A stretch of DNA of 64,000 bases from Thermoplasmata archaeon (GCA_023261755.1 JAGDXS010000026.1:22015-86014); one strand, 5' to 3'; numbered from the stretch's first letter, positions 1-64,000 are shown. Notes: generated by a model from the letters alone, not told the origin. Program-made: numbers and translations.

Positions 1-1033
1 TGATTCAAAGGATATAAAAGAAATGCTAAAAAGAACAATAACGTTGGAATATGGAGAAACAACTGATATCACGCAGGATGTTAGATTAACATTTCATAAT
101 GCAGGTCATATACTAGGTTCATCCATCGCACATTTTCATATAGGAGAAGGTCTCCATAATATTGTTGTTTCAGGTGATATAAAATTTGAAAAAACGTGGT
201 TATTTAGTGCAGCAAATAATAAGTTTCCAAGGGCAGAGACAGTTATAATAGAATCAACTTACGGAGGAAGGGATGATTTTCAGCCATCTAGAAGGGAAGC
301 AGGTGAAAATCTTAAAAACATTGTTTCAAATGTTATATCTAGGAATGGTAAAGTTCTAGTTCCTGTTTTTGCAGTGGGCAGAAGTCAGGAGGTAATGCTT
401 GTCTTGGAAGAATATATTAGAAATAATGAGCTTCCAAAAATACCAGTATACATAGATGGAATGATTTGGGAAGCAACTGCAATACATGCTGCCTATCCAG
501 AGTATCTTAATAAAGAACTTAGGGAAAGAATTTTTAAAAAATCAGATAATCCATTTCTTTCAGATATATTTGTAAGGGTAGATACACCGGATAGAAGGGA
601 AAAGATCGTAAATGATCCAGATCCTTCCGTTATTCTGGCTACATCAGGTATGATGAATGGTGGTCCCGTCATGGAATATTTCATCAACATGGCTGAAAAT
701 CCAAAAAATGCATTAATATTTGTTGGTTATCAGGCAGAGGGAACAATTGGTAGAAGGATACAAAAGGGTGAAAAAGCATTAACATTATCATACATGGGGA
801 AAATGAATACAATTAATATAAGCATGGAAATTGCAACAGTTGAAGGATTCTCAGGTCATGCTGATAGAAAACAATTAATACAGTTCATAACATCCATGCA
901 CCCAAGACCAAATAAGGTAATTACTTGCCACGGTGATGGAGATAATTGTGAATATTTGGCAGATACATTTTATAGGAAATATGGAATAGATTCAATTGCT
1001 CCTAAAAATCTTGAATCTTTGAGGTTATATTAA
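1..1033 (+). CDS. fttA: Beta-CASP ribonuclease aCPSF1/FttA, 3' part; the frame is open from the window edge, so the gene starts upstream
   Basis: Motifs FHNAGHILGS, SGD, IESTYG, PVFAVGRSQE, FSGHAD and CHG are beta-CASP signatures. Frame 2 reads DSKDIKE-M with no stop before position 23. Confidence 0.9.
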   Translation, partial: DSKDIKEMLKRTITLEYGETTDITQDVRLTFHNAGHILGSSIAHFHIGEGLHNIVVSGDIKFEKTWLFSAANNKFPRAETVIIESTYGGRDDFQPSRREAGENLKNIVSNVISRNGKVLVPVFAVGRSQEVMLVLEEYIRNNELPKIPVYIDGMIWEATAIHAAYPEYLNKELRERIFKKSDNPFLSDIFVRVDTPDRREKIVNDPDPSVILATSGMMNGGPVMEYFINMAENPKNALIFVGYQAEGTIGRRIQKGEKALTLSYMGKMNTINISMEIATVEGFSGHADRKQLIQFITSMHPRPNKVITCHGDGDNCEYLADTFYRKYGIDSIAPKNLESLRLY

Positions 1034-1034
1034 T

Positions 1035-1715
1035 ATGGAATTCAAGAGCCTTGAAGAAATGAATGAATTATTAATAAATTGTATGAAGTGCCCTAGGCTT
1101 GTTGAGTTCAGGAAAAATGTTGCTTTGAGAAAAAATAGATTTTATGGAGAAATTTACTGGAGCAGGCCTGTACCAGGATTTGGAAATCATGATGGAAAAC
1201 TTTTGATCCTAGGTCTCGCACCTGCGGCCACGGGTGGAAATAGGACTGGAAGAATATTCACAGGAGATAAAAGTGCCCAATTCCTTGTAAATTGTCTTTA
1301 CAAGGTAGGATTCACAAATAAAAGCACATCAGAAAATGCTAATGATGGTTTAATTTATTATGATGCTTATGTAACTGCAGTTTTAAAATGCGTTCCACCA
1401 AATGATAAACCTACATTGGATGAATTGAATAATTGCAGTCCATATATGGAATATGAAATAGAAACGATGAAAAATTTAAAGGCTATTCTTGTTCTTGGTA
1501 GAATAGCATTTGAATCCTTAAAAAGATATTTAAAGAAGAAAGGTATTAATATTCAAGGTATGGAATTCAAGCATGGTACATTCTATGAAATTGATAATAA
1601 TAAAAGAATATATTGTTCATACCATCCTAGCCCGAGAAATGTAAACACTGGAAGAATAAAAAGTGATGATTTAATAAATATATTAAATGACATCAAAAAT
1701 TACATTTATGCATAA
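1035..1715 (+). CDS. Uracil-DNA glycosylase family 5 (UdgB-like, 4Fe-4S)
   Basis: CxxCxxL at the N-terminus, GLAPAATGGNRTGRIFTGD, KCVPP, SYHPSPRN. Confidence 0.9.
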   Translation: MEFKSLEEMNELLINCMKCPRLVEFRKNVALRKNRFYGEIYWSRPVPGFGNHDGKLLILGLAPAATGGNRTGRIFTGDKSAQFLVNCLYKVGFTNKSTSENANDGLIYYDAYVTAVLKCVPPNDKPTLDELNNCSPYMEYEIETMKNLKAILVLGRIAFESLKRYLKKKGINIQGMEFKHGTFYEIDNNKRIYCSYHPSPRNVNTGRIKSDDLINILNDIKNYIYA

Positions 1716-1746
1716 ACATTTTATATAGAAAAATGTTCTAGTAATT

Positions 1747-2124
1747 ATGGCAAATAAAAAGCAAAATACAGGAAAGAAAGAGCAAAATGAAAAAGACGAA
1801 TATTTGGATTTTTTGGAAGAGACGTTAAGTGAGTTTACTTTAGCATTATTAATAGACATGGAAAAGCATGGCATTTTTGAAGAAAAGAATGAGGAATTCA
1901 ATGTTACCGATAAATTTATGGATAAACTTATGGACATTAGTATGCAAAATTTAAATTCTGGACTTGATTCAGATGAAGTTATTGAGGAATCCGTAATTTC
2001 TGCAATTAAAGAATTTTACGGTGATCAGTTAGTTGAAGAGGAAATATATCCTAGAGCTGATATTGTAATTAGTTTTGTATTGCAGGACCTTGAAGATGCA
2101 ATAAAAGATAACGCATCCAAATGA
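1747..2124 (+). CDS. Hypothetical acidic protein (125 aa)
   Basis: Clean ORF that overlaps the rnhB start (ATGA). No motif recognised. Confidence 0.75.
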   Translation: MANKKQNTGKKEQNEKDEYLDFLEETLSEFTLALLIDMEKHGIFEEKNEEFNVTDKFMDKLMDISMQNLNSGLDSDEVIEESVISAIKEFYGDQLVEEEIYPRADIVISFVLQDLEDAIKDNASK

Positions 2125-2774
2125 TCACCTGTGGTGTGGACGAAGCAGGGCGCGGCCCTGTAATAGGTCCACTGGTGATATGTGGCCTATGTGCGGATGA
2201 TGTATTGTTAAAAGAGCTTAATGTTAGGGATTCTAAATTGCTTAGTCCCTCGAGGAGAGAAAAACTTTATCCTGAGATTTTAAAAATAGCCAATTCCTAT
2301 AAAATAGAAATGTTAAAAGCGGAGCAAATAGACGAATTAAGAAAAACCATGTCATTAAATGAAATAGAGGCAATGTACTTTGCAAAGGTAATTAGTTCAT
2401 TAGAAGGAGAAATTTTTATTGTTGATGCCGCTGATGTTGATGAAAATAGATTTGCTGAAACAATAAAAAAATATTTAGATAAAAATATTAATATAATTTC
2501 AAAACATAAAGCGGACAGAGATTATCCTTCAGTCTCAGCTGCATCTATAATTGCAAAAGTAACAAGAGATAGAGAAATTGAAAAAATTAAAGATGAAATT
2601 GGAGATTTTGGATCAGGTTATCCTGCCGATCCAAAAACAATTAATTTTATTACACAATATTATAATAAATATGGTATATTACCACCATATGTAAGGAAAT
2701 CATGGAAAACATTGAAAAACTTAATTACTTTAGATAACTATTTGGATGGTGATAACTATGAAAGAACTTTATGA
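2121..2774 (+). CDS. rnhB: Ribonuclease HII
   Basis: CGVDEAGRGPVIGP, DSK, VSAASIIAKV, GSGYPAD. Confidence 0.95.
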   Translation: MITCGVDEAGRGPVIGPLVICGLCADDVLLKELNVRDSKLLSPSRREKLYPEILKIANSYKIEMLKAEQIDELRKTMSLNEIEAMYFAKVISSLEGEIFIVDAADVDENRFAETIKKYLDKNINIISKHKADRDYPSVSAASIIAKVTRDREIEKIKDEIGDFGSGYPADPKTINFITQYYNKYGILPPYVRKSWKTLKNLITLDNYLDGDNYERTL

Positions 2775-3084
2775 TTTAGTGGAAAAATTCAACATAAGGG
2801 CGAAGCAGGATGAAAAACTTAGAAAAGAAATACAAGATTTGGAAAGAAAGATTCAGATAAATTTTAGGGATAATGGTTCATACAATTTCATTTTAAAGAA
2901 CGCTCAAGTTTTTGAAATAAAGGATAATTTACAGAACCCGGACATTGTGGTTAGTATATCCACGGATGTTTTCAATAAAATATTAAACAAGGAAATGGAT
3001 GTTTTAAGTGCATATATAACTAGAAAATTCACAGTAAAGGCATCACTCTCAGATAAATTGTTAATTTCTGAACTTCTAAAATGA
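2758..3084 (+). CDS. SCP2 sterol/lipid-carrier domain protein
   Basis: Size and the pattern 'PDIVVSISTDVF..IL..E.D..SAY.T.KFTVK'. Start placed at ATG 2758, after a GGTGA SD. Confidence 0.7.
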   Translation: MKELYDLVEKFNIRAKQDEKLRKEIQDLERKIQINFRDNGSYNFILKNAQVFEIKDNLQNPDIVVSISTDVFNKILNKEMDVLSAYITRKFTVKASLSDKLLISELLK

Positions 3085-3119
3085 AAATGGTTTAATCCAA
3101 GAAATGGTATATCCTAATA

Positions 3120-6100
3120 ATGAAACCTGATGAATATTTCCAAATGTTAAAAAACGAGGCAGACAAGCTTTACATTTTGGCAGAAAAAGCAAGATCGAGG
3201 GGATTTGATCCTGAGGATAATGTTGAAATACCTAGAGCGGAGGATCTTGCTTCCAGAGTTGAACAACTTATAGGTTTCAAAGGAATAGCAGAAATAATAA
3301 GAGATTTTTCAAAAAAATATGATAGGGAAACGGTAAGCATAATGACCGCTAAGGAAATAGCAAAAAGGCTTTTTGATGATAAAAAGAAAGCATTGGACGT
3401 ATCCATCAGGGCAGGTTTAGCCATTCTTACAGAAGGTATATTGGTAGCACCCTTGGAAGGTATTTCTAAAATAGATATTAAAAAAAATTCTGATGGTACG
3501 GATTATCTAGCAATTTATTATTCAGGTCCTATAAGGGGGGCGGGAGGGACAGGTCAGGCATTAAGTGTACTAATAGGTGATGTTGTAAGACAGGATCTTG
3601 GCATAAGTAGATTCAAGCCATCAGATAACCTTGTAGAAAGATACAAAGAAGAAATTCAAATATACAAAAATGTGGAACATTTGCAATACAATCCTTCCCC
3701 AAAGGAGATAGAAATAACGATCAGAAACTGCCCAGTATGTATAGATGGCGAAGGTACAATTGATGATGAGGTTTCAGGATTCAGAGATTTGCCTGAAGTA
3801 GAGACAAACAGAGTAAGGGGTGGTATGTGTTTAGTCGTGGCTGAAGGTTTAATTCAAAAAGCAAGAAAAATAAAAGGTATTGTAGACAAAATGAAGATTG
3901 ACGGTTGGAATTTTATAGATGATCTAATAAAAGATGAAAAAAAGGATGAAGAGGGTAAAAGCTCAGAAAAGTTTATTGAGGATATAGTGGCAGGAAGACC
4001 TGTTTTTTCTCACTCGGAGAGAAAAGGAGGCTTCAGGCTTAGGTATGGAAGATGCAGAACCGGAGGCCTTGCAACTGTTTCAATAAATCCAGCTACAATG
4101 GTTTTAATGGACAATTTTATTGCTGCAGGAACACAATTAAAACTTGAATTCCCTGGCAAGGCAGCGGGTATGACAGCATGTGAAACGGTGGAGGGACCAA
4201 TAGTACTTCTTAAGAATGGAGATCTTGTTCAAGCTAATACCCTTGAGGAAGCAATAAAAATTAAGGATCAAGTGGAAAAGATTTACGATAATGGTGAAAT
4301 ACTAATACCATTCGGTGAATTTCTTGAAAATAACTATCCTCTTAGGCCAGGTTCATTTACAATTGATTGGTGGGAAAAGATAGTAAAATCAAAAAATTTG
4401 GAAAAACCAAGGGAAAAAGATTTTGAAACACTTTATAATTTTTCTTTAAAATATGATGTTCCATTGCATCCCGATTATAATCTATTCTGGCACGACATGG
4501 ACATGGAAAAAATAAAAATTTTAAGAGATTATTTATTAAAAAATTCTCGCATTTCAGATGGAAAATTATTCATAGAAAAAAATAAAGAAATCAAAGAAAT
4601 TCTTTGTGAATTGGGAGTTCTTCATATAGAAAGAGAAAAATACATTGTAGAAAAATATTCAAAAGCATTAATCAGAATGCTAGGACTTGAACTTCAAGAA
4701 ACCATAATTATTGAAAATAAAAAATTTCCAGAAAATGTTACAGATCCAGTGGAAATTGTGGAGGAATTATCTGGAATTACAATTTTACCAAGAGCTCCAA
4801 CAAGGGTAGGTGCAAGAATGGGTAGACCAGAAAAGGCAGCAGAAAGGAAGATGAAGCCACCGGTGAATGTTCTTTTCCCAATTGGCGAGACATCAAATAA
4901 TAGAAGGTCAATAACAACACTTATAAATGATGTAAATGCAAAAATTAATGTTACCATGGGCTTAAGGGTATGCCCTAAGTGTGGAAGAAAAACTTACAAA
5001 TTAAGGTGTGAAAAGTGTGGATCAAGAACAAACTTTACAGAGAAGGAGCAGGAAATTGAATTATCAATAGGGAAGTTATGGAAAGAGGCTATTGAAAATT
5101 TAGGAGAAATGCCTGGCGATGATTTCAATGTAAAAGGTGTTAAGGGTCTAATATCAAAAGAACTTCTTCCAGAGCCATTGGAAAAGGGAATTCTCAGGGC
5201 TTTACACAATGTTTGGGTTTACAAAGATGGAACATCCAGATTTGATATGAGTAATCTTGCCATCACGCATTTCAGAATTAGGGAAATAGGTTTAAATGCG
5301 CAAAAGGCAAGAGAACTTGGATATGAAAATGATATTTTTGGTAATCCTGTAACAAACGAAGATCAAATATGTCAAATAATGCCACAGGATATAATAATTT
5401 CAAAGAACGGTGCAGGATATTTGGTAAATGTTTCAAGATTCATTGATGATCTTTTGGAAAAATTTTACCATATGGAAAAATTTTATAACATTAAAGATGA
5501 ACGTGACCTCATAGGCCATCTTGTTATGGGTCTTTCACCACATACATCTGGAGCGGTTTTAGCTAGAATAATTGGATTTACTGATCTTTCAGCATGTTTC
5601 GCGCATCCATTCTTCCATGCTGCAAAAAGAAGGAACTGTGATGGCGATGAAGATAGTGTTATGCTTGTATTGGACGCACTTATTAATTTTTCAAGACATT
5701 ACCTCCCATCATCTAGAGGAAGTTTAATGGATGCACCATTATTCCTATCTTTAAAAGTAGATCCTAGGGAGATTGATAAAGAAGCTTTAAATGTTGACAT
5801 ACTATGGGATTACCCATTAGAGTTCTATATTGCGGCAATGAAAAAGCAAAAACCTTCGGATGTTTCAAATATAATGGAAACAATTAAAAATAGATTAGGT
5901 AAAGAAAATGAAATAACTGGTTACGGTTTCACCAATGATACACCTGATATAAATAGAAGTGTAAAAGAAAGTACGTATAAAACGTTAAAACAGATGGATG
6001 AGAAAACACAAGCTCAATTATTCCTTGCAAAGAAATTAAGAGCAGTGGATGAAACAGATGTGGCTAATAGAATTGTATCACACCATTTTATTCCGGATAT

Positions 6101-6416
6101 TATGGGTAACATGAGAAAATATGGTACACAGGAATTCAGGTGTACCAAATGTGGCAGGAAATATAGAAGAATGCCACTAAGTGGAAAATGCCAGTGTGGT
6201 GCTAACCTTGTTCTTACTACATCAGAGGGGAATATAACAAAATATCTGAGTTTATCAAAAAAAGTTTCTGATGAATTTAAAATAAATAATTATACAAGGC
6301 AGAGATTACTCTTTGCTGAGGAAGCTATAAAGACCATGTTCTCCAATAAAGAAGAAAATAAAATTATTGAAATAAAAGAAAATAAAAATGGAAAAACACT
6401 GGAGGATTATATATGA
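3120..6416 (+). CDS. polC: DNA polymerase D large subunit DP2 (no intein)
   Basis: GGFRLRYGR, GRPEKA, AKRRNCDGDED catalytic motif, C-terminal CxxC Zn ribbon. Confidence 0.97.
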   Translation: MKPDEYFQMLKNEADKLYILAEKARSRGFDPEDNVEIPRAEDLASRVEQLIGFKGIAEIIRDFSKKYDRETVSIMTAKEIAKRLFDDKKKALDVSIRAGLAILTEGILVAPLEGISKIDIKKNSDGTDYLAIYYSGPIRGAGGTGQALSVLIGDVVRQDLGISRFKPSDNLVERYKEEIQIYKNVEHLQYNPSPKEIEITIRNCPVCIDGEGTIDDEVSGFRDLPEVETNRVRGGMCLVVAEGLIQKARKIKGIVDKMKIDGWNFIDDLIKDEKKDEEGKSSEKFIEDIVAGRPVFSHSERKGGFRLRYGRCRTGGLATVSINPATMVLMDNFIAAGTQLKLEFPGKAAGMTACETVEGPIVLLKNGDLVQANTLEEAIKIKDQVEKIYDNGEILIPFGEFLENNYPLRPGSFTIDWWEKIVKSKNLEKPREKDFETLYNFSLKYDVPLHPDYNLFWHDMDMEKIKILRDYLLKNSRISDGKLFIEKNKEIKEILCELGVLHIEREKYIVEKYSKALIRMLGLELQETIIIENKKFPENVTDPVEIVEELSGITILPRAPTRVGARMGRPEKAAERKMKPPVNVLFPIGETSNNRRSITTLINDVNAKINVTMGLRVCPKCGRKTYKLRCEKCGSRTNFTEKEQEIELSIGKLWKEAIENLGEMPGDDFNVKGVKGLISKELLPEPLEKGILRALHNVWVYKDGTSRFDMSNLAITHFRIREIGLNAQKARELGYENDIFGNPVTNEDQICQIMPQDIIISKNGAGYLVNVSRFIDDLLEKFYHMEKFYNIKDERDLIGHLVMGLSPHTSGAVLARIIGFTDLSACFAHPFFHAAKRRNCDGDEDSVMLVLDALINFSRHYLPSSRGSLMDAPLFLSLKVDPREIDKEALNVDILWDYPLEFYIAAMKKQKPSDVSNIMETIKNRLGKENEITGYGFTNDTPDINRSVKESTYKTLKQMDEKTQAQLFLAKKLRAVDETDVANRIVSHHFIPDIMGNMRKYGTQEFRCTKCGRKYRRMPLSGKCQCGANLVLTTSEGNITKYLSLSKKVSDEFKINNYTRQRLLFAEEAIKTMFSNKEENKIIEIKENKNGKTLEDYI

Positions 6417-7180
6417 ACTCTACAATATTTGTTTTAGGCCCGGCTGGTTCGGGAAAATCTACCTTTACAGGATCTTTCGTAGAATGGATGCAAAGTAATA
6501 ATTATAATGCGATAGCGGTAAATCTTGACCCTGGCACAGAATTTCTGCCATATGAACCGGATGTAGATGTAAGGGATTATGTTGTTCTCCAAGACATAAT
6601 GCAAGATTATTCATTGGGACCAAATGGAGCACAAATTCTAGCAGCAGACCTTATAGCGAATCAAATTGATGATATCAAAAAAGAAATAGATGAATATGAT
6701 ACAGACTATGTTATAGTTGATACACCTGGGCAGCTCGAATTATTTGCATTCAGAACGTCTAGTGAATTTATAATGGATCAAATATCAGATAGGAAGGGTT
6801 TTATTGCTTTTTTAATGGACCCAATGGTTGCAATATCCCCATCTGGTTATGTTTCCCTATTAACGCTTTCAGCCAGTGTATTTTTTAGATTTTATACCCC
6901 TTTCATAAACATAATAAATAAAATTGATCTATTGAATGATTCCGATCTATTGAAATTAAAATCTTGGTCTTATGATGCAGGGGTTCTTTATGAAGATTTA
7001 AGAAATGAAAAGCCTAATATGAATAATGTTTATTTAACTGAAATTCTAAAATCACTGCAGGAAATAGGTACTTCAAGTACTCCAATATTTTGTTCTTCTA
7101 AGGAGTTAAAAGGTTTAGAATATATTTATTCCGCGATCCAGATGGTTTATTCAGGAGGAGAAGATTTGGAAAAAAGGTAA
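6413..7180 (+). CDS. GPN-loop GTPase
   Basis: GPAGSGKS, NLDPG, GPNG, DTPGQLE, NKID. Confidence 0.92.
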   Translation: MNSTIFVLGPAGSGKSTFTGSFVEWMQSNNYNAIAVNLDPGTEFLPYEPDVDVRDYVVLQDIMQDYSLGPNGAQILAADLIANQIDDIKKEIDEYDTDYVIVDTPGQLELFAFRTSSEFIMDQISDRKGFIAFLMDPMVAISPSGYVSLLTLSASVFFRFYTPFINIINKIDLLNDSDLLKLKSWSYDAGVLYEDLRNEKPNMNNVYLTEILKSLQEIGTSSTPIFCSSKELKGLEYIYSAIQMVYSGGEDLEKR

Positions 7181-7184
7181 AATT

Positions 7185-7808
7185 TTATTTTTTCATTAAA
7201 TGGACTTTAAATTCATCATAATCAAGGATAGCATAATACCCTTCCTTAGCTGGTCCCGGGTTAAAAAATAAAGTACCATTGTATATCAATGAACCTCTTT
7301 CTTCATGAATATGGCCTGACATTACAATTTTAGGTTTTTTCTCATCAACTGCTTTTCTGATTCCTTTGTTTCCAGCATGCATATTTTTTACAGAATCAAG
7401 AATACCATATGGTGGTTGATGCAGCATCAATATAGAATTTTCATCAATTTTGTCAACTAGAAAATTGTATGCTTCTTCATCAGAATAACCTATGCCCATA
7501 TTAATAAAATTAAAATCTGAGCCCCCCAAACCTATTATTTCAAGATCTTTGAATTTATATTTATTTTTGTGCATATTTATCATCCCGGATTTATCTATAT
7601 AGTTCAGAACATCTGGTGGATCACAGTTTCCTGGAATGGCTAAAATAGGTTTCTTATCAGTGAAAATATCTAAGACAAATTCTGCTGGTCCAAAATTTGT
7701 AAGGTCTCCTAATAAAATCACAAGATCTATATTTTCTTTTTCTATAATTTCTTCAATGAAGTAGTGCGTGATCATGGAATGAAGATCTGAAAGTATGAGG
7801 AATTTCAT
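7185..7808 (-). CDS. Calcineurin-like metallophosphoesterase
   Basis: SDLH, GDL, GNCD, HQPP, GHIHE. Start placed at ATG 7808, after a GGTGG SD. Confidence 0.88.
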   Translation of the reverse strand: MKFLILSDLHSMITHYFIEEIIEKENIDLVILLGDLTNFGPAEFVLDIFTDKKPILAIPGNCDPPDVLNYIDKSGMINMHKNKYKFKDLEIIGLGGSDFNFINMGIGYSDEEAYNFLVDKIDENSILMLHQPPYGILDSVKNMHAGNKGIRKAVDEKKPKIVMSGHIHEERGSLIYNGTLFFNPGPAKEGYYAILDYDEFKVHLMKK

Positions 7809-7820
7809 TGTTCCACCCAT

Positions 7821-9032
7821 TTATGTGCCAAAGTTCCATGATTCCATATATTTTTTTTGTTTATCATTTAATTCATCTAAACCAATATTGAAAATTTCTC
7901 TTGAAATATTTGCAACATTTATATCAATATCCTTTGGCACAGGATATACTTTTCTTTCTAATTTTTCCTGATTCATTACTATATACTCTGCTGTCAATGC
8001 CTGAATTGAAAATGAAAGGTCCATTATTTCTACTGGATGACCTTGCCCACCTACAAGATTAATTAACCTCCCTTCACCAAGCAAATATAGTTTTTTACCA
8101 TCCTTAAGAATGTATTCATCCACATATTTCCTAACAGTTCTTTTCTCCTTTGATAGTGACAGAAGGTGGTCTTTGTTTATTTCAACATCAAAATGACCAG
8201 CATTGGCAAATATGCATTTATCCTTAGCCAATTTAAAATGTTCTTCCCTTACAACATCAATCATTCCTGTTGCTGTTATTACAATATCTGCATCCTTTAT
8301 TGCATCTTCCATTTTTTTTACATAAAAGCCATCCATATAAGCTTCTACAGCCTTTACTGGATCAACTTCCGTCACTGTTACCCTGGCTCCCATTCCTTTC
8401 ATCCTTAAAGCTATTCCTTTTCCGCACCACCCGTAGCCGGCAACAACAATATTTTTTCCAGCAATTAGAATATTTGTAGTGCTCATTATACCATCAAGAG
8501 TGCTCTGACCTGTACCGTATCTATTATCAAATAAGTGTTTCATTTGAGCATCATTCACATCAAACATTGGAAATCTCAGCACACCCTCTTTCTCCATAAT
8601 CCTCAATCTTTGCACACCTGTAGTAGTTTCTTCATTCCCACCTAGAATTTTCATCTCTCTTTCCTTGTGTAAAATTGTTGTTAAATCACCACCGTCATCT
8701 ATTATTATGTCAGGATTATTATCAAGAACTTTATTTAGGCTTTCATAATATTCTTCTCTAGATTGTCCTCTTTTTGCATATACTTTCATTTCTTTTGATA
8801 ATGCTCTTGCCACATCATCATCAGTGGTAAGAGGATTGCACGAAGTAATTGATATATCCGCACCCCCAGCTTTGAGTGTTTTAGCCAGAATACCAGTTTT
8901 TGCCTCTAAATGTAGTGCCATACCTATTTTTAAATTTTTAAATGGCATTTCATCAATAAATCTTTTTCTTATCTTAGATATAATACCCATCCTGCTTTCA
9001 GCCCAGTAAAGTTTTTCTTCACCCGCATCCAT
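7821..9032 (-). CDS. ahcY: Adenosylhomocysteinase
   Basis: LHLEAKT, SCNPLTT, DDGGD, EETTTG, FDNRYGTGQS, GYGWCGKG, GHFDVEI, GQGHP. Confidence 0.97.
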   Translation of the reverse strand: MDAGEEKLYWAESRMGIISKIRKRFIDEMPFKNLKIGMALHLEAKTGILAKTLKAGGADISITSCNPLTTDDDVARALSKEMKVYAKRGQSREEYYESLNKVLDNNPDIIIDDGGDLTTILHKEREMKILGGNEETTTGVQRLRIMEKEGVLRFPMFDVNDAQMKHLFDNRYGTGQSTLDGIMSTTNILIAGKNIVVAGYGWCGKGIALRMKGMGARVTVTEVDPVKAVEAYMDGFYVKKMEDAIKDADIVITATGMIDVVREEHFKLAKDKCIFANAGHFDVEINKDHLLSLSKEKRTVRKYVDEYILKDGKKLYLLGEGRLINLVGGQGHPVEIMDLSFSIQALTAEYIVMNQEKLERKVYPVPKDIDINVANISREIFNIGLDELNDKQKKYMESWNFGT

Positions 9033-9065
9033 AATAATCACAATATTCTATAAGCAATTAAAATT

Positions 9066-11003
9066 TTAAAACTTTTGTAAATGTTCATAATTATTTATGT
9101 ATGTCCAATTGACTTGAAATACGTATACCCATTGTGATCCATTTGAAGTCGAGTTATAATAAACTTGTATAAAGGGTTCTTGGAAAAATTTATCAAAGGA
9201 TGCGTTACTCATTATTATAGGTGGATCATAGGATGGATGAGTTAATAGTTCATAACCATAGACACCATTGTAAAACATATTAGAATTAATTAGTACATAA
9301 CCCACCTTTGGGTATGTTCCATTTAAACCTTCTAGTTCATAGATCGCATCTGTCCAATTTGTGCAATTCCAGATCTTGTAAGTATATTCAAAAGTAGTGT
9401 TGAAACCAAAAGCTTCTAGGTAAAGCCCATCAACAGCATCTGTTGCAACTGAATAATTTTTATTTCCATATTTTTCTAACCAATTAATCCCTCCCATCAT
9501 GGCAGGTGTCACATAATTCTGTGATGTTTCGCTTACTTGATTAACAAATGGATAAGCTGTAACTATTGAAATAAGTACAGTCACAATTAGAATTGTTAAA
9601 AAAAGTGATCTTAAATTTCTAAATCCAGACGATTTTTTTATATATACTTTTCTTAATTGATTTGGAAGTGAAACAACAATAGGAGCTGCAAGCCTATTTT
9701 CTGCCCCAAGGACAGCCCCGTTAAAATTATTATAAGTTTGGGGATAAAAATAAACAATCTCCCTAGATTTTAATTTTGATGAATATTTAACAAAAGATTT
9801 GTAGAAAGAATAAACACCTATGGCACCGAAAATAGAGAATGGTTCAAAAATGTACTCAATATATCTGTATGGTATTAAAACACCATTCCATGTTATAAGA
9901 GAAAAGATCATTGACATAGAAAGGAAAAAGATCCAACCGCCTAGAATGATTTTAGCATTTTCAAAATGCCTTGAATCATTAACCCCTACTCCAATGAATC
10001 CTAGAGTGAGAATGAATGGAATTGAAAGTAACATACCATCAAGAGAAATTTTAATTCCATTAATACCTATTGTGATTAAAAGAACAAGAACTGTTAATGA
10101 AAGGAAAAGTGAAATAATATAATAATAAATGTTTTTTATATTCAATTTATTCGTTGTCATGAATAGTATAAAATATTTTTTAACATATTTTTCAGTATAA
10201 AATAAAAGGAATAATGCGAAATAAAATATTGCTATAACAAAATACCAAGGAAGTATTCTCAAAAATGCCTCTGTTATAAAATCGTACATTGAAGGAATGA
10301 ACATGAGCCAGTAAAGGAATGTTAATCCAGAAAATAATATTAAATAAATAATTTCAAATTTAAAATTTTTATAATCATTTTTCCAAATTTTTGTTAAATA
10401 AATTATTCCTATAATAGAAATAATATACATATATGTAGATAGATGATGAGATAATATCAATGCCACAGAGGAAAAAAACAAAGGTATGTAGAATTTTTTA
10501 TTTTCTCTTGTATAAATAAAGAAAAGTATGGAAAGTAACAGAAATAGGTGCCCAAAAACGAGAAGTCCAACCATAGAAGTTTCAAATACTTCCATGGGGT
10601 TTATTGCTAAAAATAATGCAGAAATAATACCTATAAATTCTGAATTAGTTAATTTTTTAGCTATAAGATAAATAATTGGAATTGTTAAACCAGCAAAAAC
10701 TGGCGTAGCGTGTAAAAGTAAATTTTGAATACTAATTCCAGTAACATCATGAAGGAATATCATTACCCAATAAAATAGAGGAAAATCCCCATATCCAGAT
10801 CCTCCCCATATTGAAGGTAAAGTTTTGAAGACTAACCCTAGGTTAACAAATGCAGTGGTAAGATCATAATAAATACCGAAATCAACGCCCCATATGGCAT
10901 ATCTGAATGAAGGTATAGATCTTAAAAAAATTGCTACTATTGTTATCAGAGAGACCAAAATCGCAACCTTCCAATTTACTTTTATATTGCTTTTAGAAAT
11001 CAT
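9066..11003 (-). CDS. Polytopic membrane protein of the GT-C type (PMT/STT3-like glycosyltransferase) with an extracellular C-terminal domain
   Basis: Many hydrophobic segments, a D-containing first loop (WGVDFGIYY), and a C-terminal domain rich in N-x-S/T sequons. Start moved to ATG 11003. Confidence 0.6.
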   Translation of the reverse strand: MISKSNIKVNWKVAILVSLITIVAIFLRSIPSFRYAIWGVDFGIYYDLTTAFVNLGLVFKTLPSIWGGSGYGDFPLFYWVMIFLHDVTGISIQNLLLHATPVFAGLTIPIIYLIAKKLTNSEFIGIISALFLAINPMEVFETSMVGLLVFGHLFLLLSILFFIYTRENKKFYIPLFFSSVALILSHHLSTYMYIISIIGIIYLTKIWKNDYKNFKFEIIYLILFSGLTFLYWLMFIPSMYDFITEAFLRILPWYFVIAIFYFALFLLFYTEKYVKKYFILFMTTNKLNIKNIYYYIISLFLSLTVLVLLITIGINGIKISLDGMLLSIPFILTLGFIGVGVNDSRHFENAKIILGGWIFFLSMSMIFSLITWNGVLIPYRYIEYIFEPFSIFGAIGVYSFYKSFVKYSSKLKSREIVYFYPQTYNNFNGAVLGAENRLAAPIVVSLPNQLRKVYIKKSSGFRNLRSLFLTILIVTVLISIVTAYPFVNQVSETSQNYVTPAMMGGINWLEKYGNKNYSVATDAVDGLYLEAFGFNTTFEYTYKIWNCTNWTDAIYELEGLNGTYPKVGYVLINSNMFYNGVYGYELLTHPSYDPPIIMSNASFDKFFQEPFIQVYYNSTSNGSQWVYVFQVNWTYINNYEHLQKF

Positions 11004-11100
11004 GAATTTTAAAACTATTATGGATATAAATATCTTAAATTTTTCTAACAATTTAACCAATTTCGTTATTATTAAATACAAAAAAGGTATTTCAGAAATA

Positions 11101-11742
11101 ATGTTTAATATACCTGTTTTCCTTGCAGCAATGGGAATAACCTTACTTGAAATTTCTGAGGCATCAGCTGTAGGTTTGGCACTCTATGCCGAAGGCGGTT
11201 CAAAGGCATTTATTTATGTTGGTTTGGGTATAGCAATGGTTTTAGTCATTACTTTTTTAATAGGAAGTGAAATTTCTTTATTACCAATATTATTTGTAAG
11301 GATTGTCGCAGGATTTTTGCTTTTATACTTCGGTTTAAGATTAGTGAGAAGTGCAAGGAGATCTGTATTAAGGGTTAGAAAGGGTAATACAGGCGGGGAT
11401 GAAAGTCTAGAAAAGGGTCTTTTTTACACTGGTTTTTCTGTGGGCGCAATAGAAGCATTTGAAGCTGCTATTGTTTTAATAGCATTAATTCCTATTGATT
11501 ACACATCTACATTGATCGGTCTTTTTATTGGTTTAATAATTGTAATTATTGCTACAATTGTTCTAAGAACTCAGATAAGGAAGGTTAAGCAAGCAAATAT
11601 GAAAGTAGCTGTATCAGCTTTATTACTTTCATTTTCTCTCTTCTGGATTTTAGAGGCTTTTGTCAATATATCTGATCTTTATCTCATTCTTTTCTTTGCG
11701 ATATTTTTCTTAATAGTATATGCATTTGCACACAGGAAATAA
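11101..11742 (+). CDS. Membrane protein with a duplicated ExxEA motif (COG4280/FTR1-like; possible metal transporter)
   Basis: LLEISEASAVG and AIEAFEAAIVL in two halves, about 6-7 TM helices. The real start is 11101; the track extension overlaps the antisense gene. Confidence 0.6.
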   Translation: MFNIPVFLAAMGITLLEISEASAVGLALYAEGGSKAFIYVGLGIAMVLVITFLIGSEISLLPILFVRIVAGFLLLYFGLRLVRSARRSVLRVRKGNTGGDESLEKGLFYTGFSVGAIEAFEAAIVLIALIPIDYTSTLIGLFIGLIIVIIATIVLRTQIRKVKQANMKVAVSALLLSFSLFWILEAFVNISDLYLILFFAIFFLIVYAFAHRK

Positions 11743-11804
11743 AATTAAAATTTTCAATTTTATTTGGAAAGGATTAAATACAGTTGATTCTATATCACCT
11801 TGTT

Positions 11805-13307
11805 ATGAATGGAAATTTGGTAAGTTCACCTTATCCTGTGGAAATAGAAAAATTTCTATCGGCAAGATATGGATCATCATTAATTATAAAAGGAAGTCCG
11901 GGAGCAGGTAAAACTACATTAGCTCTGCAAATTCTCGAAAATTTAAGTAATAAATATAAAGTTATTTACTTTTCAACCAGAGTAGGCGATGAAAGTTTAT
12001 ATCAACAATTTCCATGGTTGAGGAATCTAGAGAAAAATATAAAAATGTTGATTGCATCAAAACTTTTTCTTGAGGAAATAACTAAGAAGGTACAAGTTGA
12101 AGAAAAGCCAATAAAAGATTATGGAAAAAAATTATTGCAGGAAATGACAGGGGAAAAGACACCGCAAGTATATAGAAGCATGCTAAATTTTTATTTTAAA
12201 GACACTTCTTCACCAGAAATTAAAAAGTTATACGATGATGTTGAAACAAATCTCCCAAAAAAAAGTCTCATAGTTGTTGATTCTGTTGAAGGAATTACAT
12301 CTAAATACGGTATATCTGAACAGAATTTTGTTTACATGTTACAAAAGGATATTGTAGAGGGTGCTAATGCAAGCATTATATTCATTTCAGAGAAAGAAAA
12401 TCTTGGACCGGAGGATTATGTGGTGGATGGTGTCATTTATCAGAGGCATAACATAGATGAAGGCAAAAGGATAAGGATAATCACCTTAAATAAGCTCAGA
12501 GGTATTGAAATTGGACAGTCTAGTTTTGCTTACACTCTTGAAAATGGAAGATTTAGAGTATTTTATCCTGAAAATTATTATTATGAGAATATGAAGTTTG
12601 TTGAATCAAAAAATGTTGGTAATAGGTACAAAACTGGTATAGAGGATTTTGATGGTCTTCTTGGTGGGGGTCTCTATCCAGGTTCATTTTTCACCTTAGA
12701 AATAGATAAGGAAATTTCCCAGGATGAATTAAAATTATTTTTGAGGCCGATTGGTCTTAATTTCCTTTTAAATAATATTGGAATATTGATGATTCCTCCA
12801 GGAGGCTGGTCGGTGGAAAAACTTAAGCAGGATCTTACTAGATTTATACCTTTAGAATTATTTGAAGAAAAGTTGAGATATATTGATTATTTAACTCAGG
12901 AATCAAAATCTAAATATCTCGTTGCAGCAGGTGGTACAGATTATGATGCTATAAATCAAAGATTATTCAGAGCCATGCTGGATCTTACAGGAATAGAAAA
13001 TAAACCTATTTTACATTTTATAGGAATGGATACGCTTGAATATGTTAAGGGAACAGAATCTGCTATAAAAGAGATTTTTAACATGTCACAGGCAATAAAA
13101 TCTTCAAATGATGTTGGAATTTCAGCAGTTAGGACAGGGCAAATCTTAAAGGATGAAATAATAAACATTTCAGATTATTACGTTAAATTAGTTTCAATAA
13201 ACAATGTACCTTTTATTTATGGAATTAAGCCAAGAACGATATACTATGCTCTTGAAGTTGATCTTCAAAAAGGATTTCCAAATATTAAACTTTCACCAAT
13301 GGTATAA
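11805..13307 (+). CDS. GvpD-like / KaiC-RAD55 family double-domain P-loop ATPase
   Basis: KGSPGAGKTT, YFSTRV, IVVDSVE, YVVDGVI, LNKLRG; second RecA-like domain (TGIEDFDGLLGGG) has no Walker A. Confidence 0.75.
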   Translation: MNGNLVSSPYPVEIEKFLSARYGSSLIIKGSPGAGKTTLALQILENLSNKYKVIYFSTRVGDESLYQQFPWLRNLEKNIKMLIASKLFLEEITKKVQVEEKPIKDYGKKLLQEMTGEKTPQVYRSMLNFYFKDTSSPEIKKLYDDVETNLPKKSLIVVDSVEGITSKYGISEQNFVYMLQKDIVEGANASIIFISEKENLGPEDYVVDGVIYQRHNIDEGKRIRIITLNKLRGIEIGQSSFAYTLENGRFRVFYPENYYYENMKFVESKNVGNRYKTGIEDFDGLLGGGLYPGSFFTLEIDKEISQDELKLFLRPIGLNFLLNNIGILMIPPGGWSVEKLKQDLTRFIPLELFEEKLRYIDYLTQESKSKYLVAAGGTDYDAINQRLFRAMLDLTGIENKPILHFIGMDTLEYVKGTESAIKEIFNMSQAIKSSNDVGISAVRTGQILKDEIINISDYYVKLVSINNVPFIYGIKPRTIYYALEVDLQKGFPNIKLSPMV

Positions 13308-13312
13308 AAAAA

Positions 13313-14206
13313 TTATTGTGGATGCTCATACTGAGCCCACCAATCATCCACCATTTTTTGTATTTCCTTTATTTTCTCTGGCTCTGAGAATAGATGTCTA
13401 AACCTTCCCTGAGGCTTAAGATATTCTTCAACAGGTTTTCTTTGTTTAGGCATATAGGTAATTTTCCTATGCCCAAAATCACCATTTTCTATTTCCCATA
13501 ATGGAAATATTCCCGTTTCAGTTGCCAATCTCATAATTTCTATTGTTTTGCTAGGATCGTGCCTCCATCCCGTTGTGCAGCTCGATATTGTATGGATGAA
13601 TTTAGGTCCTTTAATGCTCAGTGCCTTCTGTACTTTTGCTTTGAAGTCAGGTAGAAATGCAGGATTTGCTGTGGCAACATAGGGTATCTTATGTGCAGCC
13701 ATTATATCTGCAATTGGTTTTTTAAACTCTTCTTTTCCTAAAGGTTTTGATGGTCCAACTTGAGATGTTGTTGTCCAGGCCCCAAAAGGTGTTGATGATG
13801 ATCTCTGAATACCTGTGTTCATATACGCTTCATTATCGTATAGGACATATAGAACATCATGGCCCCTTTCAGCCATACCACTTAAGCTCTGTATACCTAT
13901 ATCGGATGTACCTCCATCTCCTCCAAATACAATTATATTTGTCCCTTCCTTCTTACCCATGGCCTTCAATGCAGCTTCTATGCCACTTGCTGTAGCAGAA
14001 GCATTTTCAAATGCCACATGTATCCAGGGTAATCTCCAGGCAGAGTGTGGATAGGGCGTAGAGAAAACCTCAAGGCATCCTGTAGCATTTACTACTATTG
14101 TATTAGGCCCTGCCAGTTTTAATACCCATTTAACTATAATAGGGGCAGCACAACCGGCGCAAGCCCTGTGACCAGGAGCAAAGAATTCCATATCTTCATA
14201 GTTCAT
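13313..14206 (-). CDS. porB: Pyruvate/2-oxoacid:ferredoxin oxidoreductase beta subunit
   Basis: [41 protein letters not shown]. Confidence 0.93.
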
Positions 14207-15402
14207 AAGGATCCCTCCACTTCTTTAACAGATTCTTCATCAACATCTATCCATTGAACTTCCTCAAATTTACCTCTCATCGCTTTCTTAGATCTTTTGT
14301 ATATTTCCTCATAATTTTCTACCCTTATATCTCTTCCTCCAAGACCTAGTATGAAATCTATGATCTTAGGTCTATTTTTAACATTGGTGAATGAGGCAGC
14401 AACCTCTGTAAATATTGCTCCTGCAAAACCAGGAGAAATATTTCTATCAACAACTGCTATGACCTTTGCATTTTTTGTAATCTCTATTATTTCATCCTTA
14501 GGGAATGGCCTGAAAACTGTTATTTTTACAAGACCTACTTTTTCACCTTCCTCTCTTAATTTTCTGACAGTTTCCCTCGCTGTTCCAGTCATAGATCCCA
14601 TAGTAATGAATAATATATCTGCATCCTCAACCTGGAATCCAGATACCTTTGAATAACCTCTACCAAATATTTTATTAAATTGCTCGAAAGCATCATCTAT
14701 TACCTTTTTAGCATGTTCCATCGCTATATACTGTGAATATCTGAACTCCATATAATGCTCAGGAAATACGAATGCACCAAATGTAGCAGGTTTGCTAGGA
14801 TCCAAAACAGGGTAGTTAATTTCCTTTTCACCAAGAAACGCATCTACATCCTTTTGTTCAGGAACATTAACAGGTTCCATAGTATGTGTAAGAACAAATG
14901 CATCCATGCCCATTAATGCGGGTAATAACACATTCTCATTTTCTGAAACCTTAAAAGCTATAATAGTCAAATCAAGGGCTTCTTGATTAGTTTCAGCATA
15001 GAAATGTATCCATCCAGAATCCCTTACCATCATTGTGTCCTGCTGATCTGCCCAGATATTAACGGGCGCTGCTAGTGCTCTGTTACCTATAGCCATAACA
15101 ATGGGCAATCTCATACCACTTGCTATGTAAAGAATCTCATTCATGAAAGCCAAACCCTGGCTTGCTGTGGCAGTCATTGTTCTTACACCAGTTGCTGCAG
15201 CGCCAATAGCAGCTGATAGTGCTGAATGTTCACTTTCAACAGGAAGGAATTCTGCATCCATTTCTCCATTTGCAATTAACTCTGAAACTTTTTCAGGAAA
15301 AACTGTTGAAGGTGTGATCGGATATGCTGGAACTACCTTAACCCTAGCAAGCTTCGCAGCATATGCTGTACTTTCATTTCCCTTTAACATCATCATTGGC
15401 AT
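14203..15402 (-). CDS. porA: Pyruvate/2-oxoacid:ferredoxin oxidoreductase alpha subunit
   Basis: [27 protein letters not shown]. Confidence 0.93.
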
Positions 15403-15403
15403 T

Positions 15404-15706
15404 TTACTTCTCCTCCCTCACAAAGTCTATTGCTTTTGTTGGACATTCATTTACACATATGCCACATCCCTTGCAATATTGATAGTTTATTACGGGCACA
15501 GGCATTTTTATCAATTTTTGATTAGCTACAGGATATTCCTCTCCAGGTTTTTTCTCAATAGCCGGTTCTGGACAATAGTTCCAGCATATCATGCATCTAA
15601 TACATTTTTCATATCTAATTTCAGGTCTGAATGTTCTCCATGAACCTGTTTCTTCCAATGCTGTGCTTCCAGGTTCGCTAATTACAACACCCTTAGTAAT
15701 TTTCAT
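15404..15706 (-). CDS. porD: Pyruvate/2-oxoacid:ferredoxin oxidoreductase delta subunit (2x4Fe-4S)
   Basis: TGSWRTFRP, CIRCMICWNYCPE, YCKGCGICVNECP. Confidence 0.93.
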   Translation of the reverse strand: MKITKGVVISEPGSTALEETGSWRTFRPEIRYEKCIRCMICWNYCPEPAIEKKPGEEYPVANQKLIKMPVPVINYQYCKGCGICVNECPTKAIDFVREEK

Positions 15707-15711
15707 TTTTA

Positions 15712-16263
15712 TCACCAACCCAATATTGTTCTATTATAAGATTCATAAGCCGCTTTAGCATTATCTTCTGCCCTTGATGGGGCACTTGATTTTATGGCCT
15801 CAAGAACACTTTCTATTTTTACATTTCCAACAGCCTTAGCATATGCACCCAATATGGCTGTATTTACTATTGGTGCAGATTTTGATCCTAGGCCGAAACC
15901 AACAGCTACTTCTGTTGCATCCACTACAGCTATCTTATAATCCTTAAAATTGAAGTCTTGAGGCTTTTTTTGTGTATTCAATATTAAATATCCACCCTTT
16001 TTGAGACCCTTTAAAACATCTATTTTACTCATCAATGAAGTGTCAAGAACCACAACCGCATCTGGGTTATATATATACATTTTAATATCAATTTTTTTGT
16101 TATCTATTCTAGTATATGCCTCAACAGGTGCACCTCTTCTTTCAACACCAAAGAATGGAAAAGACTGAACATCGTTACCTTCTAAAAATGCAGCAGTGGC
16201 CAGAATGTTAGCTGCAGTTACTGCTCCTTGTCCACCTCTACCATGAAACCTTATTTCAAACAT
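15712..16263 (-). CDS. porG: Pyruvate/2-oxoacid:ferredoxin oxidoreductase gamma subunit
   Basis: [28 protein letters not shown]. Confidence 0.93.
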
Positions 16264-16348
16264 AAAAGGTGAAATTACAATTAAGGAAATAAATGTTTTT
16301 AATCCATAAAAAGAAAATACTTTATTAATAGTTGTTATACAGTTATAT

Positions 16349-17593
16349 ATGAAGGACTATTTCACCATGGAGGATTTTGATTTAAAGGGAAAAAGGGTAC
16401 TTCTCAGGCTTGATTTGAACTCTCCTATAAATACTGAAACAGGTGAAATAACAGATATTTCAAGATTCATAGCTCATCTGGATACACTAAAAAATTTAAG
16501 GGAATCAAAAGTTGTTATTCTTGCGCATCAATCCAGACCAGGAAAGAAAGATTTTACATCAACAAAAAAGCATGCTGAAATATTATCTAAATTGTTAAGA
16601 AAACCAGTGCTACATTTAGATGGTCTTTTTGAATCTTTCGTAATAGATAAAATAAAACAGATGAAGGATGGTGATATAATATTTCTTGAGAATACAAGAT
16701 TTTATTCAGAGGATGTTGTTTTAGCAGAAGAACCTTTATCAGTGCAGAAAAGATCCCATATAGTTAAGAAATTGGCACCATTGTTTGATTATTTTATAAA
16801 CGATGCATTTGCTGCTGTACACAGACCACAAACAACACTCGTAGGCTTTTCTGAAGAAATGCCAAATTTGGCAGGCATTCTAATGGATAGGGAAATATCT
16901 ATGCTATCAAAATTCCTTGTAGATGATTCAAGGCCTAAAATTGCTGTTCTTGCTGGTGCTAAGGTTGATGATTCATTAAAAGTGGCCAAAAATTTTTTGG
17001 ACAAAAATATTGTTGATAAAATCATTACAGGCGGATTGGTTGCCAATTTGTTCCTTCTGGCAAAGAACATTGACTTAGGTGTAACAAATGTTGAATTTCT
17101 TAACAGGGAGCTCGGGGATATAAAACCTTTATTAGAAATATGTAATTACCTCCTTAGTAAGTATGAAGATAAGATTGAATTACCTTTGGATCTGGCAATA
17201 AATAAAAATGACAAGAGAGAAGAGATTTCAATAGATAATTTACCTATAGAACATTCAATTATGGATATTGGATTTAATACAATAGAAAAATACAAAGGAA
17301 TTTTAAACGGAGCAAAAGCAGTAATACTTAACGGTCCAATGGGTGTTTATGAAATTGAGGATTTTGCATTGGGAACTATTGAAATATTTTCAGCCATAGC
17401 AGATCTAAATGCATTTAAGGTAGCAGGTGGCGGTCATACAATATCTGCAATTGCCAGAATGGATCTTAATAAAAAATTTACCCATGTGAGTGTTGGCGGG
17501 GGAGCATTGATAAACTTTTTATCCGGTGAGCCTATGCCTGTAATAGACGCTTTAAAAATTTCAAAGAAAAAATTCACGGAGGTAAAATTATGA
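16349..17593 (+). CDS. pgk: Phosphoglycerate kinase
   Basis: [45 protein letters not shown]. Confidence 0.97.
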
Positions 17594-17835
17594 AGATATA
17601 CAAAGTATTGGGTTCAATAAAAAGGAACAATAAGTGGGAAAGTATAGGAAAAGAGATAGCTGCAAAAAGTAAGGAAGATGCAATAGATGAATTTTATGCT
17701 CTTCTTGGTAGTACATACGGAAAAAAGAGAAGGGAAATTAAGATTGAAGATGCTTATTCAATTCCATTAAAGGAAGCTATGGATCCAAGGGCTAGAGTCA
17801 AAGTAAGAAAGCATGGTGAAGATCATGGAGAATGA
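17590..17835 (+). CDS. rplX: 50S ribosomal protein LX (eL20/L18Ae)
   Basis: K.YKV.G, 'YALLGSTYGKKRREIKIE'; canonical position upstream of pfdA-ftsY. Confidence 0.85.
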   Translation: MKIYKVLGSIKRNNKWESIGKEIAAKSKEDAIDEFYALLGSTYGKKRREIKIEDAYSIPLKEAMDPRARVKVRKHGEDHGE

Positions 17836-18262
17836 AAATGCTCTGGAAAATCTTCTAGCAACAGCAGATGTTTTAAAAAAGCATATTGAAAATTTAAATT
17901 TACAAATTCAATTTTTAAGGGAGCAGAAAGAGGAGCATTATAATGCAAAATTGACACTGGAAAATTATTTAAAACTAGAAAATGAGGAAATATTGATGGA
18001 TATTGGCGCAAATACTTTTGTTTACTGTAAGGTAAGTGATAAGAAAAGGGCCATGATATCTATAGGCTCAAATATAATATTGGAACATGATATACCTAAG
18101 GCAATTCAAACATTAGAATCTAGAATCAAGGATCTTGAAGAAGCAGAAAAAAAATTTATTCAGGAAGCAGATAAGGCCCAGGCTCAATATGCTGCAATAG
18201 AGAAAAGAGTAGAAGAAATATATAATTCATACAAGGGAAAGGGAAATGTTCAACCGCCTTAA
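17825..18262 (+). CDS. pfdA: Prefoldin alpha subunit
   Basis: Coiled-coil/beta-hairpin pattern (ILMDIGANTFV...ISIGSNIILE); synteny with ftsY. Confidence 0.9.
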   Translation: MENENALENLLATADVLKKHIENLNLQIQFLREQKEEHYNAKLTLENYLKLENEEILMDIGANTFVYCKVSDKKRAMISIGSNIILEHDIPKAIQTLESRIKDLEEAEKKFIQEADKAQAQYAAIEKRVEEIYNSYKGKGNVQPP

Positions 18263-19190
18263 AGAAAAATTCTCCATATTTAAGAAAAAAGTTTCTGATG
18301 AAATAAAGGAAGAAGGTTTAATCGAAGGTTTTGGAAAAAAATTAAATGAAAAAAGATTGAATGAAATTTTAGATGAATTTGAAATTTCTCTTCTTGAAAA
18401 TGATGTTGCATATGATGTTGCAGAGGAAATAAGAAATAAAATAAAGGAAAATATTTTAGGTAAAAAAATAAAATGGGGTCAGGATATAGATAAAGTGGTT
18501 GAAGATATATTTAAAAAAACAATATATGATATTCTTAACATTGAATCAAAAGATCTTATTGCCATTGTAAATGAATCTGAAAAACCCTATGTGATAATGT
18601 TTCTAGGAATTAATGGAACAGGAAAGACCACAACAATAGCTAAAATAGCTAATCTATTTATTAAAAATAATTATTCAGTTGTAATTGCTGCAAGTGATAC
18701 ATTTAGAGCAGGTGCGATAGATCAGCTAGAGTACCATGCCAATAATCTTCAAATTACATTAATAAAGCATCAGCCAGGGAGTGATCCTGCAAGTGTAGCA
18801 TTCGATGCTATTTCCCATGCTAAGGCAAGGGGTAAGCATGTTGTACTTATAGATACCGCTGGTAGAATGCAAACAAATAAAAATCTTATGGAAGAAATGA
18901 AAAAAATAAAAAGAGTGGCTAAACCAAACCTTGTCATTTTTGTGGGTGATTCACTCGCAGGTAATGATATAATTTCCCAGGCTATTACATTCGACAAAGA
19001 AGTTGGATTTGATGCAGTAATTCTTTGTAAAGTAGATGCAGATGCAAAAGGTGGATCTGCAATAAGCATTGCCCATGTATTAAAAAAGCCAATTATCTAT
19101 TTAGGTACAGGCCAGGGTTATGATGATCTTGTTAAATTTACCCCAGAATTCATAATTGAAAAATTATTCTCTAAAGATAATGGATCTTGA
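18246..19190 (+). CDS. ftsY: SRP receptor FtsY
   Basis: GINGTGKTTT, DTFRAGA, DTAGRM, KVDADAKGG, GTGQGY. Confidence 0.97.
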   Translation: MFNRLKEKFSIFKKKVSDEIKEEGLIEGFGKKLNEKRLNEILDEFEISLLENDVAYDVAEEIRNKIKENILGKKIKWGQDIDKVVEDIFKKTIYDILNIESKDLIAIVNESEKPYVIMFLGINGTGKTTTIAKIANLFIKNNYSVVIAASDTFRAGAIDQLEYHANNLQITLIKHQPGSDPASVAFDAISHAKARGKHVVLIDTAGRMQTNKNLMEEMKKIKRVAKPNLVIFVGDSLAGNDIISQAITFDKEVGFDAVILCKVDADAKGGSAISIAHVLKKPIIYLGTGQGYDDLVKFTPEFIIEKLFSKDNGS

Positions 19191-20337
19191 ATCTTTTTCT
19201 GAATGAAATTACCTCTTCTGAAACATTTTTCTTTAAACTCTGAATAATAAGATCTGCAAGTTTATTAATATCCTTTTTACCGAAACCAAGCCTAGATATT
19301 TCATTTGTACCCATTCTACCAACACAATCAATTATTAATCTTGATCTTTCCAATTTTTTACAGACTTCTGGATTTTTTATAAATATTTGGTGAGAATTTG
19401 TATATTTTCCATTGAAGGATTTAATTCCAAAGTTCATTTCATCAAGTACCCTAGCTAAAGTTTCAGAATTTTCTATTACCTTTTTTGAATAATTTTCAGC
19501 ATGTCTTTTCATTTCTTCCATAGCTTGAGCTAAAGCTGCTACCCTGTTTAGATGATAATTGTCCATAGTTCTCCATACAATATTTTTCTCTATATTTGAG
19601 AAAATTTCATCATTGTTTGTAAGCAATATACCTCCCTGTGGTCCAAAGAAACTCTTATGCGTGGAACCAAAAACAAGATCAGTGCGATCAAAAATATCAC
19701 TCTGAAAATTTTTGCCTGCAACGAGGCCCATAACATGGGAAGCATCGTATATTAATGTAAATGAAAATTTTTCTGAAATTTCATTTATTAATTTTAAATT
19801 GTATGGAAAAAGAATATAGCTTGCCCCTAGTATAACAGTATTTGGCCTAAATTTTTTTACACTCTCTTCAAATTTTTCATAATCTATGTTCCAGTTCTTT
19901 TGATCAAATGGAATCTTTGCATAATTTAAAGAAAGGATATCTGGTAGGTAATTTGATGAATATCCATCATATCCACCAAATTCTGGATCGATGGCCATTA
20001 TTTTACCATTCTTTTTAGTTGTAGATAACAATGCTATCATGGCCGAGATATGACCTGATAGAGGTCTAATTTCAGCATATTTCGTATTAAAAATAAATTT
20101 TGCAATTTTTTCTCCATATTCAAGAATTGAATCGAAATATTTGGTACCGCCATAGGCATTTTTAACTTTTATACCATGAACTTCAGAATTCATGGAAAGT
20201 GAATACCTAGATGCAAGATCAGATCCAAGAATAATCTTTACCTTATCACTTAATATATTTTCACTAGGTAACAAATTAATTGAGTTATCCCTATAAATGT
20301 TATGCTTTTCAACTAAATTAATAATTTTATTTTTCAT
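19171..20337 (-). CDS. glyA: Serine hydroxymethyltransferase (archaeal type)
   Basis: LLPSEN, YDASHVMGLVAG, GSTHKSFFGPQGG (PLP lysine). Confidence 0.88.
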   Translation of the reverse strand: MKNKIINLVEKHNIYRDNSINLLPSENILSDKVKIILGSDLASRYSLSMNSEVHGIKVKNAYGGTKYFDSILEYGEKIAKFIFNTKYAEIRPLSGHISAMIALLSTTKKNGKIMAIDPEFGGYDGYSSNYLPDILSLNYAKIPFDQKNWNIDYEKFEESVKKFRPNTVILGASYILFPYNLKLINEISEKFSFTLIYDASHVMGLVAGKNFQSDIFDRTDLVFGSTHKSFFGPQGGILLTNNDEIFSNIEKNIVWRTMDNYHLNRVAALAQAMEEMKRHAENYSKKVIENSETLARVLDEMNFGIKSFNGKYTNSHQIFIKNPEVCKKLERSRLIIDCVGRMGTNEISRLGFGKKDINKLADLIIQSLKKNVSEEVISFRKRFKIHYL

Positions 20338-20495
20338 AAAGAAGAAAATTTGTCTTCTAGTTCAGAATTTAAATGATCAAGAAGTTCCTCTATATTATCA
20401 CTCTCTATAGTCGATACATCACCATCTGGCATGGTTATTCTAGCGATAAATGTATCCCCATCCCTTACAATTTCAACATCAAAAATCTTTTTCAT
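20334..20495 (-). CDS. Small acidic protein, 53 aa, HicB-N-like beta-beta-beta-alpha pattern (not in ORF track)
   Basis: Hand translation MKKIFDVEIVRDGDTFIARITMPDGDVSTIESDNIEELLDHLNSELEDKFSSL*. GGGTGA SD; the stop overlaps the glyA ATG (ATGA). Confidence 0.75.
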   Translation of the reverse strand: MKKIFDVEIVRDGDTFIARITMPDGDVSTIESDNIEELLDHLNSELEDKFSSL

Positions 20496-20503
20496 TGCTT
20501 TTC

Positions 20504-20540
20504 ACCCTTTAAAAAATATTTTTAAGGGGTATTTCCCCTT
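20504..20540 (-). promoter_or_regulatory. Two mutually exclusive hairpins between the alba stop and the SD of the 53-aa ORF
   Basis: mRNA UAAGGGGAAAUACCCCUUAAAAAUAUUUUUUAAAGGGUGA: CCCCUU pairs either with the upstream AAGGGG or with the downstream AAAGGGU (SD). Confidence 0.45.
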
Positions 20541-20823
20541 ACTTTTTAAGTAAAATTTCTATTGATGATACGTTGCTCTCCCTATCCTCGCTCTTTATTT
20601 TCTCTGTTCCAAGGGTGACAACATAGTTTAGATCGTTCAAAAACCTGTTTCTGACAATCTCTGAAATATCCACTGCTTTGTTTATGGATTTTCCCCTTGC
20701 TTTTATTACCACACTTTTTGCACCATTGTTAAACTGTGTTACCACAGCCAATACATAGTTCATTGTTGGCTTTTTTCCAACATACACAACGTTTTCATCG
20801 TTTTTTGCATTGTTTTCTGGCAT
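20539..20823 (-). CDS. albA: DNA/RNA-binding protein Alba
   Basis: VYVGKKPTMNYVLAV, IKARGKSINKAVD, NVSSIEI. GGAGGT SD before ATG 20823. Confidence 0.96.
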   Translation of the reverse strand: MPENNAKNDENVVYVGKKPTMNYVLAVVTQFNNGAKSVVIKARGKSINKAVDISEIVRNRFLNDLNYVVTLGTEKIKSEDRESNVSSIEILLKK

Positions 20824-20959
20824 ATATAAGACCTCCTTTTTGTTATGTAAAATCAACAATAAAATCATTATACTTATAGTTTTTGGTATCTTCAATTTTT
20901 TTAAATGAATCATTCAGAAAAATTTAAAATAAGAATAAATAATGTTGAATTTGTACTAA

Positions 20960-22075
20960 ATGGTAACTTTAATATTATGTGTTGATAGGGATGATGATAT
21001 AGGTAGGAAAACAGGAGAAAAGGGTCCTATTATAGGAAGAGATGAAAATATAAGAGTAGCAAATCTTCTAGCTTTAGCAGATCCAGAGGATTCTGATACA
21101 AATGCAATTTTTGGGGCAGTTTCTACATACGATTCTCTTAAAAAGGACGGCAAAAATGTAGAAGTAGCAACAATTACTGGCAATGAGTCTGTAGGAATAA
21201 AGAGTGATGAAATACTAAGAAATCAGTTCTTAGAAATAATAAAAAAATTGGACGTTGAAAATGTCATCCTTGTAAGTGATGGAGAGGAGGATGAATTCAT
21301 TTTGCCATTGATTACATCCATAGTTCCAGTTATTCATGTTAAAAGAATTATTGTTAAACAGAGCAGAGGTCTTGAATCAACATATTATATCCTTGTTAAA
21401 GCACTAAAGGATAAAGAAACAGTAAGAAAAATACTTTTACCAATATCATTAATTTTATTGGCATTCAGTTTTTCAGTTTTTGGTTTAATAATAATAGATC
21501 ATTATTATCCAAGGTTGAATTTTCTTGATCCTGGAACTTTTGGCATATCTGTAGTATTTCTTACTTTAGGATTTTATTTCCTTTTTAAAAGTTTCAAGGT
21601 CGGGACTAGGATTAAAGAATCCTATCTCAGATTCAGAAAAGCATTTGCTGAGGCAAAAATATCTATTACATCAGATGCTTTGGCAATATTGATTGCAATT
21701 TTCGGTATACTTTCTGCTTACGATTCAACAACATATCTGTCTCCCATATACGAAAAGGTAGCACTATTTTTTCAGAACCTTATTTTTTGGGTAATTTTAG
21801 GTATAGTTGTAAGAGAAAGTGGTGTATTCTTCGATCTCTGGTTCCATAAAAAAACATATTCAAAAGGTTTTTGGACAGGCATTTTGCTTGTAATAGGTTT
21901 AGGCATTATATTTTACGGTGCTATTATGTATATCAGAATACTGCTTGGATTCATTCAGGGTATTTATACTGAATCAAGCATTATAATTATTTTATTGGGT
22001 ATATTTCTTTCAATATTTGCATCAATCATAAGAAGGATATTCTTCCCGGAGGAAGAGAGTAATGAACTACAATGA
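20960..22075 (+). CDS. DUF373 family membrane protein
   Basis: LILCVDRDDDIG.K, DPEDSD.N, VSDGEEDE, VKQSRGLES.YY followed by TM helices. Confidence 0.88.
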   Translation: MVTLILCVDRDDDIGRKTGEKGPIIGRDENIRVANLLALADPEDSDTNAIFGAVSTYDSLKKDGKNVEVATITGNESVGIKSDEILRNQFLEIIKKLDVENVILVSDGEEDEFILPLITSIVPVIHVKRIIVKQSRGLESTYYILVKALKDKETVRKILLPISLILLAFSFSVFGLIIIDHYYPRLNFLDPGTFGISVVFLTLGFYFLFKSFKVGTRIKESYLRFRKAFAEAKISITSDALAILIAIFGILSAYDSTTYLSPIYEKVALFFQNLIFWVILGIVVRESGVFFDLWFHKKTYSKGFWTGILLVIGLGIIFYGAIMYIRILLGFIQGIYTESSIIIILLGIFLSIFASIIRRIFFPEEESNELQ

Positions 22076-22721
22076 ATGGAAACCATATTACAAGAAAATA
22101 TTGGAAGATTTTCATTTTAGTGAATCTATGGACAGAAAATCCGCACTTTTGCTTTCATCAATTATTGATAAAAATTTTGTAAAGGAGCATGAGATTGAGG
22201 AATTAATAAAAGGAAAAGAGGTATTGATCATTGGTGATTCACCATATTTTTCATTAGATAGGAAAATGGTCAATGGTAGATTAGTGATAAGCGCTGATGA
22301 TGCTACAAGACATCTTCTAAATTATGATCTTTTTCCAGATATACTTATTACGGATCTTGATGCAAGTGAAGAAATCCTCATAAAAGCATCGAATTTTGGA
22401 TCAATTATTGGTGTTCATGCACACGGAGATAATATGGAGAAATTAAAAATAGTAGAAAAATTTTCAAACAGGTTTGGAACTACCCAGGCAGAACCTTTAT
22501 GGAATGTATATAATTTTGGAGGTTTTACAGATGGGGATAGGGCAGTGTTTTTATCACATCATTGGGGTGCTAAAAAAATAATACTTGCAGGTTTTAATTT
22601 CCAAGATCCGAATAATCAGAAAGGAAAAGATTTTGAAAGGAAATTAAAAAAATTAAGTTACAGTAAGATTTTAATTAATACTTTAATAAATAAATACAAC
22701 GCTAATATCGTAATACTATAA
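22062..22721 (+). CDS. mptE: 6-hydroxymethyl-7,8-dihydropterin pyrophosphokinase (DUF115)
   Basis: ISADDAT, TDLD, VHAHGDN, NFGGFTDGDRAVF. Confidence 0.85.
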   Translation: MNYNEWKPYYKKILEDFHFSESMDRKSALLLSSIIDKNFVKEHEIEELIKGKEVLIIGDSPYFSLDRKMVNGRLVISADDATRHLLNYDLFPDILITDLDASEEILIKASNFGSIIGVHAHGDNMEKLKIVEKFSNRFGTTQAEPLWNVYNFGGFTDGDRAVFLSHHWGAKKIILAGFNFQDPNNQKGKDFERKLKKLSYSKILINTLINKYNANIVIL

Positions 22722-22753
22722 AATATAAATATATTGATTCTTTATATTTCTTT

Positions 22754-23815
22754 ATGTTCGATGATGTTCTAAAACCAGATTATGAAAATAGTATATACAA
22801 TTTAGCTTCATCAATATCTGAAATACTTGGAGTAAAAAAAGGAAAGCCTTTAAAAAATTTTGAAATTAATGAGAAATTAGTTTTCGTACTTGTAGATGCT
22901 TTAGGGGAAAATATTTTTCAAAAGTTGGGTATAAATATGGAACATGAAACAATTACATCTGTTTTTCCATCTACAACATGCACAGCCTTAACCACACTTG
23001 TCACAGCTGATAAGCCTGCAAATCATGGAATAATTGGTTATATAGGCTATGATAAAATTTCAGGAAAATTAATTAATCTTCTTGATTTTAAAAAAGAATA
23101 TTCAAATAAAAATGAAAAAGAAAGTATAAATAGAATTTTTCTGAATGTAACAACTATCACATCAGTAAATGATAAAAAAATTGGGATGGTACTTCCATTT
23201 TTCTCTTTAAATGCACCTCTTGTTGAATTTCTAGCAAAAAATTCCGAAATTTATCCATATATCAATATCTGGGATGGTATATTGAATGTATACAATCTTT
23301 ACCAGAAGAAATATGATTTCATTTTTTACTATATACCTTATGTTGATATGATTTCCCACATATATGGGCCCTATTCAGAGGCAACAATATTGACTGCAAG
23401 AGAGACTCTAGATATAATTATAAAATACCTAAAGAAAATTGATTATGACGTTATCATATCTGCAGATCACGGTCAGATTAACATTTCGGAAGTAAAAATG
23501 TTGAATAGCACGCTAATTGATAGGTCAATAACACCTGTGCGTGGTGATACAAGGATGCATATTTTCAACTTTAAAAATAATTTAAAATTTGAAGATGAAA
23601 ATTATGCTATATATGAATATGAAAAAATTAAAGATCTATTTGGTGGGGATGGCGTAATAGATAAGGATATCAGTGTTGGAATAGCATTAAATAAAAATAT
23701 TTATTTAACTGAAATAACAAAAGATGAAAATATTAATTACCAAGGATCACATTCATCAATTTTAAGAGAGGAAATGGAAGTTCCATTGATCAATATGAGA
23801 AAAGTTAATATTTAA
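22754..23815 (+). CDS. Alkaline phosphatase superfamily / nucleotide pyrophosphatase-phosphodiesterase
   Basis: LVDALG, SVFPSTT, VDMISH.YG, SADHG, GSH metal ligands. Confidence 0.82.
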   Translation: MFDDVLKPDYENSIYNLASSISEILGVKKGKPLKNFEINEKLVFVLVDALGENIFQKLGINMEHETITSVFPSTTCTALTTLVTADKPANHGIIGYIGYDKISGKLINLLDFKKEYSNKNEKESINRIFLNVTTITSVNDKKIGMVLPFFSLNAPLVEFLAKNSEIYPYINIWDGILNVYNLYQKKYDFIFYYIPYVDMISHIYGPYSEATILTARETLDIIIKYLKKIDYDVIISADHGQINISEVKMLNSTLIDRSITPVRGDTRMHIFNFKNNLKFEDENYAIYEYEKIKDLFGGDGVIDKDISVGIALNKNIYLTEITKDENINYQGSHSSILREEMEVPLINMRKVNI

Positions 23816-23834
23816 ATTTTATTTGTATTAAATT

Positions 23835-24029
23835 ATGAAAGAAGGACAGACATGCGATGTAAATGGTTGTGAAAAAGAAGCTGTTAAATCAGTACCTAGG
23901 GAAAAAGCCCAGGCTATGTTTTCTTTGAAAGGCAATTCAAGAAATGTTCATCTATGCAGAGATCATTATAAGGAATATAAGAAAAAAACAAAAAAGGATA
24001 GGGAGATTGACAGGATTGGATGGGTATAA
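23835..24029 (+). CDS. Small basic putative Zn-binding protein (C-x4-C...H-x-C-x2-H)
   Basis: CDVNGC and HLCRDHY, Lys-rich tail. Confidence 0.7.
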   Translation: MKEGQTCDVNGCEKEAVKSVPREKAQAMFSLKGNSRNVHLCRDHYKEYKKKTKKDREIDRIGWV

Positions 24030-24032
24030 TAA

Positions 24033-24650
24033 ATGCTTAGCATATCAGATTTTTTGCATGTTTTCGTGCCAATGTTTGTTGTAATAGATCCATTTGCATC
24101 TCTTGCATTATTTTTCTCTTTAACTTCACATATGAACCCAGAAAATGTAAAAAAGACAATCAATGAAAGTGTAATTTATGGTTTTGTAATTTTAATATTT
24201 TTCACATTTGCTGGAATTTATGTGCTTGAATTTTTTGGAATTTCCATCCAAGCATTAGAAATAGCAGGCGGTCTTCTAATGCTTTTTGTTGGGATAGAAA
24301 TGGTAAGGGAAGGAGATAAGCCAAGGTCAACAAAAAAAGGTGAGCAGGTGGAGGAAGAAATAGGTGATGTTGGCATTGTTCCACTTGCTACTCCTATGCT
24401 TGCAGGTCCTGGCGCAATATCTTTGGTAATAATTTTAATGGAAACATACTCATGGGTTCTTGTAGTTATTTCTCTTGTGATTGTTTTTGCAATAGTATAT
24501 CTATTCTTTTTATTTTCATCAAAGTTGTTCAATATTATAGGCTTAAAAGGTTCCAGGGCTTTCACAAGAATTTTAGGTCTTCTTGTAGCAGCATTTGCAA
24601 TTCAATACATTCTCAATGGTACTGGGGGTTGGATAATACACATTCTGTGA
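24033..24650 (+). CDS. marC: MarC family membrane protein
   Basis: FVVIDPF, VPLATPMLAGPGAIS, RILGLLVAA. Confidence 0.9.
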   Translation: MLSISDFLHVFVPMFVVIDPFASLALFFSLTSHMNPENVKKTINESVIYGFVILIFFTFAGIYVLEFFGISIQALEIAGGLLMLFVGIEMVREGDKPRSTKKGEQVEEEIGDVGIVPLATPMLAGPGAISLVIILMETYSWVLVVISLVIVFAIVYLFFLFSSKLFNIIGLKGSRAFTRILGLLVAAFAIQYILNGTGGWIIHIL

Positions 24651-24655
24651 TTTTT

Positions 24656-26218
24656 ATGAATTTTGTTGAACATCCACTTATTAAAGAAAATACGCTTGAA
24701 GCAAGGGCTTATCAGATAGAAATAGCCAAAAAAATATTGATTGAGAGGAAGAATACACTTGTAGTTTTACCCACAGGAGTTGGAAAAACAGAAATTGCAA
24801 TAATTATTATAGCTGAAATATTGCACCAAAATGGACCCAAAATTTTGTTCCTTGCACCAACAAGGCCTCTTGTAACACAGCACAGGGACAGGCTTTCTAA
24901 ATATATAAAAGAAGAAAAGATTGTTGCGCTTACAGGAACTATCACTCCAGAAGAAAGAAAAGATCTCTGGAAAGAAAATAATATTATCGTAAGCACACCA
25001 CAGGTAATACAGAATGATATTCTATCAGGTGCAATTGATCCTGATGAAGTAAAATTATTAATTATAGATGAAGCCCATAGATCAGTGGGAAAATATGCAT
25101 ATACATTCGTTACTGAAAAATGTAGCAAATCATTGATTGTAGGTTTAACAGCCTCTCCAGGATCAAAAATGGAAAGAATTCAAGAAATCATGAACCATTT
25201 GAACATAAAGCATGTTGAAATAAGAACTGAAATAGATGAGGATGTTAGGCCCTATATACATGGTATAAAAATTGAAAATATTATGATAAATTTCCCTGAT
25301 GAGTATGAACCATTAAGGGAAAAATTAATTGAAATAATCAACGCCTTAAGGGATAATCTTAAAGAAAAGTATCCTGAAATAAATATACCTCAAAAAATTT
25401 CAAAAAAAAGGATTCTTGATATCCAGAAAGAATTATCTGTACAAATAAATCAAGGTAATAAGAGCCTATATGAGGCTTTATCAATACTTGCAATGATTTT
25501 AAAAATGATAATAGCATTAGAATATTTAGAAACGCAGGGATTAAGCACTTGCCATGAATATTTGGAACAATTAGTTTCTCAGGCTAGATCAAAAGAAGCA
25601 AAGAGAACAGACATTAGGCTTAATAAATTAAGAGGTTTCCAGGAAGCAGTCATAATAGCAAGAGAATTGATAAAGTTCGATATAAAAAGCCCTAAGATAG
25701 AAATGATAGAAAAGTTAGTGGAAGAACAGCTTTCAAAAAATGATAGATCTAAAATAATAATATTTACAAATTATAGAAACATAAATCTTGAAATTTATGA
25801 GCATTTGATAAAAATAAAGAATGCTAGGCCTTCAAGGTTTCTAGGCCAAAGTAGTAGGGGAAATGATAAAGGTATGTCACAGGAAGAACAGGAGCAGATT
25901 CTTAAAAAATTTAGAAATGGTGAAATAAATGTTCTAATAAGTACGCAGATAGGGGAGGAGGGATTAGATATTCCAGAAACGGATCTTGTAATTTTTCACG
26001 AACCTGTAAGTTCAGAAATAAGAAATATACAGAGAAGAGGTAGAACTGGAAGGGCAAGGCCAGGTAGAGTAGTCGTTTTAGTTTATAAAAATACACTTGA
26101 TGAAATACTCTTTTTTGCAGGATTAAAAAAAGAAAAAAAGATGAAGGAGAGAATGAGCAAATTAACGGAAAATAAGAAACAGAAGAAAAAGGGGCAGGTT
26201 ACATTATTTGACTTTTAA
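24656..26218 (+). CDS. hef: Hef/FANCM-like DEAH helicase (helicase domains only)
   Basis: EARAYQ, LPTGVGKT, DEAHR, GLTASPG, EEGLDIP, QRRGRTGR. Real start ATG 24656. Confidence 0.88.
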   Translation: MNFVEHPLIKENTLEARAYQIEIAKKILIERKNTLVVLPTGVGKTEIAIIIIAEILHQNGPKILFLAPTRPLVTQHRDRLSKYIKEEKIVALTGTITPEERKDLWKENNIIVSTPQVIQNDILSGAIDPDEVKLLIIDEAHRSVGKYAYTFVTEKCSKSLIVGLTASPGSKMERIQEIMNHLNIKHVEIRTEIDEDVRPYIHGIKIENIMINFPDEYEPLREKLIEIINALRDNLKEKYPEINIPQKISKKRILDIQKELSVQINQGNKSLYEALSILAMILKMIIALEYLETQGLSTCHEYLEQLVSQARSKEAKRTDIRLNKLRGFQEAVIIARELIKFDIKSPKIEMIEKLVEEQLSKNDRSKIIIFTNYRNINLEIYEHLIKIKNARPSRFLGQSSRGNDKGMSQEEQEQILKKFRNGEINVLISTQIGEEGLDIPETDLVIFHEPVSSEIRNIQRRGRTGRARPGRVVVLVYKNTLDEILFFAGLKKEKKMKERMSKLTENKKQKKKGQVTLFDF

Positions 26219-28915
26219 ATTCACATCTGTTTTTATAGGCTTGAATTTTTCTCTTGCATTCTTTAATTTTATTTCAAGCGTCCTTACTCTGTTTCCATCT
26301 ATGATAATTCTTTCACCATCTTCAGCATAATTATTCTCAACTAGTTTAACTTTAATTATTTTTTCAAGATCACTATCATATTTCATATCCAGTGACTTAT
26401 CAAATTTTCTTAAAGCTTCAGCTATTCTGTGCGAAGTTGTAATTAAAATATCATCATCTGTGGATGATATGCACAATCCCATAATAAGGTTAATAAGATT
26501 GTCATTAGGTTCAAAATTTAAAAAATCATCCATCATGAAGCAGTGATCACAATTTTCCCTATTTTCCTCGTTTATGGAAATATCTGCTTCACATTCAATC
26601 CCGACAGTAAAATATGATTTATTTAGTGGATTAAATGAATCAATTGAATAAGGTACGCATATTAAAATCAATGGTTTCAAGCTCTTTATTCTAACAATTG
26701 TTTTTAATCCTAGCAATTTTTTAATTATCCTTATATCTTTCTCATTGCCAGATACCATATTCCAAAGATCATTTATTAAAATCTCTTCTCCCTTGAATTT
26801 AATAATTTTTTCCAATGAAAGTTTTTCAACAATTTCCCTGATAAATGCAAAATCATCATTATAGATGTTTTTTAAATCATCAGGGAATTTACTTCTCAAA
26901 CTTATTACATTGTTAATATTCTTAGACATGTGCAAATTATCTAAAAGTATTAAATCGAGAAACAAAGATATTGATTCTTCGAAAATATCTAAAACAGGTG
27001 AAATTGTATTATCATAAGAAACATAAGATTTGGATTTTTCAATGATTAATGATTCATTACCTTTTTCCTTAGGAATGTTTGAATCTATTTTACATATCTC
27101 TGAAATAAAAGCGTTTTTAAAAAATGCAATTCCAGGAACGAGGTTCATGAGTTCATGTTTTTCAATAGAAAATTTTTCAGAAAAATCCCTTGCATCAGAT
27201 GGTGATAGGTGAAAAAGTATAAAATTTTTAGCATTTGCCATAATACTTTCCCTTACGTTTTCAGGTATTGTTGATAGGTGCGTTGTGGCCATAAACAAAT
27301 TTAATTTTTCTTTTCTCCCTAGAATTAGCATATCTTCAAATGATGAATTTATATAATCTTGAAATTCATCACAGAATAGAAATATGCTTTCTTTTTTGTA
27401 TCTTTCCTGTATTGATATCCATAGCATGGATATGAATGAAGATAGTATAAATGTAGATACTCTTTCTCCCACTTTGCCTCTTTCGCCATCCACAACAATG
27501 ATCATATTTTTATCAATAGCATCTGATACATTGAATCTTGGATATTTATTACATATCATTGTTCTAAGTACCTGGTTTGTTTTAAGAAATGATATTGTTC
27601 TTCTTGTGCTAGATACTTCATCATTTGAAAAGTTATCAAGATCATCAAGAAATTCCCTGAATTCATAATCTTTTGAAATATTTTTTAAGTGTTTTCTTAC
27701 AGAGGGCTTAGTAATAATATAAGATATATCAAGAAGTGTGGAACCTTTTATGTTAACTAAACCAGAAATGCTATTTCTTATTATTTCTTCTATTTTAGAA
27801 CCTACTAAGCCTCCTTGAATGCCAGTTTCAGCTTCAGTTACATTTTTAAGAACCTGTATTGTATCTTCTGCTATTCTTGAAACAGCAAGTCCCCTATTTT
27901 TTCCATCAGGTACATTCAAAATATTCATTGAAACTGGTGTTTCTACTGGATTTATATATATCACCCTTTTAAGGAAATTCCTGTCCAATCTTTTTATAAA
28001 ATCCTTGGCAGTATCACCAGTGGGATCTATCAAGATTACAGGTTTGTTTTCATTAATAATATTTAAAATTATAGAAAGCATAAGAGAGCTTTTCCCAGAT
28101 CCAGTTTCTCCTAGTATAAAAGTACCTTGACCGTTGTTATCATAAATTTTCAAATAATGATCTCTCCCTGATAATATCCCCTTACCTATTTTTACTGATG
28201 TTAATTCAATATCTTTCTTAAACTGATTAACAAATCTTGTAGAAATTCCTGACATCTCTAAAATTTTGCCTGGGAAGGGAATGAATAGAATCGCTATTTC
28301 GTCTATTATCATGCCATAATTCTTAAAATTAAGGAAATTAGATTTTTTCTTTTTAAAATTCAAAGAACTTTTCTGGTTAGACCAAAAGTTTGAAATTAAA
28401 TAGTTAAAATTTTTATCATATTCATCTATATAAAAAATTTTTATATTGAATTTAAAAGCATTTCCATCGTAAGGTATTTTCAACGAGAGTATTGCAGGTA
28501 TTAATTCAATCAATACCATTATTTTTGAATGCTCCAACCTTGATTTATAGCTCAATATATATTCAAAAAAATCAACCTTTGAATTCTCCTGGCCTAGAAA
28601 AAATTTTTTCTTTGTCTGGTAGGATGAAAAAAAATAGGTTTCATTATTAAATTCTATATATTCTTCTTTCAAATTATCATTTGATATATTTCTGTAAACA
28701 GTCTTAAGGATCTTCGGCTCTGGCATTGAAAAGTAAATTGAAGATCCATTGTTATCAATAACGAGTAAAATTTTTAATTTATAACCCAACCTGTGAATCA
28801 AATTCAAGAATTTTAACGATAGATCCCTATGCAAATTTATGTCTGTGCTATCGTCAATAGGAATATACAGCCTATAAAATTTTTCAACTTTTTTATTTCT
28901 TACCCCCAATTTCAA
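26204..28915 (-). CDS. VirD4/TraD-HerA family P-loop ATPase (903 aa)
   Basis: GETGSGKS (Walker A), LIDPTGD, FCDEFQDY (Walker B), GRK...MATTHLS. Confidence 0.8.
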   Translation of the reverse strand: MKLGVRNKKVEKFYRLYIPIDDSTDINLHRDLSLKFLNLIHRLGYKLKILLVIDNNGSSIYFSMPEPKILKTVYRNISNDNLKEEYIEFNNETYFFSSYQTKKKFFLGQENSKVDFFEYILSYKSRLEHSKIMVLIELIPAILSLKIPYDGNAFKFNIKIFYIDEYDKNFNYLISNFWSNQKSSLNFKKKKSNFLNFKNYGMIIDEIAILFIPFPGKILEMSGISTRFVNQFKKDIELTSVKIGKGILSGRDHYLKIYDNNGQGTFILGETGSGKSSLMLSIILNIINENKPVILIDPTGDTAKDFIKRLDRNFLKRVIYINPVETPVSMNILNVPDGKNRGLAVSRIAEDTIQVLKNVTEAETGIQGGLVGSKIEEIIRNSISGLVNIKGSTLLDISYIITKPSVRKHLKNISKDYEFREFLDDLDNFSNDEVSSTRRTISFLKTNQVLRTMICNKYPRFNVSDAIDKNMIIVVDGERGKVGERVSTFILSSFISMLWISIQERYKKESIFLFCDEFQDYINSSFEDMLILGRKEKLNLFMATTHLSTIPENVRESIMANAKNFILFHLSPSDARDFSEKFSIEKHELMNLVPGIAFFKNAFISEICKIDSNIPKEKGNESLIIEKSKSYVSYDNTISPVLDIFEESISLFLDLILLDNLHMSKNINNVISLRSKFPDDLKNIYNDDFAFIREIVEKLSLEKIIKFKGEEILINDLWNMVSGNEKDIRIIKKLLGLKTIVRIKSLKPLILICVPYSIDSFNPLNKSYFTVGIECEADISINEENRENCDHCFMMDDFLNFEPNDNLINLIMGLCISSTDDDILITTSHRIAEALRKFDKSLDMKYDSDLEKIIKVKLVENNYAEDGERIIIDGNRVRTLEIKLKNAREKFKPIKTDVNLKVK

Positions 28916-29657
28916 TTTTAGACCCCCTTACCTCCCTTATTATATCTTTTAGCCTTTCTCCATAATCAGAAAATCTTTCAACAAGAGTGCCAGTAACAAT
29001 TATGCTCGCTCCAGCATCAAGTATCCTCTTTGCCTTTATATGATCTGTAATGCCCCCTCCAACAATGATGGGTATATTTACCTCTTTTTTTACTGCATTA
29101 ATCATTTCTTCGCTTACAGGCTCCGGAGATCCTGATCCGGCTTCAAAATATATTAATTTCATGCCAAAAAATTCAGCAGCTAATGCATAACCAATTGCCT
29201 TAGTAATCTCATTTCTTTTTAAAAGAATGGCTTTTCCCACTCTACCCACGGTCATGCCAGGCTCAACAACAACATAACCCATAGGGATTGGCTCAAGACC
29301 CAATCTCTTTATTAATGGTGCAGCTTTCATCTGGCTCTCTATTAAAAAAGTCCTGTCACTTGAATTGAGCATACTCATAAAATATATTGCATCAGCATAT
29401 TTTGATATACTCTGTATACCATTTGGAAATATTATAATTGGAATTTTAGTTACTTTTTTTATATTAACGATTGTTTCATCCATTATTTCTTGAGTAATGT
29501 TAGTGGAACCACCAATCATTATAGCATCAGTACCTAATTTTTCAATATATTCAGCTATTTCAGCAGATTTTTCAGGCGTCTGTTTTGCAGGATCCAACAA
29601 AGTCATATGCATTTTTCCATTTTTCAACTTTTCAAAAATATAATTTAAAACATTCAT
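28893..29657 (-). CDS. Geranylgeranylglyceryl phosphate (GGGP) synthase
   Basis: HMTLLDP, IMIGGS, IYFEAGSG, IIVGGGI, IVTGT. Confidence 0.93.
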   Translation of the reverse strand: MNVLNYIFEKLKNGKMHMTLLDPAKQTPEKSAEIAEYIEKLGTDAIMIGGSTNITQEIMDETIVNIKKVTKIPIIIFPNGIQSISKYADAIYFMSMLNSSDRTFLIESQMKAAPLIKRLGLEPIPMGYVVVEPGMTVGRVGKAILLKRNEITKAIGYALAAEFFGMKLIYFEAGSGSPEPVSEEMINAVKKEVNIPIIVGGGITDHIKAKRILDAGASIIVTGTLVERFSDYGERLKDIIREVRGSKIEIGGKK

Positions 29658-30463
29658 TTTGAAATTCCCCCAATTATGTATGATATAAGTCCAAGGATCA
29701 TTGCATATTTTGCAGCATTCTGACCTTTATGCGGTGATTTAAACTGTATTATAGCTGCATATATAAATATTATATCAGCTACGGCTACAGCAATTATGTA
29801 ATATAAACCAAAATAATGGAAAACATATGGTATGGATGAAATTAAAATTCCAATTAGATAGAATATTGAAGCAATCAAAAGTGCATTTCCTTTTCCTATT
29901 TTCTTTGGAAGAGTTTTTCTGTTAAAATCTCCTGCCATGTCCTCAACATCCTTCGTTATTTCCCTTCCCAATGTGGCAAAAAAGGCCATTGAACCCAATA
30001 TTAAAGGAAGTTCATATTTATTGAATATTGATCCTGTAAATATAAACAGCATTAAAAGTAAAAAACTTATTGTAATGTTACCGTAAATGCCAATGTTTTT
30101 AGTTTTTGATTCATAAATATATAGAAGAAAAATAGCCAATATATCAATTAAGAATGGAACCAAACCGATGAAAATTGCAACAAAAAGAGATATTGAAAAT
30201 AAAACACCTGCATATATAAGTGCCTTTGATGGGGATATTTTTCCAGATGGAATAGGTCTTTCCGGATGGTTTATGATGTCCACTTCCCTGTCAAAATAAT
30301 CATTTAATACATTTCCTCCAGCTGTTGTTAAAAATGTAACAATAAAACCTAAAACAACTAAAATATTCAATAAAGATCTCCCTAGGGATAATGTAACTAT
30401 TAAAACGCTTACTCCTGACATAACTGCATTCAAAGGTCTTATTATCTGGAACCATTCCTTCAT
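29654..30463 (-). CDS. Digeranylgeranylglyceryl phosphate (DGGGP) synthase, UbiA family
   Basis: IIRPLN, NDYFDREVD.INHPERPIPSG, REITKDVEDM.GD. Confidence 0.92.
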   Translation of the reverse strand: MKEWFQIIRPLNAVMSGVSVLIVTLSLGRSLLNILVVLGFIVTFLTTAGGNVLNDYFDREVDIINHPERPIPSGKISPSKALIYAGVLFSISLFVAIFIGLVPFLIDILAIFLLYIYESKTKNIGIYGNITISFLLLMLFIFTGSIFNKYELPLILGSMAFFATLGREITKDVEDMAGDFNRKTLPKKIGKGNALLIASIFYLIGILISSIPYVFHYFGLYYIIAVAVADIIFIYAAIIQFKSPHKGQNAAKYAMILGLISYIIGGISK

Positions 30464-30506
30464 TTTCTATCCCTATGGCAATGGATAACATTAATATTTC
30501 GATTTT

Positions 30507-31256
30507 TTAATAACTAGAAATTTTACCTGAAGGTGTTCTATAATTTCTACCCAAATCTTTCATTAATATTAAATCATCTTTATTGAAAACGGGTCCATCA
30601 GCACATACCCTGAAGCCATTGATGGCACAAGAATCGCATAATCCTATCCCACACTTCATGTATCTTTCTAGGCTTGCCTGCATTTCTTTATTACCAACCT
30701 GGTCAACAATTACCCTTATCATTTTTTCCGGGCCACAGGCATAAACAGAATCAAAATTGTACAATTTTAGTGAATCCGTAGCCAAGCCTTTTATTCCTAA
30801 AGAACCATCTTCTGTAAATATTGTAAATACGGAAGATTTATTTTTTAATCTATCAATAAAAAATAAATCATCTTTTGTTTTAGCCCCGATTACAACAATT
30901 TTTTCCTTAAAATTTGAATCTTCAATAAATGGAGCAAGGGAGGCAACTCCTGTACCGCCAGCTATGAATAATGCTTTTTCTCCCTTTTCTGTGTAGAATT
31001 TTCCGTATGGTCCTCTGTAAAATAATCTTTCACCCACTTCAAGGGATGAAAGCGCCTTGGTACCTTCTCCTATTACCTTGAATGTAAATCCCTTGGCATT
31101 TCCAATGTATGAAAAACTCATGGGGAATTCATCAACTCCGGGAATCCAGATCATTGCAAACTGTCCAGGTTTTACTTTAATATCATCCCTAAAAATTATA
31201 GAATAAACATCCCTATTCTCTTTTATTTTTTCCTGAATATTTACCATGCGATACAT
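30507..31256 (-). CDS. pyrK: Dihydroorotate dehydrogenase electron transfer subunit
   Basis: PGQFAMIW, GPYG, AGGTGVA, CGP, MKCGIGLCDSC...VCADGPVF. Confidence 0.93.
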   Translation of the reverse strand: MYRMVNIQEKIKENRDVYSIIFRDDIKVKPGQFAMIWIPGVDEFPMSFSYIGNAKGFTFKVIGEGTKALSSLEVGERLFYRGPYGKFYTEKGEKALFIAGGTGVASLAPFIEDSNFKEKIVVIGAKTKDDLFFIDRLKNKSSVFTIFTEDGSLGIKGLATDSLKLYNFDSVYACGPEKMIRVIVDQVGNKEMQASLERYMKCGIGLCDSCAINGFRVCADGPVFNKDDLILMKDLGRNYRTPSGKISSY

Positions 31257-32149
31257 TATTTCACCGCCAGGCCAGAAAATTCATCAATAGTATTGAAACC
31301 TTCTTTTTCCATATATTTTTCAATACCTTCGTTTATTTTTCTGAAAACTGAAAAACCGTAATAGTATATTGCAGTCCCAACCTGAACAGCTTTTGCACCA
31401 GCAAGTATGTATTCAACAGCATCCTTCCAATTGTTTATTCCACCAACACCAATTATGGGTATATCCATTTCCTTTCTTACATCATATACAGCTCTGAGAC
31501 CGATTGGTTTTATTCCTGGGCCTGAATAACCACCCACATAATTTGAAAGTATAGGTCTTTTTGCATAAATATCAATGGATATGGCTTTTACAGTATTTAT
31601 TAAAACGAGAGCATCTGCCTTTGATGCACTCATTGCTATTTCAACTATATTTGTAATATTTGGTGTTAATTTTGCAAAAATAGGGATGTTTACTTTTCTT
31701 TTTATTTCATTTATAATTTCTTCCACAAGTTCTGGATCCTGGCCTATTTCTGAACCAAAACCCTTAACATGGGGACAGGATAAATTTAATTCCACAGCAT
31801 CTACACCATATTCTTCCATTTTTTTTGCTAATAATGTAAAGTCATCTTTATTACCAAAAATTGAACCTATAACAGGAATACCATTCTCTTTTACTTTTTT
31901 AATCTCATCCTTGAAATTATCTATTCCTGGGTTTGCTAGGCCTATGGCATTTATAATCCCTGTATCAATTTCTATAACAACTGGATTTTTGTATCCATTT
32001 CTCTCTTCCTTACCTATGGATTTTGTTACTACACCACCTGCTCCATTTTTAGCGGCTTTTACCATGGAATCACCCTGCTCATCCATGATTCCACTTGCTA
32101 ATAGAACTGGATTTTTCAATTTAATTCCTGAAATTTCAACTGAAACCAT
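31256..32149 (-). CDS. pyrD: Dihydroorotate dehydrogenase 1B catalytic subunit
   Basis: NPVLLASG, ELNLSCPHV, AKLTPN, LINT, GGYSGPGIKP, IGVGGI. Confidence 0.95.
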   Translation of the reverse strand: MVSVEISGIKLKNPVLLASGIMDEQGDSMVKAAKNGAGGVVTKSIGKEERNGYKNPVVIEIDTGIINAIGLANPGIDNFKDEIKKVKENGIPVIGSIFGNKDDFTLLAKKMEEYGVDAVELNLSCPHVKGFGSEIGQDPELVEEIINEIKRKVNIPIFAKLTPNITNIVEIAMSASKADALVLINTVKAISIDIYAKRPILSNYVGGYSGPGIKPIGLRAVYDVRKEMDIPIIGVGGINNWKDAVEYILAGAKAVQVGTAIYYYGFSVFRKINEGIEKYMEKEGFNTIDEFSGLAVK

Positions 32150-32224
32150 GCTAAATGGATATTAAAGAAAATATTTAATAACTTTCCCAGAAAATTTAAT
32201 AAACGAAGTCAATTATTAAAAAGT

Positions 32225-33406
32225 ATGGACCCAACAGAAAGCATAAAAGGAATAAAGGGTAATTTGCTGTCAAATAAAAAAATTGTTTTTGCAATTACTG
32301 GATCTGTTTCAGCAGAGGAGGCAGTAAAAATTGCAAGGGAATTGATTAGATATGGTGCTGAAATTTATCCAGTAATGAGCGAGGATTCAAAAGAAATGAT
32401 CACTTCTACTGCAATAGAATATGCAACTGGAAAAAAGCCCATAGAGAAAATTTCTGGATTAACTGAGCATGTAATTCTAGAAAAAGAATGCGATTTGCTT
32501 TTAATTGCGCCATGTTCAGCAAATACCCTATCAAAAATAGCTTGTGGTGCTGGTGATACATCAGTTACACTTTTTGCTCTCACATTTCTTGGTTCAAAAC
32601 CTATAATTATTTCTCCAGCAATGAGCAAAACAATGTATAATAATCCGATCATTGAAGAAAATATCAATAAGTTAAGATCATTAGGGATAACAATAATCGA
32701 GCCAAAGATGGAAGAGGGTAAAGCTAAACTACCCAGCAATGATACAATTGTTGCAAATGTAATAAGGATTTTAAACAAAAAAATGAAGCGCAAAATCTTA
32801 ATTATAGGTGGTTCTACTGAAGAACCAATTGATGATATTAGGGTAATCACGAATAGATCATCTGGAAAAACATCAATAGAGTTGGCAAAAGCTGCATTTT
32901 ATTTAGGTAATGATGTTACATTATTTTTAGGTAGATCTGAAATAGAGCCACCAGAATATATTAAAACAAAAAGATTCAGAACTTTTGATGATCTTTTAAA
33001 TATGATAGATGAAATGGTATCATATGATACAATTATTGTTCCTGCTGCCTTGTCAGACTTTAAATCAGAAAAGATGGAAGGAAAGATAAAAAGTGACTCA
33101 TCCTTAAAAATACAATTGGAACCTTTACCCAAATTTCTTAAAATTTTAAGGGAAAAATATAAGAAAGATTTAATAGCATTTAAAGCAGAATTTGGTTATG
33201 AAAATTTAATAAATGAATCTAGAAAAATGATTGAAGAATATTCTTTAAAGTTCGTTGTTGCAAATGACATGCGTGATGTGAAAAGGGATGAAACAAAGAT
33301 ATTAATTGTCAGGAAAAACAGCATTATTGAATATGAGGGGAAAAAATCTGACATTGGATTAAAAATAATGCAATTTTATTTTAATCTCATTGAACATAAT
33401 GAATGA
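32225..33406 (+). CDS. coaBC: Phosphopantothenoylcysteine decarboxylase/synthetase
   Basis: ITGSVSA, APCSANT, PAMSKTMY, EPIDDIRVITNRSSG, AALSDF, FKAE. Confidence 0.93.
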   Translation: MDPTESIKGIKGNLLSNKKIVFAITGSVSAEEAVKIARELIRYGAEIYPVMSEDSKEMITSTAIEYATGKKPIEKISGLTEHVILEKECDLLLIAPCSANTLSKIACGAGDTSVTLFALTFLGSKPIIISPAMSKTMYNNPIIEENINKLRSLGITIIEPKMEEGKAKLPSNDTIVANVIRILNKKMKRKILIIGGSTEEPIDDIRVITNRSSGKTSIELAKAAFYLGNDVTLFLGRSEIEPPEYIKTKRFRTFDDLLNMIDEMVSYDTIIVPAALSDFKSEKMEGKIKSDSSLKIQLEPLPKFLKILREKYKKDLIAFKAEFGYENLINESRKMIEEYSLKFVVANDMRDVKRDETKILIVRKNSIIEYEGKKSDIGLKIMQFYFNLIEHNE

Positions 33407-33539
33407 ATATTGCAGTCCCAAGCCATGTTATACCAAAAATTAGTAAAAGAACATTATTAACAATGGTTAATGAAATTACTATCATAGCCGCAGGTATGAA
33501 GTACATGAGCAATAGTCCGATATATGTAATAAGGTCCAT
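33387..33539 (-). CDS. Small two-helix membrane protein, 50 aa (not in ORF track)
   Basis: Hand translation MDLITYIGLLLMYFIPAAMIVISLTIVNNVLLLIFGITWLGTAIFIHYVQ*. It fills the gap between rpl12 and coaBC and overlaps the coaBC 3' end by 20 nt. Confidence 0.55.
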   Translation of the reverse strand: MDLITYIGLLLMYFIPAAMIVISLTIVNNVLLLIFGITWLGTAIFIHYVQ

Positions 33540-33544
33540 AAAAA

Positions 33545-33563
33545 TCTAAAAAATGGAAAAAAT
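33545..33563 (-). terminator. U-tract terminator candidate after rpl12
   Basis: The minus strand reads UUUUUUCCAUUUUUUAG directly after the stop codon. Confidence 0.4.
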
Positions 33564-33872
33564 TTATCCGAATAATGCTCCAAGTCCAGCAATTGCCTCT
33601 TCTTCTTCCTTCTTTTCTTCTTTCTTTTCCTTTTTCTCTTCCTTCTTCTCTTCCTTTGGTTGCTCTGCTGGTGCCTGTGGTGCGGCAGCTGGTGCAAATG
33701 ATGTTGCCTTTATGGCTTCATCAATGTTTACTCCTTCCAATGAGGATATAAGAGCTTTTATTCTTGCTTTATCTGGAGTTCCTCCAGCTGCTTTAATTAT
33801 GTTTTCCACGTTCTCTTCTGTAATCTGCTGACCCATAGAATGAAGGATCAGTACACTATATACATATTCCAT
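33564..33872 (-). CDS. rpl12: 50S ribosomal stalk protein P1 (aL12)
   Basis: [11 protein letters not shown], Ala/Glu/Lys hinge, C-terminal GLGALFG. Confidence 0.96.
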
Positions 33873-33893
33873 ATTTTTTACCTCCTTTTACTT

Positions 33894-34739
33894 TTATATA
33901 TTACCAATCTTATTTTTTATTGCCATCGCCTGCAAATTTGCTTTTGCAAGCAAATGCTTTATCGTATCAGGCGTGAAGTATTCTATATTTATGCCCAGTG
34001 AAAGTGCATCCATATATGCTTGGGCAATAAATATAGGTACTGTCTGTTTCGTGAAATATTTAATATTCAAAGATAAATTAAATGCATTCATAGCGGATGC
34101 TTTCAAATCGTTGAGTATCTTTTCTGGGTCTGTCTCTAATACATCTTTCTTGAAAATGAACTCATCTTCATAAAACGCCCTAATTTCAAGGCCTACTGGT
34201 ATCGGCCTTATGTCTAGCTTTGCCAACATCTGTGCCAATTCTTTGTTAATTTTTTCGCCTTTTTTAACTACTAATGTGTCCTTTTTTATAACTACTTTAC
34301 CTTTTTCTATCGCTGCAGGTATTCCTACTTTTTGCAGATCGCTTACAATTGGTCCTGGCTTAAAATCTGTTTCACCTGCGGGTACAATAATGTCATCAGG
34401 TGCCAATTCACCACCCTTCGGTACAGTGTTCGTTCTTGATTTTTCAACAATCTTTGCCAATTTAAATGGATCTTCATTACTCAGTATTAAGGCACTTTGA
34501 TCACTAATGAAATTTGCGAGTTCCTTCAAATTTTTCTTTTTTGAATCTAAGTTCTTTAAAGCAATGGCCATCAACGTATTTTTTGAAACTATTAATTTTG
34601 CAGATCCTCTTAAGCTCCTCCTTATATTGTTAATTTGTGTTCCTGGTATTCCATGTATTCCAACTATACCTACTACATTACTGTTCTCAATTTCTGCTAT
34701 TAGATCATTCACTGTTTTTACATTAATATTAGATACCAT
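33894..34739 (-). CDS. rplP0: 50S ribosomal protein P0 (uL10), without acidic C-terminal tail
   Basis: VSKNTL, APDDIIVPAGETDFKPGP, KLDIRP; synteny. Confidence 0.95.
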   Translation of the reverse strand: MVSNINVKTVNDLIAEIENSNVVGIVGIHGIPGTQINNIRRSLRGSAKLIVSKNTLMAIALKNLDSKKKNLKELANFISDQSALILSNEDPFKLAKIVEKSRTNTVPKGGELAPDDIIVPAGETDFKPGPIVSDLQKVGIPAAIEKGKVVIKKDTLVVKKGEKINKELAQMLAKLDIRPIPVGLEIRAFYEDEFIFKKDVLETDPEKILNDLKASAMNAFNLSLNIKYFTKQTVPIFIAQAYMDALSLGINIEYFTPDTIKHLLAKANLQAMAIKNKIGNI

Positions 34740-35381
34740 TTATTTCACCTCCAGCTTGTATGAAGGACCCATGGTAGTTTTTAGGTATATGCTATCAATA
34801 TTTCCAGTTCCTTTATCCAATTTACTGGTGATTTTCTTAATTACCTCTTCGATATTCTCTGTAATATCTTCAGGTTTCATATCCCTTGTACCAACAGGTA
34901 CATGAAATGTTCTTTTTTCTCTGCTTCTAGCTCTGACAGTTCTTTTCAGGTTATTTATCATTGGTGTAGGATCAACACCAGGTGGTATTGCTTTAGGCAT
35001 TTTACCTCTAGGACCTAAAACGACACCAAGTAGCTTACCTATTTTAGTCATAAGGCTCGATTCCGCTAAGAAAAAGTCATATTCATTTGCCAGTTTTTTA
35101 GCCTTTCTTTTATCTTCAGCAAGTTTATCGAGTTCCTCTGGAGTAATGACAAGATCTGCACTGTTTTTTGCTTTTAGTGCAGTTTCACCCGATGCAAAAA
35201 CAGCCACCTTTATTGGCTTTCCCCTACCGTGAGGTAAAATTATTTCTTCATTTATTCTTTTTTTAGGATCTGAAAGATCCACATACTTTAAGTTGAAGGC
35301 TAGATCAACACTCTCCTTGAAATTCCTCTTCTTTGATTCCTCCAACGCCTTTTTAACAGTATCGTAAATGTTTTTATCCAT
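34740..35381 (-). CDS. rpl1: 50S ribosomal protein uL1
   Basis: RNFKESVDL, LPHGRGK, LGPRGKMP, KTTMGP. Confidence 0.97.
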   Translation of the reverse strand: MDKNIYDTVKKALEESKKRNFKESVDLAFNLKYVDLSDPKKRINEEIILPHGRGKPIKVAVFASGETALKAKNSADLVITPEELDKLAEDKRKAKKLANEYDFFLAESSLMTKIGKLLGVVLGPRGKMPKAIPPGVDPTPMINNLKRTVRARSREKRTFHVPVGTRDMKPEDITENIEEVIKKITSKLDKGTGNIDSIYLKTTMGPSYKLEVK

Positions 35382-35391
35382 TTTATCTATG

Positions 35392-35430
35392 CCTCCTGTA
35401 GTAAAGCGAGCTTTATGCTCTCCTACAGTA
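35392..35430 (-). promoter_or_regulatory. Candidate uL1 autoregulatory binding site in the rpl1 leader
   Basis: CUGUAG-GA-GAGC-AUAAA-GCUC-GCUUUA-CUACAG: two helices with an asymmetric GA/G..UA internal loop, ending in the GGAGG SD. Confidence 0.7.
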
Positions 35431-35455
35431 TTCCTTACACTCTATAAGAAAGCAA

Positions 35456-35470
35456 TATTTAAACTTTTCA
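35456..35470 (-). promoter_or_regulatory. BRE/TATA internal promoter for rpl1-rplP0-rpl12
   Basis: GAAAAG-TTTAAATA about 25 nt upstream of the leader hairpin. Confidence 0.55.
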
Positions 35471-35941
35471 ATCTTCAATATTTATTTCCCCATTTGAAAT
35501 TTTTGCCTGTAACTCTTTCGGATCCATCCCTTCCACTGTTACTCCTATTGATACGCAGGAACCTAAAACTTCCATTACCATGGCCTTAATGTTTGGTGAA
35601 AGTGAATCCTGAATCTTCATTTTTGCAATCTTTTTCACCTGGTCCAGTTTAAGATCTCCAACTTTGTTAGCCTTAGGTGATCCTGAGCCCTTTTCTATGC
35701 CAAGTTCCTTCTTTATTAGTGCACTTACGGGTGGAGTTCCCACAGTTATTGTATATTGCTTCGTTTTAGGATCAACGGTCAGTTTTACTGGAACCTGCAT
35801 GCCCTCGTAATTTTTTGTTTTTTCATTTATCTCTTTCACCACTTGACCAATGTTCAAGCCAAGAGGTCCAAGCGCTGGACCTAACGGTGGTCCAGGTGTT
35901 GCTTTTCCTCCTTCTACCAATATTTCTAAACTCTGTACCAT
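35468..35941 (-). CDS. rpl11: 50S ribosomal protein uL11
   Basis: [32 protein letters not shown]. Start moved to ATG 35941 (GGAGTGA SD). Confidence 0.97.
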
Positions 35942-35948
35942 TATTATC

Positions 35949-36866
35949 TCACTCCTTTTCAATTACTCTTACCGAACCTGCCTTCACAGTTATAGGTATC
36001 GGGACAAGTGATTCTGTAAGCTCTACTACTATTTTATCATTTGCAGGGTCAATTTCAATTATTCTACCCCTTTCACCTTTAAATGGCCCATCAACAAGTT
36101 CAACAAAATTTCCTACTTGAAGCGTTTCAACAGCAGCCTTTGGAGTTAGGTAATGCATGATTTCAGAAATTTCCATTTCACCTTTTACAACTCCTTTTAT
36201 ACCCTTAACATTTTTAATAAATGATAGAATTCTATCAGGTTGAATTGTTTCAACAAAAACATAACCCTTAAGCTTTGATGTTTCTCCTGGTACGAGAATA
36301 GAGAATACATAATCAATTTTATTCTGTTTTATTTTATTCCCTAAATCTCTAGCCACCTCTACCTCTTTACCAACTTGAGTTTTTAATGCTACAATAGTAG
36401 CTACTAAATTTATTAATACTTCACAGTTTGCATGCTGTATAGGATCGGCTTCAAGAATAGATTCTATCTTAACTTTAGCACTATCATTTATAACAGCACT
36501 TTTTGGTGTAAGAATATTTATTTTGAATGTGTATGGTTTACCTCCAGGAAAAGAATATGTTCCAGAAATTTCTCTGTTTTTGGATGGTATTAAAAGTTCT
36601 GAAATTTCATCCACTTTTGCTTTTTTGTTTTCAAGACCTTCAGAAGAAACTATCCATTCAAGTTCCTGGTCCTTTACATTAAATTCAAAACTTAATTTCA
36701 ATAAAACATTTTCATTTTTTGGAGAATTTGTATCTATGGTAATTTCTATTTGAGCATACCTTCCTGCAGAAACATTTATCTTTTCAATATTGCATTTCAT
36801 CCAAAAACCCTTTTTCTCCTTTTCGGGGACCTTAATTGAATTTGTTAAATTATCACTATCTATCAT
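35949..36866 (-). CDS. spt5: Transcription elongation factor Spt5/NusG with a ~155-aa N-terminal extension
   Basis: NGN domain ([16 protein letters not shown]) and KOW domain ([21 protein letters not shown]). Confidence 0.92.
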
Positions 36867-36877
36867 TAATTTTTCAC

Positions 36878-37099
36878 CTACGGTACTTGGAAAACTACAG
36901 ACATCAAAAGATATATTATAAAACCTATAACCCCTATCAAAGCTATTCCAAATGCTGTTATTTCTACAACCCTTATGTATTCTTCCCTTGTTGGCTTTCT
37001 AGCCATTTTTAATACTCTTGAATATTTACCTTTACCTATTTGAGATATCCTGTCCTCGAACCATTCTTGAATGTCCTGAAACTTATCAATTACTCCCAT
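36878..37099 (-). CDS. secE: Protein translocase subunit SecE (Sec61 gamma)
   Basis: Y.RVLKMARKPTREEY, GFIIY; synteny with ftsZ and spt5. Confidence 0.93.
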   Translation of the reverse strand: MGVIDKFQDIQEWFEDRISQIGKGKYSRVLKMARKPTREEYIRVVEITAFGIALIGVIGFIIYLLMSVVFQVP

Positions 37100-37114
37100 A
37101 ATAAAATCCCCATA

Positions 37115-38146
37115 TCATTTAACTATATCAATTTTAATACCCTGATCAGAAAATGTGTATTTAGGATTTCCTTTAATTCCAGTGAGTACGACCATTACGC
37201 TCATTTCTCTTTTATAATCAGGTCTTACAGAGGCTCCCCAAATTATTCTTGCATTTTTTGAAAGTTTTTGTTCCACTATCTGAACTACCTTATGAGCTTC
37301 TTCAACAGTCATGTCATCGCCCCCAATAACATCGATTAATGCACCACTTGCACCTGAAATATCTATGTCTATTAGAGGTGAATTTATTGCCATTTCAGTT
37401 GCCTTTTCAGCCCTATTTTCACCATCACTCTCTCCTAATCCTATAACTGCAAGGCCACTTTCTTTCATTGTCGTTTTTAAATCGTTGTAATCTAGATTAA
37501 TTAAGCCAGGTTTTGTAATCATTTCAGAAATACCTTTTATAGCCCTTACTAAAACTTCATCCGCTACCCTGAATGCTTTGTTTAAAGGCATTCTTGGAAC
37601 CAGTTTTAACAGTTTGTCATTTAATATTACTATAACAGTATCAGCTTCCTTAATCAATTTTTCAAGTCCCCACATTGCATTTTCAAACCTATATCTACCT
37701 TCAGATGTGAACGGTAAAGTTACAACAGCAACAGTTAGGGCTCCAATTTCTTTAGCTATTTTTGCAACTACGTTTGCTGAACCAGTTCCAGTTCCACCTC
37801 CCATTCCAGCAGTTATAAAAACTATATCGCTTCCTTCTAAAACTTTTTTAATATCCTCTTCTGATTCCATTGCAGCCTTCATTCCTATTTCAGGTTGTGC
37901 ACCTGCACCTAGACCCCTTGTGAGTCTTTTCCCAAGAAGTACCTTTTTTTGTGCTTTTGTCATGTATAAATGAGGAGCATCTGTGTTCATAGCTATTAGT
38001 TCCACATCCTGAATACCCTCATCTATGATCCTTGAAATTGTATTGGAACCTGCTCCACCACAACCTACAATTTTAATTTTAGTTTTTAATGATTTAAGTA
38101 ACTCAATTAACTCTTGCTCTTCAGGTGAAATGTTATTTTCATCCAT
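37115..38146 (-). CDS. ftsZ: Cell division protein FtsZ
   Basis: VGCGGAGSN, GMGGGTGTG, PGLINLDYND. Confidence 0.97.
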   Translation of the reverse strand: MDENNISPEEQELIELLKSLKTKIKIVGCGGAGSNTISRIIDEGIQDVELIAMNTDAPHLYMTKAQKKVLLGKRLTRGLGAGAQPEIGMKAAMESEEDIKKVLEGSDIVFITAGMGGGTGTGSANVVAKIAKEIGALTVAVVTLPFTSEGRYRFENAMWGLEKLIKEADTVIVILNDKLLKLVPRMPLNKAFRVADEVLVRAIKGISEMITKPGLINLDYNDLKTTMKESGLAVIGLGESDGENRAEKATEMAINSPLIDIDISGASGALIDVIGGDDMTVEEAHKVVQIVEQKLSKNARIIWGASVRPDYKREMSVMVVLTGIKGNPKYTFSDQGIKIDIVK

Positions 38147-38218
38147 TATAACCACCAATTAATTATATTCTATATATTAATTTTGTATATAAAGATCTCG
38201 ATTAAGAAAAGAAAAAAA

Positions 38219-39442
38219 TTAAATGTTTTTTACAACGAGTTTCAAATTTGCTGGTTTTTTACTTACATTTAATATTTTCATACCATAGATTTCCTCTATA
38301 CCTTTTTCATATGCTATATCAACGAGTCTCTGTGAAATTATTCCACCCGTGATCAGTGTTTTTCCTTTGATCTGTGCAGTGGAAAGTTTATCAAATAGTT
38401 CATTGAGCTGTATAGTATCTAATATCTCGCCCTTCTCATCCGTGAGAAATGCTACCTTTTTTTCAAAGGCATCTAGCAATAGATCATCCTTTTTCTTTTC
38501 TTCATTTGTTTCTTCTATCCGAATTTCATCGTTCTGAACTTGTTCCTGTACCTGTTTGTTATGCTCAGGTATCATTTCTTCATTTTTCATTAATTTTTCC
38601 AATTCTTCATTCATTCCATGGGTTGCCAGGTATTGTTCGACGGTCATTTTATTCCTTAATGCCTTTACTATTTGCTTATAAGTGAGTTCCTCAACCTCTC
38701 TTCCTGGTGGGGCTCTTGCAACAAAGTCTATTTCAGCTACCTGAAGTAGTTCTTTTAAAATAAGATCTCCACCTCTGTCACCATCTAAGAAGCAAGTTAC
38801 TACCCTTTCCTTTGTTAAATCTATTATTGTCTTTGGTATATTGGTTCCTTCTACTGCAATGGCATTTTTGATACCATATTTTAAAAGATTCAAAACATCT
38901 GATCTTCCCTCAACAACTATTATCGCATCTGATGTTGGAACAGCTGGTCCTGCAGGAAGCCTGTCCTCACCATATGTAATTATTTCCTGTTTTTCTATTG
39001 TTTCCCTCACCACTTGAATCAAATCTTCGCTAAGATTTTTACCTTGTGAGAGAAGACTTTCCAATAATTCTTTTGCCCTTTCGACAACTTTTTGTCTTTT
39101 TGTTAATCTTATATCTTCTATTGAAAGCACTTCAAATCCTGCCTTACAAGGTCCTACCCTTTCTATTGTTTCAAGGGAAGCTGCCAATATCGCTGTTTCA
39201 ACTTGATCTAAACTTGATGGTATATAAACAATACCTTCAGATTTTCCTTTTTTTGAATCTATTTCAACCTCTATTCTACCTATTCTTCCACTTTTTTGTA
39301 GATCTCTTAAATCAAGCTCTTCACCTAGTAACCCCTCAGTTTGGCCGAAAATTGCGCCTACAACATCAGGTTTTTCTACAACACCATCAGCTGTTATTTT
39401 AGCTTTGATGAGGTACTTTGCTGCATTTGGATCTATATTCAT
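38219..39442 (-). CDS. dnaG: Archaeal DnaG (primase-like, exosome-associated)
   Basis: DVVGAIFGQTEGLLG, VVEGRSDV, DGDRGG TOPRIM. Start ATG 39442 after AGGTGA. Confidence 0.95.
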   Translation of the reverse strand: MNIDPNAAKYLIKAKITADGVVEKPDVVGAIFGQTEGLLGEELDLRDLQKSGRIGRIEVEIDSKKGKSEGIVYIPSSLDQVETAILAASLETIERVGPCKAGFEVLSIEDIRLTKRQKVVERAKELLESLLSQGKNLSEDLIQVVRETIEKQEIITYGEDRLPAGPAVPTSDAIIVVEGRSDVLNLLKYGIKNAIAVEGTNIPKTIIDLTKERVVTCFLDGDRGGDLILKELLQVAEIDFVARAPPGREVEELTYKQIVKALRNKMTVEQYLATHGMNEELEKLMKNEEMIPEHNKQVQEQVQNDEIRIEETNEEKKKDDLLLDAFEKKVAFLTDEKGEILDTIQLNELFDKLSTAQIKGKTLITGGIISQRLVDIAYEKGIEEIYGMKILNVSKKPANLKLVVKNI

Positions 39443-39462
39443 ATGTATCACCTACCTAGTTA

Positions 39463-39560
39463 AAAATAGTCATCTCTTCATTCGCCTCAAAGCCTCATCG
39501 AATTTTTCAATTTGATGAATATTGAGATTGAGAGTCATAATGATCAGGGATGACTATTTT
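39463..39560 (-). promoter_or_regulatory. Long hairpin in the predicted dnaG 5'UTR
   Basis: 12-bp perfect inverted repeat (39463-39474 / 39549-39560) enclosing an inner stem capped by a GAAA tetraloop (39495-39518). Confidence 0.55.
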
Positions 39561-39589
39561 AAAGTTTCAATTTCCTAAATTTTCAATAC

Positions 39590-39606
39590 TTTATAAATCT
39601 TTCTAA
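39590..39606 (-). promoter_or_regulatory. BRE/TATA promoter candidate for dnaG
   Basis: AGAAAGAT-TTATAAA on the minus strand; predicted start site near 39565. Confidence 0.5.
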
Positions 39607-39653
39607 AAAATTTTGAAAAATGTTTATATTTTTCTTCTATTAATAAGAAATGG

Positions 39654-42149
39654 ATGCTTAAATTAATATTTCAAGACCCGGCTAAATTTTTAATAAATAA
39701 TTATAAAAATTACGATGCAATAATCCTTCCAGATCAAATATTGAAGAGGAACTTGGAAATTTATTTTAATAAAAGTAATAATGAAGATATTCCAGATAAT
39801 ATATTTACAATTTTTTCCCTTGCCAAAGAAATAAGCGGAAAAAATTTAATTTTATTGCCTAGATTTCTTGAGAGGGAATTAGCTCATTTGTCATTAAAGG
39901 ATATTAATTATTATAGAGATCTCCATGATAATGAGCATTTTATCACTGATCTACTTAATGAATATTGGGAAATAAAAGAAAATATTTTGGCAGGTAAGGA
40001 AATTAATGATAATTCAAAATTCTTTGAAGCATTTGATAGAAATTTTTCATGTTATTTAAAAAAATTGAAGGAAGGAATAATAATAGAAAATAATATTTAT
40101 TATATCTATCCGAAAGAAGAGGTTATTTTTCTTTTAATAGATAACCTAAAAGAAAAATTAAAGAATATCATTTTTTGCTGTTTTTATTACGTAAATCCAA
40201 CATTAAAGAAATTTATTGATGATTTTAAAAATGATCTGGAAATTTCTTTTTTAATAGAACCTATGTTCATGGAACCCGCAAAAGATCTATTGAATAGGTT
40301 AGAACCATTGGATTTGGAAAAAAGGGAAATGGAAATGCCTAAAAATGTTAAAGTAATAGCCTTGCCAGATCAAAGAAGAGAAATAAAATATATAGCAAAT
40401 TATATTTTGGAACAAACTTATAATGGTTATTCTTATTCAGATTTCATTGTAGCTTTTCCTAATGTAAAGGAATATGAACAATATGTGGATGAAATTTTTA
40501 ATCTATATAAGATACCATATTTCCTTGAATCAAGGAAAAAAATTATAGAATTACCTCTATCAAGCATTTTAATTGATAAATTAAAGGATAAAAATTTTGA
40601 ATCCATAGAGAATTTTATAAATGCCCTTCTTGTTGAATTTAACAATACAATTGATTCTGAAACATCTGAAAATTTAATTAACGTTGGTAAAGTCTTCAAA
40701 TCAATCAAAGAATTTAAAAATGAGATGATTATATTAGAAAAATACTTTAAACTGAAATTAAATTATATTGAAAGTTTTAAATCATTTATATCTATATATA
40801 ATTTTGGACAAAATATAGAAAATTTAAATGCCGTTCAGATAATAGATCTAGGTAATATATCTTTTAGAAAATCAAAAAATATAATAATAGGAGGATTAAA
40901 CGAAAACAATTTTCCTCAATTCTATAGAAACAAAATAATTTTTCCAGAAATTTATTCTCTAAAAAAAATATATTTTAGAACAATGGAATTGCATAAGAAT
41001 ATTGATCTTTATAGAATAGGTTCTATATTCTCTTATGGCCAAGTATTTTTATTCACTTATCCATATTTAGATTTAGAAGGAAAAAGATACTTAGAATCTT
41101 ATTTTATAAGAAAAATGGAAAATGAGCTTGGAATAAAATTTGAAAGGGAAAATGAATCAGCATCATCATTAATCTATGGTAAAGTATTGTTTCATGAAAA
41201 AGACTTAATGATTAATAATGCAATATATAATAATATTAAAAATCAAAATGAATATAATTTAGAGTGTAATCAGGAATTAAAAAATTTAGTATCTAAAATT
41301 GATCTCACACCTACTCATATAACTACATATAACACTTGTCCAAGAAAATTTTATTATAGATATGTTTTAAAATTAGAGATTCCTGTAAAAATCTTTTCTC
41401 CTACTTATATGGGAACTATAGTTCATGATGTTCTAAAAAAATTTTATGAAAAGTATGATAATCTATTGGAATTGAATGATTTGGTACAAAATAATGAAAT
41501 AAGGTTAAAAAATATTATAGATCAGATAATTGGATCAATTGAAATGGATCAGAAAATTAATGAAGAATTTAAAATACATCTGGAGGCTATAAAAAGATAT
41601 GTAATAAGAGCAATAAAGAATGATTTAAGCATAGATTATTCTAGAAAAGTAATAGCTAGAGAAAAAGAATTTAATCTTGAAATTTCCGGAAGATTGATAA
41701 AAGGAAGGATAGATAGAATTGATAAACTTGGAAATGCCTACGTTTTAATGGATTATAAATACTCATCCATATCCCATGTAAGAGATCTATTTATACAAAA
41801 TGAAGAAGATATAAAACCTGAAAAAGATCTTAGTCTTCCAATATATATGATGTGGCTAGAGAAAAATTATTCACCAGAATCATTTGTAGCATTTTATTTT
41901 CCAATAAGAGCTAGATTAAAAAAACAAAAAAAATGGTTATACCTGTACACAAAAAATTTCAGGTCCACTTCAAAGGGTTGGACTTACTATGTTAAAAATA
42001 ATGTATGGAATGAAAAATTTAAAAGGGTGATCACAGATAAGATTTTAGACATAATTGATGGAATCAAAAATTGTGAATTTCCCATAATTGAAAATGAATC
42101 CATATGTAGACAGTGTGAATTCAGATATATATGTAAAGGTGATTTATGA
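39654..42149 (+). CDS. AddB/RexB-like subunit: inactive helicase scaffold + PD-(D/E)XK nuclease with 4-Cys motif
   Basis: REIKYIA..I, IIGGLNE..FP, FTYP, then TP T..TTY.TCPRKFY, GRIDRID, MDYK, CRQCEFRYIC. No Walker A. Confidence 0.8.
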   Translation: MLKLIFQDPAKFLINNYKNYDAIILPDQILKRNLEIYFNKSNNEDIPDNIFTIFSLAKEISGKNLILLPRFLERELAHLSLKDINYYRDLHDNEHFITDLLNEYWEIKENILAGKEINDNSKFFEAFDRNFSCYLKKLKEGIIIENNIYYIYPKEEVIFLLIDNLKEKLKNIIFCCFYYVNPTLKKFIDDFKNDLEISFLIEPMFMEPAKDLLNRLEPLDLEKREMEMPKNVKVIALPDQRREIKYIANYILEQTYNGYSYSDFIVAFPNVKEYEQYVDEIFNLYKIPYFLESRKKIIELPLSSILIDKLKDKNFESIENFINALLVEFNNTIDSETSENLINVGKVFKSIKEFKNEMIILEKYFKLKLNYIESFKSFISIYNFGQNIENLNAVQIIDLGNISFRKSKNIIIGGLNENNFPQFYRNKIIFPEIYSLKKIYFRTMELHKNIDLYRIGSIFSYGQVFLFTYPYLDLEGKRYLESYFIRKMENELGIKFERENESASSLIYGKVLFHEKDLMINNAIYNNIKNQNEYNLECNQELKNLVSKIDLTPTHITTYNTCPRKFYYRYVLKLEIPVKIFSPTYMGTIVHDVLKKFYEKYDNLLELNDLVQNNEIRLKNIIDQIIGSIEMDQKINEEFKIHLEAIKRYVIRAIKNDLSIDYSRKVIAREKEFNLEISGRLIKGRIDRIDKLGNAYVLMDYKYSSISHVRDLFIQNEEDIKPEKDLSLPIYMMWLEKNYSPESFVAFYFPIRARLKKQKKWLYLYTKNFRSTSKGWTYYVKNNVWNEKFKRVITDKILDIIDGIKNCEFPIIENESICRQCEFRYICKGDL

Positions 42150-44971
42150 TGGACTGTGAAAAATTAACAGAGAGACAGAAGGAACTGGTAAAAAATGCAA
42201 AAATTAGGGATATATCAGCTTTTGCTGTTGCAGGTTCTGGTAAAACTACTGTTCTTGTTTGTGCATATATGGAAATTATTGATGAATTAATTAAAAAGTT
42301 TGGTTCAATATCAGAAGCCCTTGATAGAGTTCTAGTGATTACTTTTACAGATGATGCGGCAACAGAAATAAGAGAAAGAATAAGAAAAAAGTTGGAGGAA
42401 AGATACGATTACATTGGCGATCTTAATTATATATCTACCATACACAGCTTTGCAAATAAAATATTAAAAAATGCATCTGTTAAATTGAATATTGATCCAG
42501 ATTATAAAGCAGGTGACGAATATTTAAACATGGAGCTGAAAATTTCTACTTTTAAAGAAATTATAAAAAATTCAGAAGAAATGGATAAGTTAATGGAATA
42601 TTTCAATCCTGTGAAAATTGGAAGGAATGATCTTTCTATTGGTGATATCATTTTTATTCTTTATGATAAAATGAAAGCAATGGGTTGGGATTTTTCATAT
42701 ACAATCTTAAAAATTAAGGAAACATTAAAAAATTATGAAGATGAAGAAGAAGCAAAAAAATTAATAATAGAACCTCTCATAAAAATTTTTGATGTATTCT
42801 ATCATAATATAGAAAGTAAGAAAAAAAGATTGGGTATACTATCATATGATGATATTTTGTATTATGCCTTTCTAGCTCTAAAAAACAATCTTTCATATGA
42901 TTATAAAAATTTTGAATATGTGATTGTGGATGAATATCAAGATACTAGTTATATACAGCAGGAAATTATAAATAGAATTGCTGAAAATTCAAAAAAAATA
43001 TATGCGGGAGATTTTTTCCAAAGCATATATGAATGGCGTGACGCTATACCCAGAGAAGCATTAAAAAATGTAAATTCTGGAAATTTTATTTCTATTGAGA
43101 TGAATGAAAATTTTAGATCAATTCCTGAAATTATTGATTTTATTAATTCTTTATTCTCAAAAATTTTCCATGAAAATATAGAATCTATTAATTATATAAA
43201 TATAAAAGCAATCGAAAATCCATTCGATGAGGGTGGTGTTTTTATATTTAAAGGTGAAGCTTTAAATGCTGATGAAAGGCATAAGATTGAAGCTGAAAAT
43301 TTTGCAATTGCAATATTAAATCTTTTGAAAAAAGGAAAAGTGCGTGAAAAGGATGGAACAATAAGGAAAGTGAATATGGGAGACATTGCTATACTATTCA
43401 GATCTAAAGCACATATGAAAATTTATTCAGAGGCATTAAGGAAATATGGAATTAAATATACATTCATAGATAAAGAAAATTTTTTTCAAACAACAGAAAT
43501 AAAAATTATTTTGGATCTTTTTAACGTTTTAAATGAAAATAGATGGCAAAATACGAATGATTACGAAGTGGCTGAAATTCTTAGATATGCTTACAATTTT
43601 TCATTTTCAAATAAAGACAGTGACAAAATTAAAAAATATATAAGCGATATGAATGATATCTCAAAAATACTTTTAGGCAAAAAAGATAAAATAGTTCTTG
43701 AATTTTTGAAAATAACTAATTTTGATGTACTAGTTTTAAATGATTACAATGGTATTCAGAAATATCTTAACATATACAGATTCATCGATCTCATAAGGGA
43801 AATAGAAGATGAAAAAATACTTTCAATGAAAGAATTCGTTGATATTTTAAACGGTATAATTGAGAATGAGAAGGTATCATCACTTCCTTTATTCGATCTT
43901 AAAGAAAATAGTGTTAGATTATTAAGTATACATGCCAGTAAAGGGCTGGAATTTCCAGTAGTATTTGTGGCGGACTTGCAATCTAATTTCAGAAGAAATT
44001 CAGATAAATTGTATTTGGATAGAGAAATAGGTATATTCATAGATGTAGAGGAATTAATAAATGAGAAGTTAAGCAGGAAATTAGAACAGGAAATACAAAA
44101 AAAGAGATTGCAAGAAAATCTTAGGATTTTATATGTAGCTTTTACAAGAGCAAAACAATATTTATTATTTTCCCTACCTGAAAACTATAATTTAAGTGAG
44201 AAAAGTTTTTCTGATTTTATTTTAAAAAATATAAATAAGAAGGATCTTGATCATTATAAAAATCGCGCTTTATCATTAATGGAAAAAATTGATTATAAAC
44301 CAAAAATACAAGAATCGAATGATTACTTAATTCTTCCAATTAAAAAAATGGAAAGAAAGTTACCATATATTAGTGCAACAGACATTAAAGACTTTTTATT
44401 TTGTCCAAGATATTATCATATTAAAAAAAGGTATGGAAATCTGTTGGAAGGTGAGAATGTTTCATATGGTGCATCTTTCCATAAATTTATGGAAAATTTA
44501 GATCAGGAGGATGATATCCCAGATATTTTCTCCAATTATGTTAATTTTATTAAAAATCACGAAATATGGAATGAAATTCATGCAGATGGAAATAAAATAT
44601 ACAAGGAACTAGAAATAAGGGTCAAAATTGGGCATACAATATTAATATCAGTCCTAGATTTATTATCTTTTGGTGAAAATTCTATAATATTGGATTATAA
44701 AACAGGTTCCTTTAATGAATTTGATAAATTACAGATGGATGTATACGCTTATGCATTTTATAAAAAATTTAATTCAATTCCTAAAAAAATAGCAGTTGTA
44801 TATTTGAAGGAAAACAAAATAATCGAATTTTATTATTCTAAAGATGATATTCTTAGAACAGAAAGAATGATATTCAAAATTATAAGGGATATAGAAGCTG
44901 AAAATTTTGACATGAATTTAGGAAATTGTAATAAATGTAATTTAATGAATTTATGCAAAAAACAAAATTAA
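42146..44971 (+). CDS. AddA/UvrD-like SF1A helicase + PD-(D/E)XK nuclease with 4-Cys motif
   Basis: AVAGSGKT, VITFTDDAA.EIRERI, STIHSF, VDEYQDTS..Q, GDFFQSIY.WR, ENFRS, SIHASKGLEFPVVF, LYVAFTRAK; FCPRYY, LDYKTG, QMDVY, CNKCNLMNLC. Confidence 0.88.
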   Translation: MMDCEKLTERQKELVKNAKIRDISAFAVAGSGKTTVLVCAYMEIIDELIKKFGSISEALDRVLVITFTDDAATEIRERIRKKLEERYDYIGDLNYISTIHSFANKILKNASVKLNIDPDYKAGDEYLNMELKISTFKEIIKNSEEMDKLMEYFNPVKIGRNDLSIGDIIFILYDKMKAMGWDFSYTILKIKETLKNYEDEEEAKKLIIEPLIKIFDVFYHNIESKKKRLGILSYDDILYYAFLALKNNLSYDYKNFEYVIVDEYQDTSYIQQEIINRIAENSKKIYAGDFFQSIYEWRDAIPREALKNVNSGNFISIEMNENFRSIPEIIDFINSLFSKIFHENIESINYINIKAIENPFDEGGVFIFKGEALNADERHKIEAENFAIAILNLLKKGKVREKDGTIRKVNMGDIAILFRSKAHMKIYSEALRKYGIKYTFIDKENFFQTTEIKIILDLFNVLNENRWQNTNDYEVAEILRYAYNFSFSNKDSDKIKKYISDMNDISKILLGKKDKIVLEFLKITNFDVLVLNDYNGIQKYLNIYRFIDLIREIEDEKILSMKEFVDILNGIIENEKVSSLPLFDLKENSVRLLSIHASKGLEFPVVFVADLQSNFRRNSDKLYLDREIGIFIDVEELINEKLSRKLEQEIQKKRLQENLRILYVAFTRAKQYLLFSLPENYNLSEKSFSDFILKNINKKDLDHYKNRALSLMEKIDYKPKIQESNDYLILPIKKMERKLPYISATDIKDFLFCPRYYHIKKRYGNLLEGENVSYGASFHKFMENLDQEDDIPDIFSNYVNFIKNHEIWNEIHADGNKIYKELEIRVKIGHTILISVLDLLSFGENSIILDYKTGSFNEFDKLQMDVYAYAFYKKFNSIPKKIAVVYLKENKIIEFYYSKDDILRTERMIFKIIRDIEAENFDMNLGNCNKCNLMNLCKKQN

Positions 44972-44997
44972 ATACATGTTTACATATACCGAGTTGA

Positions 44998-45082
44998 GCG
45001 GAGGTTGTCGAGACTGGTCAAAGGCGCCAGATTGAGGGTCTGGTTCCGCAGGGATGCGAGGGTTCAAATCCCTCCCTCCGCA
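44998..45082 (+). tRNA. tRNA-Leu (anticodon GAG), long variable arm, no encoded CCA, no intron
   Basis: Acceptor stem GCGGAGG/CCTCCGC, anticodon arm CCAGA-TTGAGGG-TCTGG, T-loop GGTTCAAATCC. Confidence 0.96.
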
Positions 45083-45125
45083 CTTCGGTGACTTTTAAAA
45101 AATTAATTTAATAATTAAGAATTAA

Positions 45126-45488
45126 TCATTTAAATATAACATTTATTGTGATATTTGAATTGATTATTATAGTACCATTACTTGGAACAGGTATTAAACC
45201 TTTTATTTCAGGAATTGAAAAATTGTAAGTTCCATTTGATACTTGAAAAACTATAGTATCCGTTGATGAATTTTCTGTCAAATTATTGAGACTAACTTTC
45301 CATATAGTATTGTTAGGTAATCCATATTCTTTAAATGTTACTTGGTATGTATTTGTATAATAAGGATTAACTTCGCTTAATAAATTAAATGAAATAAAAA
45401 AGACGAGCATTGAAGAAATTAAAGATACTATAACTATAATGAATGAAAATTTCCATACATTATTCTCTCTTTCTAACAATTTTTTCAT
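45126..45488 (-). CDS. Membrane-anchored protein with a single thermopsin-type beta module
   Basis: N-terminal TM helix, then YQVTFKEYGLPNNTIWKVSLNN...NGTYNFSI, with many N-x-S/T sequons. Confidence 0.7.
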   Translation of the reverse strand: MKKLLERENNVWKFSFIIVIVSLISSMLVFFISFNLLSEVNPYYTNTYQVTFKEYGLPNNTIWKVSLNNLTENSSTDTIVFQVSNGTYNFSIPEIKGLIPVPSNGTIIINSNITINVIFK

Positions 45489-45598
45489 AAAAACTTTTCA
45501 ATCAGTTTATGTATAAAAATTTATTTGTACAAATTCTTGAATAAATTGTAAAATCATGAAAAAATTATATATAGTATGATTGTTTATTATGAAATGGA

Positions 45599-45886
45599 AT
45601 GAAAAAGAGTAGTACCGGTCTTCCGAAAGAATTGACAAATTTTGATGAACTGGCAACGCAGCAAGTTTTAAAAGTTTACACAGATCGAAGAAGATATGGA
45701 AAAACAATGACAATTATTGAAGGTTTTGATTCTTCAGTGGATCTTAAAGAGCTTGCAAAGGAATTGAAACATAGTGTAGCTGCGGGGGGAACCTTTAAGG
45801 ATGAGAGAATAGAGCTTCAAGGTGACCATAGGGAAAAGGTGAAAAAAATACTTCAAGAGATGGGGTTCATAGTAGAGGATAAGTAA
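45599..45886 (+). CDS. sui1: Translation initiation factor aIF1 (SUI1)
   Basis: RRYGKTMTIIEG, LAKELK..VAAGGT, IELQGDHR. Confidence 0.93.
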   Translation: MKKSSTGLPKELTNFDELATQQVLKVYTDRRRYGKTMTIIEGFDSSVDLKELAKELKHSVAAGGTFKDERIELQGDHREKVKKILQEMGFIVEDK

Positions 45887-45981
45887 ATTTTTAATTTAAT
45901 AGTCAAATGTCGAATATAAGCTTTAACAATAGGTAAACTTATATACTATTGTTTTTTTTCATTCACTAGAAGGTGAATTTA

Positions 45982-47022
45982 ATGGTAGGTATAGTAACCT
46001 ATGGATCTTACATCCCAAGATATAGAATAAAGGTAGAAGAAATTGCAAGGGTGTGGGGTGAGGATCCTGAAGACATAAAGAATGGCTTGTATATTTATAG
46101 CAAGAGCGTTCCAGGCCCGGATGAAGATACAGCGACAATTTCGGTGGAAGCATTAAGAAATGCTATGGCAAGAAAAAGACCTATTGGTGTTGGTGCTGTT
46201 TATGTGGGCTCAGAATCACATCCATATGCTGTTAAACCCACAGCAACAATTGTAGCAGAAGCTGCAGGACTTGCACCTGAAGTTACTGCCGCTGACTATG
46301 AGTTTGCTTGTAAAGCTGGTACAGCAGCAATGCAAACCGTTATGGGCATGGTAAAAAGTGGAATGATAAGAGAAGGTGTAGCGATCGGGGCTGATACTAG
46401 CCAAGGTGCGCCAGGTGATGCATTAGAATTTTCAGCTGCCGCAGGAGGTACAGCCTTTGTGATAGGTAATGAAAACGTAATTGCTGAAATTAAGGCAACT
46501 TATTCAATTACAACAGATACACCAGATTTTTGGAGGAGAGAAGGTCAGGATTATCCAAGACATGGTGGAAGATTTACAGGTGAGCCAGCATATTTCAGGC
46601 ATGTTTTAGACACATCGAGAAAAATAATGGAAATAATGAAAACAAAACCTGAGGATTATACTTATGCCGTATTCCATCAACCTAATGGTAAATTTCCATC
46701 CAGAGCAGCGAAAATATTAGGCTTTAAAGAATCACAAATTAAACAAGGTCTAATTGTTCCATATATAGGAAATACCTATTCGGGTTCTATGATAACTGGT
46801 TTATCTGCTATCCTTGATATAAGCAAACCTGGAGATAGAATTTTAGCCGTTTCATTTGGTTCTGGTGCAGGAAGCGATGCATTTCATATAGAAATAACAA
46901 ATGAAATGGAAAACTTCAGGAGGGAGAATGCACCTGCAGTATGGAATCAGATTGAAAGGGCCAAATACATAGATTATGCATACTATGCTAAATTCAAGAA
47001 AAAGATAAAAATGGGTGAGTAA
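45982..47022 (+). CDS. Hydroxymethylglutaryl-CoA synthase (archaeal)
   Basis: [30 protein letters not shown] (catalytic Cys), [24 protein letters not shown]. Confidence 0.95.
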
Positions 47023-47023
47023 G

Positions 47024-48196
47024 ATGAGAGACGTTGTTATTGTTGGTGTTGGTCAAACCAAATATGGAGAACATTGGGAAAAATCATTAAGGTCTCTTGT
47101 TGTTGAAGCAGGTTTAAGGGCAATTGAGGATGCGGGAATATATTCTAAGGATATTGAAGCAATTTATGGAGGAAATATGAGTGCTGGTTCTACAACTTTT
47201 CAAGATCATATAGGTCCTTTGATAGCTGATTTTACCGGTTTAGCAATAAATAAGATTCCTGCATTAAGGATAGAAAATGGAAGTGCTAGTGGTGCTGCAG
47301 CTTTTCATGAAGGATTTGCAGCAGTAGCATCCGGTTTGTATGATACAGTGCTTGTAGGTGGAGTTGAAAAATTGACTGATGTCTCTATGGAAGAAGTGAC
47401 TGAAGTTCTTTCTGGTGAAGTAGATAGGGAATGGGAACTTTTTAATGGAGCAACCTTGGCCTCTCTGGCAGCATTAATAGCAAGAAGATACATGCTTGAT
47501 TACAATGTTAAAAGGGAGCAAATTGCATTAATGCCGGTACTATCCCATAAGCATGGGTCATTAAACCCATATGCACAGTTTAAAAATACGTTGAAAGTAG
47601 AGGATGTTTTGAATTCAACTATGGTTGCTGATCCGCTTACAATGCTTGATTGCGCCCCAGTTTCAGATGGTGCCTCTGCAGTAATTTTAACTACCATAGA
47701 GAATGCAAAAAAATGGAAAAAGGATAGTATTGTTAAAGTTAAAGCATCTTCAGTGGCATCAGATTATATTGCATTGCAAAGTAGGGAAAACATTACAAGA
47801 TTTGATTCAGTGATAGAAGCATCAAGGAAAGCATACAAAATGGCAAAATTGGAACCAAAAGATATTTCATTTGTTGAAATTCATGATGCATATTCCATAT
47901 TTGGATTAATATCATTGGAGGATCTTGGATTTTTTGAAAAAGGAAAAGCAGGAAAATATCTTGAAGAAGGATATGGAAATCTTGATAGTAAATTGCCAAT
48001 TAATCCATCTGGTGGTTTAAAGGCAAAAGGACACCCTGTTGGTGCAACTGGTGTTGGACAGATTGTAGAATCAATATTACAATTAAGGAAGGAAGCTGAA
48101 AAGAGACAGGTTTCAGATCCTAAGAATGCACTTACTCTTAATATGGGTGGTTCGGGAGGTTCAGCGATAGTTCATATCTTGGAGGTGGTAAAATGA
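47024..48196 (+). CDS. Thiolase-family protein (acetoacetyl-CoA thiolase position) lacking both canonical catalytic Cys
   Basis: VGGVEK, DCAPVSDGA, INPSGGLKAKGHPVGATG; ENGSASG replaces ExACASG and HDAY replaces HDCF. Confidence 0.88.
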   Translation: MRDVVIVGVGQTKYGEHWEKSLRSLVVEAGLRAIEDAGIYSKDIEAIYGGNMSAGSTTFQDHIGPLIADFTGLAINKIPALRIENGSASGAAAFHEGFAAVASGLYDTVLVGGVEKLTDVSMEEVTEVLSGEVDREWELFNGATLASLAALIARRYMLDYNVKREQIALMPVLSHKHGSLNPYAQFKNTLKVEDVLNSTMVADPLTMLDCAPVSDGASAVILTTIENAKKWKKDSIVKVKASSVASDYIALQSRENITRFDSVIEASRKAYKMAKLEPKDISFVEIHDAYSIFGLISLEDLGFFEKGKAGKYLEEGYGNLDSKLPINPSGGLKAKGHPVGATGVGQIVESILQLRKEAEKRQVSDPKNALTLNMGGSGGSAIVHILEVVK

Positions 48197-48591
48197 CAAT
48201 ACCAAGGTTTTGGAGAGAATTTGAACATAGATACAGGCTAGTTGGAACAAAATGTCCATCCTGTGGAAGGGTATATTTCCCTCCAAGGGATGTTTGCCCT
48301 TATTGCCACAGAGAATCTGTGGGAAAAATGAAAAAGTATGAACTAAAACCTACAGGAAAAATTTATTCCTATACAGTGGTTCACCAAGATGTACCAGATT
48401 TTAAGTTCATTAAGCCATATATTATGGTACTGGTGGAGATGGATGATGGCCCCAAAATAACTGGACAACTTACTGATATAGAACCAGAAGAAGTGAAAAT
48501 AGGAATGCCTGTGAAAGCTGTTTTCAGGAGGATCAGGGAGGAAAGCGCTTCAGGAATAATTGAATACGGGTACAAATTTGTACCCCTTTAA
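48193..48591 (+). CDS. DUF35 Zn-ribbon/OB-fold scaffold of the thiolase-HMGS complex
   Basis: CPSCGRVYFPPRDVCPYC, G.IYSYTVV, VKIGMPV.AVFRR, YGYKF. Confidence 0.93.
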   Translation: MTIPRFWREFEHRYRLVGTKCPSCGRVYFPPRDVCPYCHRESVGKMKKYELKPTGKIYSYTVVHQDVPDFKFIKPYIMVLVEMDDGPKITGQLTDIEPEEVKIGMPVKAVFRRIREESASGIIEYGYKFVPL

Positions 48592-48658
48592 ATTTTTATA
48601 ATAATCTTAAAAAATTCTAATCTATAAATTTTTATAACTGAAATTATTTTTTTAATTA

Positions 48659-49804
48659 ATGATTAATAAAAAAAATAAATCTGAAAAATTTTTCCAAGAA
48701 GGAATGAATTTTTTTAAAGATGGCAAATATATATATGCAAAAAGAAAATTTGATTTTGCAATTAAATATGATGATAATAAAAATCCTTTTTATCATTATT
48801 ACAAAGCTAAAGCACTATTTTCATTAAATAGAAAAAAAGAATGCTTGGTTGAGTTGGAAGATTCAATTATTTATTTTAATGAAAAAATTAGGTCTGAACC
48901 CAACGTGGCTAAATATTATAATGGGAGAGCTGAAGCTTTTGAATTGCTTGTAAAGAGATTTGATTTAGAAGTTGATACATTAAAGGACCTCGGCATAGAT
49001 CTCTTAAAAGAAAATTTTTTTGACGATACGGACAAGGTAATAACAAAAATGATGAGTATTTTTAAAAAAATCATTGATGATTCTGAAATTTCAATAAACC
49101 TCGAACCAACAAATTTAGATTTCAAGCTTCATAAAGCAAAATTTTATTCTTTTTTAGCAAGCTTTTTGGATTCTGATTATTCCTGCAAGCTCCATGGTTA
49201 CTTTGAAAAAACTGATCTTATAGATGATGCAATAAATGAATGCAATGTAGTATTAATGATGGATAGTAAAAACACTAAGGCACTAATGATAAAAGGTGAA
49301 ATATATCAAGATTTGAATAAATATAATGAATCATTAGAAGAGTTTGATAAGGTTTTAGCTATCGATCCTTTTAATATGGAAGCAATATATTCTAAAGGTT
49401 ATTCATTATTAAGGCTCGGAAAATATGAAGAATCAATAATTGCATTTGACAAGGTCATTGAAAAAGAACCAAAAAATTATTTAGCCCATTCATTTAAGGG
49501 TAGAGATTTATATTATCTTGTAAAATATGAAGAATCAATAAAGGAGTTTGATTTAGCAATATCCATATCACCAAAAGATTATTTTACATACCTTTACAAG
49601 GGAGATTCTCTCATTAAGATGAACAAAAAGGATGAAGCATTAAAGGAATATAACAAGGCAATAAGGATAGCGCCATACAGTATAGCCGCAAGTGATAGGA
49701 AGGTGTTACTTCTAAAAGAAATGAACAAGCAAAAGGAAATGAACAAGGAAATTTCAAGAGCCTTTAATGCCAATATATGTTCATTTGATAGAAAAAAGAA
49801 ATAA
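48659..49804 (+). CDS. Tetratricopeptide repeat protein
   Basis: Repeated 34-aa units (KG..Y..L.KY.ES...FD..L..DP), very AT-rich. Confidence 0.85.
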   Translation: MINKKNKSEKFFQEGMNFFKDGKYIYAKRKFDFAIKYDDNKNPFYHYYKAKALFSLNRKKECLVELEDSIIYFNEKIRSEPNVAKYYNGRAEAFELLVKRFDLEVDTLKDLGIDLLKENFFDDTDKVITKMMSIFKKIIDDSEISINLEPTNLDFKLHKAKFYSFLASFLDSDYSCKLHGYFEKTDLIDDAINECNVVLMMDSKNTKALMIKGEIYQDLNKYNESLEEFDKVLAIDPFNMEAIYSKGYSLLRLGKYEESIIAFDKVIEKEPKNYLAHSFKGRDLYYLVKYEESIKEFDLAISISPKDYFTYLYKGDSLIKMNKKDEALKEYNKAIRIAPYSIAASDRKVLLLKEMNKQKEMNKEISRAFNANICSFDRKKK

Positions 49805-50057
49805 AAATTTTTTATTTAATTTATACTTTGATTTCTTTTTTTATAAAAAATAATTTAAAATTTAAAAATAGATCTTAATTTAATTCATTTTAGAGTGCCA
49901 CTATATATTACTAAAATCCATGCTTTCTTGAATTTGGTTGTTCATTTTAAATTTCTATGATTCAAAAGCATTCTGGACATAAGTTACTAAATTTAAAAAA
50001 ATTAATTTTTATCTAATTAGATAATGCTAATCAAAAACTGAAAGCACATATAATTAG

Positions 50058-50132
50058 TGGGGCCGATCGGATTTGAACCGACGACCTTCCGGTTATCAGC
50101 CGGATGCTCCAACCATGCTAAGCTACGGCCCC
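50058..50132 (-). tRNA. tRNA-Ile (anticodon GAT), no encoded CCA, no intron
   Basis: GGGGCCG/CGGCCCC acceptor stem, CCGG-CTGATAA-CCGG anticodon arm, GGTTCAAATCC T-loop. Confidence 0.96.
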
Positions 50133-50158
50133 TTATTTAAGGTAAATGGTACATTTAT

Positions 50159-50170
50159 ATTTATAACTTT
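50159..50170 (-). promoter_or_regulatory. BRE/TATA promoter of tRNA-Ile
   Basis: AAAG-TTATAAAT about 27-34 nt upstream of the mature 5' end. Confidence 0.55.
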
Positions 50171-50312
50171 TCTTAACTTTTTTATTTACAATAATTTCAT
50201 AATATAAAATCTTTCATTTCTAATTGTACCTAGGCATAATATATATAATTATCACTCAAAATTTTTATATATGAGTTTATAGATTTAGAATTTATGTTGG
50301 AGGTGCTTACGA

Positions 50313-53300
50313 TTGAAAAATAAAAAACTCTTGAATATGTTAAACATGGTAATAATTTTATTAATAATTACATCGTTAATACCATTAGGAATATCAAATA
50401 ATTTAGTTCAAAATAAAAAAATAAATTCTCTAGAGAGTACATCTGTTAAAAATATATACATTAATTCTACGTTTGTTATTAATTCTACAACCATAGATCC
50501 TCTTACTGGAGAAAAGGGTATGTATGGTTTTAATGGTAACGTAATTATAGGATCATCTGGAAATTTAACTGTATTAAATGCGAATGTTTATTTTATACAG
50601 GATTCTTTATCACCAGTTTCACTTTCAATTGTGGCGGGCGGATCAATTTATCTTAAAAATTCAACTTTAACAGTAACTCCTGACAGATATTATCCATCAT
50701 TGAATTTTTCTGTTAATGATTATGGAGGACAGATCTATTTTAACGGAGCAAGAATTTTGTATCCAGGTTGGTTCAACGTGACTGGTTCAAATGTTTATCT
50801 ATATAATACAACATTTGCTAATGTAACATCACAACAAATTAATTTAGCGAATCAATTTGGATTGTCTCCAACTAATGATCCATTTATATTAAACGGTCCC
50901 ACACCACTTTTCACATCCGATACAATAGCTATGAAAAATGTTTTCTTTTATAAATTACCTCAAAATGCATACGGTAAAACCCTTATCGCATCCGGTCCAC
51001 CATCAAATGTTCATTTTCCACAATACATTTATCCTGGTCAAATTTTAAGCATCGGAAATGGATTTTCTCTGTCACCAGGAAGTGTATTTCCATATACAAC
51101 ATTTAGTAATGGAACAATCCTTCTGAATTATTCTACAACAAATAATAATTCTTATAATTCGAGTATAAAAGTTTATTATAAAAATATTTTACTTTATTCA
51201 AATATTTTATTACCACAATATAAAGCAAAATCCGCATCATTTTTATTGAACTTCTCAAATATTATATATTTAATAAATTATAGTGCAATTACTAACCCTG
51301 GAAATATATTCGTAAATATAAGTGGTCCGAGTGCTGGAGAATTAATAATAAATTCTATAGAATTAAATCTGTATACGGATAAAAGTTTGACTAATCAAAT
51401 AGGATTTTTAAAGCACCAGTTCAATCTTATTAGATCTACATTATATGGTGAAAATGTTTTCATATCAGCAAATTCCAATTTTTCAAATGGAAACCCAAGT
51501 AAAAATTATATATTTTTGCAGAATAGTCAAGCATATATTTTGAATTTAACCGTCTGTTCTGAAAAATTTTCAGTAGGATACCATGATCCACCATATTTAA
51601 TGGATCAATCTTCCTCTATATATTTATATAGAAATGCAATAGTTAAAATACAAAATTATAATGGAATTCCATTATCAAATCTTAATGTATCTGCGTCACC
51701 AGATAATTTACCAATTTTTTCAAATGGAAAAGTTATCTTAGACAATCAAATTGTTTCCAATCTCAATAATATTTTGTATTCATCCCTTGGCATTGGTCCT
51801 ACGTTGACAAATTCTTCAGGTATAGCAATATTGCCATTATTTACAGATAACGTCTCTATGTCTTATTGGCCAAATGCCTTGTATGGAGGTAATTATATAT
51901 TCAATATAAGTGCTGGGACAAGGTTATTAAAATCATCAGAAATTGGTTTACCCTATTTCCCCAATCTAAATCTGACAGGAAATAATTATAAAATAAATGA
52001 AACTGTGATAGTTCCGGATATAGTATTAAAAAGTATATCTATACCATTAGAGATGATACATAACCAAACATACACAATATCTTCTGAGATATTCGTTCAA
52101 GGGGAATCAATTTCAAATGTTCCAGTAAGTTTTAACTTACCTGGATTTTCCAAAATTATTATTGTAAATCTTAATGAAAATAAAGATACATTTGTTAATA
52201 TTAGTTATACTGTCCCGTATGACGTGTTGCCTGGGAATTATACTGTAAATATATCTGTAAATCCAAGCAGAACGATTTATGAAAGCAATTATTCTAATAA
52301 TTACAAGGTTGCAACTGTTAAAATATTTCCTGATACAGATGTAGGTGTTTCAAAGCCTGTATTTTCGAAGATGAACCTTTATTCAGCGGATTTCATTAAT
52401 TTTACAGTTTACAATCTAGGTACTGATGCCGCATCTAATGTACATGTTGAATTAATGCTAACGCCTCCAAATGGAGCAATAATGACTAATTATTGGATTT
52501 TAAATATATCTGGAAATAAAAATATATCATTATCATACAAGTTCATACCTCAGATAATAGGTACTTATAGTGTTACTGTTTACGCACCTTATTATTGGGA
52601 TATTAATTATTCAAATAATTACAATTTCAATACTACATCATCAAGTATAGTATATTTCTTCATACCTTCAAATACAGGTTTCTCCATTTTAGGAAATATA
52701 ACACCTAATATGCCTATGAGTATAGAGCTCTATTCTGAAATAGGTGTAAATGGAGTAATACTATCACAGGCTCCAAACGTAACTGTATCATTTAATGATT
52801 TGACAAACGGTGTAAATATAGGAAGTACACAAACATATTATTCAAATGGCGCAATATATGCCAATTTAACAACAAATTATTTCTATTATGGACATAAATA
52901 CTTAGTGGGATTGGTTTTAACTAATCCATATGAGAATTTGTCATACGTTGTTTATGTTTATTATAATTTCACTTTATACGTACCATCAATATCATATACA
53001 ATAGATCCCATATCTTCTACTTACATGAATGGCACAACTATACCTATATATATAAATTTGACAACAGGATCAACATCAATTAATGACCTGAACGTTATAA
53101 TTGAATTCCCAACATTAAGTATCATGCATAGATGGTTATTAAACACTACACCTTATGAAAATATTTCATTAGTATATTATTTGAATGCAACTTTAAATAT
53201 GGGGAATAACAATGAAATTCAACTGCCATACGAAATATATATCACTTATCCAGAAATATCTCCTTATAATGTTATACTTGACAAGGGACAGATTACAATT

Positions 53301-54539
53301 TTTGAAAAACCAAATATTTACATACAATCATTCACATATAAATATAATTCAGTTGTAAAGAACATAAATAATGTTCCAGCAGGTACATATTTTGAAGTAA
53401 TAATGGTGATAGGTAATGATGGTGGTACTTTAGCCAAAGGAAATACTACAATTTCATTGGTTGAAAATGGTAATATAATCTATACTAAAAACATTACAAA
53501 TATTGCTCCTGGAAGTACTGTAAACATTACTACCAATGTCACTGCAACTTTAGCTGGAGAGAATACATTAACAATAATTGCCAATTATACATACTTGCCA
53601 CAGAAAATAAATGGACCAAAAAGTGCAAGCTTTAATTTTATTGTCGTGCCTCCAAATACAGAGGTCATAATGTACTCATCATCCACAACAATAACCTCTG
53701 GGCAGAGATTAACATTGACATTTATGGTATTAAATATAAATGCTACCCAACAACTAGGTAGAAATGTGTTCTTAACAGATATATCATTAACAATTGTTAT
53801 GAAAAGTGGATCAATATCTAATACTTACAATATTTATATAGGTTCTAATGGGATAGGAATTCTAACAGTATCACCAAACCAGGCAGGTAAATATTCAATA
53901 ATAGCTTCTTATTCATATTTTGGGCAACAACAAAATGAGATATTACCAACTCAAATAAATGTTCAGGGTCAATCCATACTACCTTTATGGTTAATAGTTG
54001 TAATTGTAATAATTGTAATAGTGATAGGCATATTTGCATATTCATTCATGAAGTATAAGAAGGTAGAGAAAAATCTAATGGTTTGCGGTAACTGTGGAAG
54101 TTTGATACCTGCCGATTCAGAAAAGTGCCCTGTATGTGGTGTTGTGTTTGAAAAAGAAAATGTAAAATGTGGAAACTGCGGATCTTGGATAAAGAAGGAT
54201 GCAAGGTATTGTCCAGTATGCGGTGCATTATACATGGATGAAAATGACCCTGATTACAAGAAATATTCAAAACTAAGGGAAGAATACAATTTAGAAATTC
54301 AGAAGTATAAAGAAGAGGCGAAACGTGAACTAGGTGACAAATTTACTGACGAGGAATTTTTCAGATGGTGGAATTCAAAACCTGAGTTCATAACATTTGA
54401 AAAGTGGATTGAGAAAAAGGAAGAGGAAAAGGGTCAAACAGTAGAATGTCCAGTATGTGGCACATTGAATCCAAAAGGAGCAAAATTCTGCAAAGTATGT
54501 GGATCACCATTACCTGGAAATACAAATGAGAAAAAATAA
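50313..54539 (+). CDS. Large cell-surface glycoprotein: signal peptide, beta-rich/CARDB-like domains, C-terminal TM helix, cytoplasmic triple zinc ribbon
   Basis: TTG start after GGAGGTG. N/S/T/Y-rich; 'VNPSRTIYESNYSNN' and 'V.NLGTD.A..V.V' CARDB-like motifs; TM LPLWLIVVIVIIVIVIGIFAY; six CxxC pairs. Confidence 0.85.
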   Translation: MKNKKLLNMLNMVIILLIITSLIPLGISNNLVQNKKINSLESTSVKNIYINSTFVINSTTIDPLTGEKGMYGFNGNVIIGSSGNLTVLNANVYFIQDSLSPVSLSIVAGGSIYLKNSTLTVTPDRYYPSLNFSVNDYGGQIYFNGARILYPGWFNVTGSNVYLYNTTFANVTSQQINLANQFGLSPTNDPFILNGPTPLFTSDTIAMKNVFFYKLPQNAYGKTLIASGPPSNVHFPQYIYPGQILSIGNGFSLSPGSVFPYTTFSNGTILLNYSTTNNNSYNSSIKVYYKNILLYSNILLPQYKAKSASFLLNFSNIIYLINYSAITNPGNIFVNISGPSAGELIINSIELNLYTDKSLTNQIGFLKHQFNLIRSTLYGENVFISANSNFSNGNPSKNYIFLQNSQAYILNLTVCSEKFSVGYHDPPYLMDQSSSIYLYRNAIVKIQNYNGIPLSNLNVSASPDNLPIFSNGKVILDNQIVSNLNNILYSSLGIGPTLTNSSGIAILPLFTDNVSMSYWPNALYGGNYIFNISAGTRLLKSSEIGLPYFPNLNLTGNNYKINETVIVPDIVLKSISIPLEMIHNQTYTISSEIFVQGESISNVPVSFNLPGFSKIIIVNLNENKDTFVNISYTVPYDVLPGNYTVNISVNPSRTIYESNYSNNYKVATVKIFPDTDVGVSKPVFSKMNLYSADFINFTVYNLGTDAASNVHVELMLTPPNGAIMTNYWILNISGNKNISLSYKFIPQIIGTYSVTVYAPYYWDINYSNNYNFNTTSSSIVYFFIPSNTGFSILGNITPNMPMSIELYSEIGVNGVILSQAPNVTVSFNDLTNGVNIGSTQTYYSNGAIYANLTTNYFYYGHKYLVGLVLTNPYENLSYVVYVYYNFTLYVPSISYTIDPISSTYMNGTTIPIYINLTTGSTSINDLNVIIEFPTLSIMHRWLLNTTPYENISLVYYLNATLNMGNNNEIQLPYEIYITYPEISPYNVILDKGQITIFEKPNIYIQSFTYKYNSVVKNINNVPAGTYFEVIMVIGNDGGTLAKGNTTISLVENGNIIYTKNITNIAPGSTVNITTNVTATLAGENTLTIIANYTYLPQKINGPKSASFNFIVVPPNTEVIMYSSSTTITSGQRLTLTFMVLNINATQQLGRNVFLTDISLTIVMKSGSISNTYNIYIGSNGIGILTVSPNQAGKYSIIASYSYFGQQQNEILPTQINVQGQSILPLWLIVVIVIIVIVIGIFAYSFMKYKKVEKNLMVCGNCGSLIPADSEKCPVCGVVFEKENVKCGNCGSWIKKDARYCPVCGALYMDENDPDYKKYSKLREEYNLEIQKYKEEAKRELGDKFTDEEFFRWWNSKPEFITFEKWIEKKEEEKGQTVECPVCGTLNPKGAKFCKVCGSPLPGNTNEKK

Positions 54540-54542
54540 TTT

Positions 54543-56195
54543 TTATTCTTTTAATTTTTCTTGTATTCTAGAAATTAACCCATCTGGATCTTTATAATAT
54601 TCAGAAACTATTTTAGCGACATCCCTGTAATTTGAAACACCTATTTTTTCCATATATTCAAGAACCATTTCCCTTCTTTTTACTTCTATTTCCATTCTTC
54701 TTGGGGACCAATTTCTTATTGTACTTATTTTTTCATAGACGTAGCTGTGGCCACTATAATTGAATGTATCATCACCAGGGTTCCAGACATAAGCGTTGTT
54801 AGTTACAAGTTCTCCACTTTCAGGATCTATAGCTACTATTTCTGTAAGGCTTTTCACCCTTCTTGTCATTTTTGGCCCTACTTTAACTTGACCTTGGAGC
54901 AGTACAACATCAAGGGATGTTAGCAAAGCTCTAGGCAAATTAATTGGTTCATTCTCAAGTCTATGAACAAGGGATTTAACGTCATCCGCGTGAAATGTGG
55001 TGTAACATGTTTTCCCTGTTGCCATAGCCTGAAATACAGTATATGCTTCCTTACCTCTCACTTCTCCAACAATGATATATTGGGGCCTTTGTCTTAATGC
55101 TGCGGTAAGAAGGTCAAACATGTCTATTTCCCCTGCTCTTTTACCAGTCACAGGGTTGTATTCTCCATAACCTTCTCTTACAAGACCAGGTATCCAGTTT
55201 TCCTGTGGCAGATTTAATTCTCTAGTATCCTCTATGCTTACAATTTTTGCTTGTGGTGGAATAAACAGTAGAGTAGCATTTAGTGTAGTTGTTTTTCCAG
55301 AGGCAGTACCACCAGCGATGATCATACTTATTCCATTTTCAACACCCAGCCAGATGTAAGCCATCATTTCTCTCGACAAGGTTTTAAATTTTACAAGGTC
55401 CAAAGGTGTAAATGGATTTGGTTTGAATCTTCTTATTGTAAAAGAGGAACCTCTCTTGGTAACATATTTACCAAGTGTAGCTTGCAATCTTGAACCATCA
55501 GGAAGTGAAGCATCTACCATTGGGCTAGCTATTGAAATATGCCTTCCACTTTTTTGTACGATCCAGATTACAAAGTTATCCAAAGTTTCATCATTTAAAA
55601 ATTTCAGGTTTGATCTTAAGCTTTCATATTTTCTATGATATATATAAACGGGTATATTTGTACCATCGCAAGAAATATCTTCCACTTCTGGATCGAGCAT
55701 TGGTACTTGTATAGGGCCATATCCCTGAAAATCTCTCTTTAAGTAATATACGAATTTAGCTTTAGTTTCATCCGTTATGTTTTCTCCCGATTTTACAATA
55801 ATCTCTTCCATAAGATCAATGAGATAATTTTCCTTTTCTTCCTCATTTTCAAATACCTTAAAATCTATTAGATCAGTAATTTGATCCTTTATTTTTGCAT
55901 AAATTTTTTCTTCAGAAATGTTCAATGGGGGCTCAATTATTTCATACATATATTCATTGTAGAGTGAATTATAAAGTATTCTTACATAGGAATAATTTTC
56001 CTGTATTGGTTGAATATCAACCTGTTTTAAATTAGGATCTGTAATTTCCGGAACCGTTACTTTGTAATTAAAATTCTTCATTGCAGAACTTGCAGGTGCA
56101 ATTATTTTGAACGTTTTTGTTTCTAGATCCTTATTTATTACAGGTTTAAGAATTTTAAGATACCAAGTTCCTGGTTTTTTTTCAGCTTCAACCAT
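54543..56195 (-). CDS. Type IV pilus assembly ATPase (VirB11/TadA/FlaI family)
   Basis: DP.VEDISCDG, GSSFTIRRF, GGTASGKTT, IEDTRE, LRQRP.YIIVGEVRG, TTFHA. Confidence 0.93.
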   Translation of the reverse strand: MVEAEKKPGTWYLKILKPVINKDLETKTFKIIAPASSAMKNFNYKVTVPEITDPNLKQVDIQPIQENYSYVRILYNSLYNEYMYEIIEPPLNISEEKIYAKIKDQITDLIDFKVFENEEEKENYLIDLMEEIIVKSGENITDETKAKFVYYLKRDFQGYGPIQVPMLDPEVEDISCDGTNIPVYIYHRKYESLRSNLKFLNDETLDNFVIWIVQKSGRHISIASPMVDASLPDGSRLQATLGKYVTKRGSSFTIRRFKPNPFTPLDLVKFKTLSREMMAYIWLGVENGISMIIAGGTASGKTTTLNATLLFIPPQAKIVSIEDTRELNLPQENWIPGLVREGYGEYNPVTGKRAGEIDMFDLLTAALRQRPQYIIVGEVRGKEAYTVFQAMATGKTCYTTFHADDVKSLVHRLENEPINLPRALLTSLDVVLLQGQVKVGPKMTRRVKSLTEIVAIDPESGELVTNNAYVWNPGDDTFNYSGHSYVYEKISTIRNWSPRRMEIEVKRREMVLEYMEKIGVSNYRDVAKIVSEYYKDPDGLISRIQEKLKE

Positions 56196-56207
56196 TTTTA
56201 AAACACC

Positions 56208-57062
56208 TCAAGCAATACCCATAGCTCTCAAAAATATATATCCAGCCAAGAGTAAAACAAAAGCTAAGAAGAACCCTGCTTCATACTTTCCCTGGGATAA
56301 AACTCCAGCTAAAATACCGTCACCTACACCATTTATAAGGGTAGCTACCATGAAAAGAAACTCTACTTGAGGTATCAATTGGTATTGAACATTTACAGGG
56401 CCACCTAGCGAAGAAACACCTGAAAGAGCTCTTCCAGCTTTATACATTTCAGGGAAGAAGGATGCTGCCAGTATAAGAATTGTAGCGAGGAAAACGCCAT
56501 AAGCAATAAACATAACGAAAACATAAGTTTGCATTTCTATTGCTCTTTCCTTTTCAACCATTTGAGATTCTAATGCAGCATGTGATACCATATTAAGTAC
56601 ATCCGCAACATTACCTCCAGATTCATTAGCCTTAATGATTATAGTGATCATCCTTTCCACTAGAGGTGTTTTAATTCTTTCCTTAAATGATTCCAAAGCC
56701 TCATTTACTGGAACTCCCCATTCTATTTGGGCAGCCATTTTCTTAATTTCCTTTGTAAGTGGGCCATATCTACCGCTTGAAGCTACTATAATGCTTTCAG
56801 AAAGGGTCATACCAAATCTTCCGGCCTCTGCAACATCTCTTAAAAAATCCGGAAGCCTAGCTTCTATGCTTTTAATTCTCTTAGTTTTTAAATTATAATA
56901 AATCCCATATGGTCCAAAATACAAAGAAATACCAACGACAATCAAATCCATAGGTTGAAAAATGAATAAATTTGTTTTATTCAAATAATTGATAGCTCCA
57001 ATTATCACTATTATAGTACCTATGGCTATAGATCCATACAACACAAGCTTATCCTTATTCAT
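56208..57062 (-). CDS. Type II secretion F / TadC-like pilus platform protein
   Basis: LPDFLRDVAE..RFGMTL.ES, YGPLT.EI, ESGGNVADVL, TM helices. Confidence 0.88.
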   Translation of the reverse strand: MNKDKLVLYGSIAIGTIIVIIGAINYLNKTNLFIFQPMDLIVVGISLYFGPYGIYYNLKTKRIKSIEARLPDFLRDVAEAGRFGMTLSESIIVASSGRYGPLTKEIKKMAAQIEWGVPVNEALESFKERIKTPLVERMITIIIKANESGGNVADVLNMVSHAALESQMVEKERAIEMQTYVFVMFIAYGVFLATILILAASFFPEMYKAGRALSGVSSLGGPVNVQYQLIPQVEFLFMVATLINGVGDGILAGVLSQGKYEAGFFLAFVLLLAGYIFLRAMGIA

Positions 57063-58033
57063 GAAACCACCTCACTTGTAGATTTTATTATCCAGGCAAA
57101 AAGAATAATTAGTACTGGAAGCATTATGAAAACAACAAAGTAAAGAAGTATTAATGAGACACCTGGTGTAGGGGATATTAAAGCCATTATTGCTACTATG
57201 ATAATTAAGAACAATGGAAATGCCACACCTACAGTAACAAAACTTTCTGCGAATAATGAAATAGTTTCATTTGTTCTCTTCATTTGTAGTTTCAATTCAT
57301 TTTCATATTCTTCTCCTTTAGCTATGAAATATGGTTTTAATCTCCCTCCAGAAGTTGATGTTGTTACAACACCTTGTAAAAATTCTGACCATTTTTGGCT
57401 TGGTGATCTCTTAGCGCCATCCCTTAAGGCAGTTAGAATATCTTTTCCCAATAGTTCCGTATCCCTTGTAATCCATTCAGCCTCCTTAGCTACTTCCCCA
57501 TATTCTGGTCTTTTAGCCAATTCTTTAAAAATCATATCCACGTTTACATCTGCTGAGGCCAGTGCAGAAATAAAATTCATTGTTGCTGGAAGCTTACCAT
57601 CAATCTTTTTTCCTCTTGTTTTTGCAACAGATGCAGGATTACCTATCATAAGAATGTAGGTTATTACTGGTGCAATGACAAGTGCAATTACCATAATTAA
57701 AGTAATAAATATATTTCCAAGGAATAAAGTAGCTATTAATATTGCAAACAATGGAATTGCAACAATCAATGAAAGGAAATAAACGTATGCAATATATTCC
57801 TGCGGTCTAATTAGCATATGTGCTTTTAATAAATCCTCACCCAATTTTACTAAATTTTTATTTTTTTCTGCATATTTACCAAATAATTTAAATGCAGTTT
57901 TCTGAATAGAATTTAATTCATAAAAGGTAGGCCCTGAACCTTTAGGCAATAAGATTTTATATGTTTTATTAGGTTCTGCAGTAATATTTTTTTTTCTAAA
58001 GTTAAATAAACCATTTAAAAATGTTGCGCACAA
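57059..58033 (-). CDS. Type II secretion F / TadB-like pilus platform protein
   Basis: ID.KLP..MNFI.ALA, YGEVAKE, G.DILTAL...A..SPS.KW.EFL.G; TTG start after GAGGTGA. Confidence 0.88.
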   Translation of the reverse strand: MCATFLNGLFNFRKKNITAEPNKTYKILLPKGSGPTFYELNSIQKTAFKLFGKYAEKNKNLVKLGEDLLKAHMLIRPQEYIAYVYFLSLIVAIPLFAILIATLFLGNIFITLIMVIALVIAPVITYILMIGNPASVAKTRGKKIDGKLPATMNFISALASADVNVDMIFKELAKRPEYGEVAKEAEWITRDTELLGKDILTALRDGAKRSPSQKWSEFLQGVVTTSTSGGRLKPYFIAKGEEYENELKLQMKRTNETISLFAESFVTVGVAFPLFLIIIVAIMALISPTPGVSLILLYFVVFIMLPVLIILFAWIIKSTSEVVS

Positions 58034-58067
58034 GTTTAATTCACCTCTTTAATTATCATCTTATCAC

Positions 58068-58910
58068 CTAATATGATGAAAATTGTACATTCATATATGC
58101 TATTTCAACATTCACTTCATACACGGGACCAAAGCTTAGAAAATTACCTTTTATTATTGGAGGACTAAAACCGAATAACTCAGATTGATTATAATACCAT
58201 CCCACGAGTGAATTAGCAAATGAATAACTATTGTTCACTGAAATATTTGCATACATTTTGTTGATTGCTGTGTATGTTATTTTCTGGATACCTAGGAGAG
58301 AAATTTGAAGATTCAATGTATCTGTTCCTGAATAAGAATTTGAAGGGCCTAGAACATTATATATTATGAAATTTAAAACATATCCTTTAGAAGAATTTTT
58401 AATTGAAAATCCTGGACCTACATATACTGTTGAACTATTTTCATTAACATTTTCTCTTATAACAGCACCATTTGCGAATATGATCTTTTCCTCAGGATAA
58501 TAGCTGTTATATATTGTCGTCGAAAAAAATCCAGAAGAATTTTGGTAATAATTCTTACCGTTATTGGATATATTAAGAGAAAATATAGGATTTGGAGATG
58601 GACTTATTTGTAACATGGAAGGTGTGGAAGGTGCAAAAATTGGAATTCCATTAGCCCCCATTGTTACAGGAACAGAAAAAGAATAATTCTCCTCCCCTGT
58701 TGCAACAAGCAGGTCTGTAAATGTTTTAATTTGTGAAAAATCTGAAAGTACCTCTATATCATGCTGTGCCTCGTTTGTTTTCATATAAACAGGTACGTAC
58801 TGTGTCATAAATGCAGAGAGTATAGTAACAGCGAGCAGAAGAGCAAAAAGCGTTCCTATGACAGATGCTACACCCTTTTCTTTATTTTCTTTACCCATAC
58901 CATTATTCAA
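58068..58910 (-). CDS. Large type IV pilin-like protein with a class III signal peptide
   Basis: KEKG|VASVIGTLFALLLAVTILSAF: charged leader, G at -1, hydrophobic helix. Confidence 0.8.
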   Translation of the reverse strand: MNNGMGKENKEKGVASVIGTLFALLLAVTILSAFMTQYVPVYMKTNEAQHDIEVLSDFSQIKTFTDLLVATGEENYSFSVPVTMGANGIPIFAPSTPSMLQISPSPNPIFSLNISNNGKNYYQNSSGFFSTTIYNSYYPEEKIIFANGAVIRENVNENSSTVYVGPGFSIKNSSKGYVLNFIIYNVLGPSNSYSGTDTLNLQISLLGIQKITYTAINKMYANISVNNSYSFANSLVGWYYNQSELFGFSPPIIKGNFLSFGPVYEVNVEIAYMNVQFSSY

Positions 58911-58984
58911 TTGTTAAACCATTATATAAATTTTTGGAAAAGGAATAGGAAAAATTCAATACAGTATAAAATTTATCACAAATC

Positions 58985-59605
58985 ATGAAAATAGGGCCTT
59001 CTATAGTTTCAGCTGATCTAACCTGTTTAATAAATGTTGTGAAAATTCTTGAAAATAATGGAATAGATTTCTATCATGTTGATGTAATGGACGGTAATTT
59101 TGTACCAAATATCACCGTAGGTCCAGATTTTGTTAAGACTCTTAGAAAAATTACTGAAAAACCAATTGAGGCACATTTAATGATATCAAGGCCAGATCTT
59201 TATGTTGAAAGATTTATTGATTCTGGTGCAGATATGATAACAGTGCATATTGAAAATGAATACTACAATGAAGCATTGAATAAGATGTCAAAAGTCAGAA
59301 AAGGAATTGCAATAAATCCAGAAACTGCAATAGAAAAGATAATACCTATTCTTGATAAAATAGATTTTGTCTTGGTAATGACCGTACACCCTGGATTTTC
59401 TGGTCAGAAATTCATTGAAAGTGTTGTCCCAAAAATGAAAAAATTAAAGGAAATTCAGAAAAATTATAATTTTGAAATATCAGTAGACGGAGGAATAAAT
59501 AAACATACTATTATAAAAGTAAAAGACTATGTAGATATGGTATGTGCAGCTTCAGGTATTTTTTCAGGTGATATTACAGAAAATATTAAAGCCTTAAGAA
59601 TTTAA
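58985..59605 (+). CDS. rpe: Ribulose-phosphate 3-epimerase
   Basis: HVDVMDGNFVPNIT.G, EAHLM, MTVHPGFSGQKF, VDGGIN. Confidence 0.95.
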   Translation: MKIGPSIVSADLTCLINVVKILENNGIDFYHVDVMDGNFVPNITVGPDFVKTLRKITEKPIEAHLMISRPDLYVERFIDSGADMITVHIENEYYNEALNKMSKVRKGIAINPETAIEKIIPILDKIDFVLVMTVHPGFSGQKFIESVVPKMKKLKEIQKNYNFEISVDGGINKHTIIKVKDYVDMVCAASGIFSGDITENIKALRI

Positions 59606-62382
59606 TCCCAGGATATGGGTGAATTGCATTTTGGACAAAATGGTTGAGCAGAATCTATTTCTGTCTCACACATTGGGCAATAATATTTTCTGTCTGTTTT
59701 AATTATTTTGTAAGATGAAACATTTTTTAAATACTCTTTTACTATATTTAATTTAGAAATTGGAATACCAGATTTTTCACTAATTGTTTTCAGATCTCCA
59801 GATTTTATTTCCATCAAGGTAAAATAGCCTGCATTGAAGAGTTTTTCAGCATCATCCTCATTGAGAGAAGGTAATTTTGAAAGTGCTTTAATTTTATATT
59901 TTTTATACATTGGGGATATTCCTATGTCAATGTTTCCTTCAAGAATTTCTTCAAAACTTAAAACAAGCATTTCATTTATTTTATCTGTAAAATTTATTAC
60001 TACAATTTTCAATTCCTTCATTAAATTCTCTTGATAAGGTTTTAAAATTGTTTTTAATATCTGTGAATCTGACATTGATATTCTTATATAATCATCATAA
60101 TCTACTTTTAATTTATTTTTCATGAACGAAATTCTTCTCTTTAATTTTTTTATTATATGAAGATTTTCAACATTTTCATTCGAATTAAAATCAATGTAAG
60201 CCCTTATGTTTGTTTTTTGTACAGCTTCAAAATTTTCTGGTAATTTTAATATGAAATCAACCATGTTTGATGTTATCGTTATTAACTGACCTTCAATTCC
60301 TACATTGTATCCATTTTTCTCTATTTCATCCTTTAATTTCTTTGGATCTATTTTTTGCAGAATCAATTCTATTGTATTAGCCAATGGCTTGTATATATCT
60401 CCAAGCTTATCCCTTTTAAGAACTACTTTATATTCCAAACCTTTCCATGCTTCAGTTATTTCTATATTTGTTGTGTTGAAAAATTCTTTTAATTCCTTTT
60501 TAATATTTACCAATACTGGAATAAACCTCATTTCTGTTTCAAATATTATTTTATTTATTGGTTTACTTAATTCAATATCTTTCTTCCTTTTCAAATTAGT
60601 AATATCTCTTTTTATTTCAAAAATGTCGTTAAAAATTTTTTCAAGAATTTCATTTATCATGAATTTTCCCTTTTCTATCTTGTTTATTTCATATGTAGTT
60701 TTATTTATAAATTCTAAAATTGTATAGGGAAAAAATGGGTATGAAATTGAGATTAATTCATTAATCAAATCAGAATTAATCTGTTCACCTCTTATAAGTT
60801 TCATATATTTTTTTGATAATGTCTCTATATAACCATAATAGTCACATAAAATATTATACAAATCAGGTTTTTCTATCTTTTCCATTAAGTTCTTTTTATA
60901 TTTTTCTGTTATTGAAAGAGCATATTGATCTATCATTGTTTCCTTCTGGTTTGTATTATGAATTAATGAATAATTGAGAATATTTTTTAGATGATTTTTT
61001 ATTTTAGAAATTTTTAACAAATCATTATTATTCAAAGTCCCATTCTTTTTTAATATGTATGCTAACCTTAAAACTTCTGGATCATAATCTTTTAATTCTT
61101 TCAATTCAGTATACCTTATGAATACATCTGTGATATAATTTGATTTTAAAGCGGAAAAAAAGAAAAACAGTGGAAATCTTTTCTTCAAATTTTTATGATT
61201 AATAAAAACCTTGTTCTTAATAGACTGCGTCATTGCGAAAACTCCAGCCGGAAGCAAATCTGGATCATAGGTATAATTGTTTTTCATTGTTCCCCCACAT
61301 GAACATGGTTTTTCCATGGAACCGTATTCAATTTTTCCGCACTTATCACATTCAAGTATAGGTATTTTTGGAAAATTTTTAAAATCCTTTGATATTAAAA
61401 TTTCCTTTACTTTTAATGATTTTTCAAATTTTTCAGGATGAAATTTTATTATTGAAGAATCCAGTTTTAAATAAATTTCTTTTGTTCTTTTTCTTCTTGC
61501 CTTCTTTCCACAGTATTTACAAAATGGAATTTCTTTTTGAACATTTTCGTGGTCTATTATTTCAAATTGTAACCTTTTAGCATTTTCACCTAAAATTTTT
61601 TCATCATTGCTGTTAACCTCACCTGAGAGTAATCTTGTATTTTGATTTTCTTTTATAATTGGTGAAAAATCTTTAAATTGATCTAGTATATCATTACCTG
61701 TCATATCAATTATTTTTGTGGGAAAGATTAATTGCTTTTCAGTTAATTTTTTAAAGGTATCAGAATGTATAATCCATTTTTCATTACCTTGATCTTGAAT
61801 TATAAATTTATCATATTTATTTATTATTAAACCTTCCACATTGAGTACTGTTTCTTCATCACCAAAATGAACAAAGTAGGTATTTTCATTAATTTTAATT
61901 TTGCAGTACAATATTCTGCCTTCACCAATTTCAAATTTGACGTCTCTAGTTGTAAGTGCCGTTTTACAATAATCGCAATAATAGGTTGATTTCTTTTTTA
62001 TGTAAATTTTTTGCATTTCATATAATTTCTGAATAAGAACATCCAATGCCCATATTGAATTAGGATCAACAGAAGATATTGTAATTCCATTCGTAAAAGA
62101 TTTTAATTTTTCCTGTAGTTCAGAGTAATTTATTGGTGTTTTCCTTATTACAACGGGAAGTATTGGGTCAAGGGGTATTATTAGTGATCCAGGAATAATA
62201 CTAGTGCCATAAGATAAAATACTTTTTTTCGATGGTTTGCCATAAATAATTTCCTTCAATCTATGATAAAAATCAGAATGAGAAATTGAACATAAATCAT
62301 CAGTAGAAACAGGAATTTTTGAAGGAAGCGATGAATCAATTGACAATCTTTCACCTATCATATTCATATAAAGAATTAGCAA
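59602..62382 (-). CDS. Catalytically degenerate isoleucyl-tRNA synthetase paralog fused to a HhH domain and a zinc ribbon
   Basis: Collinear IleRS landmarks (YCDYCKTAL, PFCKYC, IPILECDKCG..CSCGG.M, YDPEVLRL, DQYALS, LSKKY.KLIR, YPFFP, RRISFMK). HIGH, KMSKS, SRQR and WTTTPW are absent. Likely start is TTG 62346 after GGTGA. Confidence 0.8.
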   Translation of the reverse strand: MLILYMNMIGERLSIDSSLPSKIPVSTDDLCSISHSDFYHRLKEIIYGKPSKKSILSYGTSIIPGSLIIPLDPILPVVIRKTPINYSELQEKLKSFTNGITISSVDPNSIWALDVLIQKLYEMQKIYIKKKSTYYCDYCKTALTTRDVKFEIGEGRILYCKIKINENTYFVHFGDEETVLNVEGLIINKYDKFIIQDQGNEKWIIHSDTFKKLTEKQLIFPTKIIDMTGNDILDQFKDFSPIIKENQNTRLLSGEVNSNDEKILGENAKRLQFEIIDHENVQKEIPFCKYCGKKARRKRTKEIYLKLDSSIIKFHPEKFEKSLKVKEILISKDFKNFPKIPILECDKCGKIEYGSMEKPCSCGGTMKNNYTYDPDLLPAGVFAMTQSIKNKVFINHKNLKKRFPLFFFFSALKSNYITDVFIRYTELKELKDYDPEVLRLAYILKKNGTLNNNDLLKISKIKNHLKNILNYSLIHNTNQKETMIDQYALSITEKYKKNLMEKIEKPDLYNILCDYYGYIETLSKKYMKLIRGEQINSDLINELISISYPFFPYTILEFINKTTYEINKIEKGKFMINEILEKIFNDIFEIKRDITNLKRKKDIELSKPINKIIFETEMRFIPVLVNIKKELKEFFNTTNIEITEAWKGLEYKVVLKRDKLGDIYKPLANTIELILQKIDPKKLKDEIEKNGYNVGIEGQLITITSNMVDFILKLPENFEAVQKTNIRAYIDFNSNENVENLHIIKKLKRRISFMKNKLKVDYDDYIRISMSDSQILKTILKPYQENLMKELKIVVINFTDKINEMLVLSFEEILEGNIDIGISPMYKKYKIKALSKLPSLNEDDAEKLFNAGYFTLMEIKSGDLKTISEKSGIPISKLNIVKEYLKNVSSYKIIKTDRKYYCPMCETEIDSAQPFCPKCNSPISWD

Positions 62383-62396
62383 TATATATAATAAAT

Positions 62397-63800
62397 TTAT
62401 TCATTTCCCAAGAATTGCTTGAATATTTCCGGTATATTATCAATAATTTCAGATGTAAAATAAGAATAACTTTTATCATGAAAAGTTTTTTTGCCTGCCA
62501 TACCAACTATGAAGCTTGCAAGAGCTGCAGCATGAAATGGATCTATGTGCTTTGACATTAATCCTGCAACACTTCCTGTAAGAATATCTCCTGTCCCGCC
62601 TCTTGTCATGCTAGCGTGATGAAAATCTTTATTTTTCTTTATTACTTCACCATCCGAAATTATATCTATAGGTCCTTTAAGAAGAACTGTTGCATTTATT
62701 TTTTTTGCAATATATCTTACATTTTCTTCACTTGGATCTAAATTGAATGTTTGTTTAAATTCCCCCCTATGTGGAGTGATCACAGCCTGTCCGTTCAAAT
62801 CTGAATTTTCATCTATTGCTTGCAGAGCATCTGCGTCTATTACTATATATCTTCCGGTTTTTATTGTGAAATCTATTATTTTTCTTGCATTTTCAAGAGC
62901 TTCCCTGGATTTAGTAATACCAGGCCCTATGGAAACGGTAACATCTCTTTCTTCTATTAAGTGTTTAATTTCTTCATTAAACTCTATAAAATTATATCCA
63001 CATTTTCTTAGTATCATATCCTGAAATCCAGATAAATATGCATGTATACTTTCAGGAGCGAAAAGAAATACTAGATCAGGGCCCATTCTTGATGCTGCTT
63101 TTGCCATATATAGTGGTGCACCATAAAATAGGTGACTTCCACCAATTGCTAATATTATTCCATTATCACCCTTATGGCTTTCAGGCAAGTTTTTGTTATA
63201 GGCTAAAAATTCCCCTGGACCAACAGATTCAATTATTTCAACTGGAAAGCCTACGTCTGCAACTATAATTTTTCCACAATTTGTCTCATTCATACCCTCC
63301 TTGATAAATTGCATTGTAACAGTTATTGAAGGTTTTACAGAAACATTAGTAGGAAATCCGGATGGTACATCAACAGATATAACAAATTTTCTTGCACTAT
63401 TTAAAGATTCAATAACTGACCTATATGGCTCTTTAGGTTCATTTGTAATACCTATACCAAGCATTGCGTCTATGATAACATCATAATCAAAATTTAATTT
63501 TTCATCTATTTTTAATCCATTTTCTTTCGCAATTTGGAATTTTTTCTTGCACAGTGGAGATTCCGGTTCTTTTACTTTATATGCATGAACATCTACACCA
63601 TTCTTTAATAGGGAAATAGAAGCTGTATATCCATCACCACCATTGTTTCCATTTCCAGCTAATACTAAAACTTTCTTTGGATTTAATTTTAGAGTTTCTT
63701 TTGCCACTGCATTTCCAGCATTGTCCATCAATTTTTCCATTTCTATACCAAAATATTCCGCATTTTTATCAAGAATTCTCGCATCAATGATCTTGAACAT
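62397..63800 (-). CDS. nnr: Bifunctional NAD(P)H-hydrate epimerase/dehydratase
   Basis: GNGNNGGDG, DAMLG.G, SVDVPSG, HKGDNG, GPG, DADAL, ITPH.GEF, GGTGDILTG. Confidence 0.95.
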   Translation of the reverse strand: MFKIIDARILDKNAEYFGIEMEKLMDNAGNAVAKETLKLNPKKVLVLAGNGNNGGDGYTASISLLKNGVDVHAYKVKEPESPLCKKKFQIAKENGLKIDEKLNFDYDVIIDAMLGIGITNEPKEPYRSVIESLNSARKFVISVDVPSGFPTNVSVKPSITVTMQFIKEGMNETNCGKIIVADVGFPVEIIESVGPGEFLAYNKNLPESHKGDNGIILAIGGSHLFYGAPLYMAKAASRMGPDLVFLFAPESIHAYLSGFQDMILRKCGYNFIEFNEEIKHLIEERDVTVSIGPGITKSREALENARKIIDFTIKTGRYIVIDADALQAIDENSDLNGQAVITPHRGEFKQTFNLDPSEENVRYIAKKINATVLLKGPIDIISDGEVIKKNKDFHHASMTRGGTGDILTGSVAGLMSKHIDPFHAAALASFIVGMAGKKTFHDKSYSYFTSEIIDNIPEIFKQFLGNE

Positions 63801-63882
63801 ATATTAAAGATATAAAAATTAAATATATTAGCTTATAGTAAGAGCGCAATATTTTTTATAATAAAATTTATAATTGTTCCAT

Positions 63883-64000
63883 ATGAAAATTCATTTATCA
63901 AGAGAATATGGCGGTTGGGTAACTACAATTCTTACTTTTATTTTTTCTATTTCAATTTACCTAATTTTCGATAAAAATTTGCTTTATTTGATAATTTTTT
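63883..64000 (+). CDS. Partial membrane protein (YwiC-like N-terminus), truncated by the window end
   Basis: Hand translation MKIHLSREYGGWVTTILTFIFSISIYLIFDKNLLYLIIF; REYGGW resembles the YwiC-like xEHGAW motif. Confidence 0.45.
   Translation, partial: MKIHLSREYGGWVTTILTFIFSISIYLIFDKNLLYLIIF

Follow-up and report, generated by a model that had tools for sequence, protein, structure and literature searches.

The thiolase step at the head of isoprenoid-lipid synthesis is thermodynamically unfavourable, and the archaeal complex of thiolase, HMG-CoA synthase (HMGS) and a DUF35 protein is thought to provide the pull. It counts as the general archaeal answer to that uphill first step, acetoacetyl-CoA being made and used in one assembly. 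The HDC cysteine is regarded as the acid/base of SCP2-type thiolases. According to PMC12960953, which cites Voegeli 2018 on this point, archaeal HMGS shows no activity and the thiolase is insoluble if each is expressed alone; the same paper reports that the histidine of the HDxF motif is essential, the H284A change abolishing activity. Hoshino and Gaucher (PMC6107057) note many "other AACT homologs" without the catalytic motif and some archaea with a bacterial thiolase II. Our literature search found no paper on cysteine-less HMGS-linked thiolases in Thermoplasmata, which does not prove that none exists.

The operon and its thiolase subunit

The window (the whole stretch of DNA analysed here, 64,000 nucleotides of a Thermoplasmata archaeon, GCA_023261755.1 JAGDXS010000026.1:22015-86014) carries the three genes in the order HMGS-thiolase-DUF35, with the following features:

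45973..47022, + strand: HMG-CoA synthase of archaeal type, catalytic residues intact (TIGR00748, 567.5 bits against a cut-off of 353)
47024..48196, + strand: thiolase-fold subunit of 390 aa without the nucleophilic and HDC cysteines, a proposed pseudo-thiolase (PF00108 and PF22691 matches; AF2 model)
47282..47284, + strand: codon AGT of Ser87, at the nucleophile position, loop RIENGSASG (opposite the catalytic Cys of 6esq_A and 7yvy_A in the alignment)
47651..47653, + strand: codon TGC of C210, in LDCAP, the sole cysteine of the thiolase, in a column conserved in orthologues
47882..47893, + strand: motif H287-D-A-Y290, canonically HDCF, with H287 retained, Cys changed to Ala and Phe to Tyr
48032..48034, + strand: His337 of the GHP motif (KGHPVG), present, and kept in 12/12 members of the window clade
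48193..48591, + strand: DUF35 zinc-ribbon/OB-fold scaffold protein (PF12172 and PF01796 matches)

A reading made from the DNA alone, before any comparison (the sequence-only reading), had described HMGS and DUF35 as intact and tightly coupled to the thiolase, and both points are borne out by the motifs and the spacing of the genes. A single nucleotide separates the HMGS and thiolase genes, and the thiolase stop overlaps the DUF35 start by 4 nt (ATGA). The HMGS, which scores 478 bits against 6esq_I, carries E81 (GSESHPY), C113 (EFACKAG), H235 (FHQPN) and N267 (GNTYSG), and the DUF35 protein (E = 3.8e-41 against 6esq_E) has its CxxC...CxxC motif. HMG-CoA reductase and mevalonate kinase are present in the same genome, so the cell needs HMG-CoA.

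The thiolase belongs to the expected family, with 523 bits on NF004720 (cut-off of 420) and E = 1.4e-109 against 6esq_A, to which it is about 48% identical over the structural alignment. Its AF2 model has a mean pLDDT of 92.9 and superposes on 6esq_A with a TM-score of 0.96 and an rmsd of 1.2 A. On the equivalog NF053570, built around the M. thermolithotrophicus enzyme, it reaches 505.4 bits, under the cut-off of 600, while a canonical protein (P0045) scores 633.7. This cut-off does not cleanly separate cysteine-less from cysteine-bearing proteins, since a cysteine-bearing DHVE2-like protein (P0013) also falls below 600.

Alignment to the solved structures confirmed the motifs that the sequence-only reading had picked out. 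Using HMMER, Ser87 falls on the cysteine of RVEAACASG in 6esq_A and of KIEAACASG in 7yvy_A, HDAY falls on the HDCF of 6esq_A, the C-terminal stretch NMGGSGGS has no cysteine, and the GHP histidine is intact. No other cysteine is placed in the active site. The sole cysteine, C210, was considered as a compensating nucleophile and rejected: its column is Cys in 49/49 cysteine-bearing and 27/29 cysteine-less orthologues, and Met in the loci L007 and L040, with LDMAP instead of LDCAP in P0011 (the protein encoded by L007) and in P0012. Because the residue is shared by canonical enzymes and most cysteine-less ones, C210 is, on the alignment, an old conserved residue and no new compensating nucleophile.

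The sequence-only reading had taken both the ExACASG and the HDCF cysteines as established features of archaeal complexes, but the second is not universal among archaeal enzymes presumed active. The P. furiosus protein of PDB 7yvy (PFC_04095), for which our literature search returned nothing, the DHVE2-group MAG locus L011 and the proteins P0013-P0042 keep the nucleophilic Cys and read HDAF for HDCF. In the DHVE2-like genome G002, which reads HDAF, no other thiolase is found, so the HDC cysteine seems dispensable in vivo, or replaced by something else. The window protein keeps the histidine of the HDxF position, and the cysteine that it lacks there is also absent from the presumed-active 7yvy and DHVE2 clade proteins.

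The serine itself might be a sequencing or assembly error, AGT being one base from TGT, or the gene a decaying pseudogene; the chance of either is negligible. The contigs of three sequencing runs of one hot-spring sample (Logan assembled contigs, 15-29x word depth) are identical over the thiolase gene, with no variants, and all keep AGT at 47282; the exact protein is present on 6 contigs. Serine is found in all 12 of the closest protein-database clusters (65-100% identity, the window's own included), of which P0002-P0012 span 65-91% identity, and the AGT codon recurs in L010, L007 and L005. A sequencing error is rejected on these grounds, and so is an isolated mutation, close relatives having no Cys at this site. 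Against a pseudogene stand the intact frame, a dN/dS of about 0.07 and the confidently predicted fold.

Two other genes of the window drew our attention. The gene at 50313-54539 (+) encodes a protein of 1408 aa, rich in Asn, Ser and Thr, with a signal-like segment at its N terminus, a late transmembrane helix and several CxxC zinc-ribbon-like motifs in the cytoplasmic tail. The gene at 42146-44971 (+) encodes a 941-aa UvrD/AddA-like helicase, whose C-terminal PD-(D/E)XK-like region ends in the Cys cluster CNKCNLMNLC.

Cysteine loss and selection across Thermoplasmata

We tabulated the motifs of 80 related loci from species-representative genomes and of three further loci obtained by exact protein look-up. 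Over 78 operons, the nucleophile position was Cys in 49, and the 29 cysteine-less thiolases carried Gly (18), Ser (7), Asp (2) or Thr (2). The rest of the catalytic set was lost along with it, the HDC cysteine in 27/29 and the GHP histidine in 22/29 of these proteins. The HMGS E/C/H/N tetrad was invariant in 78/78 operons, and the HMGS-thiolase-DUF35 gene adjacency was kept in the cysteine-less operons. Apart from the window, 27 of the 28 cysteine-less loci had a DUF35 gene with the CxxC...CxxC motif, and the last locus ends before DUF35 could show.

The loss is lineage-wide. All tabulated archaea outside Thermoplasmatota, and the few bacterial MAGs with the operon, read E-x-x-C-A-S-G, HDCF and GHP, while within Thermoplasmata the HMGS-adjacent thiolase is without the cysteine in nearly every sampled lineage. 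The window clade reads ENGSASG, with Ser87, H287 and H337 fixed in 12/12 members. Thermoplasmatales (including a Thermoplasma sp. and B_DKE) show EAS[ST]ASG, [HN]DSY and GNP; Methanomassiliicoccales and related lineages show EA[AG]GASG, EAASASG or EAGDASG, with HD[NDS] and G[DQNYR]P; the remaining Thermoplasmata show EGGGA[SC]G. The absence of the cysteine is a trait common to most Thermoplasmata sampled, not an isolated mutation.

A maximum-likelihood tree built from 81 sequences unites the window clade (Ser in all 13 rows) and Thermoplasmatales (6 rows, Ser or Thr) in one clade (SH-aLRT of 97), sister to the DHVE2-like clade with Cys and HDAF. Methanomassiliicoccales and the other Thermoplasmata, all without Cys, group in a clade apart, with a support of 99, and isolated variants with Asp are scattered elsewhere. 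The tree requires at least three to four events of cysteine loss. Asp at the nucleophile position arose separately in L017, L067 and P0084 (EAADASG, EAGDASG and ESADASG).

Some single sequences deserve mention. P0084 is sister to a cysteine-bearing SG8-52-3 sequence. Three Thermoplasmata MAG loci (L035, L036 and L054) read EGGGACG, with Gly at the nucleophile position and a Cys two residues on, at the Ser of the canonical CxS, which could be either a displaced cysteine or chance. A 5-kb contig in a record titled Bacteroides ovatus (L074) carries a Methanomethylophilaceae-type operon of HMGS, cysteine-less thiolase and DUF35. It is probably a mis-binned archaeal contig, since it nests inside the Methanomethylophilaceae-type archaeal clade in the tree.

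The cysteine-less gene is not decaying. It is under strong purifying selection, with a constraint that is partly relaxed. Between the window thiolase and that of L010 the dN/dS is about 0.07, with dS near saturation. The thiolase/HMGS p-distance ratio was 1.36 for cysteine-less pairs versus 1.04 for cysteine-bearing pairs (about 1.3-fold faster), and at matched HMGS divergence the divergence of the cysteine-less thiolases was higher by a factor of 1.2 to 1.6, an excess that showed best where divergence was low. Among the 95 columns at least 95% conserved in cysteine-bearing proteins, 69 were still at least 90% conserved in cysteine-less ones. The most strongly relaxed 7 of the other 26 columns were 86, 87, 132, 145, 146, 290 and 337, of which 86, 87, 290 and 337 belong to the nucleophile loop, HDxF and GHP motifs. 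No column of the cysteine-less proteins was newly conserved (at least 90%) with a residue unlike the canonical consensus, so there is no sign of a gained catalytic residue.

Complete thiolases elsewhere and the role of the subunit

A listing of the other thiolases in the genome of the window (1.22 Mb, 93% complete), which the sequence-only reading had proposed as a check, returned four further thiolase-like genes, three of them with complete catalytic motifs (C26, C11 and C36):

C26: bacterial-type thiolase II with VCGSG, NEAY, GHP and CLGGG (TIGR01930, 460 bits), adjoining a 3-hydroxybutyryl-CoA dehydrogenase
C11: FadA-like thiolase, part of a beta-oxidation cluster
C36: thiolase of the SCP2 type, paired with a DUF35 of its own, motifs ESACSGS and HDCF
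C33:43119-46206, outside the window: thiolase-like protein of 452 aa with a DUF35, Gly at the nucleophile position (RIEGGGATGG) and HDAY

The C33 thiolase-like protein scored best on NF004982, where its 565 bits stay under the cut-off of 695. The C33 thiolase/DUF35 pair, the third such pair in this genome, adjoins an acyl-CoA dehydrogenase and lies 2 kb from mevalonate kinase.

A bacterial-type thiolase accompanies the cysteine-less copy beyond this genome as well. The loci led to 43 genomes, and a PF00108 match scoring 255 bits or more was present in 25/25 of those with a cysteine-less copy versus 3/18 of those that keep the cysteine (Fisher test; P = 5e-9). This raw P value overstates the evidence, as the two traits yield only about 2 contrasts that are independent in the phylogeny; when corrected for phylogeny, a test of this co-occurrence on 2 independent pairs lacks any power. 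We extracted 26 such thiolases from 26 of the other genomes, 23 of which have a cysteine-less copy, and every one carries the four catalytic motifs, as does C26. In several Methanomassiliicoccales the bacterial-type thiolase is the only one besides the degenerate copy, while the DHVE2-like and AUK021 genomes keep the cysteine and have no other thiolase. The bacterial-type thiolases of 25 Thermoplasmatota form one clade with C26 that broadly tracks lineage groups, which fits an old acquisition.

The coordinated loss of the catalytic set, the intact partners and operon, the strong but partly relaxed selection and the complete thiolases elsewhere make up the pattern expected of a pseudoenzyme retained by its complex. 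We consider it probable that the subunit is a pseudo-thiolase kept as a structural, CoA-binding part of the HMGS assembly. In such a scheme the catalytically degenerate thiolase would be retained since HMGS works within the thiolase/HMGS/DUF35 assembly, and would contribute to it both structure and a portion of the CoA-binding site. A thiolase encoded elsewhere, most likely the C26 thiolase II or the C36 SCP2-type thiolase/DUF35 pair, would make acetoacetyl-CoA, and HMGS would condense it with acetyl-CoA to give HMG-CoA for the mevalonate pathway. We infer the lack of thiolase activity from sequence, and likewise infer the formation of the complex and the supplier of acetoacetyl-CoA.

Several observations argue for this reading. 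In 18 of the 29 cysteine-less proteins the position is occupied by Gly, which cannot be a nucleophile. The inactivity of archaeal HMGS and the insolubility of the thiolase when each is alone, as stated in PMC12960953, give a reason for keeping a dead subunit. One alternative of the sequence-only reading was a pseudo-enzyme that serves as a scaffold while another enzyme provides acetoacetyl-CoA, and it is this part that gained ground, favoured by the three complete thiolases, the lineage-wide loss that includes Gly, and the thiolase co-occurrence. Against it, the co-occurrence amounts to no more than about 2 independent contrasts, and without channelling the pull on the thiolase step would be lost. 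In addition, Ser87, H287 and H337 are kept in 12/12 members of the window clade and the sister Thermoplasmatales keep a hydroxyl residue (Ser or Thr), which makes a Ser-His chemistry conceivable.

A serine nucleophile belonged to the other alternative that had first been proposed, and it concerns above all the window clade, which retains Ser87, H287 and H337. Ser87 would be a working nucleophile activated by His337, an acetyl-O-serine intermediate would form, and the complex would still make and channel acetoacetyl-CoA. We hold this to be unlikely, and it is rather improbable that, with a working Ser87-His337 dyad, the window clade, and perhaps the Ser/Thr Thermoplasmatales, represent a natural serine Claisen thiolase inside an HMGS complex. 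Acetyl-O-serine Claisen chemistry is, to our knowledge, known for no native thiolase. The C89S mutant of the Zoogloea thiolase still has low activity, and DpsC works with a Ser-His-Asp triad. The sister clade keeps Ser or Thr through varied codons (AGT, ACT/ACC and TCC); enzymes that have to be active, as in G002 (HDAF and no other thiolase), appear to manage without the HDC cysteine; and there is a solved structure of a thiolase-like protein, ST0096 (4yzo), with a naturally occurring Ser. However, the parallel cysteine-less clade mostly has Gly, and L029 and L074 have Gly at the nucleophile site and yet keep the GHP histidine, so retention of this histidine does not imply catalysis. The window protein is also off the canonical consensus at 86, 132, 145, 146 and 290, and with three complete thiolases encoded in 1.2 Mb of genome the activity of this subunit is not needed. 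A Cys-to-Ser change in the YDCY motif of Sal abolished activity (PMC12329534), although the parallel is indirect, since the position corresponding to Ser87 is Gly in Sal.

A subunit with a different chemistry altogether, such as malonyl-CoA decarboxylative condensation, a retro-aldol reaction of the Sal/Ltp2 kind, acyl-transfer or hydrolysis, is very unlikely. Such repurposing has precedents: the Ltp2 and Sal aldolases and TbSLP, a weak malonyl-CoA decarboxylase, are repurposed folds without the nucleophilic Cys (PMC12329534), and among bacterial HMGS/ACAT/DUF35 complexes some now serve as C-acyltransferases (PMC12960953). Against it, a search for a PF01039 carboxyltransferase gave no match in the 93%-complete genome, while the same search matched 12 of 14 control genomes. 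There is thus no evident source of malonyl-CoA, which argues against a malonyl-CoA-dependent route; NphT7-like acetoacetyl-CoA synthase chemistry is disfavoured, and with it the decarboxylative variant that the sequence-only reading had put forward. A Sal/Ltp2-type aldolase is rejected because the window motif is HDAY and not YDxF, or more fully YD[CH][FY]. The lack of any newly conserved residue and the still canonical partner HMGS also speak against a new function.

Relation to described complexes

Should the thiolase subunit prove dead in the archaeon of the window and throughout Thermoplasmatales, Methanomassiliicoccales and their relatives, the model of one assembly that makes and uses acetoacetyl-CoA would fail for a whole class. 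A bacterial-type thiolase would then begin lipid synthesis in these archaea, and partnership with HMGS would be all that kept the old subunit in place. Such a case would be a clear non-orthologous displacement that left a pseudoenzyme behind. It also calls for caution with the automatic annotation of such genes as acetyl-CoA acetyltransferase.

The closest described system is the thiolase/HMGS/DUF35 complex of M. thermolithotrophicus (6ESQ), with which the window locus shares the same three genes, the same tight operon and a thiolase fold at the TM-score given above (0.96). The window protein differs from it in having Ser for the nucleophilic Cys, Ala for the Cys of HDCF and Tyr for its Phe. 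Since canonical covalent thiolase chemistry is not expected in the window complex on these residues, neither is the channelling of acetoacetyl-CoA made on the spot.

A second group of relatives shares the SCP2-thiolase-like fold, often a DUF35 association, and Gly or Ser at the nucleophile position, namely Ltp2, Sal and TbSLP (PMC12329534) and ST0096 (4YZO). The ST0096 structure, from Sulfolobus tokodaii, reads RVDNTSGSG, with Ser at the nucleophile position, and HDM, and is 36% identical to the window protein; our literature search found no functional paper for 4YZO, only incidental mentions. Identity to the window protein is only 25-36% over this group, whose members are not HMGS-linked, and Sal, Ltp2 and SLP carry YD[CH][FY] with a new catalytic Tyr or Cys where the window protein has HDAY.

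A further parallel is with the PhlABC, MucABC and P. fluorescens ACAT/HMGS-DUF35 complexes (PMC12960953), which are tripartite, of the same ancestry, and keep one condensing subunit although it is degenerate. In all of these the HMGS is dead and the thiolase keeps its Cys. The window complex would be the mirror image of these bacterial assemblies, with a degenerate thiolase beside an invariant HMGS tetrad, and unlike them it remains in primary metabolism.

Follow-up and report, generated by a model that had tools for sequence, protein, structure and literature searches.

A full-length, apparently dead isoleucyl-tRNA synthetase paralog in Thermoplasmata as a candidate tRNA-binding pseudo-enzyme

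Non-catalytic relatives of aminoacyl-tRNA synthetases (aaRS) include the HisRS-like domain of GCN2, HisZ and the second LeuRS copy (LeuRS-I) of Sulfolobus, and most such proteins keep one domain or one activity. The window analyzed here, a 64,000-nucleotide stretch of DNA from a Thermoplasmata archaeon (GCA_023261755.1 JAGDXS010000026.1:22015-86014), holds a gene whose product was described, in a preliminary description made from the sequence alone, as collinear with isoleucyl-tRNA synthetase (IleRS) along the whole chain and as having every catalytic signature destroyed. The locus raises the question of what a synthetase-sized protein is kept for when it no longer carries the means of charging tRNA.

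Reading frame, homology and domain layout

The gene and its putative promoter element are located as follows, with positions counted from the first letter of the window.

59602..62367, minus strand: protein-coding gene of the dead IleRS paralog, with 921 codons if read from the ATG at 62367 and a stop codon at 59602-59604
62381..62395, minus strand: TATA-like A/T box TTTATTATATATATT, read from the sequence, just past the nnr stop and ~20 nt upstream of the ATG

The longest open frame, 59602..62382 on the minus strand, has 926 codons when counted from a TTG at 62382; the frame is thus intact over more than 900 codons, as first described, with either start. The ATG at 62367 is the likely start because the orthologs begin at MxMIGE. 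The TATA-like box suggests that the dead paralog gene may have a promoter of its own and a leaderless or near-leaderless mRNA. It should be mentioned that only three sequencing runs were found to hold the locus, all typed as probable DNA and from one hot-spring metagenome sample, with no RNA-seq among them.

All landmark strings quoted in the preliminary description are found in the translation, and the collinearity with IleRS is supported by profile comparison. Alignment of 12 family members to 10 true IleRS by hhalign gives a probability of 100 and an E-value of 3e-100 over 973 columns, from residue ~100 to the end. Residues 1-100 align weakly (E 5e-4) yet are collinear with the HIGH region. 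A profile search of the PDB matched IleRS2 (8c8u) with an E-value of 7.6e-23 over residues 471-797; the profile was required to reach IleRS, a single-sequence search having caught the helix-hairpin-helix (HhH) tail only. BLASTP against the resident IleRS gave weak local matches only, and a second homolog search, word-indexed and with the alignment as query, contributed almost nothing new. When the predicted structure was submitted to Foldseek, the first match was the class Ia IleRS 8c8v (E 6e-31), and the isolated IleRS editing domain (1wny/1wk8) was also matched, with a TM of 0.45.

The best sequence-profile and fold matches are type-2 IleRS (Priestia megaterium IleRS2 8C8U/8C8V and yeast IleRS 8WND). 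The dead paralog shares their layout of a Rossmann half, CxxC, CP1, CxxC, a second Rossmann half with zinc site 2, a helical anticodon-binding domain and DUF5915. The domains are listed below, with residues counted from the TTG at 62382.

61993..62367, minus strand: residues 6-130, degenerate first Rossmann half, ~60 residues shorter than that of IleRS, AF2 confidence low
61483..61992, minus strand: residues 131-300, CP1 (editing-domain-like) fold, AF2 pLDDT 73-88, with editing-domain structure matches
61093..61482, minus strand: residues 301-430, what is left of the second Rossmann half, containing zinc site 2 (C345/C348, C360/C362)
60583..61092, minus strand: residues 431-600, helical anticodon-binding domain of the Anticodon_1 type, profile match to IleRS2 8c8u
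59905..60582, minus strand: residues 601-826, C-terminal tRNA-binding domains of type-2 IleRS (DUF5915, PF19302)
59713..59904, minus strand: residues 827-890, helix-hairpin-helix of the RadA N-terminal / NusA C-terminal type (HHH_5), pLDDT 84-90
59605..59712, minus strand: residues 891-926, C-terminal CxxC...CxxC zinc ribbon (Zn_ribbon_3, E 1.7e-6, above the cut-off)

A CxxC knuckle lies on either side of CP1, C136/C139 and C288/C291, and together they make up zinc site 1 of IleRS. Compared with type-2 IleRS, the two Rossmann halves are ~135 residues shorter. Both of these core halves are modeled with low confidence, the AF2 values falling below 50 at residues 1-30, 50-128, 302-341 and 370-430, and their Rossmann-like fold is putative. 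The block 301-430 has the highest within-family conservation (56%) although its AF2 confidence is low. In the anticodon-binding domain PF08264 is detected in orthologs, and the PF19302 match of residues 601-826 has an E-value of 2e-4, under the curated cut-off.

Another difference from type-2 IleRS is the added tail of HhH and zinc ribbon. The HHH_5 match covers residues 832-874, straight after the IleRS C-terminal domain. Profiles of this region match NusA (2.3e-5), RadA (4.9e-4) and Hel308-type domains, and it aligns with the HhH of P0010 via the ortholog P0009. The zinc-ribbon cysteines C902, C905, C916 and C919 are invariant in the family.

Catalytic and editing motifs

The losses of HIGH, KMSKS, SRQRxWG, WTTTPW and GTG, which set the dead paralog apart from type-2 IleRS, were reported in the preliminary description and are confirmed in the alignment. 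No H-x-G-H/T is present in any of the 12 family members, while active IleRS rows show HxGH or HxGT; the position aligned to HIGH, in the region of residues 6-130, reads PVSTDD or its equivalent in all 12. Between FIRYTELKEL and DYDPEVLRL the KMSKS loop has been deleted, as both the hhalign and the MAFFT alignments show, and SRQRYWG is replaced by SKDFKNF. At the editing site, alignment with IleRS places FGDEE at the Thr-rich WTTTPW and NTRLLSG at GTGxVH. A motif table finds the catalytic losses common to 12/12 members. The pairing of PGWDxHG with PGSLIIP that was also proposed is uncertain in view of the weak alignment of the N-terminus. In a genome-wide search the tRNA-synt_1 profile (PF00133), found in type-2 IleRS, matched five other genes and not the dead paralog. 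The zinc-cysteine pairs are indeed kept: all four pairs of the two IleRS zinc sites (C136/C139, C288/C291, C345/C348 and C360/C362) are invariant in 12/12 members. Judged by these motifs, the dead paralog is unable to aminoacylate or edit by the known mechanism, and a negative result is predicted for aminoacylation of tRNA(Ile).

The gene is not the sole ileS-like copy. A separate IleRS of 1041 aa, with HFGH, KMSKS and WTTTPW intact, is encoded on another contig of the same genome (G000:C11), so that, unlike a type-2 IleRS, the dead paralog coexists with a real IleRS. Motif-intact IleRS is present in 41/41 genomes of the order (this genome and the 40 relatives searched). Charging in this order is done by this different IleRS, which resembles bacterial IleRS2.

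Could the protein still be an enzyme, capable of a non-canonical aminoacylation or of trans-editing (deacylation) via CP1? The model of CP1 has good confidence and is similar in fold to the IleRS editing domain, and the zinc sites hinging CP1 are kept. However, not one of the 12 members has HIGH or KMSKS, other residues stand in place of the Thr-rich peptide and GTG-His at the editing site, and 15-22% of the universally conserved residues are kept in core and CP1. With a complete IleRS and an intact editing site in every genome as well, we regard a remaining enzymatic activity as very unlikely.

Selection and the tailed IleRS lineage

The dead paralog is kept by purifying selection beside a separate intact IleRS. 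Its orthologs are intact ORFs in 24 of the 41 genomes of the order and span four families. One split ortholog (G004/L022) was considered as a frameshift and rejected, the break being a stretch of 65 N. The closest relative (G002) seems to lack the gene, but this was likewise not taken as a real loss: the MAG is also without nnr, the whole locus being missing, and so is uninformative. Since dS is saturated (>1.5 or undefined) in nearly all pairs, which makes omega values rough, we relied on a comparison of dN with that of ileS, nnr and rpe. The dN of the dead paralog is 1-1.9 times that of ileS, and the rough omega is 0.08-0.30 where dS is finite, in the range of neighboring housekeeping genes. 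There are 47 invariant columns among family members of 23-69% identity. The earlier argument for selection rather than decay is thus upheld by the orthologs, with the N-run as the sole split and omega at this level.

A decaying pseudogene or functionless relic would fit the faster evolution relative to the resident ileS: amino-acid identities of dead paralog versus resident ileS are, by growing distance, 68/79%, 46/67%, 28/59% and 24/57%. The probability of such a relic is nevertheless practically negligible. With the composition of this strand, a frame this long would be free of stops by chance with a probability of ~1e-41, and the frame stays open in 24 genomes of four families, with omega well below 1, the invariant columns noted above and an assembly gap as the only apparent break. 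With catalytic residues lost, an ORF under purifying selection and an active enzyme alongside, the protein can be classed as a pseudo-aaRS.

Gene context was also considered. Upstream of the gene lies nnr in the same orientation, and a tRNA gene for isoleucine was located in the window.

50057-50132: tRNA-Ile(GAU)

The position of tRNA-Ile ~9.5 kb off and the co-orientation with nnr had been brought forward together; both positions are confirmed, but neither carries functional weight, because the neighborhood of the G019 ortholog (family f5) differs, with an AspRS-like gene and AcnX, and the dead paralog gene seems to be served by a TATA-like box of its own. The nnr/rpe synteny is conserved throughout the family and only within the family; with this limit and the different G019 neighborhood, inference of function from gene context was rejected. 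The nearby tRNA-Ile was rejected as meaningful as well, the set of this genome being ordinary: tRNA-Ile(GAU) and three CAU tRNAs, one with an intron.

The gene is a separate IleRS-derived copy, as proposed, but the HMM ranking, a tree and a survey of families indicate that it is not a duplicate of the resident ileS. Beyond the orthologs, the nearest relatives in the HMM ranking are tailed IleRS-like proteins of 1150-1800 aa, some intact and many dead; their scores run from 1e-81 to 1e-41, compared with 1e-34 or weaker for short IleRS. In a tree of the C-terminal half, which is unrooted and in which fast-evolving dead forms may attract each other, the family is monophyletic, has the dead tailed forms as its closest neighbors (SH-aLRT 95) and stands far from the resident IleRS clade. 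Examples of active tailed IleRS, annotated 'isoleucine--tRNA ligase', are P0011, P0020, P0030 and the sole IleRS of families f11 and f13; each is the single IleRS of its genome. They keep HxGT, (K/P)MSKS and WTTTPW, whereas the dead paralog has lost all three; common to both are the signature YxxGIEGQxIxITxxMVxF, which sits in residues 601-826, and the HhH and zinc-ribbon tail. Family f10 has a dead tailed copy beside a short intact IleRS. By sequence ranking and phylogeny, the dead paralog belongs to a separate tailed IleRS lineage widespread in Thermoplasmatota and does not descend from the resident ileS.

The ancestral tail of this lineage, as read from its members, consists of HhH, a Zn ribbon and DUF835, an inactive KaiC/RecA-like (iKaiC) domain. 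DUF835 is retained in the f4 ortholog P0009, in the f5 ortholog of G019 and in P0014-P0016. It is absent from the dead paralog and from all members of family f1, to which this genome belongs, and has been lost there. The domain is RecA/KaiC-like, with an oligomerizing fold (PMC5847659). This genome also has DUF835 as a stand-alone gene; that the f1 tail was split off as a separate gene was rejected, since a stand-alone DUF835 is also present in a family without the paralog (G031).

Proposed function

The universally conserved IleRS residues are unevenly kept: 53-61% in the anticodon-binding and C-terminal domains (61% in the anticodon-binding domain) versus 15-22% in core and CP1. Within the two better-kept domains, conserved Arg/Lys are replaced at several sites, e.g., canonical R737, K862 and Q974. 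Conservation within the family is fairly even along the chain (39-56%) and peaks in the dead core block 301-430, which implies that the core does more than act as a spacer.

With catalytic and proofreading motifs lost, and the tRNA-reading half and a nucleic-acid-binding tail kept, the protein probably binds tRNA without charging it. We consider it somewhat probable that the dead paralog is no longer an enzyme and binds tRNA(Ile) as an adaptor, a sensor or a sequestering factor. Its survival would be due to a further role, other than catalysis, that the tailed ancestral enzyme also had. In this model tRNA(Ile) would still be recognized by the anticodon-binding and C-terminal domains, the zinc-stapled remnant of CP1 and core may serve as a rigid body or acceptor-arm cradle, and the HhH and Zn-ribbon tail would join the bound tRNA to a partner, nucleic acid or protein.

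The even constraint over the whole chain, dead core included, would also fit a scaffold or regulatory subunit that acts via protein-protein contacts, with the IleRS body as a structural platform and tRNA not a ligand; possible partners are the working IleRS, another translation factor or a KaiC/RecA-like ATPase. Sulfolobus LeuRS-I, a non-charging aaRS copy affecting growth, offers a precedent. The tail resembles the RadA N-terminal HhH and is followed in relatives by the oligomerizing DUF835 fold, of which this genome has a stand-alone gene, but such a gene is found in the paralog-less family too. Moreover, the retention of IleRS-universal residues is threefold higher in the anticodon-binding and C-terminal domains than in the core, which is hard to explain if tRNA were irrelevant. 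A scaffold of this kind is possible but clearly less probable than a tRNA(Ile)-binding protein.

A DNA-binding or transcription-linked regulator, in which HhH and zinc ribbon bind DNA and the IleRS body senses isoleucine or a related metabolite, is unlikely. It is suggested by the HhH matches to NusA, RadA and Hel308-type domains, by the invariant C-terminal zinc ribbon and by the remodeled block 301-430 being the most conserved part. However, the motifs that form the pockets for amino acid and ATP are destroyed, the Rossmann halves are truncated, and there is no conserved target-gene neighborhood. The same tail also occurs on the working IleRS of f11 and f13, so the tail alone is no mark of a transcription factor.

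A binding role for tRNA(Ile) can be carried further by analogy. In GCN2 the HisRS-like domain binds uncharged tRNA and drives a signaling domain. The tailed IleRS lineage as a whole might serve archaea to link the state of tRNA(Ile) to a signaling or assembly module, and the dead copies, the present one among them, would be dedicated sensors of tRNA(Ile) that is uncharged or unmodified. Reading of the tRNA would fall to the IleRS body, and the HhH/Zn-ribbon tail, together with iKaiC in relatives, would relay the signal to partners. The likeness to GCN2 is one of analogy and not of homology, and we hold this wider reading to be doubtful.

Like the HisRS-like domain of GCN2, HisZ and LeuRS-I, the dead paralog is a non-charging aaRS body retained under selection beside a working enzyme. 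It differs from them in deriving from the class Ia IleRS, in keeping the whole multi-domain chain, CP1 and zinc sites included, and in its appended module, a HhH/Zn ribbon with an additional iKaiC-type domain in relatives. A search of the literature on IleRS paralogs, pseudo-aaRS in Thermoplasmata, DUF835 and IleRS with a HhH extension found no description of the family. In public annotation the family proteins appear as 'hypothetical', 'DUF5915 domain-containing', 'rubrerythrin' or even 'isoleucine--tRNA ligase', so metabolic reconstructions may miscount them.

Here a class Ia synthetase has been conserved over its entire chain of >900 residues after the loss of charging and proofreading, and loss of catalysis is seen repeatedly within one archaeal phylum. 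The series that runs from tailed working enzymes through tailed dead copies to the tail-reduced dead copy studied here is a natural experiment on the roles of a synthetase besides tRNA charging, and it suggests that the HhH-Zn ribbon-iKaiC tail has a second, as yet unstudied function.

An IleRS-like frame between nnr and rpe

The isoleucyl-tRNA synthetase (IleRS)-like paralog is encoded by a single open frame of 926 codons on the minus strand (59602-62382). Given the composition of the strand, the chance of a stop-free frame of this length is ~1e-41; the G+C content of the region is 24.6%. The orthologs begin at MxMIGE, which makes the ATG at 62367 the most likely true start, for a length of 921 codons; residues are numbered here from the TTG at 62382. 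The A/T box ahead of this ATG may be the paralog's own TATA box, and the mRNA would then be near-leaderless.

Features of the locus, with the working IleRS of the same genome (G000)
59602-62367 (-): IleRS-like paralog, from the ATG
62381-62395: A/T box TTTATTATATATATT, directly past the stop of the upstream gene, ~20 nt ahead of the paralog ATG
Upstream of the paralog: nnr, bifunctional NAD(P)H-hydrate repair enzyme (YjeF_N and Carb_kinase domains)
Downstream of the paralog, convergent: rpe, ribulose-phosphate 3-epimerase gene
56208-58910 (-): two adjoining T2SSF (TadC/FlaJ-like) membrane proteins, then a 280-aa protein
G000:C11:26566-29688 (L001/L027), outside the window: resident IleRS

The genes at 56208-58910 resemble a type IV pilus-like operon. 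The 280-aa protein has an N-terminal hydrophobic segment and is without a Pfam match. The T2SSF pair shares 80-87% identity with relatives' counterparts and the 280-aa protein ~56-78%; the T2SSF proteins are conserved far above the 280-aa protein or the paralog.

Homology to IleRS is established by a profile search of the PDB, a profile-profile alignment and structure matches of an AlphaFold2 model. A Pfam search of the paralog returned only DUF5915 below threshold (residues 651-801), HhH (832-874) and a C-terminal zinc ribbon, with no tRNA-synt_1 match. An 8-member family profile, run against the PDB, matched Priestia megaterium type-2 IleRS over residues 471-797 (E 7.6e-23), with a weaker collinear match at the first CxxC knuckle. 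Alignment of 12 paralog members to 10 true IleRS gave a probability of 100 and an E-value of 3e-100 over 973 collinear columns, which begin near residue 100 and run to the C-terminus, in agreement with the collinearity noted in the preliminary description; the first 100 residues align weakly (E 5e-4), in the correct order. The AlphaFold2 model (mean pLDDT 69) is confident at residues 130-300 and 430-926 and falls below 50 at 1-30, 50-128, 302-341 and 370-430. Its top structure matches are IleRS, 8c8v (E 6e-31) and then yeast 8wnd (3e-25), and segment 130-300 superimposes on an isolated IleRS editing domain with a TM score of 0.45. Among solved structures, type-2 IleRS are the nearest relatives.

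Lost and retained motifs

The HxGH/HxGT motif is missing, the KMSKS loop deleted and the GTGxVH editing motif lost in 12/12 family members. In the members examined, FGDEE stands where IleRS has WTTTPW, and the SRQRYWG position reads SKDFKNF in the paralog. The proposed destruction of the catalytic and editing signatures thus stands for all 12 members; the pairing of PGWDxHG with PGSLIIP is not secure, because it rests on the weak N-terminal alignment. Between landmark cysteines, the resident IleRS exceeds the paralog by ~60 residues in the first Rossmann half and by ~75 in the second. The paralog fails the tests that define a functional IleRS and should not be filed as one; that it retains some enzymatic activity is unlikely. 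All zinc-cysteine pairs are kept, as first described: the four pairs that make up the two zinc sites of IleRS are invariant, together with the four cysteines of the terminal ribbon.

Retention was measured over columns with ≥85% conservation among 33 active IleRS, as the share with the same residue in the paralog family.

Conserved IleRS residues kept, by region
Rossmann and CP1 parts: 15-22%
Anticodon-binding domain: 61%
C-terminal domains: 53%

The anticodon-binding-domain motifs D..W..S and S..Y..R are among the retained residues. Retention of the conserved residues mostly in the anticodon-binding and C-terminal domains is the main indirect argument that the paralog preserves tRNA recognition rather than catalysis.

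A separate, intact ileS, on which the reading as a paralog depends, was found in the G000 assembly (1.22 Mb, 38 contigs, 93% complete). Its product of 1041 aa, encoded on another contig, carries HFGH, WTTTPW and KMSKS, and a motif-intact IleRS is present in all 40 relatives searched. Bit scores of the resident IleRS are 914 with the bacterial IleRS2 of P. megaterium (8c8v), 794 with Thermus IleRS and 648 with the archaeal tailed IleRS P0011. Its greater similarity to the bacterial enzymes than to the tailed IleRS of its own class points to an ancient exchange or displacement of the gene. Elsewhere in the genome, ARAGORN called tRNA-Asn(ATT) at C6:11916-12022 without intron mode and an intron-containing CAU tRNA with it, making it the third CAU tRNA and a candidate tRNA-Ile2. 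The tRNA-like call with a four-base anticodon (AGTG) at C29:344-439 is probably another intron artefact.

Tailed relatives and origin

When 1.8 billion representative proteins were searched exhaustively with an HMM, the orthologs ranked first, followed (E 1e-81 to 1e-41) by IleRS-like proteins of 1150-1800 aa that carry HhH, in many cases a zinc ribbon, and DUF835 at the C-terminus; ordinary short IleRS ranked below these tailed proteins. The closest natural relatives are the tailed IleRS of Thermoplasmatota. DUF835 is 'iKaiC', an inactive KaiC-like output domain in archaeal response regulators (PMC5847659). It is still found on orthologs from families f4 (P0009) and f5 (G019) of the same order and on the related P0014-P0016, and is lost in f1, the family of G000. 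In an unrooted maximum-likelihood tree of the C-terminal half, the paralog family is monophyletic (SH-aLRT 100) and clusters with one group of dead tailed proteins (SH-aLRT 95, with long-branch attraction among fast-evolving dead forms possible); the resident IleRS of the order form a distant clade. The reading as an IleRS-derived pseudo-enzyme is supported, with its origin corrected, as the HMM ranking and the tree reject the resident ileS as source.

Some tailed proteins are fully intact (HxGT, K/PMSKS, WTTTPW), some lack only KMSKS and many have lost all motifs. In f11 and f13, two families of the same class, genomes encode no IleRS besides the tailed protein, and f10 (G118) has a 1435-aa dead tailed copy alongside a short intact IleRS. 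In the simplest reading, the ancestor would have had a tailed archaeal IleRS, whose charging role was taken over by an IleRS2-like enzyme, direction and timing being tentative; the tailed copy would have persisted in four families with a second role and disappeared from others.

P0010 (1425 aa; NCBI MEM3396675.1 and others), tailed and annotated 'isoleucine--tRNA ligase', keeps HMGH and has QLVTNVSPN at the KMSKS place and WTPYPW at the WTTTPW place; P0028 is similar. P0010 may be a mis-annotated non-charging paralog. A stand-alone DUF835 gene (~218 aa, G000:C33:42120-42533, outside the window) occurs once per f1 relative checked and also in an f3 genome without the dead IleRS; in G019, six loci match DUF835. 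A 694-aa frame in f3 (G037:C11:29062-29565) lies ~4 kb from the normal IleRS of that genome. Its match to the family profile is confined to the section for the IleRS C-terminal domain (positions 625-792, E 5e-25), and it may be another protein with a borrowed IleRS C-terminal domain.

Distribution, selection and possible role

Strong full-length matches were counted by family.

Genomes with the paralog, by family of the order
f1: 15/16
f4: 1/1
f5: 7/7
f6: 1/1
f2: 0/1
f3: 0/8
f7: 0/7

In the sole f1 genome without the paralog, nnr is missing as well, and that MAG therefore lacks the entire locus. The nnr-paralog-rpe order is kept throughout f1. In G019, the 1007-aa dead ortholog with DUF835 (L081:6417-9440, +) is divergent from a class II AspRS/AsnRS-like gene (5042-6334, -) across an 82 bp gap, with aconitase-X genes downstream, a neighbourhood unlike that in f1. 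One apparently split copy was rejected as a frameshifted ortholog, the interruption being 65 N. Non-synonymous divergence of the paralog is 1-1.9x that of ileS for the same genome pairs, with synonymous sites saturated; where dS is finite, the paralog has an omega of 0.08-0.30, compared with 0.05-0.15 (ileS) and 0.04-0.31 (nnr, rpe). With the only split an N-run, this omega range and the presence in four families, selection rather than decay is upheld, and a pseudogene is unlikely. The paralog is thus an IleRS derivative that has lost its catalytic motifs and is under selection alongside a working enzyme.

Conservation along the chain is fairly even within f1 (39-56%), with its peak at residues 301-430, the block near the second zinc site. 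Because this even constraint takes in the dead core, the core is more than a spacer. A protein-scaffold or a ligand-sensing role is possible, the combined probability of the two being fairly low. In the preferred reading of tRNA recognition, the paralog would bind tRNA(Ile) via its retained anticodon-binding and C-terminal domains, while the HhH and zinc-ribbon tail would contact a partner, nucleic acid or protein. Its role could be that of an adaptor, a sensor or a sequestering factor.

Public names of members are 'hypothetical protein', 'DUF5915 domain-containing protein', 'rubrerythrin' and 'class I tRNA ligase family protein', and the name 'isoleucine--tRNA ligase' is given to one tailed form that lacks KMSKS. 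The literature searched yielded no account of the family. Other non-catalytic relatives of aminoacyl-tRNA synthetases (aaRS) include the HisRS-like domain of GCN2, HisZ and Sulfolobus LeuRS-I, which the paralog resembles in concept. We rate it as a pseudo-aaRS, of solid interest for the aaRS and archaeal translation fields.
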